Assembly (NCBI GenBank): GCA_965112155.1
Contig: OZ218103.1
Strand: one strand, 5' to 3'
Source of the DNA: Podarcis liolepis
Lineage: Eukaryota
DNA length: 64,000 bases
Position numbers and translations under genes: made by a program. This document shows, one piece after another, positions 1-64,000 of the stretch (within the stretch, counting starts at the first letter, position 1; each line of letters opens with the position of its first letter). Under the pieces are notes generated by a model. That model saw only the letters and a program-made list of their open reading frames with translations, searched no databases and had not been told where the DNA came from.

Positions 1-3000
1 CAGCCAATTTGCTGCGTGCACATTTAGCTGCAGAGATGGCTAGAGGAGCATTTCATGTCAGCAGGTCACAAGGTCTTTGGCTTGATGGGATCTGCTTTCA
101 CAGTTCATTCAATAACCATCTGGTCTGCCTAGCGCTTGGGATTTTTGCTCTCTAAGATGCTCTGGACTGCTCCATAGATATCAGAGACTGTTTCTTTCCA
201 AAGATCATAAGCTATGGCATCACCATGGGGAGCAAGAAAACTTTCCCAGTGTTTTAGAAATCTGTTGGCTCTTTATGAACTTCCCTGGGCATGAAGTGGT
301 AGAATGAACTGTTCCACTTCAGGTTACAAAGAATGTGTGTATGTCACATTTTTAATGCTCCCCGATATAAAACATTCCCTACAAATAGGGAACAAAGCAT
401 AACAATAAGAGAGGGCTAACTTAGGATCTTTCTCTCTGATACGCTAGTATTTTTATCTATAAAGGCACCACATATATTCGAGCAGAATATTTGTGGTGAA
501 TATTGACATTGGAGAGCATTTAAAAAATGGCATCCCTCCGCCTGCAGCCTGATGGTCCATCTGCTACTTAAGGATTCTATTGCTTCTTTCATCTGCCTGC
601 AAAAACCAGGCAGCTTCTGTTTCTTAAGGCTACCCAGTACGCACACTTCTTTTTCAACTTAGTAATATGGTTGTAGGTGCTGACTGTACCCTAAGCTATG
701 AAGGATACTGCTTGAAGTGGTTTCAGTTTTCACCAAGGATTATAGCACCTTTAGCTTTCCTTTCTTGCAGAAGAGGCAACAGTGCACATTCAACTGAAGT
801 TTCCTATTTGCACAATGGACTCCTTTCCTCCCTGTTTCACTATCTCTTGCTGAGTAGGTTGGGTGGCAAACTGCATTTGGGATAGTTGTCCTTTTCTGCA
901 GTTTTTTTCTGGTAGTTTGATGTGTGGATATGCTGTTTTTGATGTGATGAGGGAATCTGTTCCATAAAGTAACACATGGTGTAAAATTGCACTGTCAGAG
1001 TGCCTTTGGGACATCTTCAGAATCTGGATTTTAAACCCAAAGAATTTAAGAGGTGTCTCTGTGACGTAGCGCTGTCCATATATCTGTGGCTCACAGTAGC
1101 TGCTGCTATCCCAGTCCCAGTCACCATGTCTCCCAAGTGGCTGATCGTGCAGCTGTAGCATCATAAGAAAACATGGTGGCTGGAGCTGGCCTAGTGGCAG
1201 CCACTGCAGGCTTTTGGAGAAAGGTGGGAGAGAGCAATGGGTGGTGAAGGCGGGCAAGAACCAGGGAGCCAGTTGGAGATGCTTTAGAGGCCTGATGCAG
1301 CTCATCAGCTGCCTATTGAGAAATGTCTATAGAGGAAGTTGTGGTATTGAAAGTAAACTAAGGGTTCCATGGAAAAAAATGTAGAAAGAAATCTTGATGA
1401 GAAAGCAAGGCCAGGCATGCGCAAAGTATATTCCAGAACGTTGTGTGTTTAGCCCTGTCCAAGATTCAGAAGGGGTCATGTGCAAATTCCACATAAGTTG
1501 TCCAGGTCTGTATTTTTCCCCTCTCCAGGGATTTTGATACAGAAGAAATGCAAAACTGCTCTTGAATCGCTCTGGGATTGATCCAGAGTAAATTAGTTGC
1601 CCTTGGGTCCCAGTAAAATCAACACGACTTGTTAGTCATGGCTTAAAACTTTGTTCCCATTGAAGCGAATGGGATCTAACTGCAATATACTCCGTTTGGA
1701 TCCAGCTTTCTTGAGTTTAGAATGCAGTTTGGGCTTTAGGCACAAAATCTGCTGATTGGGCAAATTGGGGGGGGGGGAGACACGTGCATGCAGAATGCCA
1801 CAATTTCTCCCTTAAATAGTTTTTGTGTCAGATCTTTGCATAGCTTTTAAACTTAAGGAATTTAGCAGTTTGCAGTGTTGGAGCGGGGGCACTTCCTCAG
1901 GGAGAAACTGGGGTAAAGTGGGTGTTTGGGGTGGGGGCTTTCTGTTCACAGCTATGCAAGCATTCAGGTCCCCTGTCGCTATCTGAAGAACTGCAGTGGT
2001 AGTTATGTAACATCACTGCTGTCCGGCATGCTCAGCTTTCTGTTCTGTGTTGGTGGTTGTTTTCTTTTAAGTGACCCAAACTGAGCCTGTGAAGTGTCAG
2101 GGGAAAGTTCAGGAAAAGGATGTTTGCTCTTTTGAGCAAAGCGCTTCAGCTCCTCTGTTCTCTTTCCATTTGCCAGGGTTGCTTCTTCTACAACTAAAGC
2201 AGTTTGGAAACTGCCATGAACTGGCATTGCTACAAGTGGAAAGAGCCAATAAAAATGAGATACCATTTTAAGCAAAAGAGGAAGGCAGCTTCCTTGCTGC
2301 TGACCCCAAAAGCACCTGAACCTCTGAAGTGTTGGGTCTTAATAATAATAATAAGACCTTGCATCATGGAGTTTCTGTGGGCATCACTGACTGGTGAATG
2401 TTAGCCTAGAGTGCAGTTTGCTCTCCACAGGGCTAGTGCACCAAGTCCACTTTGATGTGTCTAATTGACTGTATTCTGTGCTTAGATGACAAATCATTGG
2501 TGGGTTTGGATGTTGTATAGCTCTGCTTTCTACTTAAACCTGTAAATTCATTCCTTAGGAGAGTAGAGAGGAAGAGTGGTCAACATATACCACAAGCAAT
2601 AGCAGAAGGCATACTTGCCTGCAGTTCCAACTAAAGGACGGAAGAGGGCAGAGAGCAATTGGCCACATTTTCATGTCACACTCACTACAGTTCTGTATGA
2701 CATGTGTGGGACAGAGTGAGCCTCATGTTTGGCCATTCTCCTGTCCTGCCAAGTGGCCAGGGGGAGTTCAGAAATGTTTGCCTCCACTCTTACTTAACTC
2801 CTGTTTGTTGTGTCACCCAGACAAGCAAACTGAGGTTTATACTAACTTCAGCTACTTTCAAACAAGCCAGCTACAAACCATGGTGGCTGAAGCTGGCTTG
2901 TTTAAACTAACCATAGTTCTGGGTCTGGACAACATGGCATTCTGTGGTTAATCAAGAGCAGAAGTTATGAAAGGAGTAGTGTACAAGCTGCAGTTCTTCG

Positions 3001-3255
3001 CTAATACATCAAGCCACTGTCTGATCTCTGTCTTGCAGCAGGATTCAATATCTTCCTATCTTTATGAATGCTAGCAGATTCCACATTATCTCCACAGGAC
3101 TATCCCAACAAAGCAGGTCCCTTGCATCCCTAATCATTGGCTGTTGTAACCTTTTGTTGATATGTCTTGTGAATTTTGAACCACTGTTGTTTTGTAGTGT
3201 GAAGTTGGTTAAAAAGGCCCATTGTGTTTTAACACTCTATTGTGTTTTCATTCAG

Positions 3256-3415
3256 GACTGGGAGTTTTTAGTCCTTGAGAAGCTAAAGTGGGACCTAGTC
3301 TCAGTGATAGCCAATGACTTCTTGGATCATATTCTCCAGCGGCTCTCACTTCCCCAGCAGAAGGTGGACTTGGTGAAGAAGCATGCACAGACGTTCATTG
3401 CATTGTGTGCTACAG
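3256..3415 (+). CDS. CCND3: G1/S-specific cyclin D3, internal coding exon (exon 3); exons 1-2 lie upstream of the window
   Basis: ttcag|GACTGG...GCTACAG|gtatg, 160 nt; translates DWEFLVLEKLKWDLVSVIANDFLDHILQRL...VKKHAQTFIALCAT, a D-type cyclin box; synteny with BYSL/MED20 indicates D3. Confidence 0.95.
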
Positions 3416-4225
3416 GTATGTCCTGCAACAGGTGAACTTCCTTGGAATGGTGGAGCATAGTTACATTACAGGCTAAAATGAAACAGAACTTGATTTTTAT
3501 CCCTAGCTATACTAAACAAATTATCAGTGGCATCTTTGGATCTTATTTTTCAGAGACACCCAGCTTTTTCCCCATTGATACTAGAACCCTTGACCTCTTT
3601 GGTTTCTCATGACTGAAAGGCAAGGATGATGAATATTAGGCAAACTATTGTTTATAAGGTTTCCTTGTTGAAATTTGTCACAAAAAGCCACATTGCATAT
3701 TAAAGACACATCCACCCCAGCACTCTGCTCTCAGAAGCATCTAGCATTTGGCTACTAAAGTAATTGGCTCTCCCTTGATAGTCTTTTGGGCTGGGACAGT
3801 TTGTACAACAACATTGCAGAGTGCTGTCTTTGTTTGATTTAAATGAGAATGAAATGTGTAAGCCCACCAAATAGAATGGTTAAATCCATTTGTCCATCTG
3901 AAGTTAACACCTCAACACGGTGGGGGTGGGAGCTCCTCTCAACTCACTTTCTTCCTTCACATGAGAAATGCCTGAAGAGGACTTCAGTGTTCCTCCTGTC
4001 CATTGGCCAGGCCACTCCTGGAAAACCTGCTCATAATATTCTATTGGCAAACTATTTCTGTAAGCTAATGGATTGCGTGTTTTTTTAAGATACTGTAGCT
4101 GGATGGTGGGAAGTCCTAGGACCTCTTGGGGACAATAGGAAAGGCCTATTGGAAGCTGTAGTGAGCAAAGAATTCGTGTCATCCTTTCTCCTGACACCCT
4201 CTCTTCTTTCTCCTTGAATTTGTAG

Positions 4226-4368
4226 ATTACACATTTGCTATGTATCCCCCATCCATGATTGCTACTGGAAGCATTGGAGCGGCAGTCCATGGCCTCTCTA
4301 CCTCATCCGATGATTTTTCTGGCGAGGAGCTTACGGAACTGCTTGCTAGCATTACTGGCACAGAGGTG
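4226..4368 (+). CDS. CCND3: Cyclin D3 exon 4
   Basis: tgtag|ATTACACA...GAGGTG|gtgagt, 143 nt, phase 1 in, phase 0 out; (D)YTFAMYPPSMIATGSIGAAV...ELLASITGTEV. Confidence 0.95.
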
Positions 4369-5317
4369 GTGAGTATGTGCTCAGTGGGGAACAGGGCTCT
4401 GGTTCTGGGGAGTTGGGATCTGGCTTGCGTTTTGCTGTTTGACTCAAGGCAAGCTTACTCTGGCTTCATCTGCCCAAGCCCAGAGATCTTGCTTTTACTT
4501 ATGGAGTGGCATTTGGCATCTCTCTGCAGAAACTATTGCATGGACTTAATGTGCCTCATCTTCTGCCTGCCGACCTCTTTGTTTTAGAGGCACACGACAG
4601 CTAGGCAGTATTATGATGATGATTATTTCAATCCAACCTTTATGTTAATTAGATGTCCAAGGCAGCTAATAAGGCAGCAATAAAGCATATCACCACAATG
4701 AATACATTGTAAAAGTAGTAGCATTAAGTCCAGGAAGTGTCTGAGCTGCAGCCACCTCTTTTTTTAAGTGAGGAGGAGACGTATGTTTGGAGAGAACCTC
4801 TGCTCCATTCATCTTGGTGGAGTAGCTGCTCTTTTGGGAAGAAAGGCTTCAGGACCGAAAGTTGCTGTCTTATTTTATAACCGAAGTGCACACCTGTGAG
4901 GCAGGAAGGGCCCATTATATCAGCGAGAAATAAACGGGGAATAGGACAGACATACTGTACGCAAGATCAAGCAAGAGGGTCTGTGTCAAGGTAAGGCAAT
5001 TTGGGGGCATATTTCCTTAACATAGTCAATGCCAGTGACTTAGTGTAATCCTCTGCAGAAGTTGGCCCTTCTGAGTTCATTGGCCTTGCTCTGCAGTAAG
5101 TGTGTCTTTGAACTGTATCTTTAACCAGCCCCCAGGGCCCCTTGCCATATAAAAATCATTCATTTCATCTGAGAAGGGTGTTTTATTAGCAAAATTTATA
5201 ATCCATTTGATTGTAAGTAGAACCCCCTGGCGGTTTACCAAAAACAAAAACGTGGAAATTGTTTAAATACAATGTTAAAACAGGTATTTAAGTATTTCGA
5301 ACCATAATTAAAGTTAA

Positions 5318-5443
5318 GTAAAGGTAAAGGTCCCCCTGCCCGTACGGGCCAGTCGTGTCCGACTCTGGGGTTGCGTGCTCATCTCGCTCTAGAGGCCGTG
5401 AGCCGGCGCTGTCCGAAGACACTTCCAGGTCACGTGGCAGATG
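5318..5443 (-). mobile_element. Sauria SINE, 3' fragment
   Basis: Reverse (ACCTTT)n tail (aaggtaaagg) plus body matching the 3' end of the full copy at 45574. Confidence 0.8.
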
Positions 5444-8400
5444 CAGTCCTCCTTTCACACATTCACTCACTTAGTGCATGGAAGTGGGGGGGGGGGAGAG
5501 AGAGATGTCTGACAAGCCCCTATTGTACCATGTATTGTGACATTTCCAGCCTGGGCCCCCTTTGTTTCTCTTACCCTGTGGGTCTGCTGATAGCGCCATC
5601 ATATTGTGCAGAGAGGGTAGTGTCATAAGTATCCGCATTACACTACCATCCTTTGAAATGATCCTTTGGACATGGACAGTTCTTGTGGTTTAGTTTATCG
5701 TCCTGTTCATGCTGCCCAGAAATATTGTGCAAAGTGTCCTTCTGGAGTTCTGCAGCCTCTCCTTTCTGCGTTGGTCCCCTTTGGATGGATACAGCGTGAA
5801 AAGCTGCAGTGGAAGGAGAAATCTGGGCAGCCCAGATGTGCCATGAGGGCAGTTCCATAACCTGTGTTATCCCATTAGACAGAGTAGGGAAACTTTTTCA
5901 GCCAGAGGGCTGTGTTCCCTTTATGGACATCCTTTCAGGGACCATATAACAAGCTCTGGCCCTGGCCAGAGGCAAAATGGGTGGGGAACCAAATGTAAAT
6001 TTCACTTTTGTACTGCAGCTATATTCTACAAACGTTTGTAGCCCTCTTTATCCTCCATCCAGACAAGCAGGAGCCATTATTAGAGGATGCTCAGGATACA
6101 AAGCAGGGCCAGCTAGGGGCGTGGCCTGAGGAGGCTCCAAAGGACCTGGCTGAGAGGTCTGGAGGGCTGCATTTCTTCCCCACCCCACCCCTGCTGTAAG
6201 AGCAGCCATCCCAGCTTGTGACGTCAAGGACAATGGACCTTTTTTCAGCAGCTTGGAGACTAATTACTTAATTTGGCACGAGATTCTGCACGGAACAGCT
6301 TATTTCATCATGTCCGGGTATCCATTGAGAAGAGCCCATTCTTTCTTAAACTCCCGTCTGATGCGGAAGGGCTTGCATCCTCCAGAAACGGAAGACACCG
6401 TTGGCTTTCTTCGCCTACTCAATGCAAAGACTGCATGGTTGGCAGGCTTTCCTCTCTATCCTTCCCTCCCCTCCTGATTCCCAAGCTAGTGTTCGCTTCT
6501 TGGTCCAGAGCCAGCGCAGCAAGTGGCTGTGTCTCTTCCCTGGCCGGTGGGGGTTGACATGAATTTGGCTGTTTCTCTAAAGCCCAACCACGTTTCCCAA
6601 ATGTGCCGTGCCAGCTCCTGGCCCGCTGCTGAATGGGTGATGGCTACATGATGCAGGTGGCTCTCCCACCGATGGCTCGCATGAGGTCCCAGATCAGTTG
6701 CTCCTCTTTGTCCCGGGTACACAGGAGGCCTTTGAAAAACACCTCAACGGACAGGTGTTAGGGATTGGGCTGGCCGATGGGGAAGGGAGAGAACCAGCTT
6801 AGCATCTGTTCATGTGGCGCGGTGTCAGATTCCTGTCAGGGGCAAGCATGGAGTCCAAAGAAGTTCATTTCAAGCAGAATTCCAGGCCCCCCCCCCCCGG
6901 GTGCCAGAGGGGCATCAGAGAGGAGGGGGAAGCTAGGCTTTTCATGTCTCCCGCTACCTGCCGAAAGCTGAAAGGCGGAGCGAAGGCTCTGGGATTGGAC
7001 CTCTCCCACAGATCCAGCCATCGCTGCTTAACAGTCGTGGAGCAGAAACCTATCTATTGCTGGGTTTTCTTTGGCCTCTTGCCCTAGTCTCTGAATTGCC
7101 CGCAGCCAGCTGCTTGCAAGCTGCTGCTGTGCAGGAGGCGGAGTTTGAATGCTGGTCCTGTGAGCACAGTTGATCGAAGACAGCAGAGAACAGGTGGGAG
7201 GTGGGGAGAGGATTACAAAAGTGACCCATAAAGAGCAGATTAGAAGCACTAAAAGTAGCCAAGGCTTGGTGCCACAAAGAAGCTCGGGCCTAGCCTACGT
7301 TGCAACGCTGAGCTTATCTTGCTGGCTGGGAGGGTCTTTCCCTTGCCCGATTCCTTTTGGCTGCTCTTCTGCTCTGTGTCGTTTTGAAGTTAATTAGAAG
7401 ACAAGCTTGGGGTGAAGATGTCTCTTTGTGGTGTCCCCTGCCATCTCATCTGCCACGCCTAACAGGCTTTTGCTGAAGGTTCAGTGGGTAGGGGCTTCAA
7501 ACCGTGGCTCTGTTCTCACTTGTTTGGTTAATATCAGTCAAAGGGTTCATGGTTTGGGTTTTTTGGTTACCTCTTGAGCTGTTGGTTACTGTGCAGGTTC
7601 CAGTGACCCAGATAGTACCTATTTTTTTCTCTGCCAGTTCATCTTCTGTAGTAAACATGAATCCTCAAGGCTAGATAACATCTTCAGTCGTAATCAACCT
7701 TTGATTTCTGCTGCATTCCAGTTTTGCTTGATTTTTACTTGGAGTCAGGAGAACATGCTCTGTATCTACTTCAGAACATGAGTTTAGGCTGCTAGTCTGG
7801 GACTTTGTACATACTGTGATATGCTGTCTGTAGTTATTCAATCTTCCTGTTTTGGGTATCTGTCTGTTGCAAGCCACATCACCTGGCACAACTTTTAAAA
7901 TCCTGAGACTTGAGTTTTTGTTCTCATGTTTCTAGTCCTCACTGTCAAAGAAAGTTAAGTGTGAGACTGAGGGTAGTGGAGACCGGCTCACAAAAGAAAA
8001 GGATGTAGAATAGTATTTGTGTGATCTGAACTTACCTTATACCTCCTATATCTTCTCCACAACTATATTCTTTCCTTTCCTATCAATATGTCAGTTTCAT
8101 CCATTTAATTAATTGCTTGTCAGGGTTAGCTGAGGATAAACACATTTAGATACGAATTGCTTTGTCATTGGTGTTACATCACATTAGCCAGCGTGTTACT
8201 GCCCACCCTCCATCCCTGAGTTGCCCCATGGCTTGTGCTGGCATCTCTCTTGCCTGCAACTCACTGGACACTTCCAGAAGCTCAGAAACAGGCTTTGAAG
8301 GGTCAGTTGGAATCTTTATGGCTGGCAATAAGCCATGCTGTTCCTTTAGACATACAGCACTGGTTCACCATAGCCACATTGCAAGGTCACAAGTTCTTTA

Positions 8401-8696
8401 GAAGGGTGCCTTCCATTGGTTCATCAGTGCTAACCCAATGGCCCTCCCGATGTTTCTGGCCTTCAACTCTTTCACATGGCCAGTTGTTAGGGATTGTATT
8501 TCAGCATTATCTGGAGCGCCAAAGATATTAGCTGCCTTGTTCTCCACTGAGCAGTAGCACCTCTCCAGGGTACAAGACCGCCCTGAAGAAACTGGAAATT
8601 CAACTTGGGGTTTTCTTCATGCAACACATGCGTTCTAACACTCTTAATAGTCCCTCGGTTTCTGAACAGTGCTGGAATCCCCTCTGCAAAACAGAC

Positions 8697-8819
8697 TTGC
8701 AAGATTCAATTCACAAAAAAGCAGCTTTTGGTTCCCATGCATAAGATTCAATGGCAAGATTCAATTCACAATTGCAAGATTCAATTCACAAAAAAGCAGC
8801 TTTTGGTTCCCATGCATAA
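8697..8819. repeat. Complex local tandem duplication
   Basis: Identical 48-bp units at 8697-8744 and 8772-8819 separated by partial copies of aagattcaat(tcacaa). Confidence 0.9.
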
Positions 8820-9479
8820 ACCCATACACGTGCTTCTGAATTCCTTTAATCAATCCTCCTCCTTTCACAGCGTTGCTTCCCGTTCCTTCCCTTGCACCCA
8901 CAAACTGGCCAATAAATTTAGAATGGCCTTTGCAGAGCCCTGGCTTCTGTTGGGTGGAGGTTTTAGAGGCCACAGTTACTGGAACTGTCTTGGGGAAGGA
9001 GTGTTGGGTGTTGCTATTTTTACTTGCCACATCCTCTGTCAATTTCTAAGAACTAAACGTGGATTCTTTGTAAGATTATGTATGTGGCAGGATCCTGCAA
9101 ATGGACCCAGCCTCGGGGAGCCGGCTGGGGATCCAATGAGAACCCCGGCGCTCTGCAGTGCAAAATGTCAGTTTTCTTGTGAGCTGGGGCAAGAGTGCGA
9201 ACCCTGGCCTTTAGAGGAGGAGGTGCAGCAGCGATGGGGTTCATTGGGGCTCACCACCATGACTCATTGCAAAACGAGAGGGGTTTCCTCATCTCAAAGC
9301 GTTGCTGTATGCGGCTCCTCCCGAGCGTAAGGTCAAGATTTCCCCTTGCATTAATGCAGTTGCCTTGGCAGTAGCATTTTCAGTCCCATGCAGGCTAGTG
9401 GGGTGGGCTTCAGTGTACTGCTGAACACTTTCTAGTGCTATGACGTAAAAGCAATTAGCCTTCAAAGAAAGTTCTAGAA

Positions 9480-9705
9480 CAGTGGTTCCCAATTAGCTAA
9501 GTAGTGCAGACCCCATTTTTCAAAAGCCATGCCATGGACTCCCTACCTTTGAAAATTTTGATATCACTGTGGTAGTTTTTGTTTATGTGCGGCGGTGCGG
9601 GACAGAACACGTCTTCTGACCTACATGAGAGCACTGCCCCCCAAAACGGGATATCCCGGACAATTGACAAGTACGTTCCACAGACCAACCAATTGAGAAC
9701 CACTG
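9480..9705. mobile_element. Non-autonomous hAT (Charlie-like) MITE
   Basis: TIRs cagtggttcccaatt / aattgagaaccactg; 8-bp TSD ttctagaa / ttctaaaa. Confidence 0.8.
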
Positions 9706-10199
9706 TTCTAAAAAGTTAATGGGCTTATATTCTAAGACAGGCTTATAGATTATAATGGAAGATTTGCACGGTTGAAGTGGGTGAATTGGGGGTGGGGCTG
9801 AACATACTCCATGTGTGGAGTAGCTAGGGTTGAAACCTTACATCTTTCAGGTACTTAATATAGCAATCAGTGGTTTGGGGAGGGGAATTTTTTGCAATGC
9901 CTTACTTGTCCGTGGAAGTGTTTCCATTTTCTAAATTCCTTAGTAACAAGGATGGGTGCCAGTTGCAAATAAGTAAGAGGCAAGCTTGGCACTTTTGAAG
10001 TTTTTAGCTTTGCATAATACATATAAGTAAAATAAACACACTAAATTAGATCACTCTCTAGGATAGAGTTGGGGAATTGGATCTGGCTGGTGCACAGGAT
10101 TTCCCAAGTGCCAGCAATCAGCTGATTAACACAGCTTTGCAAGCCCTGAGCAGAAAAAGCAATGATAAGGACTAGGGCAAATTCTGACTTCACATAAAA

Positions 10200-10890
10200 G
10201 TTTGTAAGGTGTAAAGTGTTGGTGACTGACCAGGAACGAGATTTTGGTGTGTTAGATAGGTTGAATAAAATGTTGACCCAGTGTACAGCAGCTCTAAAAA
10301 GGGCAAAATCTGTATTAGGGAGCACTAGAAAAAGGGACTAACAATCAAACTACCAAGATCATAAAAGTGTTACACAAATGCATGTTGTCACCGCACTTGG
10401 ACTACAGTGTTTAGTTCTGGTGGCCAAATCTCAAAAAGGGTATCATAGAGCTGGAGAATGTTCAGAAAAGGGCAACTTGCTAGTGAGGAAGAATTACAAC
10501 ATTTGAGGTCTTTTATGTTTAAGAACAAAGGCAAGTAAGGAGGAGCAGGGTAGAGGCGTATTAAATTTTGCAGAGAGTGGAGAAACGAAACAGAGAAGTC
10601 TCCCCCCTCCTTTCATAATACCAGAACTAGAGGTCATTCAATGAAGCTGAACACGGGAAGGTTCAGGGCAGACAAAGGAAAGTATTTCTTCACACATAAA
10701 CTGTGAAATTCGCCCCTACAGGATATAGAAATGGCTAGCAGCTTGGGTGACTTTCTACCGCCTCCCTTCTCAGAGGTGGCATGTCTCAGAGTACCAGCTA
10801 TGGTGTTGCTCTCCTGTCCTGCTTGCAGGTTTCCCAAAAGCACCATGTTGGCTACTGTGAGATCTAGATGAGCCTTTGGTCTGATCTAAC
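10200..10890 (+). mobile_element. CR1 LINE 3' fragment (decayed)
   Basis: Degenerate CR1 ORF2 C-terminal motifs (ERD-GV, PHLDY-V-FW-P, LENVQKRA) followed by a CR1-type 3'UTR. Confidence 0.75.
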
Positions 10891-11434
10891 GGGCATCGTA
10901 GTCTTGAGAACTGCAGACTGAGACTATTGCCATTGAATTTTTTAATGAGTATTTTCAAAAGGCTCCAAAACTCACAGAAGCCGCATTCAGACTCAATATT
11001 TGCTAGATGTGTGGCGGCACAACTCTAGGGTAATTGCTGGAATTCATATTTGAAACACTTAGGTTTTTTTAAGTAGAGGCAAAGTCTCTGTTGTCAGGTA
11101 CTGGTCACCTATATAGAATGCTTGAGCCTGGTCTCAGGCTTAGGATACAGAACAAGGATAAGGTATTTCTAACCCTACTTCATAAGACCTTCCTGTTCAT
11201 ACATATCTAAGAATAATAGAATAATCAGAACTCTACTAGGATGCTAGTTGCTCCGCAAACCCCTTTGCATGATATTGAAGAAGAAATTCACTGTGAATGT
11301 GCTCCTTCACTGGAGCAGAAAAGCCTATCGTCCAAACCAACCAAAGCATAGATGTTTGGAGGAGCTCTGTTATTGCTGCAGTGAAAATTTAAGTGGAAAT
11401 GAAGAGCACCCCCTTCTTCTCTCTTTTTCCCCAG

Positions 11435-11605
11435 GACTGCCTGAAAGCTTGTCAGGAGCAGATTGAGGCGGCCTTAGCAGAGAACCTGAAACAGACCTCA
11501 CAGCCTCGGCAAGAGTACAGCCCCTCCAAGGATGCCGTTTACCCTGACAGCCAGGATGTCAGCCTGACCAGCACACCTACGGATGTCACAGACATCAACC
11601 TGTGA
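11435..11605 (+). CDS. CCND3: Cyclin D3 last coding exon (exon 5)
   Basis: Polypyrimidine tract + ccag|GACTGC; DCLKACQEQIEAAL...TSTPTDVTDINL* with the conserved TPTDV phosphodegron. Confidence 0.95.
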   Translation, partial: DCLKACQEQIEAALAENLKQTSQPRQEYSPSKDAVYPDSQDVSLTSTPTDVTDINL

Positions 11606-13395
11606 CCAGCCCCTCCCTCCAATCACCCAGCTCCCAGCAAGTAGAACTTAACGCAGGAAAAGAAGCCTCCCGGAACATTCTGCCTGTGCCATGTGATCAC
11701 TGAAGAATAAGGGGAGTGGGAGGAAATGACCCCATGAGCATAACCTTTGTAATGAGACCGTGTGGGATTTGGGTCTTGGAGGAATGGCGTGGGAGGGACT
11801 CCAAAAGGGAAAAGGCCCCTTGCAGTTGGACTGTTTCTGCCTTGCTAGCCTGGTTTTTCCTAGGATCAGGGGACCTTCCTGTGGTGTTTTGAGCCACGCT
11901 TGAACTCGGGAAGGATAGGTGAGCTTAGCGTCAGTTCAAAAGTTCTTCAGTTTGGGTTTGCTTCGTTGGAGGACGCGCTGCTGATCACTGCTGTTTTGTC
12001 CCAATCTTTGCTGCATGCCTGTTGCATGTGTGTCAAGAGAGAAAACGCACTTTTGTTATATAGACCGCCTTCACCTTAACATGAAGAAGTTGAAACATGC
12101 ACCTGAGACAGCCTTGGCTGAAGCCGCTCTGCTCACCCAGCCATGTGTGGGCACCTGGTTGAGAGAGACCAGGCTATATTTAAAGTCCAGCACTGGAATC
12201 TCTTTACCAGTCCCAAGGACGTCTTAGTTCTCCTTTGATTATTAATAGTATCACAATCCATTAACCCTTCAGAGTCTTTTAGCCCGTTCAGGAGAAGTAA
12301 GTGGATTTTGGCTCGCTTTTTGTAGGTGCTTGTAAAGTGCTGCTTTCCATATAAAATATTGGGGGTTGGGGAGAATCCCCTCTTCACTAGAAACCCAAGG
12401 GGAAAATTTCTACTTGCTGCACCAGTTGCCTTCTCTTACTCCTGTGAGACCGGAGTTACTTTATTTATTGTGAGGATCAAACCTTACAAAGCCACCAAGC
12501 ACGATCAGAAGCTCAGTAGGGTATGTTGTCCTGATTCATCCCTTTTGCCATATAACAGAGTGCCTTAATGTCCTTCCTCGTCCTCCTTCATACCTCTCTG
12601 GGCTGCTTACTTTGATAGAGTCAAGGTCATTCCCGATCAGAGTACACCCAACAAGTGCTGCTATACTTGTATGTACAAATCCCTCCTGTCTTCACTGCCA
12701 AAAAAGAAACAAAAAAGGGCAGGAGAACTACATGCAAGGGATGGGTGATGGAGGAGAAGGAAGTCCAGCTATACAAATCTATTCTGAGCAAATAAAAAGG
12801 GGGTCAAGAGTGATCTCTTTCCCCTAAAGAGTTTACAATATAATGAGCTGCGACTGCACTGGACTAGAGAGTTGTATTGTTCTTGTGTGTTTTGTTCAGG
12901 AAAAAGGTGTGTATGTGTTTTTCCTAAATGCTGCTTTTATGAGAGACTTTAGAAACCTTTGGTGTGGGGGAACTGTAGCAATGGGAGCAAACTTTGTCTT
13001 TTGAATTCTAGTGGCATTTCATTATTCAACCCTCCAGCTGGAAAAAGAAACATGAACTGATGCTACCTAAAACACCACTGGAGACCCGTCACCTTGGCCA
13101 ACAGGAAAAAGCCTCTCTCTTACTATGTTTTTGCCTTTCCTTTTCCCTCATTGTGCTTACGCCGATTAGTCAAAATTAATGTGCTATCAGCATTTCTGAT
13201 AAGTAAGTCTATTGGAACAAGTTTGAAGACGAGAGGAATGTATTTTATAGATACATCCACCCAACTATATATTAGAGCTTTGAATAAAGTTTGTCAATAT
13301 GATAGTCACTGTCACTCAAAACCCTCCTGTTAAGGAAATTATACCTTACTGATATTTTACCATACTGCAATAAAGCATTTTTTAAAATTGGCACT
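11606..13395 (+). other. CCND3: CCND3 3'UTR (approximate end)
   Basis: Repeat-free stretch after the stop codon; AATAAA at 12791, 13283 and 13369, the last followed by a T/GT-rich downstream element; three TGCTGCT sites. Confidence 0.6.
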
Positions 13396-15626
13396 CTCTT
13401 GTCGTCTTTCCTGGGTGAAATAAGACTGAAAAGAACCAAATGCATCTAAAATACAGCTTGCTTGACTTGTTCCTCTAAGAAACCGGCCTGTTGAGAATAA
13501 AAGTCAAGAACGCTTTCTTGATTTCTGCCTTGCTAACGTAATCCACTTTTAACAATTCGATTCTGACAAGCTGATTTCAAAACACGGGAGGCCTCTTAAG
13601 CTGTAGCAACTTTGGCTAGCTGTTCTAGATAGCAACCAGTATTCTTGTAAGACCTCTTTGTATTATGCCTGTCTCTCTTCATGAGTCTTTCCCCCTTCTA
13701 CCCTATTTACTTCATGATTTTTCCAAGGACAGCCACACAGCTGCTGCTTCCTACAAGCAATACAAAGGAAGTGACCCAAGACACTGATACAGCTTGCAGG
13801 CCATCCTTCTGCTCTATCCCAAGCCACTCGCTGCCCTGGCATACAGAAGAGCTTTCTCCTTAGTTGACATCTTTCTCCAGTCCGAGACCCATCCTTGCAG
13901 GTTTGTCTTAGGCACTAGGCATGGGAGATCTCCAGCCGTACCAGCACTAGGCGGCTTCAGCAGGCTCATTTACCAGCTCTGCATGAAGTTAACAGCTTTC
14001 GCCTGTGACCGCTTCGGCTAAGTGATGCCAAGTAGATAGATGGGAGACGTGCAAATTGTTCTGTAATCTGCGCTCGGGTAAGAGGCTGTCCTAGGGGATA
14101 CCTTCCCAGCGCAAACAAACTTACTGCACAGAGGAGCCACTCAACCAAATCTCCCCTGGAGCTAAAAGCTGTTCAAAACCAATTACTCTTCTCTACCCAG
14201 CTGCTGCTGGAACAGCACTGAGCGCGTCTGCTTTGTGAACATGGGCATCAATACTCAGACATTTAATGCGGCCCTAGGGCTGCAAAGCACAGGAGGCCAG
14301 CATTGCTGGTGCCTTAACAATAGGAGAGGGTTGCCCTCGGATATCCTCTCCTTGTTAACCAAGGTCAGAAACGTGGCTGCAGCAAGACCCCGAGCATCTA
14401 GAGCAAGGATGGGCAGCCAGAGGGCAGCAGAGAGCCTTCATTCACTCCCCCAGTGGCCTGGCAAGTCCCCAGAGAGCTGTGCCCACTTTCCCCCACTGCC
14501 TAGCTATCAAGCTGGGAAAAGATTGCCGTTCCCATGCTGCTAATAGAGGGAAGCCAGGGAAAATATTCCGTGGAAAGAAGCCATTATGGGAACAGGCTTG
14601 TTAAAGCACCACAAGTGATTGTTCACAGCTGTTTCTAGTTCTCAGGGGATGCCTCGAATTCAGCAGCACGAAAACCTAAATATTGCTGCAACTTGAATCC
14701 AATTTACCAGACCATTTTGGTAACGAGGGAGGAGGGAAGTGGTGGGTGGGGTGGGCACATGGAGGTTCATCTGGTGTCTTCATTACATATTTTTAGGTGC
14801 CAGATCAAAACCTTTCTCTATAAACAGGCCTTTGTCTGATTAGCATTCCATGACCTTTTAAATGTGTTTGTGAGAGCTGGATTACTGGCTTGCTTTTGTT
14901 TTATTATGTATTTTGTGTTCTCATTGTGTATTTTTCTGTTGTGAACTACCCTGTGCTCTTTGGATGAAGGACAATATACAAATTTAATTAATAACTTTTC
15001 TGAAAAAAGGTTGCTGGTTACTCAGATATTTATTCTGGATATTACGTGTAATTTCAAACTTATGCACCTCATTTGGGTTTATATACCAGCAGTATGGGCA
15101 TTAACCAAGCTCTAGCATGCCTTTATTTTTAGAGCTGTACTATGAATAGCCTTAGAAACCCAGAAAGCCAAAAATCTAACCTTTAAATGTATAAATACCC
15201 AGCTGACAGATTTAGCTATGAACATCTACCTAGAGGGGACAGGGAAAGAGACAAGAATATGGGGTGCTCAGCTGCAGTAACCTGATGACATACATGATGG
15301 CTGCTGCTTATATGGGAAAACAATAGGAAGAGCATCAAATTAACTGAGGATGGGGCAGCAGGGACTCGGTGCATCTCATTTGGCAATGGCTAACTTGTTC
15401 CAGGGGTCCAAGTCTTCTTCAGCCAGTCTAGCTATGTGGGGGTTGAGCAGCCCAACCCCAACGCCTGAGGTGACTTCATATCATCACATCCCTGGAGCAT
15501 CTCTCTATTCCAGTGCTGGAGACAGCCCAGCTCAGAGGCAGCATACAAGCCTCAGGCAAGTTGTGCTGAGCTGGGTTTAAGATGGTTTTCCAAAGACTTG
15601 TTCAGAGAAACAGCTTAGGCCTAGCT

Positions 15627-15764
15627 CAAGGTTGGGGAGCCTATGGCCCTCTAGATGTAGCTGGACTACAACTCCCACCATACACGGCAATTTGCAACGT
15701 TGGCTGGAGCAAATGGGATGTGGGGATTCCTACAACATCTGGAGGGCCAGAGGCTTCCCACCCC
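15627..15764. mobile_element. Short palindromic MITE (ggactacaactccca family)
   Basis: gatgtagctggactacaactccca ... caacatctggagggcc inverted structure; related copies near 21732-21869, 54545-54684 and 63390-63495. Confidence 0.65.
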
Positions 15765-16492
15765 AATGCAGTTTTCCCCAACTGACAACCAGGAAAGGCA
15801 AGTGGACGGCCAGTTTGGGAGTTTATGGCTCTCAGGCACAATGTGTGGTGCTTGGGCTGTGTCAACCTCAAAAGCAAAGCAGGCCACATTCATCACAGAA
15901 GTGCAACGGTCAACCCAACAGCCCCTGCGAGACCAGCAGCAACATGCCAGACGCCACCTCTGAGCCAAACAGGCCAGAAAGGCTGGATACAGGTCAGGGG
16001 CCACCAAGACTGATCCCCCCTGCTGTAAAAGGGTAAGATTCTTGGCTACCAATACTTCCATTGGAGGCCAGATCCTACGGAGCAATTACAACCCCCTGCA
16101 GTTGGTAGATGCTCTTTCCTCCCTTAACTAATCTGCAGCTCAACAGTTTATCTCCCTGCTGTTGATCAGCAACTTGCATCCACCAGGACCGCAAAAGGGG
16201 CAAGTAGTCACTGCAGCCCTTTAACAGCAGCTCTATCGCAAAAAGGGGGACCCATTCCTCACGGGAGGGATGCTGGTTTCTAATCACCATGAATGCATGT
16301 TGAGTCAAAAGGGGGCAGAGGGCTTACAAATACTTTCAACCCTGCATAAATAAGGCTTCTGTGGATCAAAGCAGTGAGGGTACAAACCCTATTTGTTCGA
16401 CAGCGTGCTGTAGCTTCAAGTTCAAACCAGCAGCTGCCTTTGACTCAGAAGTTCTGATCACAATCTGTGGAGTCCCCCTTCCCATCCTCCGT

Positions 16493-16841
16493 TCACTCCA
16501 TTGCCACTGGCTGCATCCCCTCCACATCCCGGCACTTGGAGTTCACTAGCTCCCTGCGGATCTCTGGAGAGATCTGGGGGTGGCTGTGAAACTTGAGCAG
16601 CTCTAAGAGAGCTTCTTTCTGCTCTGAGGACAGGTCCTCTTTGTATCGCTGGGCAAAGGTCAGGAGGCACTGGTGCCAGAGGACAGGCAGGGTGCGTCGG
16701 TCCGTCCGGAAGGCAAGGAAGTGAAAGACCAGGGCATCCACCACGCGGAAAGGCAACGCGTACTTCTTGTCAATGAGCAGGCGGAGAAAGATGCTATTGG
16801 CGCCACTGTACTCCATCTCAGCAATCTTTAGCATAGCAGCC
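16493..16841 (-). CDS. BYSL: Bystin last coding exon (exon 7)
   Basis: ccacag|G GCT GCT ATG; [42 protein letters not shown]...[17 protein letters not shown]...VAME*, 349 nt. Confidence 0.96.
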
Positions 16842-17302
16842 CTGTGGGGGTGGAGGAGGGGAAGAAAAGGAGGAGGAGCAAATGAGGCTTTGTTGCAGGT
16901 CCACATCAATGGATGACCCTCCATTCATGAAAGCCAAGGGAAGAGAAAAAGTGACACAAGGAAATTGCCATAGTTTAGTTAAGTACTCTCTGGGAGGTTC
17001 CTTTGATAGTCACACTGCAGACCCTCAGCCCAGCTACAAGCATGGCTTCAGAATACAATCTGTAATGGGGAAGCCCATACAGGCTTAGAAAGACTCCCCA
17101 AGACAGCGCAGGTGTTTCTGACCCCCCAGGGGGTGAGAGAGATGCATGGGAGAAAAGGCAGGAAAGTCTATCCAGTCCTACAATTCCAGAGTGGCTGGGG
17201 AAACACAGCCAGATGGGCAGGGTATAAATAATAAAATTATTTATTATTGTTATCATTAGTGCAATTTCCCTTCCACCTCGAAATTAGCCTAACTCTTCTT
17301 AC

Positions 17303-17405
17303 CCGGAGTGAAGGACAGGGATGGAACACTTGGTGAGGATGCTGCCCACAATGATGGCTTCTCGAAGTGTGCATGTTCCTGACTCACATATGGGGAGAAG
17401 GATCC
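17303..17405 (-). CDS. BYSL: Bystin exon 6
   Basis: cccag|GGATCC...CACTCCGG|gtaag, 103 nt; [34 protein letters not shown]. Confidence 0.95.
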
Positions 17406-18179
17406 CTGGGGAGATGATGGGGGAGAGAAAGGAGCATCATATAGTTATCTCTTATAAAGACACAGAAAGTGTTTCATCAAAGGCTAAAACTATTTTTTAA
17501 GGGGGGGGGGAAATCATGCAGTTCTTTCACATCTAGAAGGCTGGTGCAAGAATATGCGACACACACATACCACACTAGCAACACCTCTGCACAGTTCAGT
17601 ATTATTTATCAATAAAATCAAGGTTAAGAATAATTCACCAAAACCAGAAGCAGCTTCCCCTTGAGGCTTTCCTCCTCTCCAGTCTTACATCTGGGACTGG
17701 AGCCTGTCAAAGAGAAAACTGCCAACTTGGGGGGATGGGGACAGGACTGAGCAGCAGGAATGAGCAATTTTCTTTGTTTCCACTCTGTGTCAGGTTGGTA
17801 ATGATTTCCCTCATAATTCCATTCTGTATTTGGGGTTTTGTTGTTGAAAAACAAACCCTCACAACAAACCCTCACAAAATATGTGATAAATGCATATTTA
17901 TCAAGTGCATATTTTGATAATTTTCAACTACCGTGAATTGTGTTCCAGAGGCAGCAAAGCTTCCAAATGCCAGTTTCTGGAAACCACAGGAGGGGAGAGG
18001 GCTCTTGTGTTGAGATTCTGCTTGAGGGTTTCTTTCAGGCCTCTGGGTAGCCACTGTGAGAACAGGATGGGTCGTTGACCTGATCCAGCAGGCTCTTGTG
18101 TTATTATAGGGAAATATATGAACCCCTGGATAAACCTCATTTCCATGTATTCGTCCTCCAAGGTCAACTTTCCACTCAC

Positions 18180-18340
18180 CTTTGAACCAGGCTCCAGGTT
18201 TGAACAAGGCCTTCTTCAACGCCATGTAAAGATGGAAGTTGAGGCGCTTATATTCAGCAATGTCATCTCTGACTCGCGGGAGAAGCACCAGATTGTAGAA
18301 CCTCTGGGCCATCCTCTCTTTGAGGTTAGAGGAAAAGATC
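18180..18340 (-). CDS. BYSL: Bystin exon 5
   Basis: ctag|GATCTTT...TTCAAAG|gtgagt, 161 nt; [53 protein letters not shown]. Confidence 0.96.
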
Positions 18341-20005
18341 CTAGGGAAAGGAACAAAGGCATTTGGGGAGAGAGGGTGGAAATGGAGAAAAAGAGAAGCA
18401 ACCTGAGTTAGGATAGTTGGAGAACTGGTCAACTTCCCTCCTTGTGCTTGCACTATGCAACACATGTATTACTGCAGCATTTCACCTTGCCGCCGCCCCC
18501 CATCTTGACTTTATGCTTCAAGCTTTTGAGGCTGCGGAATCATTTTTATTTATCTACACATTTCTATGCTGCCTTTTCAACCTAACCCTTCACAGTTTTG
18601 GTTCCTCTTTACCAAATAAAGTGGCAAATTACAACGGTATAAAATAAAAATAAATCCGAAACAAGGACAGCAGCACACACAAAAAGCCAGATCCTTAAAT
18701 TATTTTGTTCTCATAAAAAATAAAAGAGATGTCCATGCAAGATATATCAGAGCCAGGCAACTAGCCACGCACCACCAAACCAATTCCTAATGGTTTATGT
18801 GTAAGAGGAGATTCGTTTTAGGAATGGCCTGTGTCTTTCGCCAGATCTGCACACTGCACTGTGTATCACCAAAGAGGAAGAGGAACCAAAGTTCTCTCTC
18901 CGAGAGAACACGGAACAAGCATCAGATGCGTTTACACTTGTGGCTTCCTCCCAGGGCCCACTGTGCTGTATCTCAAGAACTCTGGGTGCTAATGCGCTGT
19001 TTCAGGTCCTCCTGGCTCAAAGACAAGGTGCTAGAAAGGTCTCTCCCCCCCATTTTAAATACTTTATTGAAATTCATAGATAACATACACAATATACCAA
19101 GATGAAAACAATCATGTACTAATAATCTTATATATGTTTACAAAAATCAAATTTAAATTAAATTTATGCAATCTCTTTTTTCCTATCTTTTTGCTAACAT
19201 AGAATAGACTTCCTATCTTTTCCCGATGCATATAACCTTTCTGGTGATGAATGTACTTATCATTATTACCTTACTCTTTCTGTACTTTCTAATACTTTCT
19301 TACAACAATTCGTACCATTTTGCTAGTTTCTTAGACAAGGGTCATTCAAACGCTGCCATAGATAGAAAGGTCATTTTTTAATCAGACATTGCATATTCTC
19401 TTTGTTCCTGCTTGGATACGCTTTGTCAAATAACAGGTTTCTTTTTACAAGAGGAGCCTCATGCACTGCAATACTGGGCAGGAGTAGTTGGGAGGAGGTG
19501 TGCTGGTGGTGAGATCAAAGCAACCTGACTGCCCACACACTGGGGAGTGGGACAGGGGGCAGAATCTGATCTCGTGCCCAGGAATTTGAGGGGGGGGTTC
19601 CCACTTCTGAAAAGCAGCAAACTTAAGCACAGGGTGATGTGTATGTGCATGCATTAAAAAGTGCAGTGTAGTGCTACGATCCCCAAATGAAAGAAAAGGA
19701 GCTATTGGAAATATAAACACGAATTGCTCTGTAATCAATCCACACATTTACTTTCCCCATGTGTAGGACAGTGATATTGCAGAAATAAGTATCAGTATTA
19801 TTAAACAAGGGTTTTCATTTCTGTATGTCATTGAACATAAGGACTCATCTGCTGCATAGTGCTGTATTTTGGCTATTCGACCTACTGCAGGATGATCAGA
19901 GCAAAAAGCAAGAATCAAAGGAATTGTGGCAGCTCATGGGATGGGGCAGGATGAAACCTTCAAGACAACACATTATTCCCTGCAGTGTCACAGATGGAAT
20001 CCTAC

Positions 20006-20139
20006 CTTGTTGCCTGGTACATGGCAGCTGCTGTCCACGTTTCAGGCTCTGTTATATACAGGATCTGCTCCCAGTTGGACAAGGCTGGGATGATCTTGAA
20101 TGCTTTAGGCAGTTTCCCACTCCTATATTTTGACAGCAC
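20006..20139 (-). CDS. BYSL: Bystin exon 4
   Basis: tttcag|GTGCTG...GCAACAAG|gtagg, 134 nt; [44 protein letters not shown]. Confidence 0.95.
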
Positions 20140-20566
20140 CTGAAAAAGAAATGGGGGGGGGGGGAGAGATGAATTTAACACGGATAGGCAGACAAGGCTA
20201 CTTTATTCCAGGGTTTATACCCATTGTTTAAGAGATCTTCAGTGAATGTATTTTAAGAAGCATTCAGATAGGATATTCTTATTTTTCCACATACTAGCAA
20301 AATCTGTACCAGTCTATCAGCATGGAAACAAATTCTAGTTAATATTCATATGTATAATGCATCATCTTAACCTATAGTGCCAGCATGGAAACACAGCCAT
20401 TAGCTGTTCCCCACCCACACCTATCATGCTATGGGTGGTGAATCAGAGCAAGCAAAGAGTTGCCCAAAACTATGATTTCTAAATGTTGCAGGAGCTGGAC
20501 TAAGTCCAACCTGATGTGTGCAGAAGCTCACACACCCTATTTGCACAGAAGTAGCATTACTCTTAC

Positions 20567-20705
20567 TTCTTTGACACCCTTGTAGACTTCCAGGACACGG
20601 GGATTAAGCTGTGGCATGGGCCGACCAGATATTTCGGACATCACAGTTTCCACCTCTGTCTGCTTCTCAGTGATCTTCTCCATGATAATGTCTGTCAAGG
20701 TGCGC
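20567..20705 (-). CDS. BYSL: Bystin exon 3
   Basis: cattag|GCGCACC...AAAGAA|gtaaga, 139 nt; [46 protein letters not shown]. Confidence 0.95.
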
Positions 20706-21731
20706 CTAATGGGTATCCAGAGGAAACAATATGGATCAGGGAACTTAGAAAGCTCAATGGCAAATCAAAGCAGCAGAAGCAACAATAAGATTGATTCCCA
20801 GCCTAGAATTTAACAGGGGAGATGAAGTGTCCACATGTGATATCCCTTGCTCACATGGCTACCCACCTTTGCTAAGTGAACTGTCTGCCATACTGGTACT
20901 GTTCAGTGAAAAAGGCTGCTGTGCAATACAAATAAGACTGAAGGTGGCAACAGGCATCTGCTGAGGAACAAGATCTTGGGGTTCTAGCTCAATGAAGATA
21001 TTGACAACAAGAACGGGCAGCTCTCAAAAGTTTTAAAGGTTAAATTAAAATTTCAGTTCACAAAAATAACATGATGCCAAAAGAGAGGTGTCAGCCCAAA
21101 TCTATTTTGCATGAAGAAATTCTAACGTGGGTAAGTCATATGAGGGCCATAGGTTCCTGCTCTGCATTCCAATCTTGGAGAAAGGAAACTTGGTCATTAC
21201 TGGGCATGCCAAACAGAATGGGCTGAAAATTGTGCTTCCTGCTACCCGTGCAGTATCAAAGACAGCATGCCTAAAATAATAACTAAAGCACCATCTGCTG
21301 GTTAAAACAAAAACAAGAACAGAATTGAAAAGTATACTTGGGTGCTAGCTTGCTTTACTTATTGCTGAGAATCTGAGGAAATCATGCCGGTTCCATAAGC
21401 AAAGCAGTGCCAGAATTCTTAGATGAGATATTCCGTTAAGGGTCAGTTCACACATAAAAGTATTACTGTAATACTAAATGGTTTCTACTCAATTGTTCCC
21501 TTCTCCGCATACTTTAGCAAAAATGTGCAGATAGTCCAATAAAGAAAAACACAAGGTACCTAGTCACCTGGGGGCCTAAAAAATTCAAATATTTTTCCTG
21601 TACACAGCTTGACAACAATTTTAAATTCCCCTACATAAGACTGCAGTTGTTGCTGGGATGTCAGTGGCTTCAGAAAACAGCACCAAGATCTGCTGTGTGT
21701 ACAGAGACTACCAGCTTACGTGGAACTCTAT

Positions 21732-21869
21732 CAGAGGTGGGCAACCTTTGCCCCTCCAGATGTTGCTGAACTACAACTCCCATCATCCCTGGCCATTGGC
21801 CATGCTTTCTGGGGCTGATGGAAACTGCAGTACAGCAACTTCTGGAGAGTCAAAGTTTCTCCACTCATG
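21732..21869. mobile_element. Short palindromic MITE, same family as 15627
   Basis: cagaggtgggcaacc...ctccagatgttgctgaactacaactcccatcatccc...gcaacttctggag. Confidence 0.65.
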
Positions 21870-22755
21870 GACTATCTGCATGTACCACAGGCACATAAAA
21901 CACCACAAATGATCATAAGGAAGGAAAACAACCACTGTGAAACTCTCTCATATTCTCTTTCTTCACTCAGAACCCTCTTAAGTATAACCAATACAAAATA
22001 GGCACTTGCACCCAGGGCTCATTGAAGTGATGAAACTCAGGGTGGGGGGTGGAGGTAAAACCATATAGCAAAGATAACTTAGTCACCTAGAAGCCTAACA
22101 ATTTCAAATAGTTTTACAGTCCTGTACACAGTTCAACGAGCCTTAATCCCCTTCCAGAAAGGAAATGGCTCACAATTAATTTTACATTGGATAACTGTCT
22201 TAGAAGAAGTAGGACATTACACATTCTTAAAAACTGCATAAATGAGAATGGACAAGGGGGTAAGGAAAAGAGTATACATACATCTTCCCTACGAGATGGC
22301 TGTCCAACAACATAGCCTAATTCAAGCTCAATTCACTCACAGAGGCAAAAACATTAACAGCTTTACTCCACATATGCTCACCCAGGCACTTTTACAAGTC
22401 CCACACAATGTCCATTCTGTGCTTGTAGGTATTTCTGTACTGAAAGTTTGGTTCCTTACACTATGGAACTCCCTGCCCATTGACATTAAGCAAGTACCTT
22501 CTCTGTATATAGTGTTTTAGCACCTGCTAAAAACATTTATGTTTAGGGAAGCCTACCCAGACATGTAAAGTTGACATGTATAATGTATATGTATATGTAT
22601 ATATATGTGTGTGTGTGTGTATCTGCTGATATGATTTATATTTTTGTTTGTCAACTTGCTTTCCATGTCTAACTTTTTACCACTAAGCAATCTATAAATA
22701 CTGCAACATAATAAAGTCTAAGCAACTGCCAGGATTTGAGAACTCCAGTGTTTAC

Positions 22756-22918
22756 CTCAGTGGTGGATTCTTGTTCATGAACATCTCAATGGCTTTTTCG
22801 TCCTCTGGATTCACAGTAACCTCATCACAGTACTCTCCCTTTCCCATGGCTGCAGCTTGCTCCAGTGTTGGCCACTCATCATCATCTGTATCTGAATCTC
22901 TGTCCTTTGAGGCAGGTC
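22756..22918 (-). CDS. BYSL: Bystin exon 2
   Basis: tttccag|GACCTG...CCACTGAG|gtaaa, 163 nt; [25 protein letters not shown]...[19 protein letters not shown]. Confidence 0.94.
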
Positions 22919-22968
22919 CTGGAAAGAGTAGAACAAATACAGGTTTGTTATCAGAATAAACAAATCCT

Positions 22969-23130
22969 GTCTTAGTGGTAGAGCGTCTGCCCTGGTTTGA
23001 TATTTGGCATCACTAAATAAGGCTGGGAATGTCCCCTGTCAGAACCCCTAGACAGCCACTGCCAATTGCTGTTGAAAATACTGAGCAAGATGGAACAATG
23101 GTCTGACTTAGTACAATACAGCTTCCTATG
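22969..23130 (+). mobile_element. Squam3-like tRNA-derived SINE (decayed)
   Basis: tagtggtagagc head; ggctgggaatgtcccctg...atactgagcaagatggaacaatggtctgact...cagcttcctatg tail, shared with the copy at 63584. Confidence 0.65.
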
Positions 23131-23480
23131 CAGCTATTTCTTTCAGGTCTCGGAAACTTAACAATAAAGAATTATAACTATAACATGTGGAAGCTGCAAC
23201 AAAGCACTGAAGTGTGAAATGCTCCTACTTCAAATATCTAAAGGGCTGTCACTTGGAAGATGGAGCAAGTTCGTTTTCTCCTGCTCTGGAGGGTAAACCT
23301 CAAACCAATATCCAACTCTATACCAAAAATTATCTGTTTCCCATTCTCTCGTCACTTTTTTCTGTTCCTCCCCCCAACCAAGTGGGTTAGCATTTTCTGG
23401 CCACTAAGCACTGCCTATTGGGTTTGTCTACAGGCCTCCCAGAGCTTTATAAGCTACAACTTCCACCAGCCCCATCTATG

Positions 23481-23484
<4 letters not shown>

Positions 23485-23517
<33 letters not shown>

Positions 23518-24080
23518 TTATTATTTAAATCCCGCCCATCTGGCTAGGTTTCCCCAGCCACTCTGGGCAGCTTCAAATAAAATATTAAAAATACAATAAA
23601 ACACCAGACATTAAAAACTTCCCTAAACAGGGCTGCATTCAGATGTCTTCTATAAGTCAGATACAGTGGACGCTCGGGTTGCAAATGTGATCCATGCGGG
23701 ATGCACGTTTGCAACCCGCAGCAGCACACCTGTGGGTTGCGATTCGGTGCTTCTGCGTATGCACAAAGTGCGATTTAGCGCTTCTGTGCATGTGTGTGTG
23801 CCGAAACCCAGAAGTAACCCATTCCTGTACTTCTGGGTTTTGGAAGTCCGTAACCTGAAAAAATGCAACCTGAAGTGTCTGTAACCCGAGGTATGACTGT
23901 AGTTGTTTATTTCCTTGACATCTGGTGGGAGGGAGTTCCACAGGGCAGGCGCCACTACGGAGAAGACCCTTTGCCTGGTTCCCTGCAACCTGCTTCTCTC
24001 AGTGAGGGAACCAGCAGAAGACCCTCGGAGGAGGACCTCAGGGTCCGGGCTGAACGATGGGGGTGGAGACGCTCCTTCAG
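23485..24080 (-). mobile_element. L2-type LINE 3' fragment with (TAT)n tail, interrupted by a MITE
   Basis: Minus-strand translation RVFSVVAPALWNSLP typical of the L2 ORF2 C-terminus; (AAT)n 23485-23516 on the plus strand. Confidence 0.75.
23664..23899. mobile_element. Tc1/mariner (Tigger/pogo-like) MITE nested in the L2 fragment
   Basis: TIRs cagtggacgctcgggtt / aacccgaggtatgactg with TA on both sides (23662-63, 23900-01). Confidence 0.75.
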
Positions 24081-24199
24081 GGATAGCATAGCAAGAACAG
24101 ATGTTGCAGCCCAGCGACACCTGGAGGGAACCAAGCAGGGAGGAGGAGGCTGGCGCTCAGAGAGGGGTCCTTCCCAGCCCCACCTGAAGGTGCAGGGGG

Positions 24200-24760
24200 T
24201 TGGAGTCAAGCAAAGCAAGTGCCCCCCCCCCCACGTGAGCTGCGGCCCAGCCTCCTCGTGGCGAAGAAGAGACCCCGGCGAGCCCACGGGACGCTCACCC
24301 AGGACGGTGGTCTTCGCCTTCTCGGGCTCGCCTCCGCCCGCGGCGCCGTGCTCGGCCTCCAGCTCCTCTTGCTGGATCCGAGCCTGTTCCAGGATCCTCC
24401 GGGAGAGCTTCTCGTCCACGTACTCGTCCTCGTCCTCGCCGCCATGCTTCCCCGCTTTGCCCCGGCGCTTCACCCTCGTCACGGGCTTCACGGAGTCGCC
24501 CTGGAGGATCTGCTCGGCCAGCGGAACGGACGCCGCCTTCGCCGCCCCGCCGGAGCCCCTCGAGCGCTTCACTTTCGGCATGGTGCCCCCCGAGCTGAAG
24601 AGCCGGCACACGTGTGAGGAGGAGCCGTTGCAAAGCGCATGCGCGCTCGTGGAGAACCCTTTTCAACTACAGAGCTATGAATGCAGAGAGACGCGTCATT
24701 GCCCGGATAGGTGGTTTCCGGGCTCCCGTTGAACTCTACAGCAGAGATTCTTGTGGCATC
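24200..24760. promoter_or_regulatory. BYSL CpG-island promoter
   Basis: High CpG; NRF1 palindrome GCGCATGCGC 24635-24644; E-boxes CACGTG 24609-24614 and 24232-24237; ZNF143-like ACTACA..AATGCA about 24666-24685. Confidence 0.75.
24299..24581 (-). CDS. BYSL: Bystin exon 1 (start codon at 24581)
   Basis: ggcaccATGC Kozak context; MPKVKRSRG...PLAEQIL...EYVDEKLSRRILEQARIQQEELE...TTVLG|gtgagc, 283 nt; total CDS 1332 nt = 443 aa. Confidence 0.95.
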
Positions 24761-24833
24761 CCCAGCTATTGAGGCATAGTAAGCCTCACTGCTTATGGCG
24801 AAAGCTGACGGTCAAATAAATTGTGTTAGTCTT

Positions 24834-25136
24834 CTCTGGTGGTGAGAGAGGTTGGGGTTGGAACACAAGCGAATAGTAAATAGCACAAGCGACGCTGACA
24901 CAAAACCCCACACATACATTAAGTAGAATAGAAGCATTGCCACCCGACCCCGACCCTACTCACCATGCCCCCCACCTCTTTCCCCCTTTTCTTCCTAATG
25001 TAACCCTAAGGTCTCAACAAATGAAACTGATCTGTAGAAAATGTAACTTGAAAAGAGAGACATTGCACATACTTTTGCAAACCAAGAATTCTTTAATATA
25101 AAAATATGTGGTTTTTTTTTATAAAAAAATACAAAT
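24834..25136 (+). mobile_element. 5'-truncated retroposed insertion (L1-like 3'UTR) inside the bidirectional promoter
   Basis: A-rich tail; 20/21-bp TSD aaataaattgtgtt(a)agtctt at 24814-24833 and 25137-25157. Confidence 0.65.
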
Positions 25137-25199
25137 AAATAAATTGTGTTAAGTCTTTAAGTGAGTCTTTGTGAGTTTGCCTGAGTGTGGGCCACCCTC

Positions 25200-25400
25200 T
25201 TATTTTCTGCTCAGAGAAGCCATTTTAAAATGCCCCTCGGGGCCGGAAGTGACAGCTGCCCATAGCAATCAATGGAGGAATCCCGGGATCTCGCGCTGGC
25301 GGCGCTGCGGTGTCTGCTCAGGGGCAAATGGCCGCGGCAAAGTGGGGCGTGCTTTCCCTTGCTGAGGGAGTGCTTATTTCGTGTGAAGAAGCATCCCTCC
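25200..25400 (+). promoter_or_regulatory. Probable MED20 core promoter / TSS region
   Basis: YY1-type GCCATTTT 25219-25226, ETS CCGGAAGT 25243-25250, TCTCGCG about 25290, CpG-rich. Confidence 0.6.
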
Positions 25401-26164
25401 ACCCTCAAAGGAAACCCCCCCTATGAATAGCTCTGCCTGTTCAGACTTCCGTGGCGATGCAGCCCCCTGTCCTCACACTCCAGATCCGTGTTTCAAGCCA
25501 AGGCGGAGAAAAAACATGCCCCACAACAGCTCTGTGGTGTTGACGTTGGGGGCTTGACAACAACCCTGCGGTGTAGGAATACTCTCTGTGTAGGTGGGGT
25601 GTGATGCTGGAGCGCATGGCAGCAACACGACCCTGCAATATCATCGCAGGTTAGAGCTGGCGCTGAGACTGGTTTGGTTTTGCAGACCAAAATCCCACTC
25701 AATTCATACTATGGCTTATAGCTGTAGCGCTTATTTATTATATTTTTTAATTTTAAAAAAATCCCGCCTTTCTTCCACCGTGGGGGGTTTCCTTCTGGTC
25801 CCATTTCATCCAGGTACTGATCCAGACCCGGATCTCGGGCAGGATGGCTTCACAGATGCTCATTGCTCCTCTCTGGACTATGCTTCTGCATTACCTGCTT
25901 GGAGCACCAGGTGGCTGGTTCTGGATGGGGCCTTTCTCAGCTCGGTTGCATCACTTCCTTTTGGCTTTCTTCTGTGAGAGCGTGGAAGGCGAGGCTGTTT
26001 CTTCGTCCCTGTTCCGGCAAGGAGGCTCCTGTGCAGACGCCCCGAAGACCATTCTCTGCACGCATTTAAAAGGGCAGGAGGGAAGCGCCTTGGAGCCGCG
26101 ATCCATCTTTTCTTTTTCTTTTGCAAGGACTACCCCCCTGTCTCTCGCGGAGGCCGTCGGAAGC

Positions 26165-26178
26165 ATGGGAGTCACCTG
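26165..26178 (+). CDS. MED20: Mediator subunit 20, first coding exon segment (MGVTC split codon)
   Basis: agcATGGGAGTCACCTG|gtacgg, 14 coding nt; phase 2 joins T of the next exon to give Cys. Confidence 0.9.
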
Positions 26179-27339
26179 GTACGGCATTTTGACTCGGGTA
26201 TTGATTCATTTGCAAAATGCTGCCGCAGAGTTTGTAGCAGGTTGGTGGTGCTTGATGGGAGACGATCAGTAGCCGAAAAGACTTCGAAAAGAAGTTGGGG
26301 AAGGATAGGTTTTAGAACTGTAACGTGTGAACACGCGAACGGCGGGTTTTGTAGTAGAATTGGGTTACCGGCGCTTTAAAGACAAGGCGAGTCGAGATGC
26401 TCGTGAAGCAGCAGGAGGAGGAGGCAGGGTTGTTTAGATAGATGCAACTGCCGTTGAGAAGCCTTCAGCGGGGGGAGGGGGGTGTAAGTAGGTGACCTGG
26501 CTGTGTGAACGAATTGCGTGTCCCCGCAAACGGGGGGTTGTTGCAATAGCCGAGGCAGTTGCCTGATTATGAGAAAGGAGGAGATCGGTTTGTGACATTC
26601 AGGCTGAGAAGATGAAGGACGCAGAGAGTCAGGATCCTTGGGTGGATGCATTTGACATTAGAGGCTGGATGTAGGCAAGTATGCGCTTGCTGGTACCACC
26701 ACATCTTCACCGCACCCCTGCCCTGGATTCAGTAATAATAATTAATACCCTGCCCATCTAGCTAGGCTGCCCCATTAGTAACACATCCTCTAAACCTAGG
26801 TGGAAACTCAAGGCAGGAGATAAAAAGGGAGAAGACAATGGACAATGAAGTCTACCAAAGGGTCATCTGGGATCTGGTCAATTATTGCTGTTGACTTACC
26901 TTTAGATATATAAATTACAGATTTTTAGTATTTTATTTCAAGTCCACCTTTCTTCCAAGGTGGCAAGTGCTGCTTGTTAAAGTGGTAAACACAGTTCTCT
27001 TTCCCCATTTTATCCCCGTGAGAATCCAGAGAGTTCAGTATTACGGGCATAGCAATCCAAGCCTCCTTGAAGTTCTGGGGAACGGCTGAGCTGGATCCAG
27101 AAACAGCCCCACTGCCATCACATGACAGAATTGAGCCTGACTGCTGTGCTAGCTGCAGGCTGACACAGCAAGTTGCCCCCTTCTTTCCCCCACCAGCTTG
27201 AGGGGGACAGGCACTGGTTGTGGTTTGGATTGCACTCTAATTAATTTAAAATAGCTAGCCTTTCCACACTAGTTTACAGGAGAATGATGTAAAAATATAG
27301 ACAACAATAAAAAATATTTTTATACTACAATTAAAGTAT

Positions 27340-27377
27340 GTATCTGAAGAAGTGTGCATGCACACGAAAGCTCATAC
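27340..27377 (+). ncRNA. Minimal type I hammerhead ribozyme motif
   Basis: Stem I GTAT/ATAC; core CTGAAGA 27344-27350; stem II GTGTG-CATG-CACAC; GAAA 27366-27369; palindromic AGCT stem III; UC cleavage site at 27372-27373. Confidence 0.7.
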
Positions 27378-27465
27378 CAAGAACTAACTTAGTTGGTCTT
27401 TAAGGTGCTACTGGAAGGAATTTTTTTATTTTGACTATGGCAGACCAACACGGCTACCTATCTGT
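27340..27465 (+). mobile_element. Penelope-like element terminal-repeat fragment carrying a hammerhead motif
   Basis: ctgaagaa..cgaaagctc..ttggtctttaaggtgctac..ccaacacggctacc signature; 11-bp TSD aattaaagtat 27329-27339 / aattaaaatat 27466-27476. Confidence 0.75.
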
Positions 27466-28351
27466 AATTAAAATATACATATTGAAGTAGCTAGTTCCAC
27501 AACTGGGGGCTGCTGGGTTGTTGTTGATTCATTGCAGGGCCTTCTCAGTGGCAGCTTCCCACCTGTGAAATGCCCTCCCTCATTATTGACTTTTAGGAGG
27601 AATTTGAAAAGATTCCTCTTTATTGAGCTGATGGATGGCTGAAAGATACTGCTCCTGGAAATCCTGAAATCGTTAGCTGAGATCAGGCTACTGCTTTTAA
27701 ACTATTTTTAGAATGCTTATAAACTAGAACGTTTTTGACTTTTTAAAATTAATTTTCATGACAGTGTTTTTATGATACTATTGCTGCACTGGGCTTCTTT
27801 TAATGTAAGGGCAGGACCACTGGAGAGTTACAGTGCCGCATGTGGCCTTAGAGACCGATAAGGGAGAGACATGTTTTATTGCAGGTGGGGCAGATGAAAG
27901 CATCTGGCTTTGCCAGGGCACCATGGTGTTTCTTCTCTCTGCGTTCCTCCCAGTGGTACATAAACAAAAAACAAACCAAATGCAACACATCAGTCTCAAG
28001 AGCTAGTAAATATAAACAACAAGAGCATCCTTATGCTATCTAAGATGAAAAACTCTTTCAAATAAAACAGTTTTACCTTGGGACCAACATTAGTAAAAAA
28101 AGAGAGGTGTCAAGCAAATATTTATTCCTCAGCCTGGGCATGCCCATGAGAAGGTCTTGTCTACACTTCGAAGTTGGGGCTCTCAGATAGGACCATGGGT
28201 GATAATCTTAGTAAGTGGGCAGATTTGAAACAAAGAAAAAACACTGTGTATCTTATTTCTCTTCTAACAACCTAGACCAGCCATACAACATTTTTAAACT
28301 GGTAAAAATTGTGTCTATGCTAAATGTGTGTTTCTTCACTAGTACACTATT

Positions 28352-28353
<2 letters not shown>

Positions 28354-28385
<32 letters not shown>
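28354..28385. repeat. (GT)n microsatellite
   Basis: About 16 GT units. Confidence 0.95.
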
Positions 28386-28388
<3 letters not shown>

Positions 28389-29249
28389 TCTACCAGCCTT
28401 GACAACCAACTGCATAAATTATTGTCAATATGTTTAGTTTTGCACCTCATTGTCAGTGATATCCAGTGCATGGCACATTCAAGGTGTGTAGGAAAACATC
28501 TGAAACAAGCAGATTTTGTCTGGTCTACCTCACTCTCAGTCTCATTCAAATGCTTTATACAGCCTTGCAAATAACATCATAAAAATTATCAGGCCATAAA
28601 TGTTTACTCACACACTTGCAGTACCTCAGTTACTTGTGGCATATCAACACAGCCAGTGGGAGAACAGCAACTCTCTTCTAGTTTCCAGTCTGTCTTCCTA
28701 GTTGTAACTATTGCAAGTAACTATTAATAAGTCTGTATTTGTAGTTACAGAATGCTCTTGGTTATAAAGCAGATTCCACACAGTATGATAATTTTTGTGG
28801 CTTGAGTTAACACTCAACACTCTTCCATGTCAGTTTATCCTATATACATAAGTCCCCATTTATTAATTATTTGGGTTTTTGGAAGTGGCTTGAGATAAAT
28901 TATGTGATATTCTACAAAAACCAGGTATGTCTCCCACGCTATTGAAACTTAGATGGTAAGCCTCTCGGAGCAGACAATTTTTTGTGTTTATTTACTTGTT
29001 TATCACTGCCCATGAAACATCCCATTTAGCAATTAAAAATAGATATAATAACAAATTTGTCTTTACTACAATCTACTTTGCAAAGGGGTCATATGCACTG
29101 GTAGTGCTATGTTAATATTGAAAATAAATATGTTACAAACATGGGCTTCCTTGGGTAGCATATAAAGAACTAAAGTACATGGTGGCTGTGATTCTGATCA
29201 ATGAGGTTTGGGGGCCTTTTCGTTGTTGAAATCCTTTCTCCTGTATTAG

Positions 29250-29404
29250 TGTTTCCCAGATGCCAGTGACGGAGGGGAAGAGTGTCCAGCAAACAGTTGA
29301 AATTTTAACAAGAAAGCTTGAGCTACTTGGAGCAGAGAAACAGGGGACCTTTTGTGTAGACTGTGAAACGTACCACACTGCACCCTCCACAATGGGCAAT
29401 CAAG
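29250..29404 (+). CDS. MED20: MED20 coding exon 2
   Basis: tattag|TGTTTCC...AATCAAG|gtaagt, 155 nt; [44 protein letters not shown]. Confidence 0.95.
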
Positions 29405-32400
29405 GTAAGTGTTTAATTTCCTACAATTTATACCTCATAATAACTACAGCAGGTCAAACCGCCACTGTTCATTCTCTTCTTTATTTACCAAAAAGTAATT
29501 GAGCCCTTAACATGAGTGTACCCATTTTAGTGTTTATGCAAGCAGCAACAACCCACCCTCAAGAATCTTCCTATTTCCCCCCCAAGGATGGAAAAGCTTA
29601 ATTAATTCTCCTCTCACAAACCATGTTGCTGGTACAGTGCCCTTAACTGCATTTTCCTAAATAAATACATAAATCTAACACATTCAGAGGCTCTCCAACA
29701 GTTCTGGACTACACTGCAGGGGTGTCATACATTACTCTCCCCTCCTCCCCACCCACCCACTACCCCGCAAAAAGAAAAAAAAGTACGGCAGCACTGGAGT
29801 ACTTTGCAGGGCTGTAACTCATGCTTTCTCAAACACAGTATCTAGCCCCTGTAACATCGATATACTAATGATTGATTTTATTTGTATTTGTATTAGCAGG
29901 GTATTTAAATATATATATATATACACATACTCAGAAAAATATCAGTTTTGGCATTAAACTGAACCTGAGTCAGAAAGAACATGAAGTCCTGTCTTTGCTG
30001 CTAACTTTTGGAACCATCAGTTCTCTACTAAGGAATATGAGACATCACTTCCATATGAACCACTCTCTTCTCCATTGTAGGAATTTAGAGAGAAAAATTT
30101 AAAGTGGCCAAGGAAGTCTCTGGACAAGGAAGGAAGGACTTCCTGGGTAATTTTGAAATCGTTTGGGGGTCTTCTCTTCAAGTTGTATGAATCTAAATTT
30201 CTCTCTAGCACTCAGCGATCACAGTGGGTTCATATCTCACAAAGCAATGGCTTTGAATGGCCCCTGTACATTTTGCTTCATAATCTTTGTTCTAAAAGGG
30301 ATTGAGACTTACTTAAAAAATCTAAAATCTCAGAGTATACCCACCCTCCACTGGCTTTGGGCTGGTATAGATGCACCACTTTGCGCACACACACCCTTTT
30401 CAGCATCCTTGCTTGTTCCATTGACTGCAGCGGAAACAAAGTTCAGTGGACCTTTGTATCATTAGTCAGGATCCAACCCACTATAGCATCAAGCACTTTT
30501 AGCATCATCAGATAAACCCTGCAAGTAAGTCTTTGAAAGAAACTTTTACACAAAAACTTGTTGACAAATGAACATTTCAACAATGTTTGTGTCTTCCAAA
30601 TGACATTTGATTGATTCAAGGTTCCATTCATCTAAGCAAAACATATTTTACAAGCTATGTGATGCTTGTTAGACCTGAATTAAATTCATCTGGAAGATAA
30701 TTAGCAGAGCTGAGGTTTTACAGAGCCAGATTTCCTGAAGGAACTTGGAAACGTTCAGTGTATTCCTCATCACCGTGGAATATGGCTCAGGGAGTTTGCC
30801 GTTCTGGATTGCCAGCAAATGTTCTTTGCCACTTTTCTCATAAGTTAATTATTTTTCCCTCTAGGTGTCAGCAGTGTGCTTGGGCACCCATCCTTTTGCC
30901 TCAGGTTCATAAACATGGCTGGATCTATGATTGCTAGCATGGAGATACATATATTTCTGCAGTTCCTCAGTAGGGCTTGAATCAATGCCCTACTCCTGGC
31001 TTTCACTAAGCACATTAAAACTGTGGAGGAAAAACAGCAAAACACCACTAGAGCTGTACTGTAAGCATATCTGGGAGTAAGCCCTATTAAACCCAGTGAC
31101 AGTGAGCATCTGAATTAAAAATAGATCGGATTAGGCTGCCTGTATTACTACTAGTTTAATCTGGAGAGAAACCCTGCAGTGATTTTTTAAAGAGGTATTT
31201 CTAAAGCCTCATTTAGATTAGTTATAAAGATGCATCTTATTTGATATCCTAAAACAGTTGCAGCACAGGGGACAGTTACACCAGTTGCTAACACATCATT
31301 GTTCTTGTCTTTAAAAAAACAACCCCAGACCAACTTACGTTACAGACATTAAAATCAGGTATAAAAACAGAAGTCTAAAATCACATCCATTCCAAACATA
31401 TATAAAAGACAGGTCTATTACAACCCACACCACTCAAAACTAGAAAGAAATAGGCCACAAATATACCCCAAATCCTGCAAATTGTGGACCAAAAGCATCG
31501 TTTTTGCCTGGTACAATTCCCACTGGTACAGTAGGACCAACGTTTGCTATTACCAAATTGATCCATTGATCAGATCAGCTTAGTCCCTTCATTTTAAGGG
31601 GGATTGGCAAACTTTCTCTGGAGCGTAACAGAGATGCAGATCTTAGTGCTAATGTCTACTTGGGCATGGCTACAATGCAGGGCTAGCTAGTCTGTGGGCT
31701 GGATCCAGCCTAGCAAGCCGCAGGAAGTGGCTTCCCAGCCCCTACAACTTGGTCTTTGTCTCCCGATCTCAGCGCTGAGTTGGGGAGACAAAACATTCTA
31801 TGTGCTCCTTAGAGGTGACGTTGAGGGCAGCATTTCCCCCACCCCTCCCACTCCAGTGGTAGGGGAAGGATTGGAAGCACTGTATGTATTTTGTTCCTTA
31901 CCGAAGTACCTCTGAGTTCTAAAAGGCAGCATTTTCCCCTGCTGTCCCTGACCTACCAGAGGTGGACAGGGAAGAGTGAGCTCTCCTGGTACAGGACTTC
32001 TTCCTGTCCTCCTGCCCTAGGCCTAGGCCTGCCATACGTCCGGATCTTCCCTGGGTTTGTCCAAAAAAAGTTCAACAACTTTTGGGGTGTCCTGGTTTTT
32101 ACTTTTTGAAATGTGGCAACCCTATCCTGTCCCCAACCCTCTGGAGCTGACTTTGAAGGTGCATGAGGAGCCAGAGATCATGGAGGAGGAGACCAGAGAG
32201 GGAGAGGAAGCTCTATTGTGTGTGCAGAAGTCCATTGTGCCAATAGAGCTGCAACACTGGATACAATTCCATGTCTTGTTTTCATTGTGCTCTGTATAGT
32301 ACTGTGCCACAATAGATTAATTAGGCTTCTGAAGATTTTTGCAGTGACTGTTGTAGTTCAAATTATAGTCGAACCCCTTTTCTCTCCATCTTGCCAAAGA

Positions 32401-32704
32401 ATGTTGTTGAGTGTACTTTTGTAAGGAGGTTAAGCGGATGTGTATCTGAAGTATATACTCTAGAAAGAACAAATCCTCATTTATCTCAAGATCGTGGTTC
32501 TTTAAGTAAAATAACATTGATTGTGTTTTGCTAGCCTGGAAAAGCCATTCAGCGACCCGCGCGGCGTAGAGATTCTGTAACAGCCCCAGTGGTTGTCAAG
32601 CAGCAAAGAGACAAAGGAAAATGTAACAGATGTTTCATTTTAAAGCATCTTAAGAGGGAAGGAATAACAACCTTGAAGTGAAAGTAATGCTGCTCTTGTT
32701 TCAG

Positions 32705-32958
32705 GGCAGGCTGCCAAGCTGATGTATGTGATGCACAATTCCGAATATCCCCTCAGCTGCTTCGCTCTCTTTGAAAATGGTCCTTGCCTCATAGCGGATG
32801 CCAACTTTGACGTGCTTATGGTGAAGCTGAAAGGCTTCTTTCAGAATGCCAAAGGGAACAAGATAGAGAGCCGGGGAACCCGGTACCAATACTGTGATTT
32901 CTTGGTGAAGATTGGCACTGTTACCATGGGGCCCAGCGCCCGTGGTATATCAGTGGAG
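32705..32958 (+). CDS. MED20: MED20 coding exon 3
   Basis: tttcag|GGCAGG...GTGGAG|gtaagg, 254 nt; [32 protein letters not shown]...[25 protein letters not shown]. Confidence 0.96.
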
Positions 32959-33007
32959 GTAAGGATGCTCCTCAAACAGGGGGGAAGTCAGCATATGAAG
33001 TAATATA

Positions 33008-33669
33008 CCGTATTTTTCGCTCTATAGGACGCACTTTCCCCCCTCCAAAAATGAAGGGGAAATGTGTGTGCGTCCTATGGAGCGGATGCAGGCTTTCGCT
33101 GAAGCCTGGAGAGCGAGAGGGGTCGGTGTGCACCGACCCCTCTTGCTCTCCAGGCTTCAGGAAGCTATCCACAAGCCTTGGGAGCTCGGCGGGAGTGCCC
33201 GCTGGGCTCCCAAGGCTTGCGGATAGCAGCCTCCAAATCCGACTTGGTTTGGAGGCTGGTGGTGGGGAAAGCAGCACTTCTCCCCACTGCCAGCCCCACA
33301 AGCTCGGGGGACAGCGGGGAGGTGGAGTGCCACCTTCCCACTGTTCCCCGACCTGGTTTGGAGGGTGGCGATGTGGAGAAGCGCTGCTTTCCTCACCGCC
33401 AGCCCCACAAGCTGGGGGGACAGCGGGAAGGCGGCGCTCCTCCTCCGCTGTTCCCCGACCTGGTCTTTGGGGCTGGCAGTGGGGGAAAGCAGCAATCCCC
33501 CTCCCCGCCAGCCCCAAAGAGCAGGTCGAAAGGAACCCAAAGCCTCCAGAGCCCAGCGGGAGTTCCGAAGGCTTCGGGTGAACGCACCTTGAACGCACAG
33601 AACGCACCTTGGCTTAGAGGATCCGGTGCATCCTATGGTCCGGTGCGTCCAATAGAGTGAAAAATACGG
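33008..33669. mobile_element. Tc1/mariner-type MITE (CCGTATTTTT TIR) in MED20 intron 3
   Basis: TIRs ccgtatttttcgctctataggacgcac / gtgcgtccaatagagtgaaaaatacgg; TA TSDs at 33006-07 and 33670-71; GC-rich hairpin interior. Confidence 0.85.
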
Positions 33670-34644
33670 TATTACACAGCTCCAGCTCAGTACAGGTATA
33701 GCTAACAGTTTACTGAATCAGGAAACATATCTAATAAGTATCTAGGAGGTGAGACGGTCTTTGTGGGCCTTTGGTGGTGTGGACTGCATGCTAACTGGGG
33801 CTCTTGGGAGCTGGAGTCAAACAACATCTGGAGTGCCACAGGTTCCCCAGGCCTTCCATAGGACATAACAGTACCTGGCTTCTCCCCTCAGAGCATGCAG
33901 CTGGGTGTGCACACAGGCAGGGCACCAGGGTGGTCCAGGGTTCATGATACCTACACAGACCCTTCCCATATCCCTGTCCAGACCCCCACCCCACCCAACT
34001 TTTGTTAAGTGGTTGTATCTCAAAAAGGGAATTGCTAAGTTGTACTCATTTTTTTCTCCACACATGCTGAGAAGCCTGTCTTTCCCTTCATGATCTTTTA
34101 TCGCTATGCAAAGCCGTGACTATTTCAACCTGAGGGTTCACATGATGGTTGATTTGCTTGGCACACAGGCTTTAAAAGAAGTGATCCCGTTACAGTGAGC
34201 TTACTAAGCACCATTTGTAGCACATTAGCTGTGTAACTGTTCTCCATAGAGTGCTTTGTAGGCTTTGTATAACATGGGCTTTTTAGGGGGCGAATATATG
34301 CCTAGTTCATGATGAATGGATGGATGGATGGGCAATTCTTAGCGGAGCAGATTCAGACAGCTGACAGCTCAAAGTCACTGAGCTGTTTCAGTTGAGGGAA
34401 AGCCTGGTGTCAGTGGGGTGACATCCTTGGGCAGTTGTCAGTGCCCGAGCAGAGTCCACTGCTGCTTTTCCTCAAGACGTTTTAAAAAGCTAATGCATAC
34501 CAGTGCTATCTTGGAGTTTATGGCAGTGCCCCAGAAGTTGAGTGGTCTTGGAGCAGTGTAATGGTGTGTGTGTGTTGGTGGCTGTTTTTACACTGCTAGA
34601 TTCAGACTTTGCCATTTCTATCTCTGATGCCATTAGGGGCTATC

Positions 34645-35055
34645 ACTGGGGCAAATGGAGCAAGGCGCCATCAATATGCTCAGCTCTCGTTGTCCATAGC
34701 ATTAAAAGCAAGAGGCAGTGAAGATCCTGGGCCAGTGTCTGGATGCAATGGTGGGCTGAATGAGAGGGCATAAGATGAGCCTGAATCCTGGCAAGAAAGA
34801 GGCTCTGTGGGCGAGTGGTTTTTGTGTCTGAGAAGCTGGTCCATTGCCTGCTACAGATGGGGTTGCGCTCCCTCTGAAGGAAAAAAACAATCCTGCACTG
34901 GGTCATCTTGGTAACTTCAAGGCTGCCCTACTTGAATATACTCTACATGGAGTTTCCCTTGTGCTTGGTCCAGAAACTGCCATTAACGCAGAATGCTACA
35001 ACAGAATTGTTGACAGGAGAGTCTCTTGGCATATTACACCTGTGCTCAAAGTGTA
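34645..35055 (+). mobile_element. L2-type LINE internal/3' fragment (decayed)
   Basis: Degenerate HQYA..QL, LNPGK.E, DGVALPLKE and HITPVLK motifs of L2 ORF2. Confidence 0.6.
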
Positions 35056-36467
35056 ATCCATTTGTTAGAATGGAGGTTGTGTTACTAATTGAACTTTGGC
35101 TCGGCAATCCAGACAGTTAGGTCTTTTAATTTCAACAATTTTTTAAAAGTATTTTCAAAGACCTAATGTTTACAGATGAAACCTTTTCCTGTGAACAGGA
35201 TGTGCTGTCTTTGGTTCTGAACTAATCAAAATGCATTTGAGAGGGTGTGATTCACAAATTAAATTTGAGTTGTTTATGCCGATTTATGGGCATGGTTTTG
35301 ATTTTTAAACAAGGCTAGTCCAATGCCTATGGAGAACTGAATGGGTAGTGGTTAGCAAGCTCTGAACATAGACCTACGTACACAAACCTACACAAAGCTT
35401 TTCTTTTGGATATGTAGCGTTAAACCTTTGTTGTGCAATGAATGCCAATTAAAACAAATGACAAGGTGGCCTTGATGATCTCAGCCAAAGGCATGATCCA
35501 GTGATCAGAACCAAAGGCATATGCTGGAAAAGCTGAGACTTTCATTTTGCTACCTAGTACTTATTTGCTGTGTCACTTTGTCAATTACCTAGGCATTGTA
35601 GCTATACTGCATAAATATTACTTCCACCTCTGGGTTCAGTAATTGTCTCTAATCAGCTGAGAGCTGTGTCTCCATCTGCTGAGGATGAACAGTAAAATCC
35701 TAGAGGGAGGTAACTTGACTGGCAATTCCTCCGCTTTGGAACCGTTTCTCCCCACTCCCGAGAGGTTTGCCAAAGCCTGGATTTGATCAGAATCCAGAAT
35801 TAATACAACATTTGTGACATGAGCAAACGTTTTGCGACTTTGGCTAATTTTAGTCTTACGCTTATTTATAATAAAAAAAAAAATGCTATGAGTCAGAAAG
35901 AAGGGGGTTGCTTTATAATATTCACACTTCCAGTATTCTGGACTCCACCCCAAAAAGGCACTGAATTTGCCCTTGCTTTTGGCATTTATTCTAATCTTGC
36001 AGGGATAAGCCCATGCAAGCTTAAGGGTTGTAGCCACTGCTGCATGACCAGAGTTCTGTTTGCACAGTGGGAGTTCCCTTTCCTCACACTATGCGATTCC
36101 AAAATCTATTCTGGAGCGCCCCGCAACTATATGGAGCAGATTTTGAGGGTACATGGGGGTGGGGGCTGCAACGGAGAGGACATTTCCATAGTACAAATGA
36201 AAATCTGCTGCTTGAACGAAACAGCAATGTTTGATACAATCCTAAATAGAGCTTGAGCTCGAGAGTGTCTGCTTGAAAGTTTTCAAGCGCCTCAGGATTT
36301 GCACGATCTCCTTTAACCCCCAGCAATCTTTCTTGCAAAGAACGGGTGAGCCTCTCCACTGCTACTAAACATTATGCTTTTTGAGAGGTTGGGATGGAAT
36401 CGTAACTGCCCGCTGGAGAGTTCTTGTTGGCTGCTGGCTGCTTCAGAGCTTTTGTTTCTGTTGCCAG

Positions 36468-36683
36468 GTGGAATACTGTCCGTGTGTGGTAGCCAACGAC
36501 TGCTGGAACCTGTTAATGGAGTTCATGCAAAGCTTCATGGGAAGCCACGCTCCCGGAATCCCTTCTGTGTTTGGCAATAAGCACGACAGCATCTACAGCT
36601 CGGCCGACACAATGGTCCAGTACATGGAACTCTTCAACAAGATTCGCAAGCAGCAGCAGGGGCCTGTCGCAGGAATCAGATGA
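36468..36683 (+). CDS. MED20: MED20 last coding exon
   Basis: gccag|GTGGAATAC; VEYCPCVVANDCWNLLMEFMQSFMG...DTMVQYMELFNKIRKQQQGPVAGIR*; total CDS 639 nt = 212 aa. Confidence 0.96.
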   Translation: MEYCPCVVANDCWNLLMEFMQSFMGSHAPGIPSVFGNKHDSIYSSADTMVQYMELFNKIRKQQQGPVAGIR

Positions 36684-37291
36684 GGAAAGCTTCGTAAGGC
36701 CTTCTTTCACGGGAGCAATCAGTTTGCTGAATAGTCAGTTGAAATTGCAGCTCCATCCCAGTAGTCCAGATCGCAATTGTTTCCCATTAAATCAATGCAG
36801 TCTGTCTCCCTAAGAGAGGTAGAATTAATTCTGTCTCATCTCAAACCTCCAGGGGTATGCCTCTCTTATAATAATGGCATACTTTGCCTTAGACTGCTCA
36901 GAGATCTGCCTCCCGCTCTTGAAGCAAGATTCCTGCCCCTGAGTGGAAACTGGAGGAAAACAATCATCTTGAAGGAGCACAGGTTGAAATTGCATATAAA
37001 CAGGAGAATGGGCTTTGGGGGTCCTTGATTTCCTTGACTGGCTACGAGTGAACATGAAATTTCTATGAGAGTGAAAATATGTTAATATGGCTTTTATTAA
37101 AGGAACTTTAATTTTGCATATTAATGTTGTAGATGTTATCTATTTTATAGATTTTATCCTATAATTTGTGGGAGATTTATATTTTGGGTTGAAACGTAAT
37201 ATCTCGTTGAAGCAAGCAAGATAAATTATCTGTTGGCTTATCTGTGTTTAAGTTATTGGCATCTTACTATCTTCAAAAAGCATTTGAGAGG

Positions 37292-37297
37292 AATAAA
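37292..37297 (+). terminator. Probable MED20 polyadenylation signal
   Basis: AATAAA after an AT-rich 3'UTR, about 610 nt past the stop; an alternative ATTAAA lies near 37096. Confidence 0.5.
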
Positions 37298-38541
37298 ATG
37301 TTTGGGCTTTAGGTTCATTTCACTGAAGTCTTAGGACTTAATTCCTCTGCCTTCTTGACTAATGTTTTCTGCTGGAACAGATAAAAGCCCTGACAGTGCA
37401 AAACTTGTACAGAGCAAGAATTCAGTCAAAATCACTAAGGCATCATTATCTTTTGAAGACAATATAAAAAAAATGCACAACATTTTCACCTTATTGTATT
37501 TGTGTTTTAAAACTTGTTATGTTTTGTTACTTCTACAGTTTGTTGTGTTTACTGCATTTAAAGCTTCCCAAATTAAAAAAACAAACACAAAACTAATCTA
37601 GGACCCTCTCTTCTTTATTAACTGAGTCCAAATCTTGATAAAGAATTTGGATTGGCTGTGTAAACCTCCTTCCCCCCTAGCCTTACAATTGCCTCCCCCT
37701 TCACCCTGACCTATTTGTGTATGAGCCTGGTATTGTGCTATTCTGTGTAGTAGCAACAGGCTGTAGGCTTCAGCCCCAGGATCCTTGTAATAGTGTGCAG
37801 GTAAGGAAACTCTGTACCTGTGCTCCAGTAATGGAAATTTGTGCCACCATTGTGCTGAGATAGCAATACATTTGGTACTGTTGGGCTGGTGCTGTTGAAA
37901 CCACTACACAGCGTATAACTATTGTGCATGGCAGTTGAGGAGGGAGCAGAAGGCAGAGGTAGGAGTTATTTGTGGCAAATAAGTGGTTATCATAAGGACT
38001 ATGGGAGCATTTCTGCCCGTTAACATTGACATGCTTGCCCTGAAATGTATTGAAGGGGAAGCGGAGTATTTGGGGGGGGGGGAGGATATTTTGCTTTAAT
38101 TTTTGTAGGGAGCATAGAGCCAGTCGGAATACCAACCACCCTTGATGATCCAAAACATTTTGATGAAAAAGGGATGTGCCTTGTGTAAGTGCAGGCAGTT
38201 TTGGTTCACAGATCACTCTAAGCCCAAACATGGCTTAGTGCAAATATGCAGTCTCCCAGAGAGGAGGTGACAGCCATTTTGCCTTAGCTTAGTGTGGCAT
38301 GGAAGTAAAAAAGACCTGAGGAGGAGCCCAGTCTGTTTTCTGTACCTGTGGTCATGGTTTAGCTCTGCCTGACTAGCCACAATCTGTAAACCAAGAACAA
38401 ACCTTGGATAGAGCTCATGATTAGTGAGGAGTACGCTTTACTACAAGCTTGAGTTCAGATGATGCAGTAAGTCAAACCTTGGCCTAACTCGGTGCAGCTT
38501 GAGAGTAAAAGAGACTGGGGAGGAGAAAAGCAGCTATGAGG

Positions 38542-38543
<2 letters not shown>

Positions 38544-38574
<31 letters not shown>
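38544..38574. repeat. (TAA)n microsatellite, tail of a minus-strand L2-type remnant
   Basis: About 10 TAA units followed by tttatttatacccctcccatctggctggg, as at 23520. Confidence 0.85.
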
Positions 38575-38576
<2 letters not shown>

Positions 38577-39794
38577 TTATTATTTATACCCCTCCCATCT
38601 GGCTGGGTTAAAAACACGATAAAGCATCAAACATCAAAAACTTCCCTAAATAAGCCATACATTCCCTGATAAGCCATACTTTGGCTTGCTGTGACATGCA
38701 AATCAGACTGCTGTGTGCATAATGTGGCATATGGCACAGCGGGGGGCGGGGAGAGAGAGAGAGAGAGAGAGAGAAAGAAGTCCAGAATGTGGTTTGCCAT
38801 AGTGATTCCTTGTTTTTTAATACAGTACTGGAAAAATCAAACACTTCTCTTTCCTTTGCCCCAACTTAACTGAGTGAAGAGTGCATGGTAGCAACTGCTT
38901 TTCATATCTGCCCATATATGGATTCTGCTGCAAGTTCAAAATGTAAACTCTGAAAATGTAGTGCCTTTACTGCATGTGAGGCAGAATGTTTAATTTACAG
39001 GATTGGAAGGGGACTTTTCTGGAGAGCCAGAGGGGGAAATGCTGTATTCCTGCTCTGAACAAAATGCAAATAGTACTTTTTGGATCCAGGTACATTGAAT
39101 TGTATGTTAACCTTTCTCCCAACTTACATGCAGATTGATCATTTAAAAGAAAGCTATTGGTAATCAGAATTTGCATTTGGGCAAAGTTGTAAAAACTATA
39201 TAAAACATTTACTGTATTCTGCAAAAAGCAAGTTATAAGTTTGACTGGAGAATATTTACTTTGACTTGCAGCACTAATTATATTTGATCCATTGATCTCC
39301 AGCTGCTAGGAAACATTAGAACTATACAAATAATAAGGAAATACAATGATCACTGTTATTCACTGCCTACAAAGAAATTCTGCCAAAGCTATTAATTACA
39401 TCTGATTTTTATTGGTAGGCAATCATTTCTTAAGCCTGCATATCTAAACATTAAGGCACTTAGAAAAGCTTCTTGGTATTTTCAATCCAATCCATTGGCT
39501 ATGAGCCCAGAAAGATCTGACAAGTTGATTCATAACATGTGCGGAAAATGGTTTGTACTGCAAGTAAATTTAACATATTAATAACCAAATTGAACCTGAT
39601 CTATGAACTATACTTCATTTGACTTTAATAAGTTTTGATTCCCGTGCTTACTGATTAACTGCAGTGGGTAAGTGTTCAAGGCTCAGACCTTTGGCTTGTT
39701 GATGTTGTGCCTTTTAAAGGAGTTAACATAAGCCTCTGTTCTAAAATGTGTTTGCGTGGTGAGGGGGGGAGGAGAAACATTAGCTTCTGTGAGA

Positions 39795-40535
39795 TGGGCC
39801 TGGGCGATATATCGATATATCGCCCAGGACCAGTATGAGGAGCAGATGTTGGTTTCACTCAGTGGTATATCACCGCTTCTGAGTTTCTCTGCTAGCAGCG
39901 CAACTTCATCCAGGGGGTGCTGCTAGCAGAGGGACTCAGAAGAGCAGTAGTTTCACCAGTGATATACCGCTGAGTGAAAAAGACTTCGCAGTCTGCCCTC
40001 ATACGGGGCAGAGGGAGAGACAAGCTGCATTTAACAGAGCCCCCAGTCCGGTGCTGGCTTGCCAAAGCCGGCAGTGGGGTGGGGGCTCTGTGAAACCGCC
40101 CCCCCCATCAGAGCAACCACGACGCTTCAACAGCATCCTATTGCTCAGCTGGCGGGGGGGGGGGCTTTTTCTACACAACAGCTGCGCGAAGCCTGATGCT
40201 ACTGTGGCGTCGCATCGCTCAGATGAGGGGTGGAAGAAGCCTCCCCCCACCCCATCTGAGCAATCTGATGCTGTTGAGGCATCAGGGCTCGCTCAGTTGG
40301 GGGAAGGGAGAGCCCCCCCCCAGCTGAATAGCGGCCTTGGCCAGCTGCATTGGCCCATCCTGCGAGGCACTGGGGTGAAAGGGCCCCAGCTCTGGTGGCG
40401 AAAGGTGCGGCACTTTCACCCTGCGTCTACCTGGCTGGGGCCAACGCAGCTTGTTTCAACATCGTGGTATAGCACCAAACCGCAATGTGGCTGGTGAAAC
40501 ATCACAATGTTTAACATCTAACACCGCCCAGCAGT
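39795..40535. mobile_element. hAT-Ac-like non-autonomous element with foldback interior
   Basis: Left end gggcctgggcgatat, right end accgcccagc; multiple internal inverted repeats; TSD not clear. Confidence 0.55.
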
Positions 40536-42899
40536 ACTATAAGTATTATGAATAAGCCAGAATGTGTAGGATTGGGACCTTACTTGTAAAAAATCAAGCT
40601 TTCTCACCAAGCTGGTTTTTGTAAATAAACACCAGCTACATCAGAGTTTGGAAGTGTCTGAAGAAAGCAGATTTATATACCCACATGTATTTATTTAAAA
40701 GCATTTCTAAACCACTTCATGTTTTTAAAATCTCGTTAAGTGTATACTGTGAGGGAACATGATAGCAAATCTTCAAATACCTGAAGGGCTGTCACATAGG
40801 AAAGGGTCAAGGTGTGGTCTCTGCTATGCTAGAACACAGCACAATATCTAATGGGACTTCAGCTAGAGGAGGATGGCTTACCTAAGTGCTTTTCTACTCT
40901 TAAGATTCTGCTTGTACCCAGACTTCTAGCCATATTTAAATGAATGCTTAAATAAATAAGCAAGCTTCTTATAAGAAATATAACAAACTCGCAGACCATC
41001 CAAGTGTCCCTGTCTTCCAGGGACAGTCTTAGATTTGATCCAAGGTCCCTATTTTCACTGGAAAAATGTTGGAGGATATGGAGTTATCCGATACCTGAGC
41101 CATCTGAAGGCAGTCCTGCATAGGGAAGGTTTTTTTTAATGTTTAATGTTTTATTATGTTTTTATATATATTGGAAGCCACCCAGAGTGGCAGGGTATAA
41201 ATAAAATGATGATGATGATGGAATGGGCTGTTGCTATTTTCACTGGAGAAACATTGGAAGGTATGAAATTGCCAGATGATCTTTGTGAGGCTATATAATC
41301 AACACAGAAAAAGAGAAACTGTATTTTATTCAAGGCCTTGACCCGAGTTGGTAACCAAGTTTACAGCTAGCATTATTTTGGTAGATTTCAGGCAAGGGTT
41401 ACTAATTAATGTTCATATCCAAGCAGCTAATGTCCCAATACTTTCCCCTTGAGAAGTATAATGAGATGTGTGGAACTGGCCTCCATTTTTCAGATATAGC
41501 ACCGACTATCCTTGCTCATTTGAAAAATCTGTTACTGTCAGGTACACTGAAGGAAGCCCTCAGTGTAGAGATATTCTGGTAAAACTTCTCACATACTTCA
41601 AGGCCCTAGGAAAAGCCATTTAACTGCCACTAAACTGTCACAACTCATAAATTACACCCTCTCAGCCCTTCCCCTTGGATAAAACATTATGCAAATAAGT
41701 CTGCGGGTTTCTTAAGTTAGTTTGTTTTGCCTGTGACCACATACAGTAGTAAAATTTGCTTTATTTAAAATATTGATAACGTTCTCCCAAATGGTATAAA
41801 TGCAAAATTATGTCACTAAATTGTATTTTAAAAATACAAAAGTAAGCAGCATTACTTTAAAATCATCCGTTACAGTTTTTCAGCAGCATGCCTAATGAAA
41901 ACATGCAAATAAAAAGACACTTGAGAGGATTCTTAAAGCCTTTTTGAATGTTCTGCATATAACTGGATTTTCTTGCCTTCATCCTTTGATGGCACTGCAT
42001 CAAACTAAGCGCTGGTGGGTTCTGCAAGCATTCCTTTACCATAAGGGAAGATGCTACTATTGAATAAGTCTGAGGGGGATATTTGAAAGCAATTGGCACA
42101 TAGAGCATTCTAGAATTGGAAGAAAACATGGGACAGCTACTCTCAACTGTTCACTGCAAAAACAGGCTGCAGGTCTCCCCCACCCTCAATTCAGTCCTCA
42201 GTAGGGGGGCTGGTTCTAATTTAGAGACCTACACTTAGTCTTGCCACATTTCTATTTCAAAATTACCAGACCCTGGGTTAGAACTTTGATATGGGGGAGG
42301 AAGAGAGCTGGACTGTTCCCAAAGTGGAGCTACCACAAAGCATGCTATGGCATGATGGAAGCTGGCAGGTCAGTGATAGAAACTGACCAATTGTGGATAA
42401 AGCTTAGTGAAATCTAAGCAGGAGTCTGGCGAGGGTCTAAATCAATACCCTTTGTTGGGCCAGAACAGCAAAGCAATGGTGTTTGTGTATGTATGAGAGA
42501 GTGTTTAATGTAACAAGTGAAATAGCCTACTGCAGGCAACTATAATTAGCCAGATCATAGTAGGGGAAAACTACCCCAGATCAGATCACTTTTGTGCATC
42601 CTTTTGCATATTGTGTATTGCACACTATATGAATCTTTGTGTGAACAAACACTTAGATGAGCTATCGGCTTTGGGTGCGAGGAGAGAGTTCGGTTGCCTT
42701 ACAGAAATAGAGGCAGATGCTAGAATCAGCTTTTGTAATGTAATTAAAATTAACACCCCCCCCCCCCCAAAAAAAAAACCTTCCCCGATGCTTTTTAAAA
42801 AATGAACGGGCTAGAAAGGCTGCCTGCTCTTCATCTCCTGTTATAGAAACAGAAACTAAATCATGCCGCCTCGTGTACAATGGTGACTGAATAAAATAA

Positions 42900-43360
42900 A
42901 AAAATCCCTTAAATTTCCACAAAGGACTTGCGCTTCCCTGAAATCTCCGGCAGTCGGTTCTCTCCCCCCCCCCACTTCCCCGCCTTCCTGTCCATAATTT
43001 TGGTCGTTGCCGTGGCAGCCGAGAATAAGGGGCGGGGCCAGGCCTGAAGAAGGCGACGAAACTCCGCCCTTCGCCTCCAGTCTACAAGTACCCATTGAGA
43101 AGGGGGACGAGGCCCCAGGAATGCGTCCACCTTGCCGGGCCAGTCATTCTTAGGTCTTTGGGCGTGAGGGCGAAATCCACCGCCCCTAGAAATGTTAGAG
43201 TCGCAGATGATCGCCGTCCTTCTTGCCATTGCCGATCAAGGATTGAACTGGCTTTCCCACTCTTAACTGCCAATACAAATCGTTAGGTTTTTCACAAAGA
43301 CCGCAGAGGTTCTATTTCCACCTCCTTTCGCTCCGTCGTCCCTTTTAGAACCAGGCGACT
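42900..43360. promoter_or_regulatory. Orphan CpG-rich promoter-like element
   Basis: Local CpG cluster, GC box GGGCGGGG about 43030, RFX X-box-like GTTGCCGTGGCAGC 43006-43019; no recognisable CDS attached. Confidence 0.5.
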
Positions 43361-43706
43361 TCTTTGCTTTCTCTCAGCCTTTGGAGTTTAGTCAGAGTGA
43401 CAAGAGAAGCTGGGCTGGCATACTTTCTTCCCTCAAGTGTTTTTTTTTGGGGGGGGGGCAGCTTATTTGCTTGTTGTTATGCTACATTAAACATTTCCAC
43501 TACTGCTCCAGAGCTCAGAAGATTTGTATCCGGCATTTAAAAAAAAAAGTTTTAAAAATGCATAGCGTGTTTAAAAAACAAAACATGTAAACAGCAGGCC
43601 CAGTAAACACAAGTCAGAAAGTGCACCCTAAAACTTTGCAGGTTACAGGGTGCATTTCTTGCTGGGCAACTTGAAAACAACAGTAACTGCCTGGGAGTTG
43701 GAATAT

Positions 43707-43710
<4 letters not shown>

Positions 43711-43750
<40 letters not shown>
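43711..43750. repeat. (AC)n microsatellite
   Basis: About 20 AC units. Confidence 0.95.
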
Positions 43751-43752
<2 letters not shown>

Positions 43753-45043
43753 TTGGAGCAGGGGCAGGCCTTTAAAAGTTAGGTTTCTTATGGCTCCTAA
43801 TAAACTGCTACCAAGGATCTGAAAAATGCTCAGTAAAATCCACAGTGCGCTTACAAACATGCTCAAAATCAAAGAGGTACTTACCAATCCTACCATTCCT
43901 GGTTATGGGACATTTATCTGATTCTTATTAGTTTGTGATTCCATGCACATATTATATGTCTTCTGTTAAAGAATTTTGATATAGTACAGTATAGTGTTAT
44001 AAAAATATTGTCAGTATATTATTAGCCGACGTGTAGCTCGTCCTTCAAAATCAAAGAGGTGACTGACAATGCCCTGACTTGGTTAGCCTAAAGGAGCTTA
44101 TCTTCATGGATGGCCACCTCACATCTTTTGGCACCCCTGAAGTGGCATTGTTAGGGAATGGCCAATGAAGGTCATGCTGAAGTCTTTTGCTGCAGGCCCT
44201 GTCTGAAAACAAGCTTGCATCCAATGTAGCGCTAAGTAACTGTCCTGTCTAGAAAAGAATTTATGCATGTGTGATAAGACTTCTCCTCACTTGAGTACTC
44301 TGCATGCTCCCCAGATCTGCTCCAAATAACCTAAAGAACCACCAGAGCTGTTTTAGGGGGACCAGTCAGGGGAGGGGAGAAAGTCCTGTTGCACAACTGT
44401 AGGTCCTTGCACTGACAGAAGAGTTGTTTAGCGCTGCACTGGATACATTACATTTTAATACTCTGCAAATATGGCAGAAGAATGTCATGTGGGTGGAATT
44501 CCAACCACCTGTTACCTTAATTTTCCAGAGGCACCAATGCATATGCAAAATGTACACCATTTTGGGTCATGAATCTGTGAGTGGAGTCCCTGCATCCTTG
44601 TTACCTCACATGGTTCTTGTGAGTTTTGGATTCACTGGAGCTACCACTACTTTATCTAGTCTGTATCATGAGGGACTTTTGCCCTGTGCGTGCAAAGAGT
44701 AAAGTTTATCCATTTGATGACTGGCAATCGTGACCTATCTTTTCTTGCTTTGAGGCCTCAGACAATGTAGGGCATATTGGCACATCCCATGGGTCATATC
44801 TCGATCCTGAGCCGTTTGTTTTAAACAGCAGAATAATGCTTTAGTGTTATGAAGTGTCTCCTCCAAATAAAAATCAGTTCCTTTAATTTCTGATCTATTC
44901 TGTCAAATTATTCACCTCTGTGTAAAACTGTGGCACTTTGATAGCATGAGAAGCAGTTGTGTTCCCCAGCTGTATCACCTCACTCTGAGTTTTCTGCTTA
45001 AGGTGAGATCTTTTGTCTTTTGTATCTACTGAGGCAATTCATG

Positions 45044-45046
<3 letters not shown>

Positions 45047-45079
<33 letters not shown>
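45047..45079. repeat. (CA)n microsatellite
   Basis: About 16 CA units. Confidence 0.95.
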
Positions 45080-45081
<2 letters not shown>

Positions 45082-45573
45082 GTTTATGTAAAACAGCTGC
45101 TTTCTGCTGTTTCCTGGTTAGCTTATTTTTAGAAACCAGCATTCTTAAGACTAAATAAATATGCTGTTTAATAAGTGTAATTTTTAGTAAGAAGTTAAAC
45201 CAAGCACTTTTATCTTGATGAAAAAGCAATCCCCGGGGGCTGATCCTGAACATGCCCATAATTTGCAGTGGGCTGGATTTGATCACTGTTTCCTGTTGAC
45301 AACCCTCTCCCACTTTGCCAGCAAAGGTTCAGTTTACTGCCAGTGTTTGCCATTGAAGTGCTTTATTAAACTAATCACTTTTTAACAAATCTTCCATTCC
45401 TACTTCAGTACTTCTCCAAGAGGATTCTCTCGGCCTCCTGGGAGCAGGATCACAGATTTTATCACTACCTGCCATTGTGTTAAAAAGTTGAAACTGCTCT
45501 AAAACTGTGATATTTTAAAAATGTTCTCTGCATATCTGAGAAAACATTTTTAAAGAAGAACAAAGACTTAAAT

Positions 45574-45932
45574 GGGACACAGGTGGTGCTGTGGTCTAAA
45601 CCACAGAGCCTACGGCTTGCTGATCAGAAGGTCAGCGGTTCAAATCCCCGCAACAGGGTGAGCTCCCATTGCTCGGTCCCAGCTCCTGACCACCTAGCAG
45701 TTCGAAAGCACATCAAAGTGCAAGTAGATAAATAGGTACCGTGCTGGCGGGAAGGTAAATGGCGTTTCCGTGCGGTGCTCTGGTTTGCCAGAAGCATGCT
45801 GGCCACATGACCCGGAAGCTGTCTGCGGACATACACCGGCTCCCTCAGCCTATAGAGCGAGATGAGCGCCGCAACCCCAGAGTCATCTGCGACTGGACCT
45901 AACGGTCAGGGGTCCCTTTACCTTTACCCTTT
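45574..45932 (+). mobile_element. Full-length Sauria SINE
   Basis: tRNA-like head (A/B box, GGTTCAAATCC), ACCTTT-type tail, 12-bp TSD aaagacttaaat 45562-45573 / aaagactgaaat 45933-45944. Confidence 0.9.
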
Positions 45933-48900
45933 AAAGACTGAAATAACAGATTTGAAACTGCCCTCTGGCTAATAGGTTTTTTTTTATTGAACACAACTAG
46001 GAATTCAGATTTTTTACTCCGTGCCCTTGGATTTATTTTATCAGCCAACTGAAAGGACCAGAGTGAGTAGTAAGTTTATGATTTTTATTCAGGGTGATCT
46101 GTGCCCTGAACACCTCACTTCATTAGCCTGTCAATAGTCCTTTCTTCGGCAATTGATCCACAAGTGGGTGTGCAAACCCTCCTTGCATGAATTTCAGCCA
46201 AAAAGGAATGCACAGCTAGATGCTTTCAAACACTGGCAAGATTTATTTTGGGGTCAAGAAAAGCCCCAAGGAATTTAGACAAGCAAAGCAATAGTATGGT
46301 AACTCAGATGTTACAGAACAAATAAGATATGTCTGGGATATTAAACCTAAATTATTGCTGTAGCTAACCAATTAAAATAAAATAAAAACCAGACAGTACA
46401 CAGAGAGAAAAGCAAGATGTTTCATAGCCTTGATTATTGCTATTGCAGCTGTACTGCTCAGCTGGCAACCTTCATCACAGATGGTGGACTATGACAGGAA
46501 TCTTCACTTCAGTGCCTTGTTTGTGGATGGTGGCATCTCCTATAATCCCTAACTAAGATCTCACAGGGCCATTAGGCAGCGTCTTTTCAGGTTTCAGATA
46601 GATCTCTCCCAACACAACACCCCCACTCCCCCCAAGTTGGCCTAGCTGCCCCCCCCCGCCCTCTAGTTCACATGGCAACCAGAACTATAATCAGCCTACC
46701 ATTCACCCTGGGTTAACTTTCAGTTGGCCAATCTTCACACAAGGTTCATTACACTACTTCTCATACCCCTTGGAGAGGGAGTGGAAAGTAAAAGTATGAT
46801 CTAGTTGAATTACAGGATCCCGCTGAATTTGCATTATTTTTGTACGCACACGACAGTTCAAATCACAGTTCACATTCTTCCCCATAACAACCATGGATCT
46901 AGCAGTTTGCTGTGGTGCCAAAACATGGACCTGGAGCTCATCAGAATGGTTCCTCAATAGAAATGGTCCAAATCCAAATCATGAGTCACATCCGTATTCA
47001 CAAAATGTGCTGCCAAAATCACAGGCCCATGACTTCATGTCTCCATCAGAGTGCTAAACCAAGGATCCTAGACCCTCATGGTTTCTCCCTGGAGGCTTCC
47101 CAAATCAGCCATCACTATACATGGATCTAGTCATTATGTTACCATCACAAAACAAGAATGTAGATCCAGGGCAATTCCTCTTTCTTTCTTGTTTTAAAAT
47201 TGTTACACCATAAAAGTGTACCATCTATTCATAGCTCAAGCCCATCCACACAGATTTCACTGTAAAAATTACAGCTCCATCACAGTGTCATCTGGGCAGC
47301 CCAGGACCACCTCCATACACACTGCCCAGGCTTGTGCCCCAGGGAGGTTTAACTTCATCCCAGAGGCACATTCTCAAGACAGAAGGATGCCAACAATACA
47401 ACAAGCACAGTGGCACACAATCACATGTATCTGAGACATGGCTCTCCCATAGATGATCGGAGCTCATATCTGTGTGCACAGAGTGGAGACTAAATTTGAG
47501 GATCAAGAAGTAAACCAGGACCAGATGACAAAACAGTAGGAAGAAACATCAAAAGTCATGACTAAACAATAATCAAGCATACAGGAACAAACCAGAGCTC
47601 AGGAAGACCTTGTTGCTCAACAAGATTTAATTGCAACAGAAGGTTATAACTCATTCCTTCCCTGGATGATCCAATGGGAAGCATGGGTGGATGAAGTAAG
47701 TCCAGTGCTAGAAGGTTCTTAATTAAGAAGGCTGCAACAATTGCAACATGCAGTTTAGTGATCCACCACATGGGTCAAAGGAACAAGAGCATTCAGGCAA
47801 CACCACCAGCTGCAGAAGATCAGCCTAGCCACTTTGTTCTGACATTGAAGAAGAACTAATCTCCTTCCTATTCCGTTTACTTCCATTTACCTTGTGTGTT
47901 CTTTTAGTTTCTAGTCCTGATAACAGCTCTAGCTCTTTTTAAAATTGATGTCAGCCACTTTGGGTGACAATAACAGTCTAAAAAGTTGCATAAAACAACA
48001 AATATATCAATACGAGACACCTGCATACAAGTCTAGCAGCATCTGATATGCTGATGCCATCATCAAGTAAACAGCCTGCTTTTCCACAATGGGGAGTGAT
48101 GCAGCAGGTAAGTTCAGGTGCACTGGTCAGAACTCTGCTCAGTGCTGTTGCTATAGGCAGCCATCCCACAAACAAGCTGGTCCCCACTATGTATGCAAGG
48201 TGGTCCATTGAGGGCAGCTTGCCTAAAGTTTCCCCAAATCTGGAGTAGGGACTGATAACCTATGAATCTGGTTCATACTTTAGCATCACACCACAAGTTT
48301 ATAATGCACTTCATAGACATGAATGTGATTTGTGGTTTGATGGCAGATAGGGCGGAATTCTATGGGAGGAGGGGAATAAGGATCAATAAGGGTCTGCACC
48401 TTTGATCTTTGTTATCTACAACAATGCTAGATCTACAAAAAGCAAAGGAAGCTGTCTTAGTCCATTACAATAATTCCAAAATCCAGTTAGGTAATACAGT
48501 ACCTGGTTGGGACTGGCCCAAATATTATCAGAATTACCAGGCTGGATATTAGGGAAATCTAGAGCTGTGGTTTTTATGTTGGAGTCCATAGAAATGGATG
48601 CAAGCAGTGATTTGATAGTGGCTTTGGGAACATTCCATGTGTTATGCTATTGTGGCCATGAAGTGCTGAATCCCTTATATTTTACAGTATAGTTTGTGGA
48701 TGAATGAAAGCTGTGATTTAACAAATAATTTGGCATTTAGGGAACCTCTGCATGTTAACTTTAATAATGAAGATCCATGCTTTTATGTCACAGGAGCATC
48801 ACAAAGCACTGGATTTCTATACTGCAGTCAACAGATATAGATGTGAGCTGTAATCTGGTAGTAGATTTGCGGGGAGGGCTTCCACACAAAAATGCTAAGG

Positions 48901-49249
48901 TCCGGTCGGTATAAATCTTGCATTTCTCCCCCCCTGAAAGTGCATATTACCACATGCTTTTTTCCCCAGAAAGAAAGATTCATTGAAAGACGATTTTTTC
49001 TGAATAAATTTGCCGACACCTCTGCTGCAAAGTTATTCTGTACGATACGTTAATTTCTCCCATTATACATACAAGCATACAAGGAGATTCAAAACGGCCG
49101 CAACGGAGCCTGCTATTCCGTCCGTGCAGTCTCTGCCTGCCTCAGATTATTCACCTGCTGCCATGTCATCAGTTCCTTCCTGACGGTAAAACGAGGCAAA
49201 AAAAGGGGGGGAAGCCACATAATATCTGTTTAAATTATATATACTTTAA

Positions 49250-50850
49250 AAAGCGGCAAGTTTCACATTTTGACGCCGTGTGGGTTCCTTAGCCCGGTTT
49301 CTATTGCGGCGCTTGGAGCAGCCCGCGAAGCAAAAGGCTCTCCAGCCGGACCTGCGACTGCAGAGGGAAACGGGGCGCAGGATTCGGCCGCTGCTCCGCG
49401 TGGCGTCCGCCAGGCAGTAACCCTGCGGGGCCGCGCGCACGCTGCGTGTGTGTATACACGTGTATTTACACATTGGGCCATGTGAACGTGCCAGCTGCTG
49501 CCCCTTCCCTTGTCTCGGGAGGCCGTCGCGGAGCAGCGACATTCGGGAGGCTTCTCTTCCCCGTCCCTTGCGAGCCCTCAGCCCCGCCGCGAGACCCAAG
49601 TTCCCCGGCCAGGCCCTCAGCGACGCTCCGGAAAGACAGGCGGGCGACCGACGAAATGGGGTCCTGCGTCTTTAAGAGCCCCTTTGTCTCTGAAACATCC
49701 TTATTTACCCTCCTGTGATTCAACCAAACTTAACCCCCCTCTTCCTCCCCCCGCGATTCACAAAGCCCACGGATGTCACAGCTCCGGGGGCGGAGCTAAC
49801 GTATTCCCCGGACCCTCCTTCCGAGACTCCGCTTCTGATTTTTATAGGATTTGGTTAGCTTCCGCAAGTGCCGTAAACTAGCAGTTCGGGGGAACAAGAG
49901 ACGGCAAACGCGTCTGCTTTAGCTGCCACGCCGTTAGGGACGAACTGTTCCGAAGAATCTTCGGATTCTCGGGAAAACTAAAAACAACAACAACAACCAC
50001 CCCACACAATCTGACGCGTCACTAGCGTAAATCAGTGAGAGGGTTCCCGCTCTTTCGTGTTACGTAGATGACGCCGAGAAGAAAAGGAACCGTCCAAGAA
50101 AACTCTCGGGAGCCCCCTTGCGCAGGTAGCGTAAACGTGCTCGCTGAATGGCGACCCGTCGTAGGGCGGCCCAAGCCGGGGGTGGGAAGGAAATAGTGTC
50201 TGGCGGGCGGTTCAGCCAACGGCAGCGCGGGGCGGGGCGAGCTCGGCGGCCAATGGCGGCCGGGGGGGCGTGTCAGGTACCGGTTGGGGTGTCTCGCGCT
50301 TGGTGACAGCTCGCGCGTGCTGATGATGGCGGTAAATAAAGGGGCCGGAGGGGGGGAGGGGGCTTTACCCCCTTGGGGGCTCAAACCCTAAATGTGGGGG
50401 AAGTGAAAGACCCGCAGCTGGGGTGGAGAGGGGTGCTTCATGCGCGGCCCAGGGAGGCTGAGGGTAGAGGGGGGGCTTGACCCCCGATTTGGGGTGGGAG
50501 GTTTGAGGGGGCTCCACCCCTTTGGGGCTCAAATTCCATATTGGGGGTGGGGGGTTGTGCTGCTTTAAGCCCCTCCTTCCTGTTTGGAGGGAATTTCGCC
50601 TCCCCGCCTGGCCAGGCCGACGGAGGGGAAGAGGTCTTGACCCCTAAGCAGGAGAGGGGCTGGAGGAGGAATTCCCCCCCCCCAGCCAGATGGGAGGTTG
50701 CGCGCACCGAAGGGGAGGCGGGCATGGACCTCCTCTTGGGGAAAGAGGTCCAGGGAGCTTGCTTTGCGTGAGGGCAGAAAAGGGCACCAACCTCACCAAC
50801 TGGGGGCGGGGGGGGGGAGAGCGGCTATGACAGGATTTGCCGCCTGTGGC
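49250..50850. promoter_or_regulatory. Large CpG island, probable USP49 promoter (by synteny)
   Basis: Dense CpG, GC boxes, CCAAT, TGACGCGTCA palindrome about 50012-50021, YY1-like GATGGCGG; USP49 follows MED20 in the same orientation in the human locus. Confidence 0.65.
50260..50331 (+). other. Candidate non-coding first exon of the downstream + strand gene (probably USP49); start approximate
   Basis: Ends in GATGGCG|gtaaat donor at the 3' part of the CpG island, followed by G-run-rich and then T-rich intron-like sequence to the window end. Confidence 0.45.
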
Positions 50851-52619
50851 TGAACAGGCAAAGGCAGCAGCCAACTAACTGGTTTTTTAAATGCTCAAGC
50901 CAGACTACCTCGGTTGGAGAGACACGGGGTTCTTGTACAATCTGAGCGCTAGGGGTTGGATATCAAGCCCTTGTTGGACAGGGGGAACCTGAAGGCTCAG
51001 GCAGAGAAACAAAAGCAAAAAGAAACCCGAGGGTTGGGAGGACCGAGTCAGGAACAATTTGGAAATTAAAGTTGTAGGGACCCTTAAAGGAGGCATTGGA
51101 AGGGGAGAGAGGAAATTAAGGGCTGGTGTGTATGGTATAGCTGCTGAGATCTAAGACAAGAAGCTCCCCATCTTAATGCTTGTGAAATGAATAGGGCCCT
51201 TAATGGCTAGAAAGCAGCAGCAAGAGAGTTAGAAGTTTGAGTTTGAGGGTGCCAGACTTGGAACAAGGATTGTAGTGAGGAATATTACATTGTTGCGGGT
51301 GCTAGCACAGGCAGTGTGGAAGAGAGCTAAAATAACGATGGGCAAGCAGGGTGGTGCACGTTGGTATTGCTAAGCTGCGTGCAGTTCTTTGTTTGCTGGA
51401 AGATGCTTAGATGGTTCACTTCAAGTGTGATGTTTCTAACTTCTTTTTTCAGAGCATTGTGCTCTGACTCCCATTGATCTATTACCACTTAATCCCACAG
51501 CGTTTCCTTCCCTCTGCTCCAAGTTAAGAACATTAGTATGAAATCGGTTTGAGAGAAAGCATTGTACTAAAGTACTTTTGAACTCATTTCTGTTGTTGGT
51601 TTGATTATATGTGTAGCAGTGCTGAAGAAGTTGTTCCAAGGATGGAACCATATGATGGAACTTGGGTGTCTCTGGAGTTAATGCAAATGAGAACACTTAG
51701 CCTTACAGGATGCTTCCAGCTTTCATAATAACTCATTTGCAAACGCTGTTTGTCACACAGCAACTATGCTATTGAAGTCAGTGCTGTTATGCTGCCCTTG
51801 TATGCAAAAAGAATGGGATTCTGAAGATAATGATTTTCGTGTAGTGCTGTTCTCTCCCCTTTTATAAATAAATTGTATATATTACCACATTAAAGTTAAA
51901 GGAAGGTTTTACATGCTTTAAAAAGCATTTTTATTGAACGCATCAGCACATGTGAAAGAATGTTAAAAGTCTGTTTTATGTTACATTAACTAGTTTTTTT
52001 GCCAGATGAGCATGATCTTGTAGGGGGAAAGCAGCTAGTGAGGAGCTGTGTGTTTCATGCATACTTAAAGATTGCAGTGTTAAGCCTATTGCTATTTCAG
52101 AATGTGTTGGTTCTTTGATCTTTGAGAGAAGGAAGTAAGACTTTTGTTTACTTCATCAAAGTTTTCCATTCCCCCCCCCAATTGTTAGTGGGAAAAGGGG
52201 TGGGGCTAAGCATTAACTTTAAACTAGGTGGTTTGTTATATGATGTCAAAAAAATAAGAGATGTCAAGTCAGGCATCTCTAGTTCCTTTCAGTGTTCCTA
52301 AGACTTTTGAGAAGCCTTGTGTTTTTCTTTGGTTGTGTTAAGCTCAATTTTATTGTGAAGAAACAAGTTTTATCCCTCCCCCAATAAAGCAAGTTTTAAT
52401 TTCATGCTAAAATACTGGAAAATTTAAACACACACACCAAATTAGTAATATTTGTCAAAGAAATTTTTAATTCCTGTTTGAAATCTATTTTCTCCAGTTT
52501 ATTTAGAACTGAAAAATTTGTAGGATTTAGGTAGGAAAATGTTTTATTTCTAAATAAAGTGCAGAATATGGATGTACCATGTTTTTAATGATACATGTTT
52601 CTTCCTTTCCCCTTTACTA

Positions 52620-53360
52620 ATCTGTAAATAAATAAATAAATAAATCAGCATTTCATGTTATGCTCATATCTATTCAAAATATATAGAAAAATAAGGGATA
52701 TCAAACATCATGATTTTACATAGTTTCATTTTTAGATAGTCTTTTAAAAGGTGATAACAGCAAATGCATTTTAATATAATTTCAACTTATCAAATTTAAG
52801 TTTAGTTCTATCCCTTACCTCATATAAACTCATTTAAAATCTAAAACTTTTCTTATATAAACCTCCATACCACCTTATACAGAAATAAAGGAGTCAAATT
52901 AAAACGTAGACTATGGACTTTAATATTTTTTTTGTACATTTACAAAAAAAATCTCCAACTGTTTTTCATTTCTTTCTCTTTTATTCCTGTAAAATAGTTG
53001 GCTTTACCTGTGACTCATTTGTACCATTGGCTAAACTTCTGTGACATAAAAAAAACAACAACCCTTGAAGAGCAGATAAGAGGTTGGCTGATAGAGGAAG
53101 TTGGTAAGCACTCAAGGAAAAGAAGTGAAAACAGAAGAATCTGGGTTTTAATGTTATCAGGGACATGTAAGAAGGAATTGGCAGGAAGTAATATCTGGCA
53201 GCACAGAGGCTCCCCCCCCCTCAATAATTTGACAGTCCTATTAATTTTAAAATAACTTAAATAAAATAACTGTCTGACTATATATCACCCAAACATTTGT
53301 TGAGCAGTTGTACCCCATAATATTTTAGAAGAAAATCCTAATATAGCCTAACAAACAGAA
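52620..53360 (-). mobile_element. L1-like LINE 3' fragment (decayed)
   Basis: (TAAA)n and AT-rich tail, decayed ORF2-like C-terminal composition on the minus strand. Confidence 0.4.
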
Positions 53361-53912
53361 GAAACTTGATGCTGTTGATGGGAAGAAGCAAGCAGGGCTG
53401 CATTTGCAGTGTACTACTGAGTTTCCCCAAGGGTGCTCTGTCATCTTTTGATAGCTGGTATTATTGTTAGAAAACTGAAGAAAATGCTTCAACATCTGCA
53501 CATGTGCTCTTGTTGGGAAGGGATGTGGAGAAGACTGAATTTAGATTAAACCAATTAGACTAAATGTTTCTTTCATGCTTTTTGGCTTCTATTTTAAATA
53601 TATTAAAACCTACAGAAAACAGCCTGCTATCTAGAACTGAATTAATATTGCCAGTTTTAGGTGCCCATGTGACTAGGCCTCTAGGATTATTTAAGCCCTA
53701 CCTTCATGATTAAAAGCTGGTTCCTTGCTTCCTGAATAACCAGGTTAGGGCACTGGGAAATTTCTATAAAATGTGTGTTTTCTAGAGCTGGACTAACAGC
53801 ACCAAAAGCCCATGATAGACAAGATGTGGAAGATCTCTCCACTTCTTCTCCTTAAACAGTCATAGGGAGATTTTAATTCTTCCCAAAAATGCCATTTTCA
53901 TGGATTTAATTA

Positions 53913-54170
53913 CCGTATTTTTTGCTCTATATGACTCACTTTTTCCCTCCTAAAAAGTAAGGGGAAATGTGTGTGCGTCTTATGGAGCGAATGCAGGCTG
54001 CGCAGCTATCCCAGAAGCCAGAACTGCAAGAGGGATTGCTGCTTTCACCGCGCAGTGATCCCTCTTGCTGTTCTGGCTTCTGAGATTAAGAATATTTTTT
54101 TCTTGTTTTCCTCCTCCAAAAACTAGGTGCGTCTTGTGGTCTGGTGCATCTTATAGAGCGAAAAATACGG
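53913..54170. mobile_element. Second MITE of the CCGTATTTTT family
   Basis: Same TIRs and 5' subterminal sequence as 33008, TA TSDs, shorter and different interior. Confidence 0.85.
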
Positions 54171-55520
54171 TATATCCCCAACCCCCCAACTCCCCAACAG
54201 TGGGCTGTTTGCCCACTGGGGAGAACATACAGGTGTGTTTTCCCCAGTGGGGCAGTAGCAGCTTTGTGTGTGTGACAATTTGAGTTTGCGAAAACAGTAT
54301 GAGGGGTTAAAACCTCCTTCAATGCTGTGGCCCTTATCAAATGCTGCCAGCACCCCCCTCCAGTTGCTTTTAATCAAAAAGGCAATGGCAGGGGATGTGA
54401 GTACAGATATCACATCTCATCTAGTTTAGTCCTGCAAGTACATGTATATGTATTGTGTTGCCTTCTGTCTATATAAAAATTGACATTATCAAAGGATCAT
54501 ACCATTAAATTTTAGATATAGTTCCTATATTTTAGATATTAAGGCAAAATTTGCTAACCTGGTATATTCAAGATGTTTTGGACTACAGCTTTTATTAGCT
54601 TCAGCCAGCAGAGCTGTGCTGACTAGGGTTGATGGGAGTTGTAGTCCAAGACATTTGAGCGTACCCAGATTGGGGAAGAATCTGTTGAGGAGCCCAGCTA
54701 TTGAAAGCCACTTGCAAGAAACCCAGCATCTTGAACTGCGCTGTGAAAACAACAGGCAGCCATCATTGTTCTTCACATTGTTATAAGCAGTACCTACATG
54801 AGGACACTCTGTGGGCTCTTGGGTACCCCATAAGAGAAAAGGAGCAGTTTTCCCCCTTATAACAACATGTTGATGCAGCATGTGTCTAATGACTCTTCCT
54901 CATCAAGACAAAGGCTGTCATATTCCATTCCAGCTGTAACTTCTGAATAGCCTTTCATAATAATGATTCATCATACACTTAATTAAATCACTTCAATAAC
55001 CTTGTGTGGTTATATGTTAATAGTTACTAGCTCTAAACTGGAGACAAAGCATTTCAGTTTTGTGCCCATGAGTGTGATTGGTGAAAAGTCTTCAAAGCTG
55101 CCACAGGAAGCTAAAGATTTAGCAGCACCCAAAAACCCCCACATATGAGTTACTAAGGGAGGACAAAGACTATCAATAATGGTTGTGCCCTGGGACTTCT
55201 TGAATGGGGTAGGGGCCTTGCCAATCAGTAGTTAGATTTCTTACTTGGATTTCACTTCTATCTGTCCATCTTTTCCCAGTCCTTACTAGCAATCAGATGC
55301 TATATAAGAATCATGATTGCAGCATCATTTTAAGCCCAAGTCTTGGGCAACCTTGGATGGTTTGAAAGCTCAGAGTACATAACCACAAAATAATAATAAA
55401 TAACAATGATAGGGAGCCAGGACTGGCGCACTCACTCAGCAAGTAGATGCCCTTTCCATTCCCCAACCTGACTGTTGTTCCTCCACATGGTAAATCCATG
55501 TTGTTAACCACCACTTAATA

Positions 55521-55761
55521 CAGTGGTACCTCGGTTTACGAACTTAATCCATTCCGGAAGTCCGTTCTTAAACAGAAACCATTCTTAAACTGAGGCACAC
55601 TTTTCCTAATGAGGCCTCCCTCTGCCGGTGCCCTTCCACCGTTCGGCTTCCGTTCTTAGACCAAGGTAAAGTTCACAAACCGGGACACTACTTCTGGTTT
55701 TGCGGAGTTTGCAAACCAAATAGTTCATAAACAGGGCTGATCTTAAACCGAGGTACCACTG
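55521..55761. mobile_element. Tc1/mariner (Tigger-like) MITE
   Basis: TIRs cagtggtacctcggttta / taaaccgaggtaccactg with TA TSDs. Confidence 0.85.
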
Positions 55762-58700
55762 TATAGGATGGATTTGCAGTACACGTTTAATGTAGGAGCT
55801 ACCTGTGCAGTATTACAATTCCAACCTCTAAATACGAAGCTGCAGTGGAGTAGAGATAAAGAACTCTCAACCTCCCCCTTGCTATTTTCTGGTGGTACAC
55901 TCCATTTCACTTTAGCTTAACTGTAAACATTGACTGTCTGTTGCCTGTCAGTCTACCAACTTCCATAGCTGCTGGCTGAACTGCTGTGATGTTACAGTAG
56001 CCTGGAGGAGAACTGGATAGGCATGGAGAGTAGTGGAGACTGAAAGGTTGAAAGGAAGTACCAGGTCCTAAATATAATGGATTTGGGGACAAAGGGGGGC
56101 AGTGAAAACAGCAGAAAGCAGAAGGCATAGAAAAGAAATGTTGGAAGCAGGGGGACTAAGAGAACGATGATGAGAGCAGGCAATATGCTTAGGGAAGTGG
56201 GGACTGAGGAAATTTTACTAAAAGGTCAGTGGGTGGAATCCTCCCTACCCCCACCCCATTGTGGATTCAGTTGCTATGATAACACAATATTCTGGTGGAA
56301 GCTATTTCACATGGAGAAAGGCACAGAAAGAATTATGTTCTTTGGATGGAAATGGATATTGGAAAGGCAAAGAGGACTGCGGAGACACCCATATTTCTTA
56401 GTAGCTAGCTGTGGATGAATTAGCCCCAAATTTAGAAGAGTTCCAAAAATCTCAATTATAGCATTAACTTCTCTAACCTTCGTTTGCCTGGGAAATGAGT
56501 GTATGTGACTTTTCGATGTGCTGTACTTGAGGCAAATCTGAAGAGTTCCAGGTGAGGAAGTAGAATTCAGATGGTTCAATATATAATTTTGTGGCGAGAG
56601 TGAAGCTGGATGCAGTGAGAGTAAAACGGACTGTGTGCTGCACATGGGCATGCAATTCAAAGCAGCTGACACAGGAGGAAAAGAAATTTCACTAATCACT
56701 GACCAAGCGCCAACTTGACAATGCAGGTTCTTGAGAAGAGTACTGTTGTAGGCCGTGTATATATCCAGACGGTAAGCAGAAATTGATGCCTGACCAAAAA
56801 GAGAGAGAAAAAGCATAGAGGCCTGGAGGAGGCAGAGCCCAGCAGCCCATTCTCAGTGAAAGCATTCCTTCCAATGTTTCACGGGCTTGAACTAATACTA
56901 CTTGTGAAATGTTTAGCAAATATGTAGTAAATGATCATGTACTACACTGTTAGGTTGTCTGTTGCCCAGGTTTCTGGAGGTTGATAAACATACTTTTGTC
57001 AGGTTGCCTAACTTTTTTGAAGCATTAGCTGGATGTTTTTAATAATTGGTAGAAGGAATTGTCTTATGCTTTATGTGACCTAGTGTCCCGTTAGCAAGGT
57101 TCGCTGGGGCTTGGCTTGAATGGCACTGGCAACTGATGTAGCTGCTTTGAGGGTCCTGTGGTAGAAAAATGGGATCTATTTACATACCAAATCGTTCATT
57201 TGATCATTTGAAATTTATTTAGCATTTCCTTCTTGACCCTACCAGGGTTTTACTGCTTTTTCTTTTTAATTAGGTGTTCACTGAACACCTCTTCATACAA
57301 TAATCTAGGCACATTGTCAGCTCTTCTAAAGGTTGTGCATGCACACTCAAGTACTAGAGAAAGTATGAAACCCAGAATGTGCTGAAAGCCAAACCTTGTT
57401 TTGGTAGTTAGAGACAAGTTTCTGACCAAGAATTTGGGGCAAAGCGGGGAGGAACACACAAGCCTTTCAGGCTGCTACAATATACCCAGGTGGTTATGTG
57501 AACAAAGATCCTTAACTGTAAGCCATTTTTACTAGCTATGTTAGAGGCAAGATATTTTAAGAATGGTTTAAAATAAATAAATTGGCCGGGATAGCTTAAA
57601 TGGGCCTTTGTTTTTTTTTTGCTTGATTTTAAAATGTAGATGCAGATATAGTTTTCAAAATATCTTTAACTATGTACCATAAGGACTTGTGTGATAAGAT
57701 CATAATTCTCTTAGAAGTGGTTGATCTTATTCAGCAATCAAGGTGGAATGGTATTATTGCTGCTGCAGCTGAATCAGAGGTTGAGCTGCCAATAGATAAA
57801 CTCCAAGTTGCATCTAGTTCTCAGCCTGCAGCCATACTGTGCATACCCAGTATGCTTCTGCCTGCATTGCAAACAAACAAGAGTAGCAATCAGAAGTTGC
57901 TTAAGTGTATGCAGTTACTATGATTGTTTCTGCCAAAGAATGCAGAAGACTAGGAACATCACAGATGGAAACATGCTCTAAAACTGTGCCATTATCTTGA
58001 AATATTTGCCTTCATTGATCATTGCAGTGGTGTATCTGTTGTTTCACATAATTTCAGCTAAAATTGTACTGTTCAGTGACAGCTTTTGCTACTTGCTGAA
58101 TTAATCTAAGTCTCTATTTTAATAATTCATACTGATTGTATGGTTTTGCATTTAGGAATGTCCCTCCCCCCCCCCCACTTCCTATAGTATCACATTTAAT
58201 GGTTTCATTGTATAAGTATCCTGTGGACAATGTAATTAGGTTTTTATGGAATCAGATTTTGCTGCTTCCTTTCACTTTTGCAGACTCCTTGGGCAGGAAA
58301 AGCTTTGACTGCTAGAGAACTGTGCATCACAGTTTAAATTAAGTCTAGCCTCCTCAATTCTTTCTGAAATGTGATCATGAAGTGTTAAGATAACTGTTGT
58401 AATTTTTGCTTTGTGAATGGGTAAAAACTTAACATGTTTGTTCTGTGTTCTCTGGTAGCTGGTATTTCAAACCACATAGAATGTTCTAAAATCTTGGATA
58501 GATACTAACTGGTCTCATAATCTGACATGCCTGCTTATTTTGTGAACAACCTTTAGTTCTAAATTTTAACTCAATTTATAAATATTACATATGGGATTAA
58601 CACATCTGAAACTTTTGATTGCATGAATTTTGTTTCATCTAAAGCAGCCATGGGGCAAAGAGTGTATTTGAAGACCACTACTTTTGTACAAATTACCTTC

Positions 58701-60912
58701 TTTTTGAAAGTCAATCAATGTAGTCCCTTACTGTTGAAAAAGGTATACAGTACTAAAACTATATTTCACTGCCAAGCTTAGAGAATTTTAGTAAAGAGGT
58801 CTAACCTGTTTTTGCAGGTTTTGTCACACTTTCTGATGGAAAAGGAAGAAAAAGGCAGACAACCCATAACAATTTGCAGCTGAGCTGTTGGCACACAACA
58901 AAATTAACAGTAGGACTCCAAACACTTGTCCTTGATTAGCAAGCTGTTAATGTGCTTCTCTCCCTTACTCCCGGTCCCACCCCATGGTCTTATTTCAGGG
59001 AGAGCTGAGTTGCAGGGTGAGGTGCTAAAATAAACTTTTTAAAAAACACTGTTATGAAACTGTTGCAAAATGCTATATACAAAACATGCTTGAAATTGGT
59101 AGCTTTTAACTGAGAAAGTTGAATTCTACTTCAGTGTTTATTATATCTATATGTTCTGAATGATACTGCTACCCAACTTTTAAAGATCAAAAACTGTGCT
59201 TTTAGATAGCTCCTGGCAAGCTGGAAAAAAAATATTGGTTCTTTGTAGTCTGATACAGAACTCCATTGTTTAATCTCACACCTGGCAATGTTAGCATTGC
59301 TATGAAGGCTGAACAGTTTCATTGTTGTGGTTTAATCACTTTGGGTTGTACTCAATAGTAGTCCTACTTGGAGTTGACCCATTGAAATTAAGGAACCTAA
59401 GTCATGCCCATTAACCTCAGTGAGTCTGTCGTGGGGTATGGAAACTTTTCTGATGAGATAACATATTATCTCTTCAACCCCAGGTGGGCCAAATTTGGCA
59501 GGTGTGTAAGGCTGCCATCTGTCAATCCCCTGGCATCACTATGACATCAAGTAATGCTGTGCTTTGAAGTCCCAGAACTTTCAGTTTTGCTGTTTGCAAA
59601 GGGCTTTCAGACAGCTCTGGAGGCCCAAATAAGAGTACTGTGGTAGTGGTGGCAACGCTGCCTGAAAGTCTTTTGCAAAAGCAACTGTTTTTGTGCACTC
59701 CCTATCTACTGTTCGGGACAGGGTCAGCCAGCTGCCGTTTGGGAGTATCACAGAAGAAGTCCTATGCACAGCCAATCTTTCCAAAAGACAGCTTCTTCCA
59801 AAAGGGGTTGCTTTCTTTGGCTGTGCATGCCTTTTCCCAAGAGGGGACAGGCATGCACAGCCAAAATGAGCCCTTTGCAAGTTGCTCCATGCTGCTCCTT
59901 TCAGTTTCTGATTTTGAAAGTTGAAAGGAGCTGCTTCAAAGAGCACCACTGGGAGGAAGAAGAAGTGGTTTCCCTTCTTGAAGAAGGCGGTCTCCATAGC
60001 TAGAAGCAGCTTTGGCCAGCTATAACTGTTCCTTGGCCAGACATTGACCACAGTAGTGTAGGTATTGGTGACTTCAAGATTGGATTGCTTCAATGCACTC
60101 AATGTGGGGCATTGTTTGCGCTTGACCTGGAAAGTCCAGTTATTGCAGAATGCTCTGGCATAGTTGCAGACAGCAATTCAAGACCCTGTCTGTATAAAAC
60201 AATTTTCCAGGCTGCCCAGCCTGGAGCTAGAATAATAAAAAAAGACACCAACTTTCTCCTCCTTTAAAACCTGCTCCTGTGCTCAGCAGAGTTTCATACA
60301 CCTTGCCACTCCGTTCTGCCTCACTGCTCCACGACCAGAAATACATTTGCTCTATACATCTAATTAAAGGATTTTAATGCTGATAGCATTTCTGTATTCA
60401 GACAAAGTGTGCAATTTCCCCAAAAACACATTGTGTTGCTTGACCAGTTTCATGTATGTTTTTTCTTTTCTTTTAGAGAACTGCATCTTTATATAGTAAA
60501 TTCCTATGCAATAAAGTTGATATGTATTCTAAATCTGAAGTTGCTTCTGTTGCTTAATAAAAAGTTGGGTTCTTTACAGATCACCCATTTTTTGCTAAAA
60601 GAAGTTTCTTTTCATTGTATCTGATTTCCATGTTGAGTGTTTTCTGCTTATTGCATCAGTTTTTCAGTACTGCTTATCTCTCTTGGTTGCCAACCATTTT
60701 AGTAGCTCTGCTTTTGTAATTTTAAAAGCCATCTGATAAGTGGAAAATAATCAGGTGATAGAGATAAGGCAACAGCAAAAGCTTTTCCTATTTAAGTTTT
60801 GTGTGCTAGTCTGCTGCTAAGGCACAGGGTCAGTTAAAAAAGGTGGCAACTCTACTGTCCATGCCCAGATCTGCTTAGGGGTAGCAGTGTATGTGTCTTC
60901 ATATTATTTTCT

Positions 60913-61083
60913 GTAGTGTCCCGGTTTGCGAACTTTACCTCAGTCTTAGAACTGAATTTGAACGGTGGAAGGGCACCAGTGGTGGAAGGCCTCATTAGGG
61001 AAAGCGTGCCTCGGTTTAAGAAAGGTTTTGGTTTAAGAACAGACTTCTGGAACAGATTAAGTTCGTAAACCGAGGTACCACTG
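60913..61083. mobile_element. Truncated inverted copy of the 55521 MITE
   Basis: Reverse-complement match to about 55521-55690, ending aaaccgaggtaccactg|ta. Confidence 0.8.
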
Positions 61084-61970
61084 TAAATCATTTTTAGCTT
61101 ACCAAACATGTGGTCTTTGTCTATGCTAGGGGAAGAGGAAAACTTTGCAAGGGCATATTTTAAAGGTCTAACAGCCTATATTTGCATGTTTTACTTTGCT
61201 GCGTATTTTGTGATTTTAAATCTCTGCTGGTGTTCTCTCATCAAAGAGTACTTGCCCGAAACTTGGACCTTGGCATCTAGGAATTCTCCTTACATACCTA
61301 CTTTTTGCTTGAACCAACACTTCAGACCTTGTTAGAATACCCTTAAGGCCAGCACAACTGTGGGGATAGCCCTTGTCCCCTTCCCAAGCTTACCAGAGCA
61401 GAGGGGAAACTTGCCATGATAGGTGCATGTGTGGAGCCTTGTATAGCATTGAAGGGCTAGATAACAGCCTGTTACTTTTAGGTAGGTGCCCATAACTTTT
61501 ATGTTGAAAAGTAGCAATGGCAGAATCTATGCAAGTATTTCAAAACTAAACTCTCCCCTTTTGGCAGAGGTGCTTGTCGTTCTAGTGTCCATTATAACTA
61601 TTTTCATATTCAATAATAAAATTGAAATATATGAATATTAACATGTCAGCTATTTACAGCTGCATTCATGTTAACATAATCAATTTTGTTAAGTAGTTTG
61701 TGAATATCTCAGACAGTGCTTCTCCCAGCATGTCACCCTGCCCTCTCCCACATTTCAGGTTCAGTTGAAGAGTTCCTTTTTTGTTAAGCACATATGTGAA
61801 TATTGAGGCAGAGCTTTCCCTTAGGCTTTTATTAATGAACTTCATTAATCATCTTAGGAATTGTGTAACTTCTGTATTGACATACATTTTAAAATCAGGA
61901 TTACGTAATACTATGTGTTCTCTCTAGAGGATCCTGTTCAGTTGAAGTCTTATGTGGATATCCTGTAGAG

Positions 61971-62281
61971 CATGGGTAGGCAAACTAAGGCCCGAGGGCT
62001 GGATCCGGCCCAATTGCCTTCTAAATCCGGGCCGTGAATCAGCGTGTTTTTAAATGAGTAGAATGTGTCCTTTTATTTCAAATGCATCTTTGGGTTATTT
62101 GTGGGGCCTGCCTGATGTTTTTACATGAGTAGAATGCGTCCTTTTATTTAAAATGCATCTCTGGGTTATTTGTGGGGCATAGGAATTCATTATTATTTTT
62201 TTTCAAAATATATTCTGGGCCCCCCACAAGGTCTGAGGGACAGTGAACTGGCCCCCTGCTGAAAAAGTTTGCTGACCTTTG
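61971..62281. mobile_element. hAT MITE with internal ~71-bp duplication
   Basis: TIRs catgggtaggcaaact / agtttgctgacctttg; perfect 8-bp TSD ctgtagag at 61963-61970 and 62282-62289. Confidence 0.85.
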
Positions 62282-63583
62282 CTGTAGAGTAAATCTTCTT
62301 GTCTCTTCTACACTACAAAGAACCATATTGTTGAGATTTTGCTCCCTTGTATTGTTTTGCGACTGATGGATACAGTTGTAGTCTACTCTGTATATTGTTT
62401 AATATACTGATCACCGCTTTTACAAACCTTTTGGCTGAAAAGGAGTATATAAATAAATTGTAATTGTCTGACATGGCTAGAGATATGCAGTAAATGGGAA
62501 AAGTTGTTCCCAGTCTTATATTGCTTGCATTAACAAACAGTGTACTGTATGTGCTAATGTAGCATTCTTTTTTTTTAAAGTGGGAACCCATATTTATGTT
62601 CTACCCTCTTTTATGCCTACTCAGAGGAAGTGCCAACAACCATTTATGAAGCAGTAATTTAAGATTACTACACAATCTTTATGGTTTTGGCAGGTTTTGA
62701 GGATAATTTTAATACTCCTTTGCTTCCCCAGAGTTCTGATCAGGTACCTGGCAAAACACTCTTTTCCTCATTGCCTGGAAACATATACAAATGATTTACC
62801 AAGTGGTTACGGTATATGTAGCAGGTCACCACTGTGTAATGATCACCTGTATTATCACTATCATCACCATCATTATCATTATTGTGCTATAAATGTATAT
62901 TCCCTTTTGGTATGAAAGATATAGGAGTTGAGTATTAAGGATAGACACTTCATTTGTTAAATTGAAGTAAGGCCCAAACTAGATGTTATGTGGCGTGAGG
63001 AATTCAACATTGCAAGGTGGGTTTTCCCCTGGCTTAATCCTTTGCAATTTTTCCAGTTAAAATGATCTCCTCTCAAAACTTCTGGTTTTGAGACTGGTGC
63101 CATAACAGGGCTAAAGTAAGAGCTGTTATTTTTATTATTAGTGCTTTTAATAGTAAGCAGCATTTGAGAACTTTTGTGAGTTGTAAATCTCTTGTAAGTT
63201 ACTATATATACTTGCTTATGGCAATGTAAGAAAAGTCTTCAGATTGGTATAGTTCTTTAGAACAGCTTATTCTATGGCAATTGTTTTCATATTCAACAGA
63301 TCTTTCCCATATTGTCGTCTTTGCTGTGGAAATTTTTAATACAGCCAAGGTTCCTGGGGCATGTTTATAGGGCAGCCTTTTTAAATATATGGAACCCCAG
63401 ATGTTGTTGGACTACAATTACCATCATCTTTCGTCAATGACCTGAGATGATGGGGGTGTAGTACAACAACATCTTGGGGACCCAAGTTGAATAATTTTTT
63501 CTAGTGTTGAAGTTCAATGCAGGGCACTTTTGTGACCCTTGTTGTCTCCACCATTGTACTTCCTAGACTGAATGTCTGCCTTA

Positions 63584-63923
63584 GGGGGTGGGCTCAGTGA
63601 TAGAGCACATGTTTTTCATGCAAATGTTCTGAGGTTGGATCCCCAGCATCCCCAGGCAGGGCTAGGAATGTCCCCAATCAGAAACCTTGGAGTCACAGAG
63701 AGTTGGTGTAAACAATACAGTCAAACCTCGGCTCCCGCTGAAAACCTGGAAGTAAATGCTCTGGTTTTCGAACGTTTTTCAGAAGCTGAATGTCCGACAC
63801 AGCTTCCGATCGAGTGCAGAAAGCTCCTGCAACCAATCAGAAGCCACGCCTTGGTTGTCGAACATTTCGGAAGCCAATTGTTTGACAGCCAATCTGACTA
63901 TATAAAACAGCTTTCTATGTTCC
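63584..63923 (+). mobile_element. Squam3-like SINE with a nested Tc1/mariner MITE fragment (63718 to about 63893)
   Basis: gctcagtgatagagca head, ggttggatcccc B-box-like, cagctttctatgttcct tail; insert begins ta|cagtcaaacctcgg. Confidence 0.65.
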
Positions 63924-64000
63924 TTAGAATACAACCAGCACTCTGATGCACATTGCAATAGGCATGTTTTCTTTCAGGGATGTTTATAATCCATTAATGA

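Follow-up and report, generated by a model that had tools for sequence, protein, structure and literature searches.

The 126 bases inserted in the first coding intron of MED20 are best explained as a recent insertion that stems from a highly abundant Penelope-like retrotransposon (PLE), likely of the Neptune clade, that carries a minimal hammerhead in its terminal repeat; in MED20 the copy is likely an inert passenger, removed when the intron is spliced. We put the probability of this reading at roughly 0.87. The hammerhead would serve the element, probably only together with the element protein; within the intron its predicted fold is poor. As such, the insertion belongs to an already known kind, PLE pseudo-LTR stubs with minimal hammerheads, and as one young repeat copy among thousands it is most likely without consequence for MED20. 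An initial annotation of the window (the whole 64,000-nucleotide stretch analysed) had offered two options, a potentially self-cleaving RNA in every MED20 pre-mRNA or an inert passenger, of which the second proves the better. The features are collected in Table 1.

Table 1. Features of the MED20 insertion and its surroundings (positions in the window)
Feature	Position	Strand	Basis or remark
Part of the first coding exon of MED20, from ATG to splice donor	26165..26178	+	Sequence; spliced reads
First coding intron of MED20 (GT-AG, 3071 nt), in which the insertion lies	26179..29249	+	RNA joint; Med20 Pfam exon from 29251
Target-site duplication, left copy	27329..27339		Differs from the empty allele at one base, or is a 7-bp duplication with 4 bases added
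Penelope-like element stub, 126 bp: 3' part of pseudo-LTR and ORF start	27340..27465	+	97.7% identity over 129 bases to both L061 repeats
Type I minimal hammerhead motif; cut predicted between 27373 and 27374	27340..27377	+	Sequence layout; same as published turtle motif
Stem II with loop, a perfect 14-base palindrome	27352..27365		Sequence
First ten codons of the element ORF, approximately the optional PLE tail	27437..27467	+	L061 ORF start; 3'-end clusters
Right copy of target-site duplication	27466..27476		Equals the empty allele; AT-rich, contains ATT

The MED20 insertion and its empty allele

The insertion lies on the sense strand of MED20, as first annotated: exons matching the Med20 Pfam domain follow on the + strand from 29251 onward, and in 4/4 RNA runs spliced reads link 26178 with 29250 over a GT-AG intron, "intron 1" being here the first coding intron. 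The direct repeats on either side are alike at 10 of 11 bases, in agreement with the 11-bp target-site duplication with one mismatch proposed earlier. Since the empty allele has the right-hand copy, the duplication allows two readings, one of 11 bp with a single altered base and one of 7 bp with four extra bases.

Contigs of all four other sequencing runs considered (two studies, two organism labels) have the MED20 site empty, a count to be read with the caveat that contigs can lose rare alleles, and the empty joint skips 137 bases (126 + 11) in each of the four; the insertion and its limits, given from the outset as 126 bp, are therefore real. Three of the runs (X16, X17, X19) yielded a single contig that crosses the empty site at flank depth (15 to 16.5), while in the fourth (X14) the empty joint has a depth of 44.7 versus 73.1 on the left flank and the filled allele is possibly present too. 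The flanks diverge from the window by roughly 1-3%, from which the runs represent other individuals or close relatives. Given the empty site in 4/4 runs, the insertion is recent and is not a fixed feature of MED20. The statement that every MED20 pre-mRNA carries the ribozyme is thus not upheld, and the proposed look at presence or absence in related species came out as absence in all four runs, with the reservation just made for X14.

These observations bear on a reading in which the motif is a domesticated regulatory ribozyme of MED20, comparable to the hammerheads of RECK, CTCL and DTNB (PMC6155905). Like those, it is a type I hammerhead in the intron of an amniote gene, and its sense orientation and intact core would suit such a role, for which precedents are known. 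The RECK, CTCL and DTNB hammerheads are conserved across species, whereas the MED20 motif is young and missing from four related samples; at the orthologous position no conservation was found in any of the 4/4 runs. Its sequence is moreover the same as that of many unselected copies, and its architecture is minimal rather than canonical. Domestication is in our estimation scarcely conceivable.

Identity of the hammerhead motif

The secondary structure initially drawn for the motif was recovered base by base. Stem I pairs 27340-27343 with 27374-27377 (four Watson-Crick pairs), the hammerhead core CUGAAGA occupies 27344-27350 and is followed by a single extra A at 27351, stem II pairs 27352-27356 with 27361-27365 (five pairs, 4-nt loop), GAAA stands at 27366-27369 and the palindromic AGCU at 27369-27372, and UC leads up to the predicted cut. 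All core bases are intact. Every element of the published PLE minimal-hammerhead consensus (PMC4209133) is found here: CUGANGA, a base after A9, the G10.1-C11.1 pair, GAAA, the 15.2-16.2 palindrome, UH and a short helix I.

The minimal hammerhead described from the turtle Chrysemys picta bellii in PMC4209133 is likewise of type I, with CUGAAGA and an extra A before G10.1, a 4-bp helix I, a 5-bp helix II and a GC between A15.1 and U16.1 that forms a palindrome; it too lies in a pseudo-LTR and occurs mostly as single dispersed copies. Relative to the turtle motif, a C-G pair of helix I is replaced by U-A and a G-C pair of helix II by U-A, amounting to one compensatory change per helix in a comparison made by eye on small numbers. 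The two also differ in position 17, C in MED20 versus U in the turtle (U17 is also present in reads of the family studied here), and in loop II, which has 4 nt and forms part of a 14-base palindromic hairpin here, whereas the turtle loop has 7 nt and is non-palindromic. The words "Anolis" and "lizard" are absent from one supplement file of PMC4209133.

A likeness to hammerheads that arose by chance would agree with an Rfam scan of positions 26000-29000 (E<=10), which gave nine matches but no hammerhead among them, and with the ordinary folding energy of the 126 bases (z = 0.06). It is nonetheless highly improbable: a custom minimal-hammerhead descriptor has its sole match in the window at 27344 and matches in just 1 of 300 dinucleotide shuffles, the motif is placed in a PLE repeat, both stems show compensatory changes with respect to the turtle motif, and the two genome variants altered on both sides of stem II pair 10.3-11.3 remain paired (2/2; small numbers). 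Of the hammerhead model searches suggested in the initial annotation, the one with Rfam yielded no hammerhead, and the descriptor singled out the annotated position. Judged by its sequence, the MED20 motif is likely a genuine hammerhead by descent.

The parent element

Exact copies of the 35-base core of the motif number 11,579 in the 1.57-Gb genome (5,850 on the + and 5,729 on the - strand; control 0), those of the next 36 bases downstream 15,050, and those of the core together with 17 upstream family bases 3,427; the full 126-base MED20 insertion is present letter-for-letter in 11 of 100 copies examined. Longer copies continue into an upstream repeat (pseudo-LTR) of ~190 bases and then the end of an ORF called GIY-YIG by Pfam. 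A genome search with this ORF end gave 6,214 candidates, of which the 150 scored are 98-100% identical.

One locus, L061 (G000:C8:51194500-51204400), has the arrangement repeat-ORF-repeat with a partial copy in tandem and an inverted one alongside. Its ORF is open over 910 aa from the first Met of the frame, taken as the start, with matches above cut-off to RVT_1 (PF00078, E 3e-12) and GIY-YIG (PF01541, E 3e-5), DKG and YIDD motifs and a CX4CxxC linker (residue 770). The MED20 insertion matches both L061 repeats, the likeness spanning 27339-27467, and terminates ten codons into the ORF; this match and the turtle layout substantiate the original call of a minimal type I hammerhead from a Penelope-like element. 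The locus holds three element copies, tandem and inverted, that are 100% identical over 1.7-1.9 kb, one of them with the full open ORF, which suggests a very recent insertion.

L061 displays the hallmarks of EN+ PLEs, namely a single ORF with RT plus a GIY-YIG endonuclease at the C terminus, flanking pseudo-LTRs with partial tandems and inverted copies, and, in the family, an optional 30-40 base tail and a target-site duplication. A CX2-5CxxC linker ahead of the GIY-YIG motif, as found here, marks Neptune and Nematis and, according to PMC8557442, is absent in Penelope and Poseidon. With Neptune and Nematis elements (PMC8557442) the family further shares the CX4CxxC form of the linker, cysteines in the core of GIY-YIG, the DKG motif, partial tandems and inverted 5'-truncated copies with a 30-40 base tail on one arm. 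The best named relatives of the L061 protein are turtle proteins (about 60-69% identity). On the basis of this one linker motif and of host range, which we take to favour Neptune over Nematis, the element likely belongs to the Neptune clade.

Among other known systems, the Poseidon element PAc of Anolis carolinensis (PMC11167929) has in common with this family an RT with C-terminal GIY-YIG, a hammerhead in the pseudo-LTR, an optional tail from two internal RT starts and an AT-rich, ATT-containing target. Animal non-LTR retrozymes (bioRxiv 10.64898/2026.07.22.740005) are also non-coding, PLE-related and provided with a type I hammerhead, but they are arrayed in tandem with two or more hammerhead units, whereas MED20 holds a lone stub of an autonomous element, present as one copy in the window. 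Broad literature searches, outside subscription papers, Repbase and Dfam, found nothing on this exact family or on PLE-copy 5' ends just before the hammerhead.

A relaxed pattern gave 50 matches in the genome versus 19 in the control, and 30 were retrieved. A second hammerhead family (L111, L112, L117, L120, L123-L127, L129-L132, L136, L138) has an ATG where stem II begins, with (TA)n tail ends; its RT/EN is just 31-37% like that of the family studied, and it resembles the anole Poseidon in layout. At L112 a copy of the studied family stands directly behind a second-family copy. Single, older-looking hammerhead-like motifs with a differing stem II sequence occur at L116, L119, L110 and L121, and the downstream likeness of the first two to the studied repeat indicates that they may be older related subfamilies. 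Matches at L122, L137 and L139 have a stem I mismatch and were taken as chance; they presumably resemble the coding start of an RTE-type element.

Copy ends and the origin of the stub

Copy ends were mapped on the first 100 of the 15,050 copies, a non-random draw from one contig selected by bases downstream of the cut site alone, by ungapped extension against natural copies with an accuracy of a few bases. The 3' ends fall in two clusters ~35 bases apart, 58/100 at 27417-27439 and 42/100 at 27463-27478, the MED20 copy ending in the far one. Two such clusters are the tail signature of PMC11167929 and PMC8557442, and the PLE tail has been traced to two internal reverse-transcription starts (PMC11167929). 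The 5' ends are spread: 45 of the same 100 lie at 27336-27343, 37 farther upstream, 17 at 27344-27372 and one at 27376. None lies at 27374, where copies made from cut RNA would start, so that the 100 copies derive from uncut RNA and cut RNA was rejected as their source. The 45 short copies count for fewer independent events, 29 of their 5' ends being arms of inverted pairs; repeats of 8-13 bases flank 8 of the 16 that are unpaired, one such repeat being internal to the element.

We propose that the element protein cut an AT-rich target site, that reverse transcription was primed within the beginning of the ORF, using the more distal of two favoured sites (the "tail" end, about 27467), and that uncut RNA was copied back to about 27339-27340. 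The latter position would be the likely 5' end of the transcript, determined by a pair of TATA-like and Inr-like motifs of the pseudo-LTR, and the stub would accordingly represent a complete copy from the priming site to the RNA 5' end, with repair leaving a duplication of 7-11 bases. The full repeat has a TATA-like 8-mer 20 bases ahead of an Inr-like 5-mer, the A of which matches 27337, and the same spacing has been described in a rotifer pseudo-LTR (PMC3846280). Counting against such a transcript start, Penelope of D. virilis is described with an internal, TATA-less promoter (PMC2377424). Many reads from the family extend farther upstream, into the repeat (314 in X22, 243 in X23), and no pile-up of RNA starts was seen at 27337-27340.

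The accumulation of 5' ends could instead reflect a stop or template switch of the RT at stem I, or a splice-acceptor effect, a possibility of some weight although we do not favour it. The repeat resembles a 3' splice site between 27338 and 27339, many of the ends in question are the pivots of inverted pairs, the RNA starts looked for at 27337-27340 did not appear, and the intron of Drosophila virilis Penelope ends at helix I (PMC4209133). Yet by eye the short copies display neither a common exon-like sequence upstream nor a shared spliced leader, and the 20-base interval between the TATA-like and Inr-like motifs speaks for a promoter. Were this alternative true, it would alter the origin of the stub, not its identity.

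Predicted folding and signs of cleavage

An isolated 41-base piece is predicted to fold as a hammerhead, with probabilities of 0.8-0.9 for stem I and 0.98 for stem II. The predicted probability of stem I drops to 0.45 at 81 bases and to about 0.10-0.13 once 170-480 bases of intron are included; for a natural copy of the family it is 0.76 if the RNA starts at 27337 and 0.01-0.02 with the upstream repeat. Given the intact core and the good isolated fold, a growing transcript could therefore form the hammerhead briefly. A longer stem I was rejected as a candidate, the MED20 copy offering just four pairs and the upstream family repeat lowering the predicted fold.

No second copy of the motif was found in the window, and a partner copy inside MED20 was consequently discarded for this stretch. 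For two copies, a duplex of the 14-bp stem II palindrome is predicted at -30.6 kcal/mol versus -12.7 for a double hammerhead and -13.6 for two monomers, in an energy model that leaves out core tertiary contacts. Cleavage in trans through stem III, as envisaged initially, is thus not supported: the window offers no partner, and the dimer predicted is the stem II duplex.

Family-level sense depth at 27366, 27373, 27376 and 27381 is 278, 272, 260 and 272 in X22 and 186, 164, 162 and 175 in X23, with no step at the cut site in either of these stranded bulk runs and no pile-up of read ends there in 4/4 RNA runs; such reads originate from other copies, MED20-intron depth beside the insertion being ~0, and the RNA samples may lack the filled allele. 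Standard RNA-seq loses 5'-OH and cyclic-phosphate ends, so that the missing step is weak evidence. In PMC4209133, a single minimal hammerhead did not cleave, and dimers or multimers did so little. The anole Poseidon hammerhead cleaves only with the element protein, and PMC11167929 reports no RNA-seq read ends at its site, which is a further likeness between PAc and the present family. The indirect evidence of folding models, copy ends, family reads and these published systems leans towards MED20 RNA not being cut by the motif.

Alternatively, the filled allele may be a weakly active intronic ribozyme which, with the element protein or a second copy, cleaves part of the MED20 pre-mRNA and so reduces or changes output in carriers. 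The intact core, the sense orientation and the good local fold when isolated would permit this, as would a family that is transcribed and has open ORFs; a related hammerhead cleaves with protein help (PMC11167929), and the intronic CPEB3 ribozyme, which belongs to a different class, is reported to influence the gene that hosts it (PMC10919898). With a stem I of 4 bp, no helix III, a poor predicted fold in the intron, a competing palindrome duplex, no partner copy in the window and no step at the site in family RNA, we consider such activity quite unlikely and retain the inert passenger as the preferred reading for MED20.

For the element itself, 5' ends that stop before the ribozyme, start-dependent folding and a palindromic stem II provide a lead at the family level. 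It may be that the hammerhead forms the 5' end of the element transcript and that its folding depends on the RNA beginning at that point; a cut would then strip off a capped leader of ~35 bases and withdraw the RNA from the template pool, the 14-base palindrome would pair two RNAs in a form unable to cut, and the thousands of short stubs would be full-length copies of uncut transcript ends. We regard this combination as somewhat doubtful. If it is true, segregating intronic stubs would be natural allelic tests of host-RNA cutting by PLE hammerheads, and an intronic copy that is present or absent, as in MED20, permits an allele-versus-allele test. Young, with open ORFs and with copy ends amenable to bulk mapping, the family can serve as a model for the in vivo role of PLE hammerheads.

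Other features of the locus

MED20 is arranged head to head with BYSL (Bystin), an exon of which lies at 17875-18468 on the - strand of the window. The MED20 intron that hosts the insertion contains further high-depth repeats at 27818-27950 and 27580-27650. Position 29250, the first base of MED20 exon 2, shows two letters in the reads of two single-cell runs, likely an allele. A 352-base copy of the last MED20 Pfam exon region (36438-36789 in the window) is found, at 92% identity, at G000:C6:45138325-45138676 (L142:4326-4677), ~1.45 Mb distant and on the opposite strand, with no other MED20 exon match in the 9.9 kb around it.
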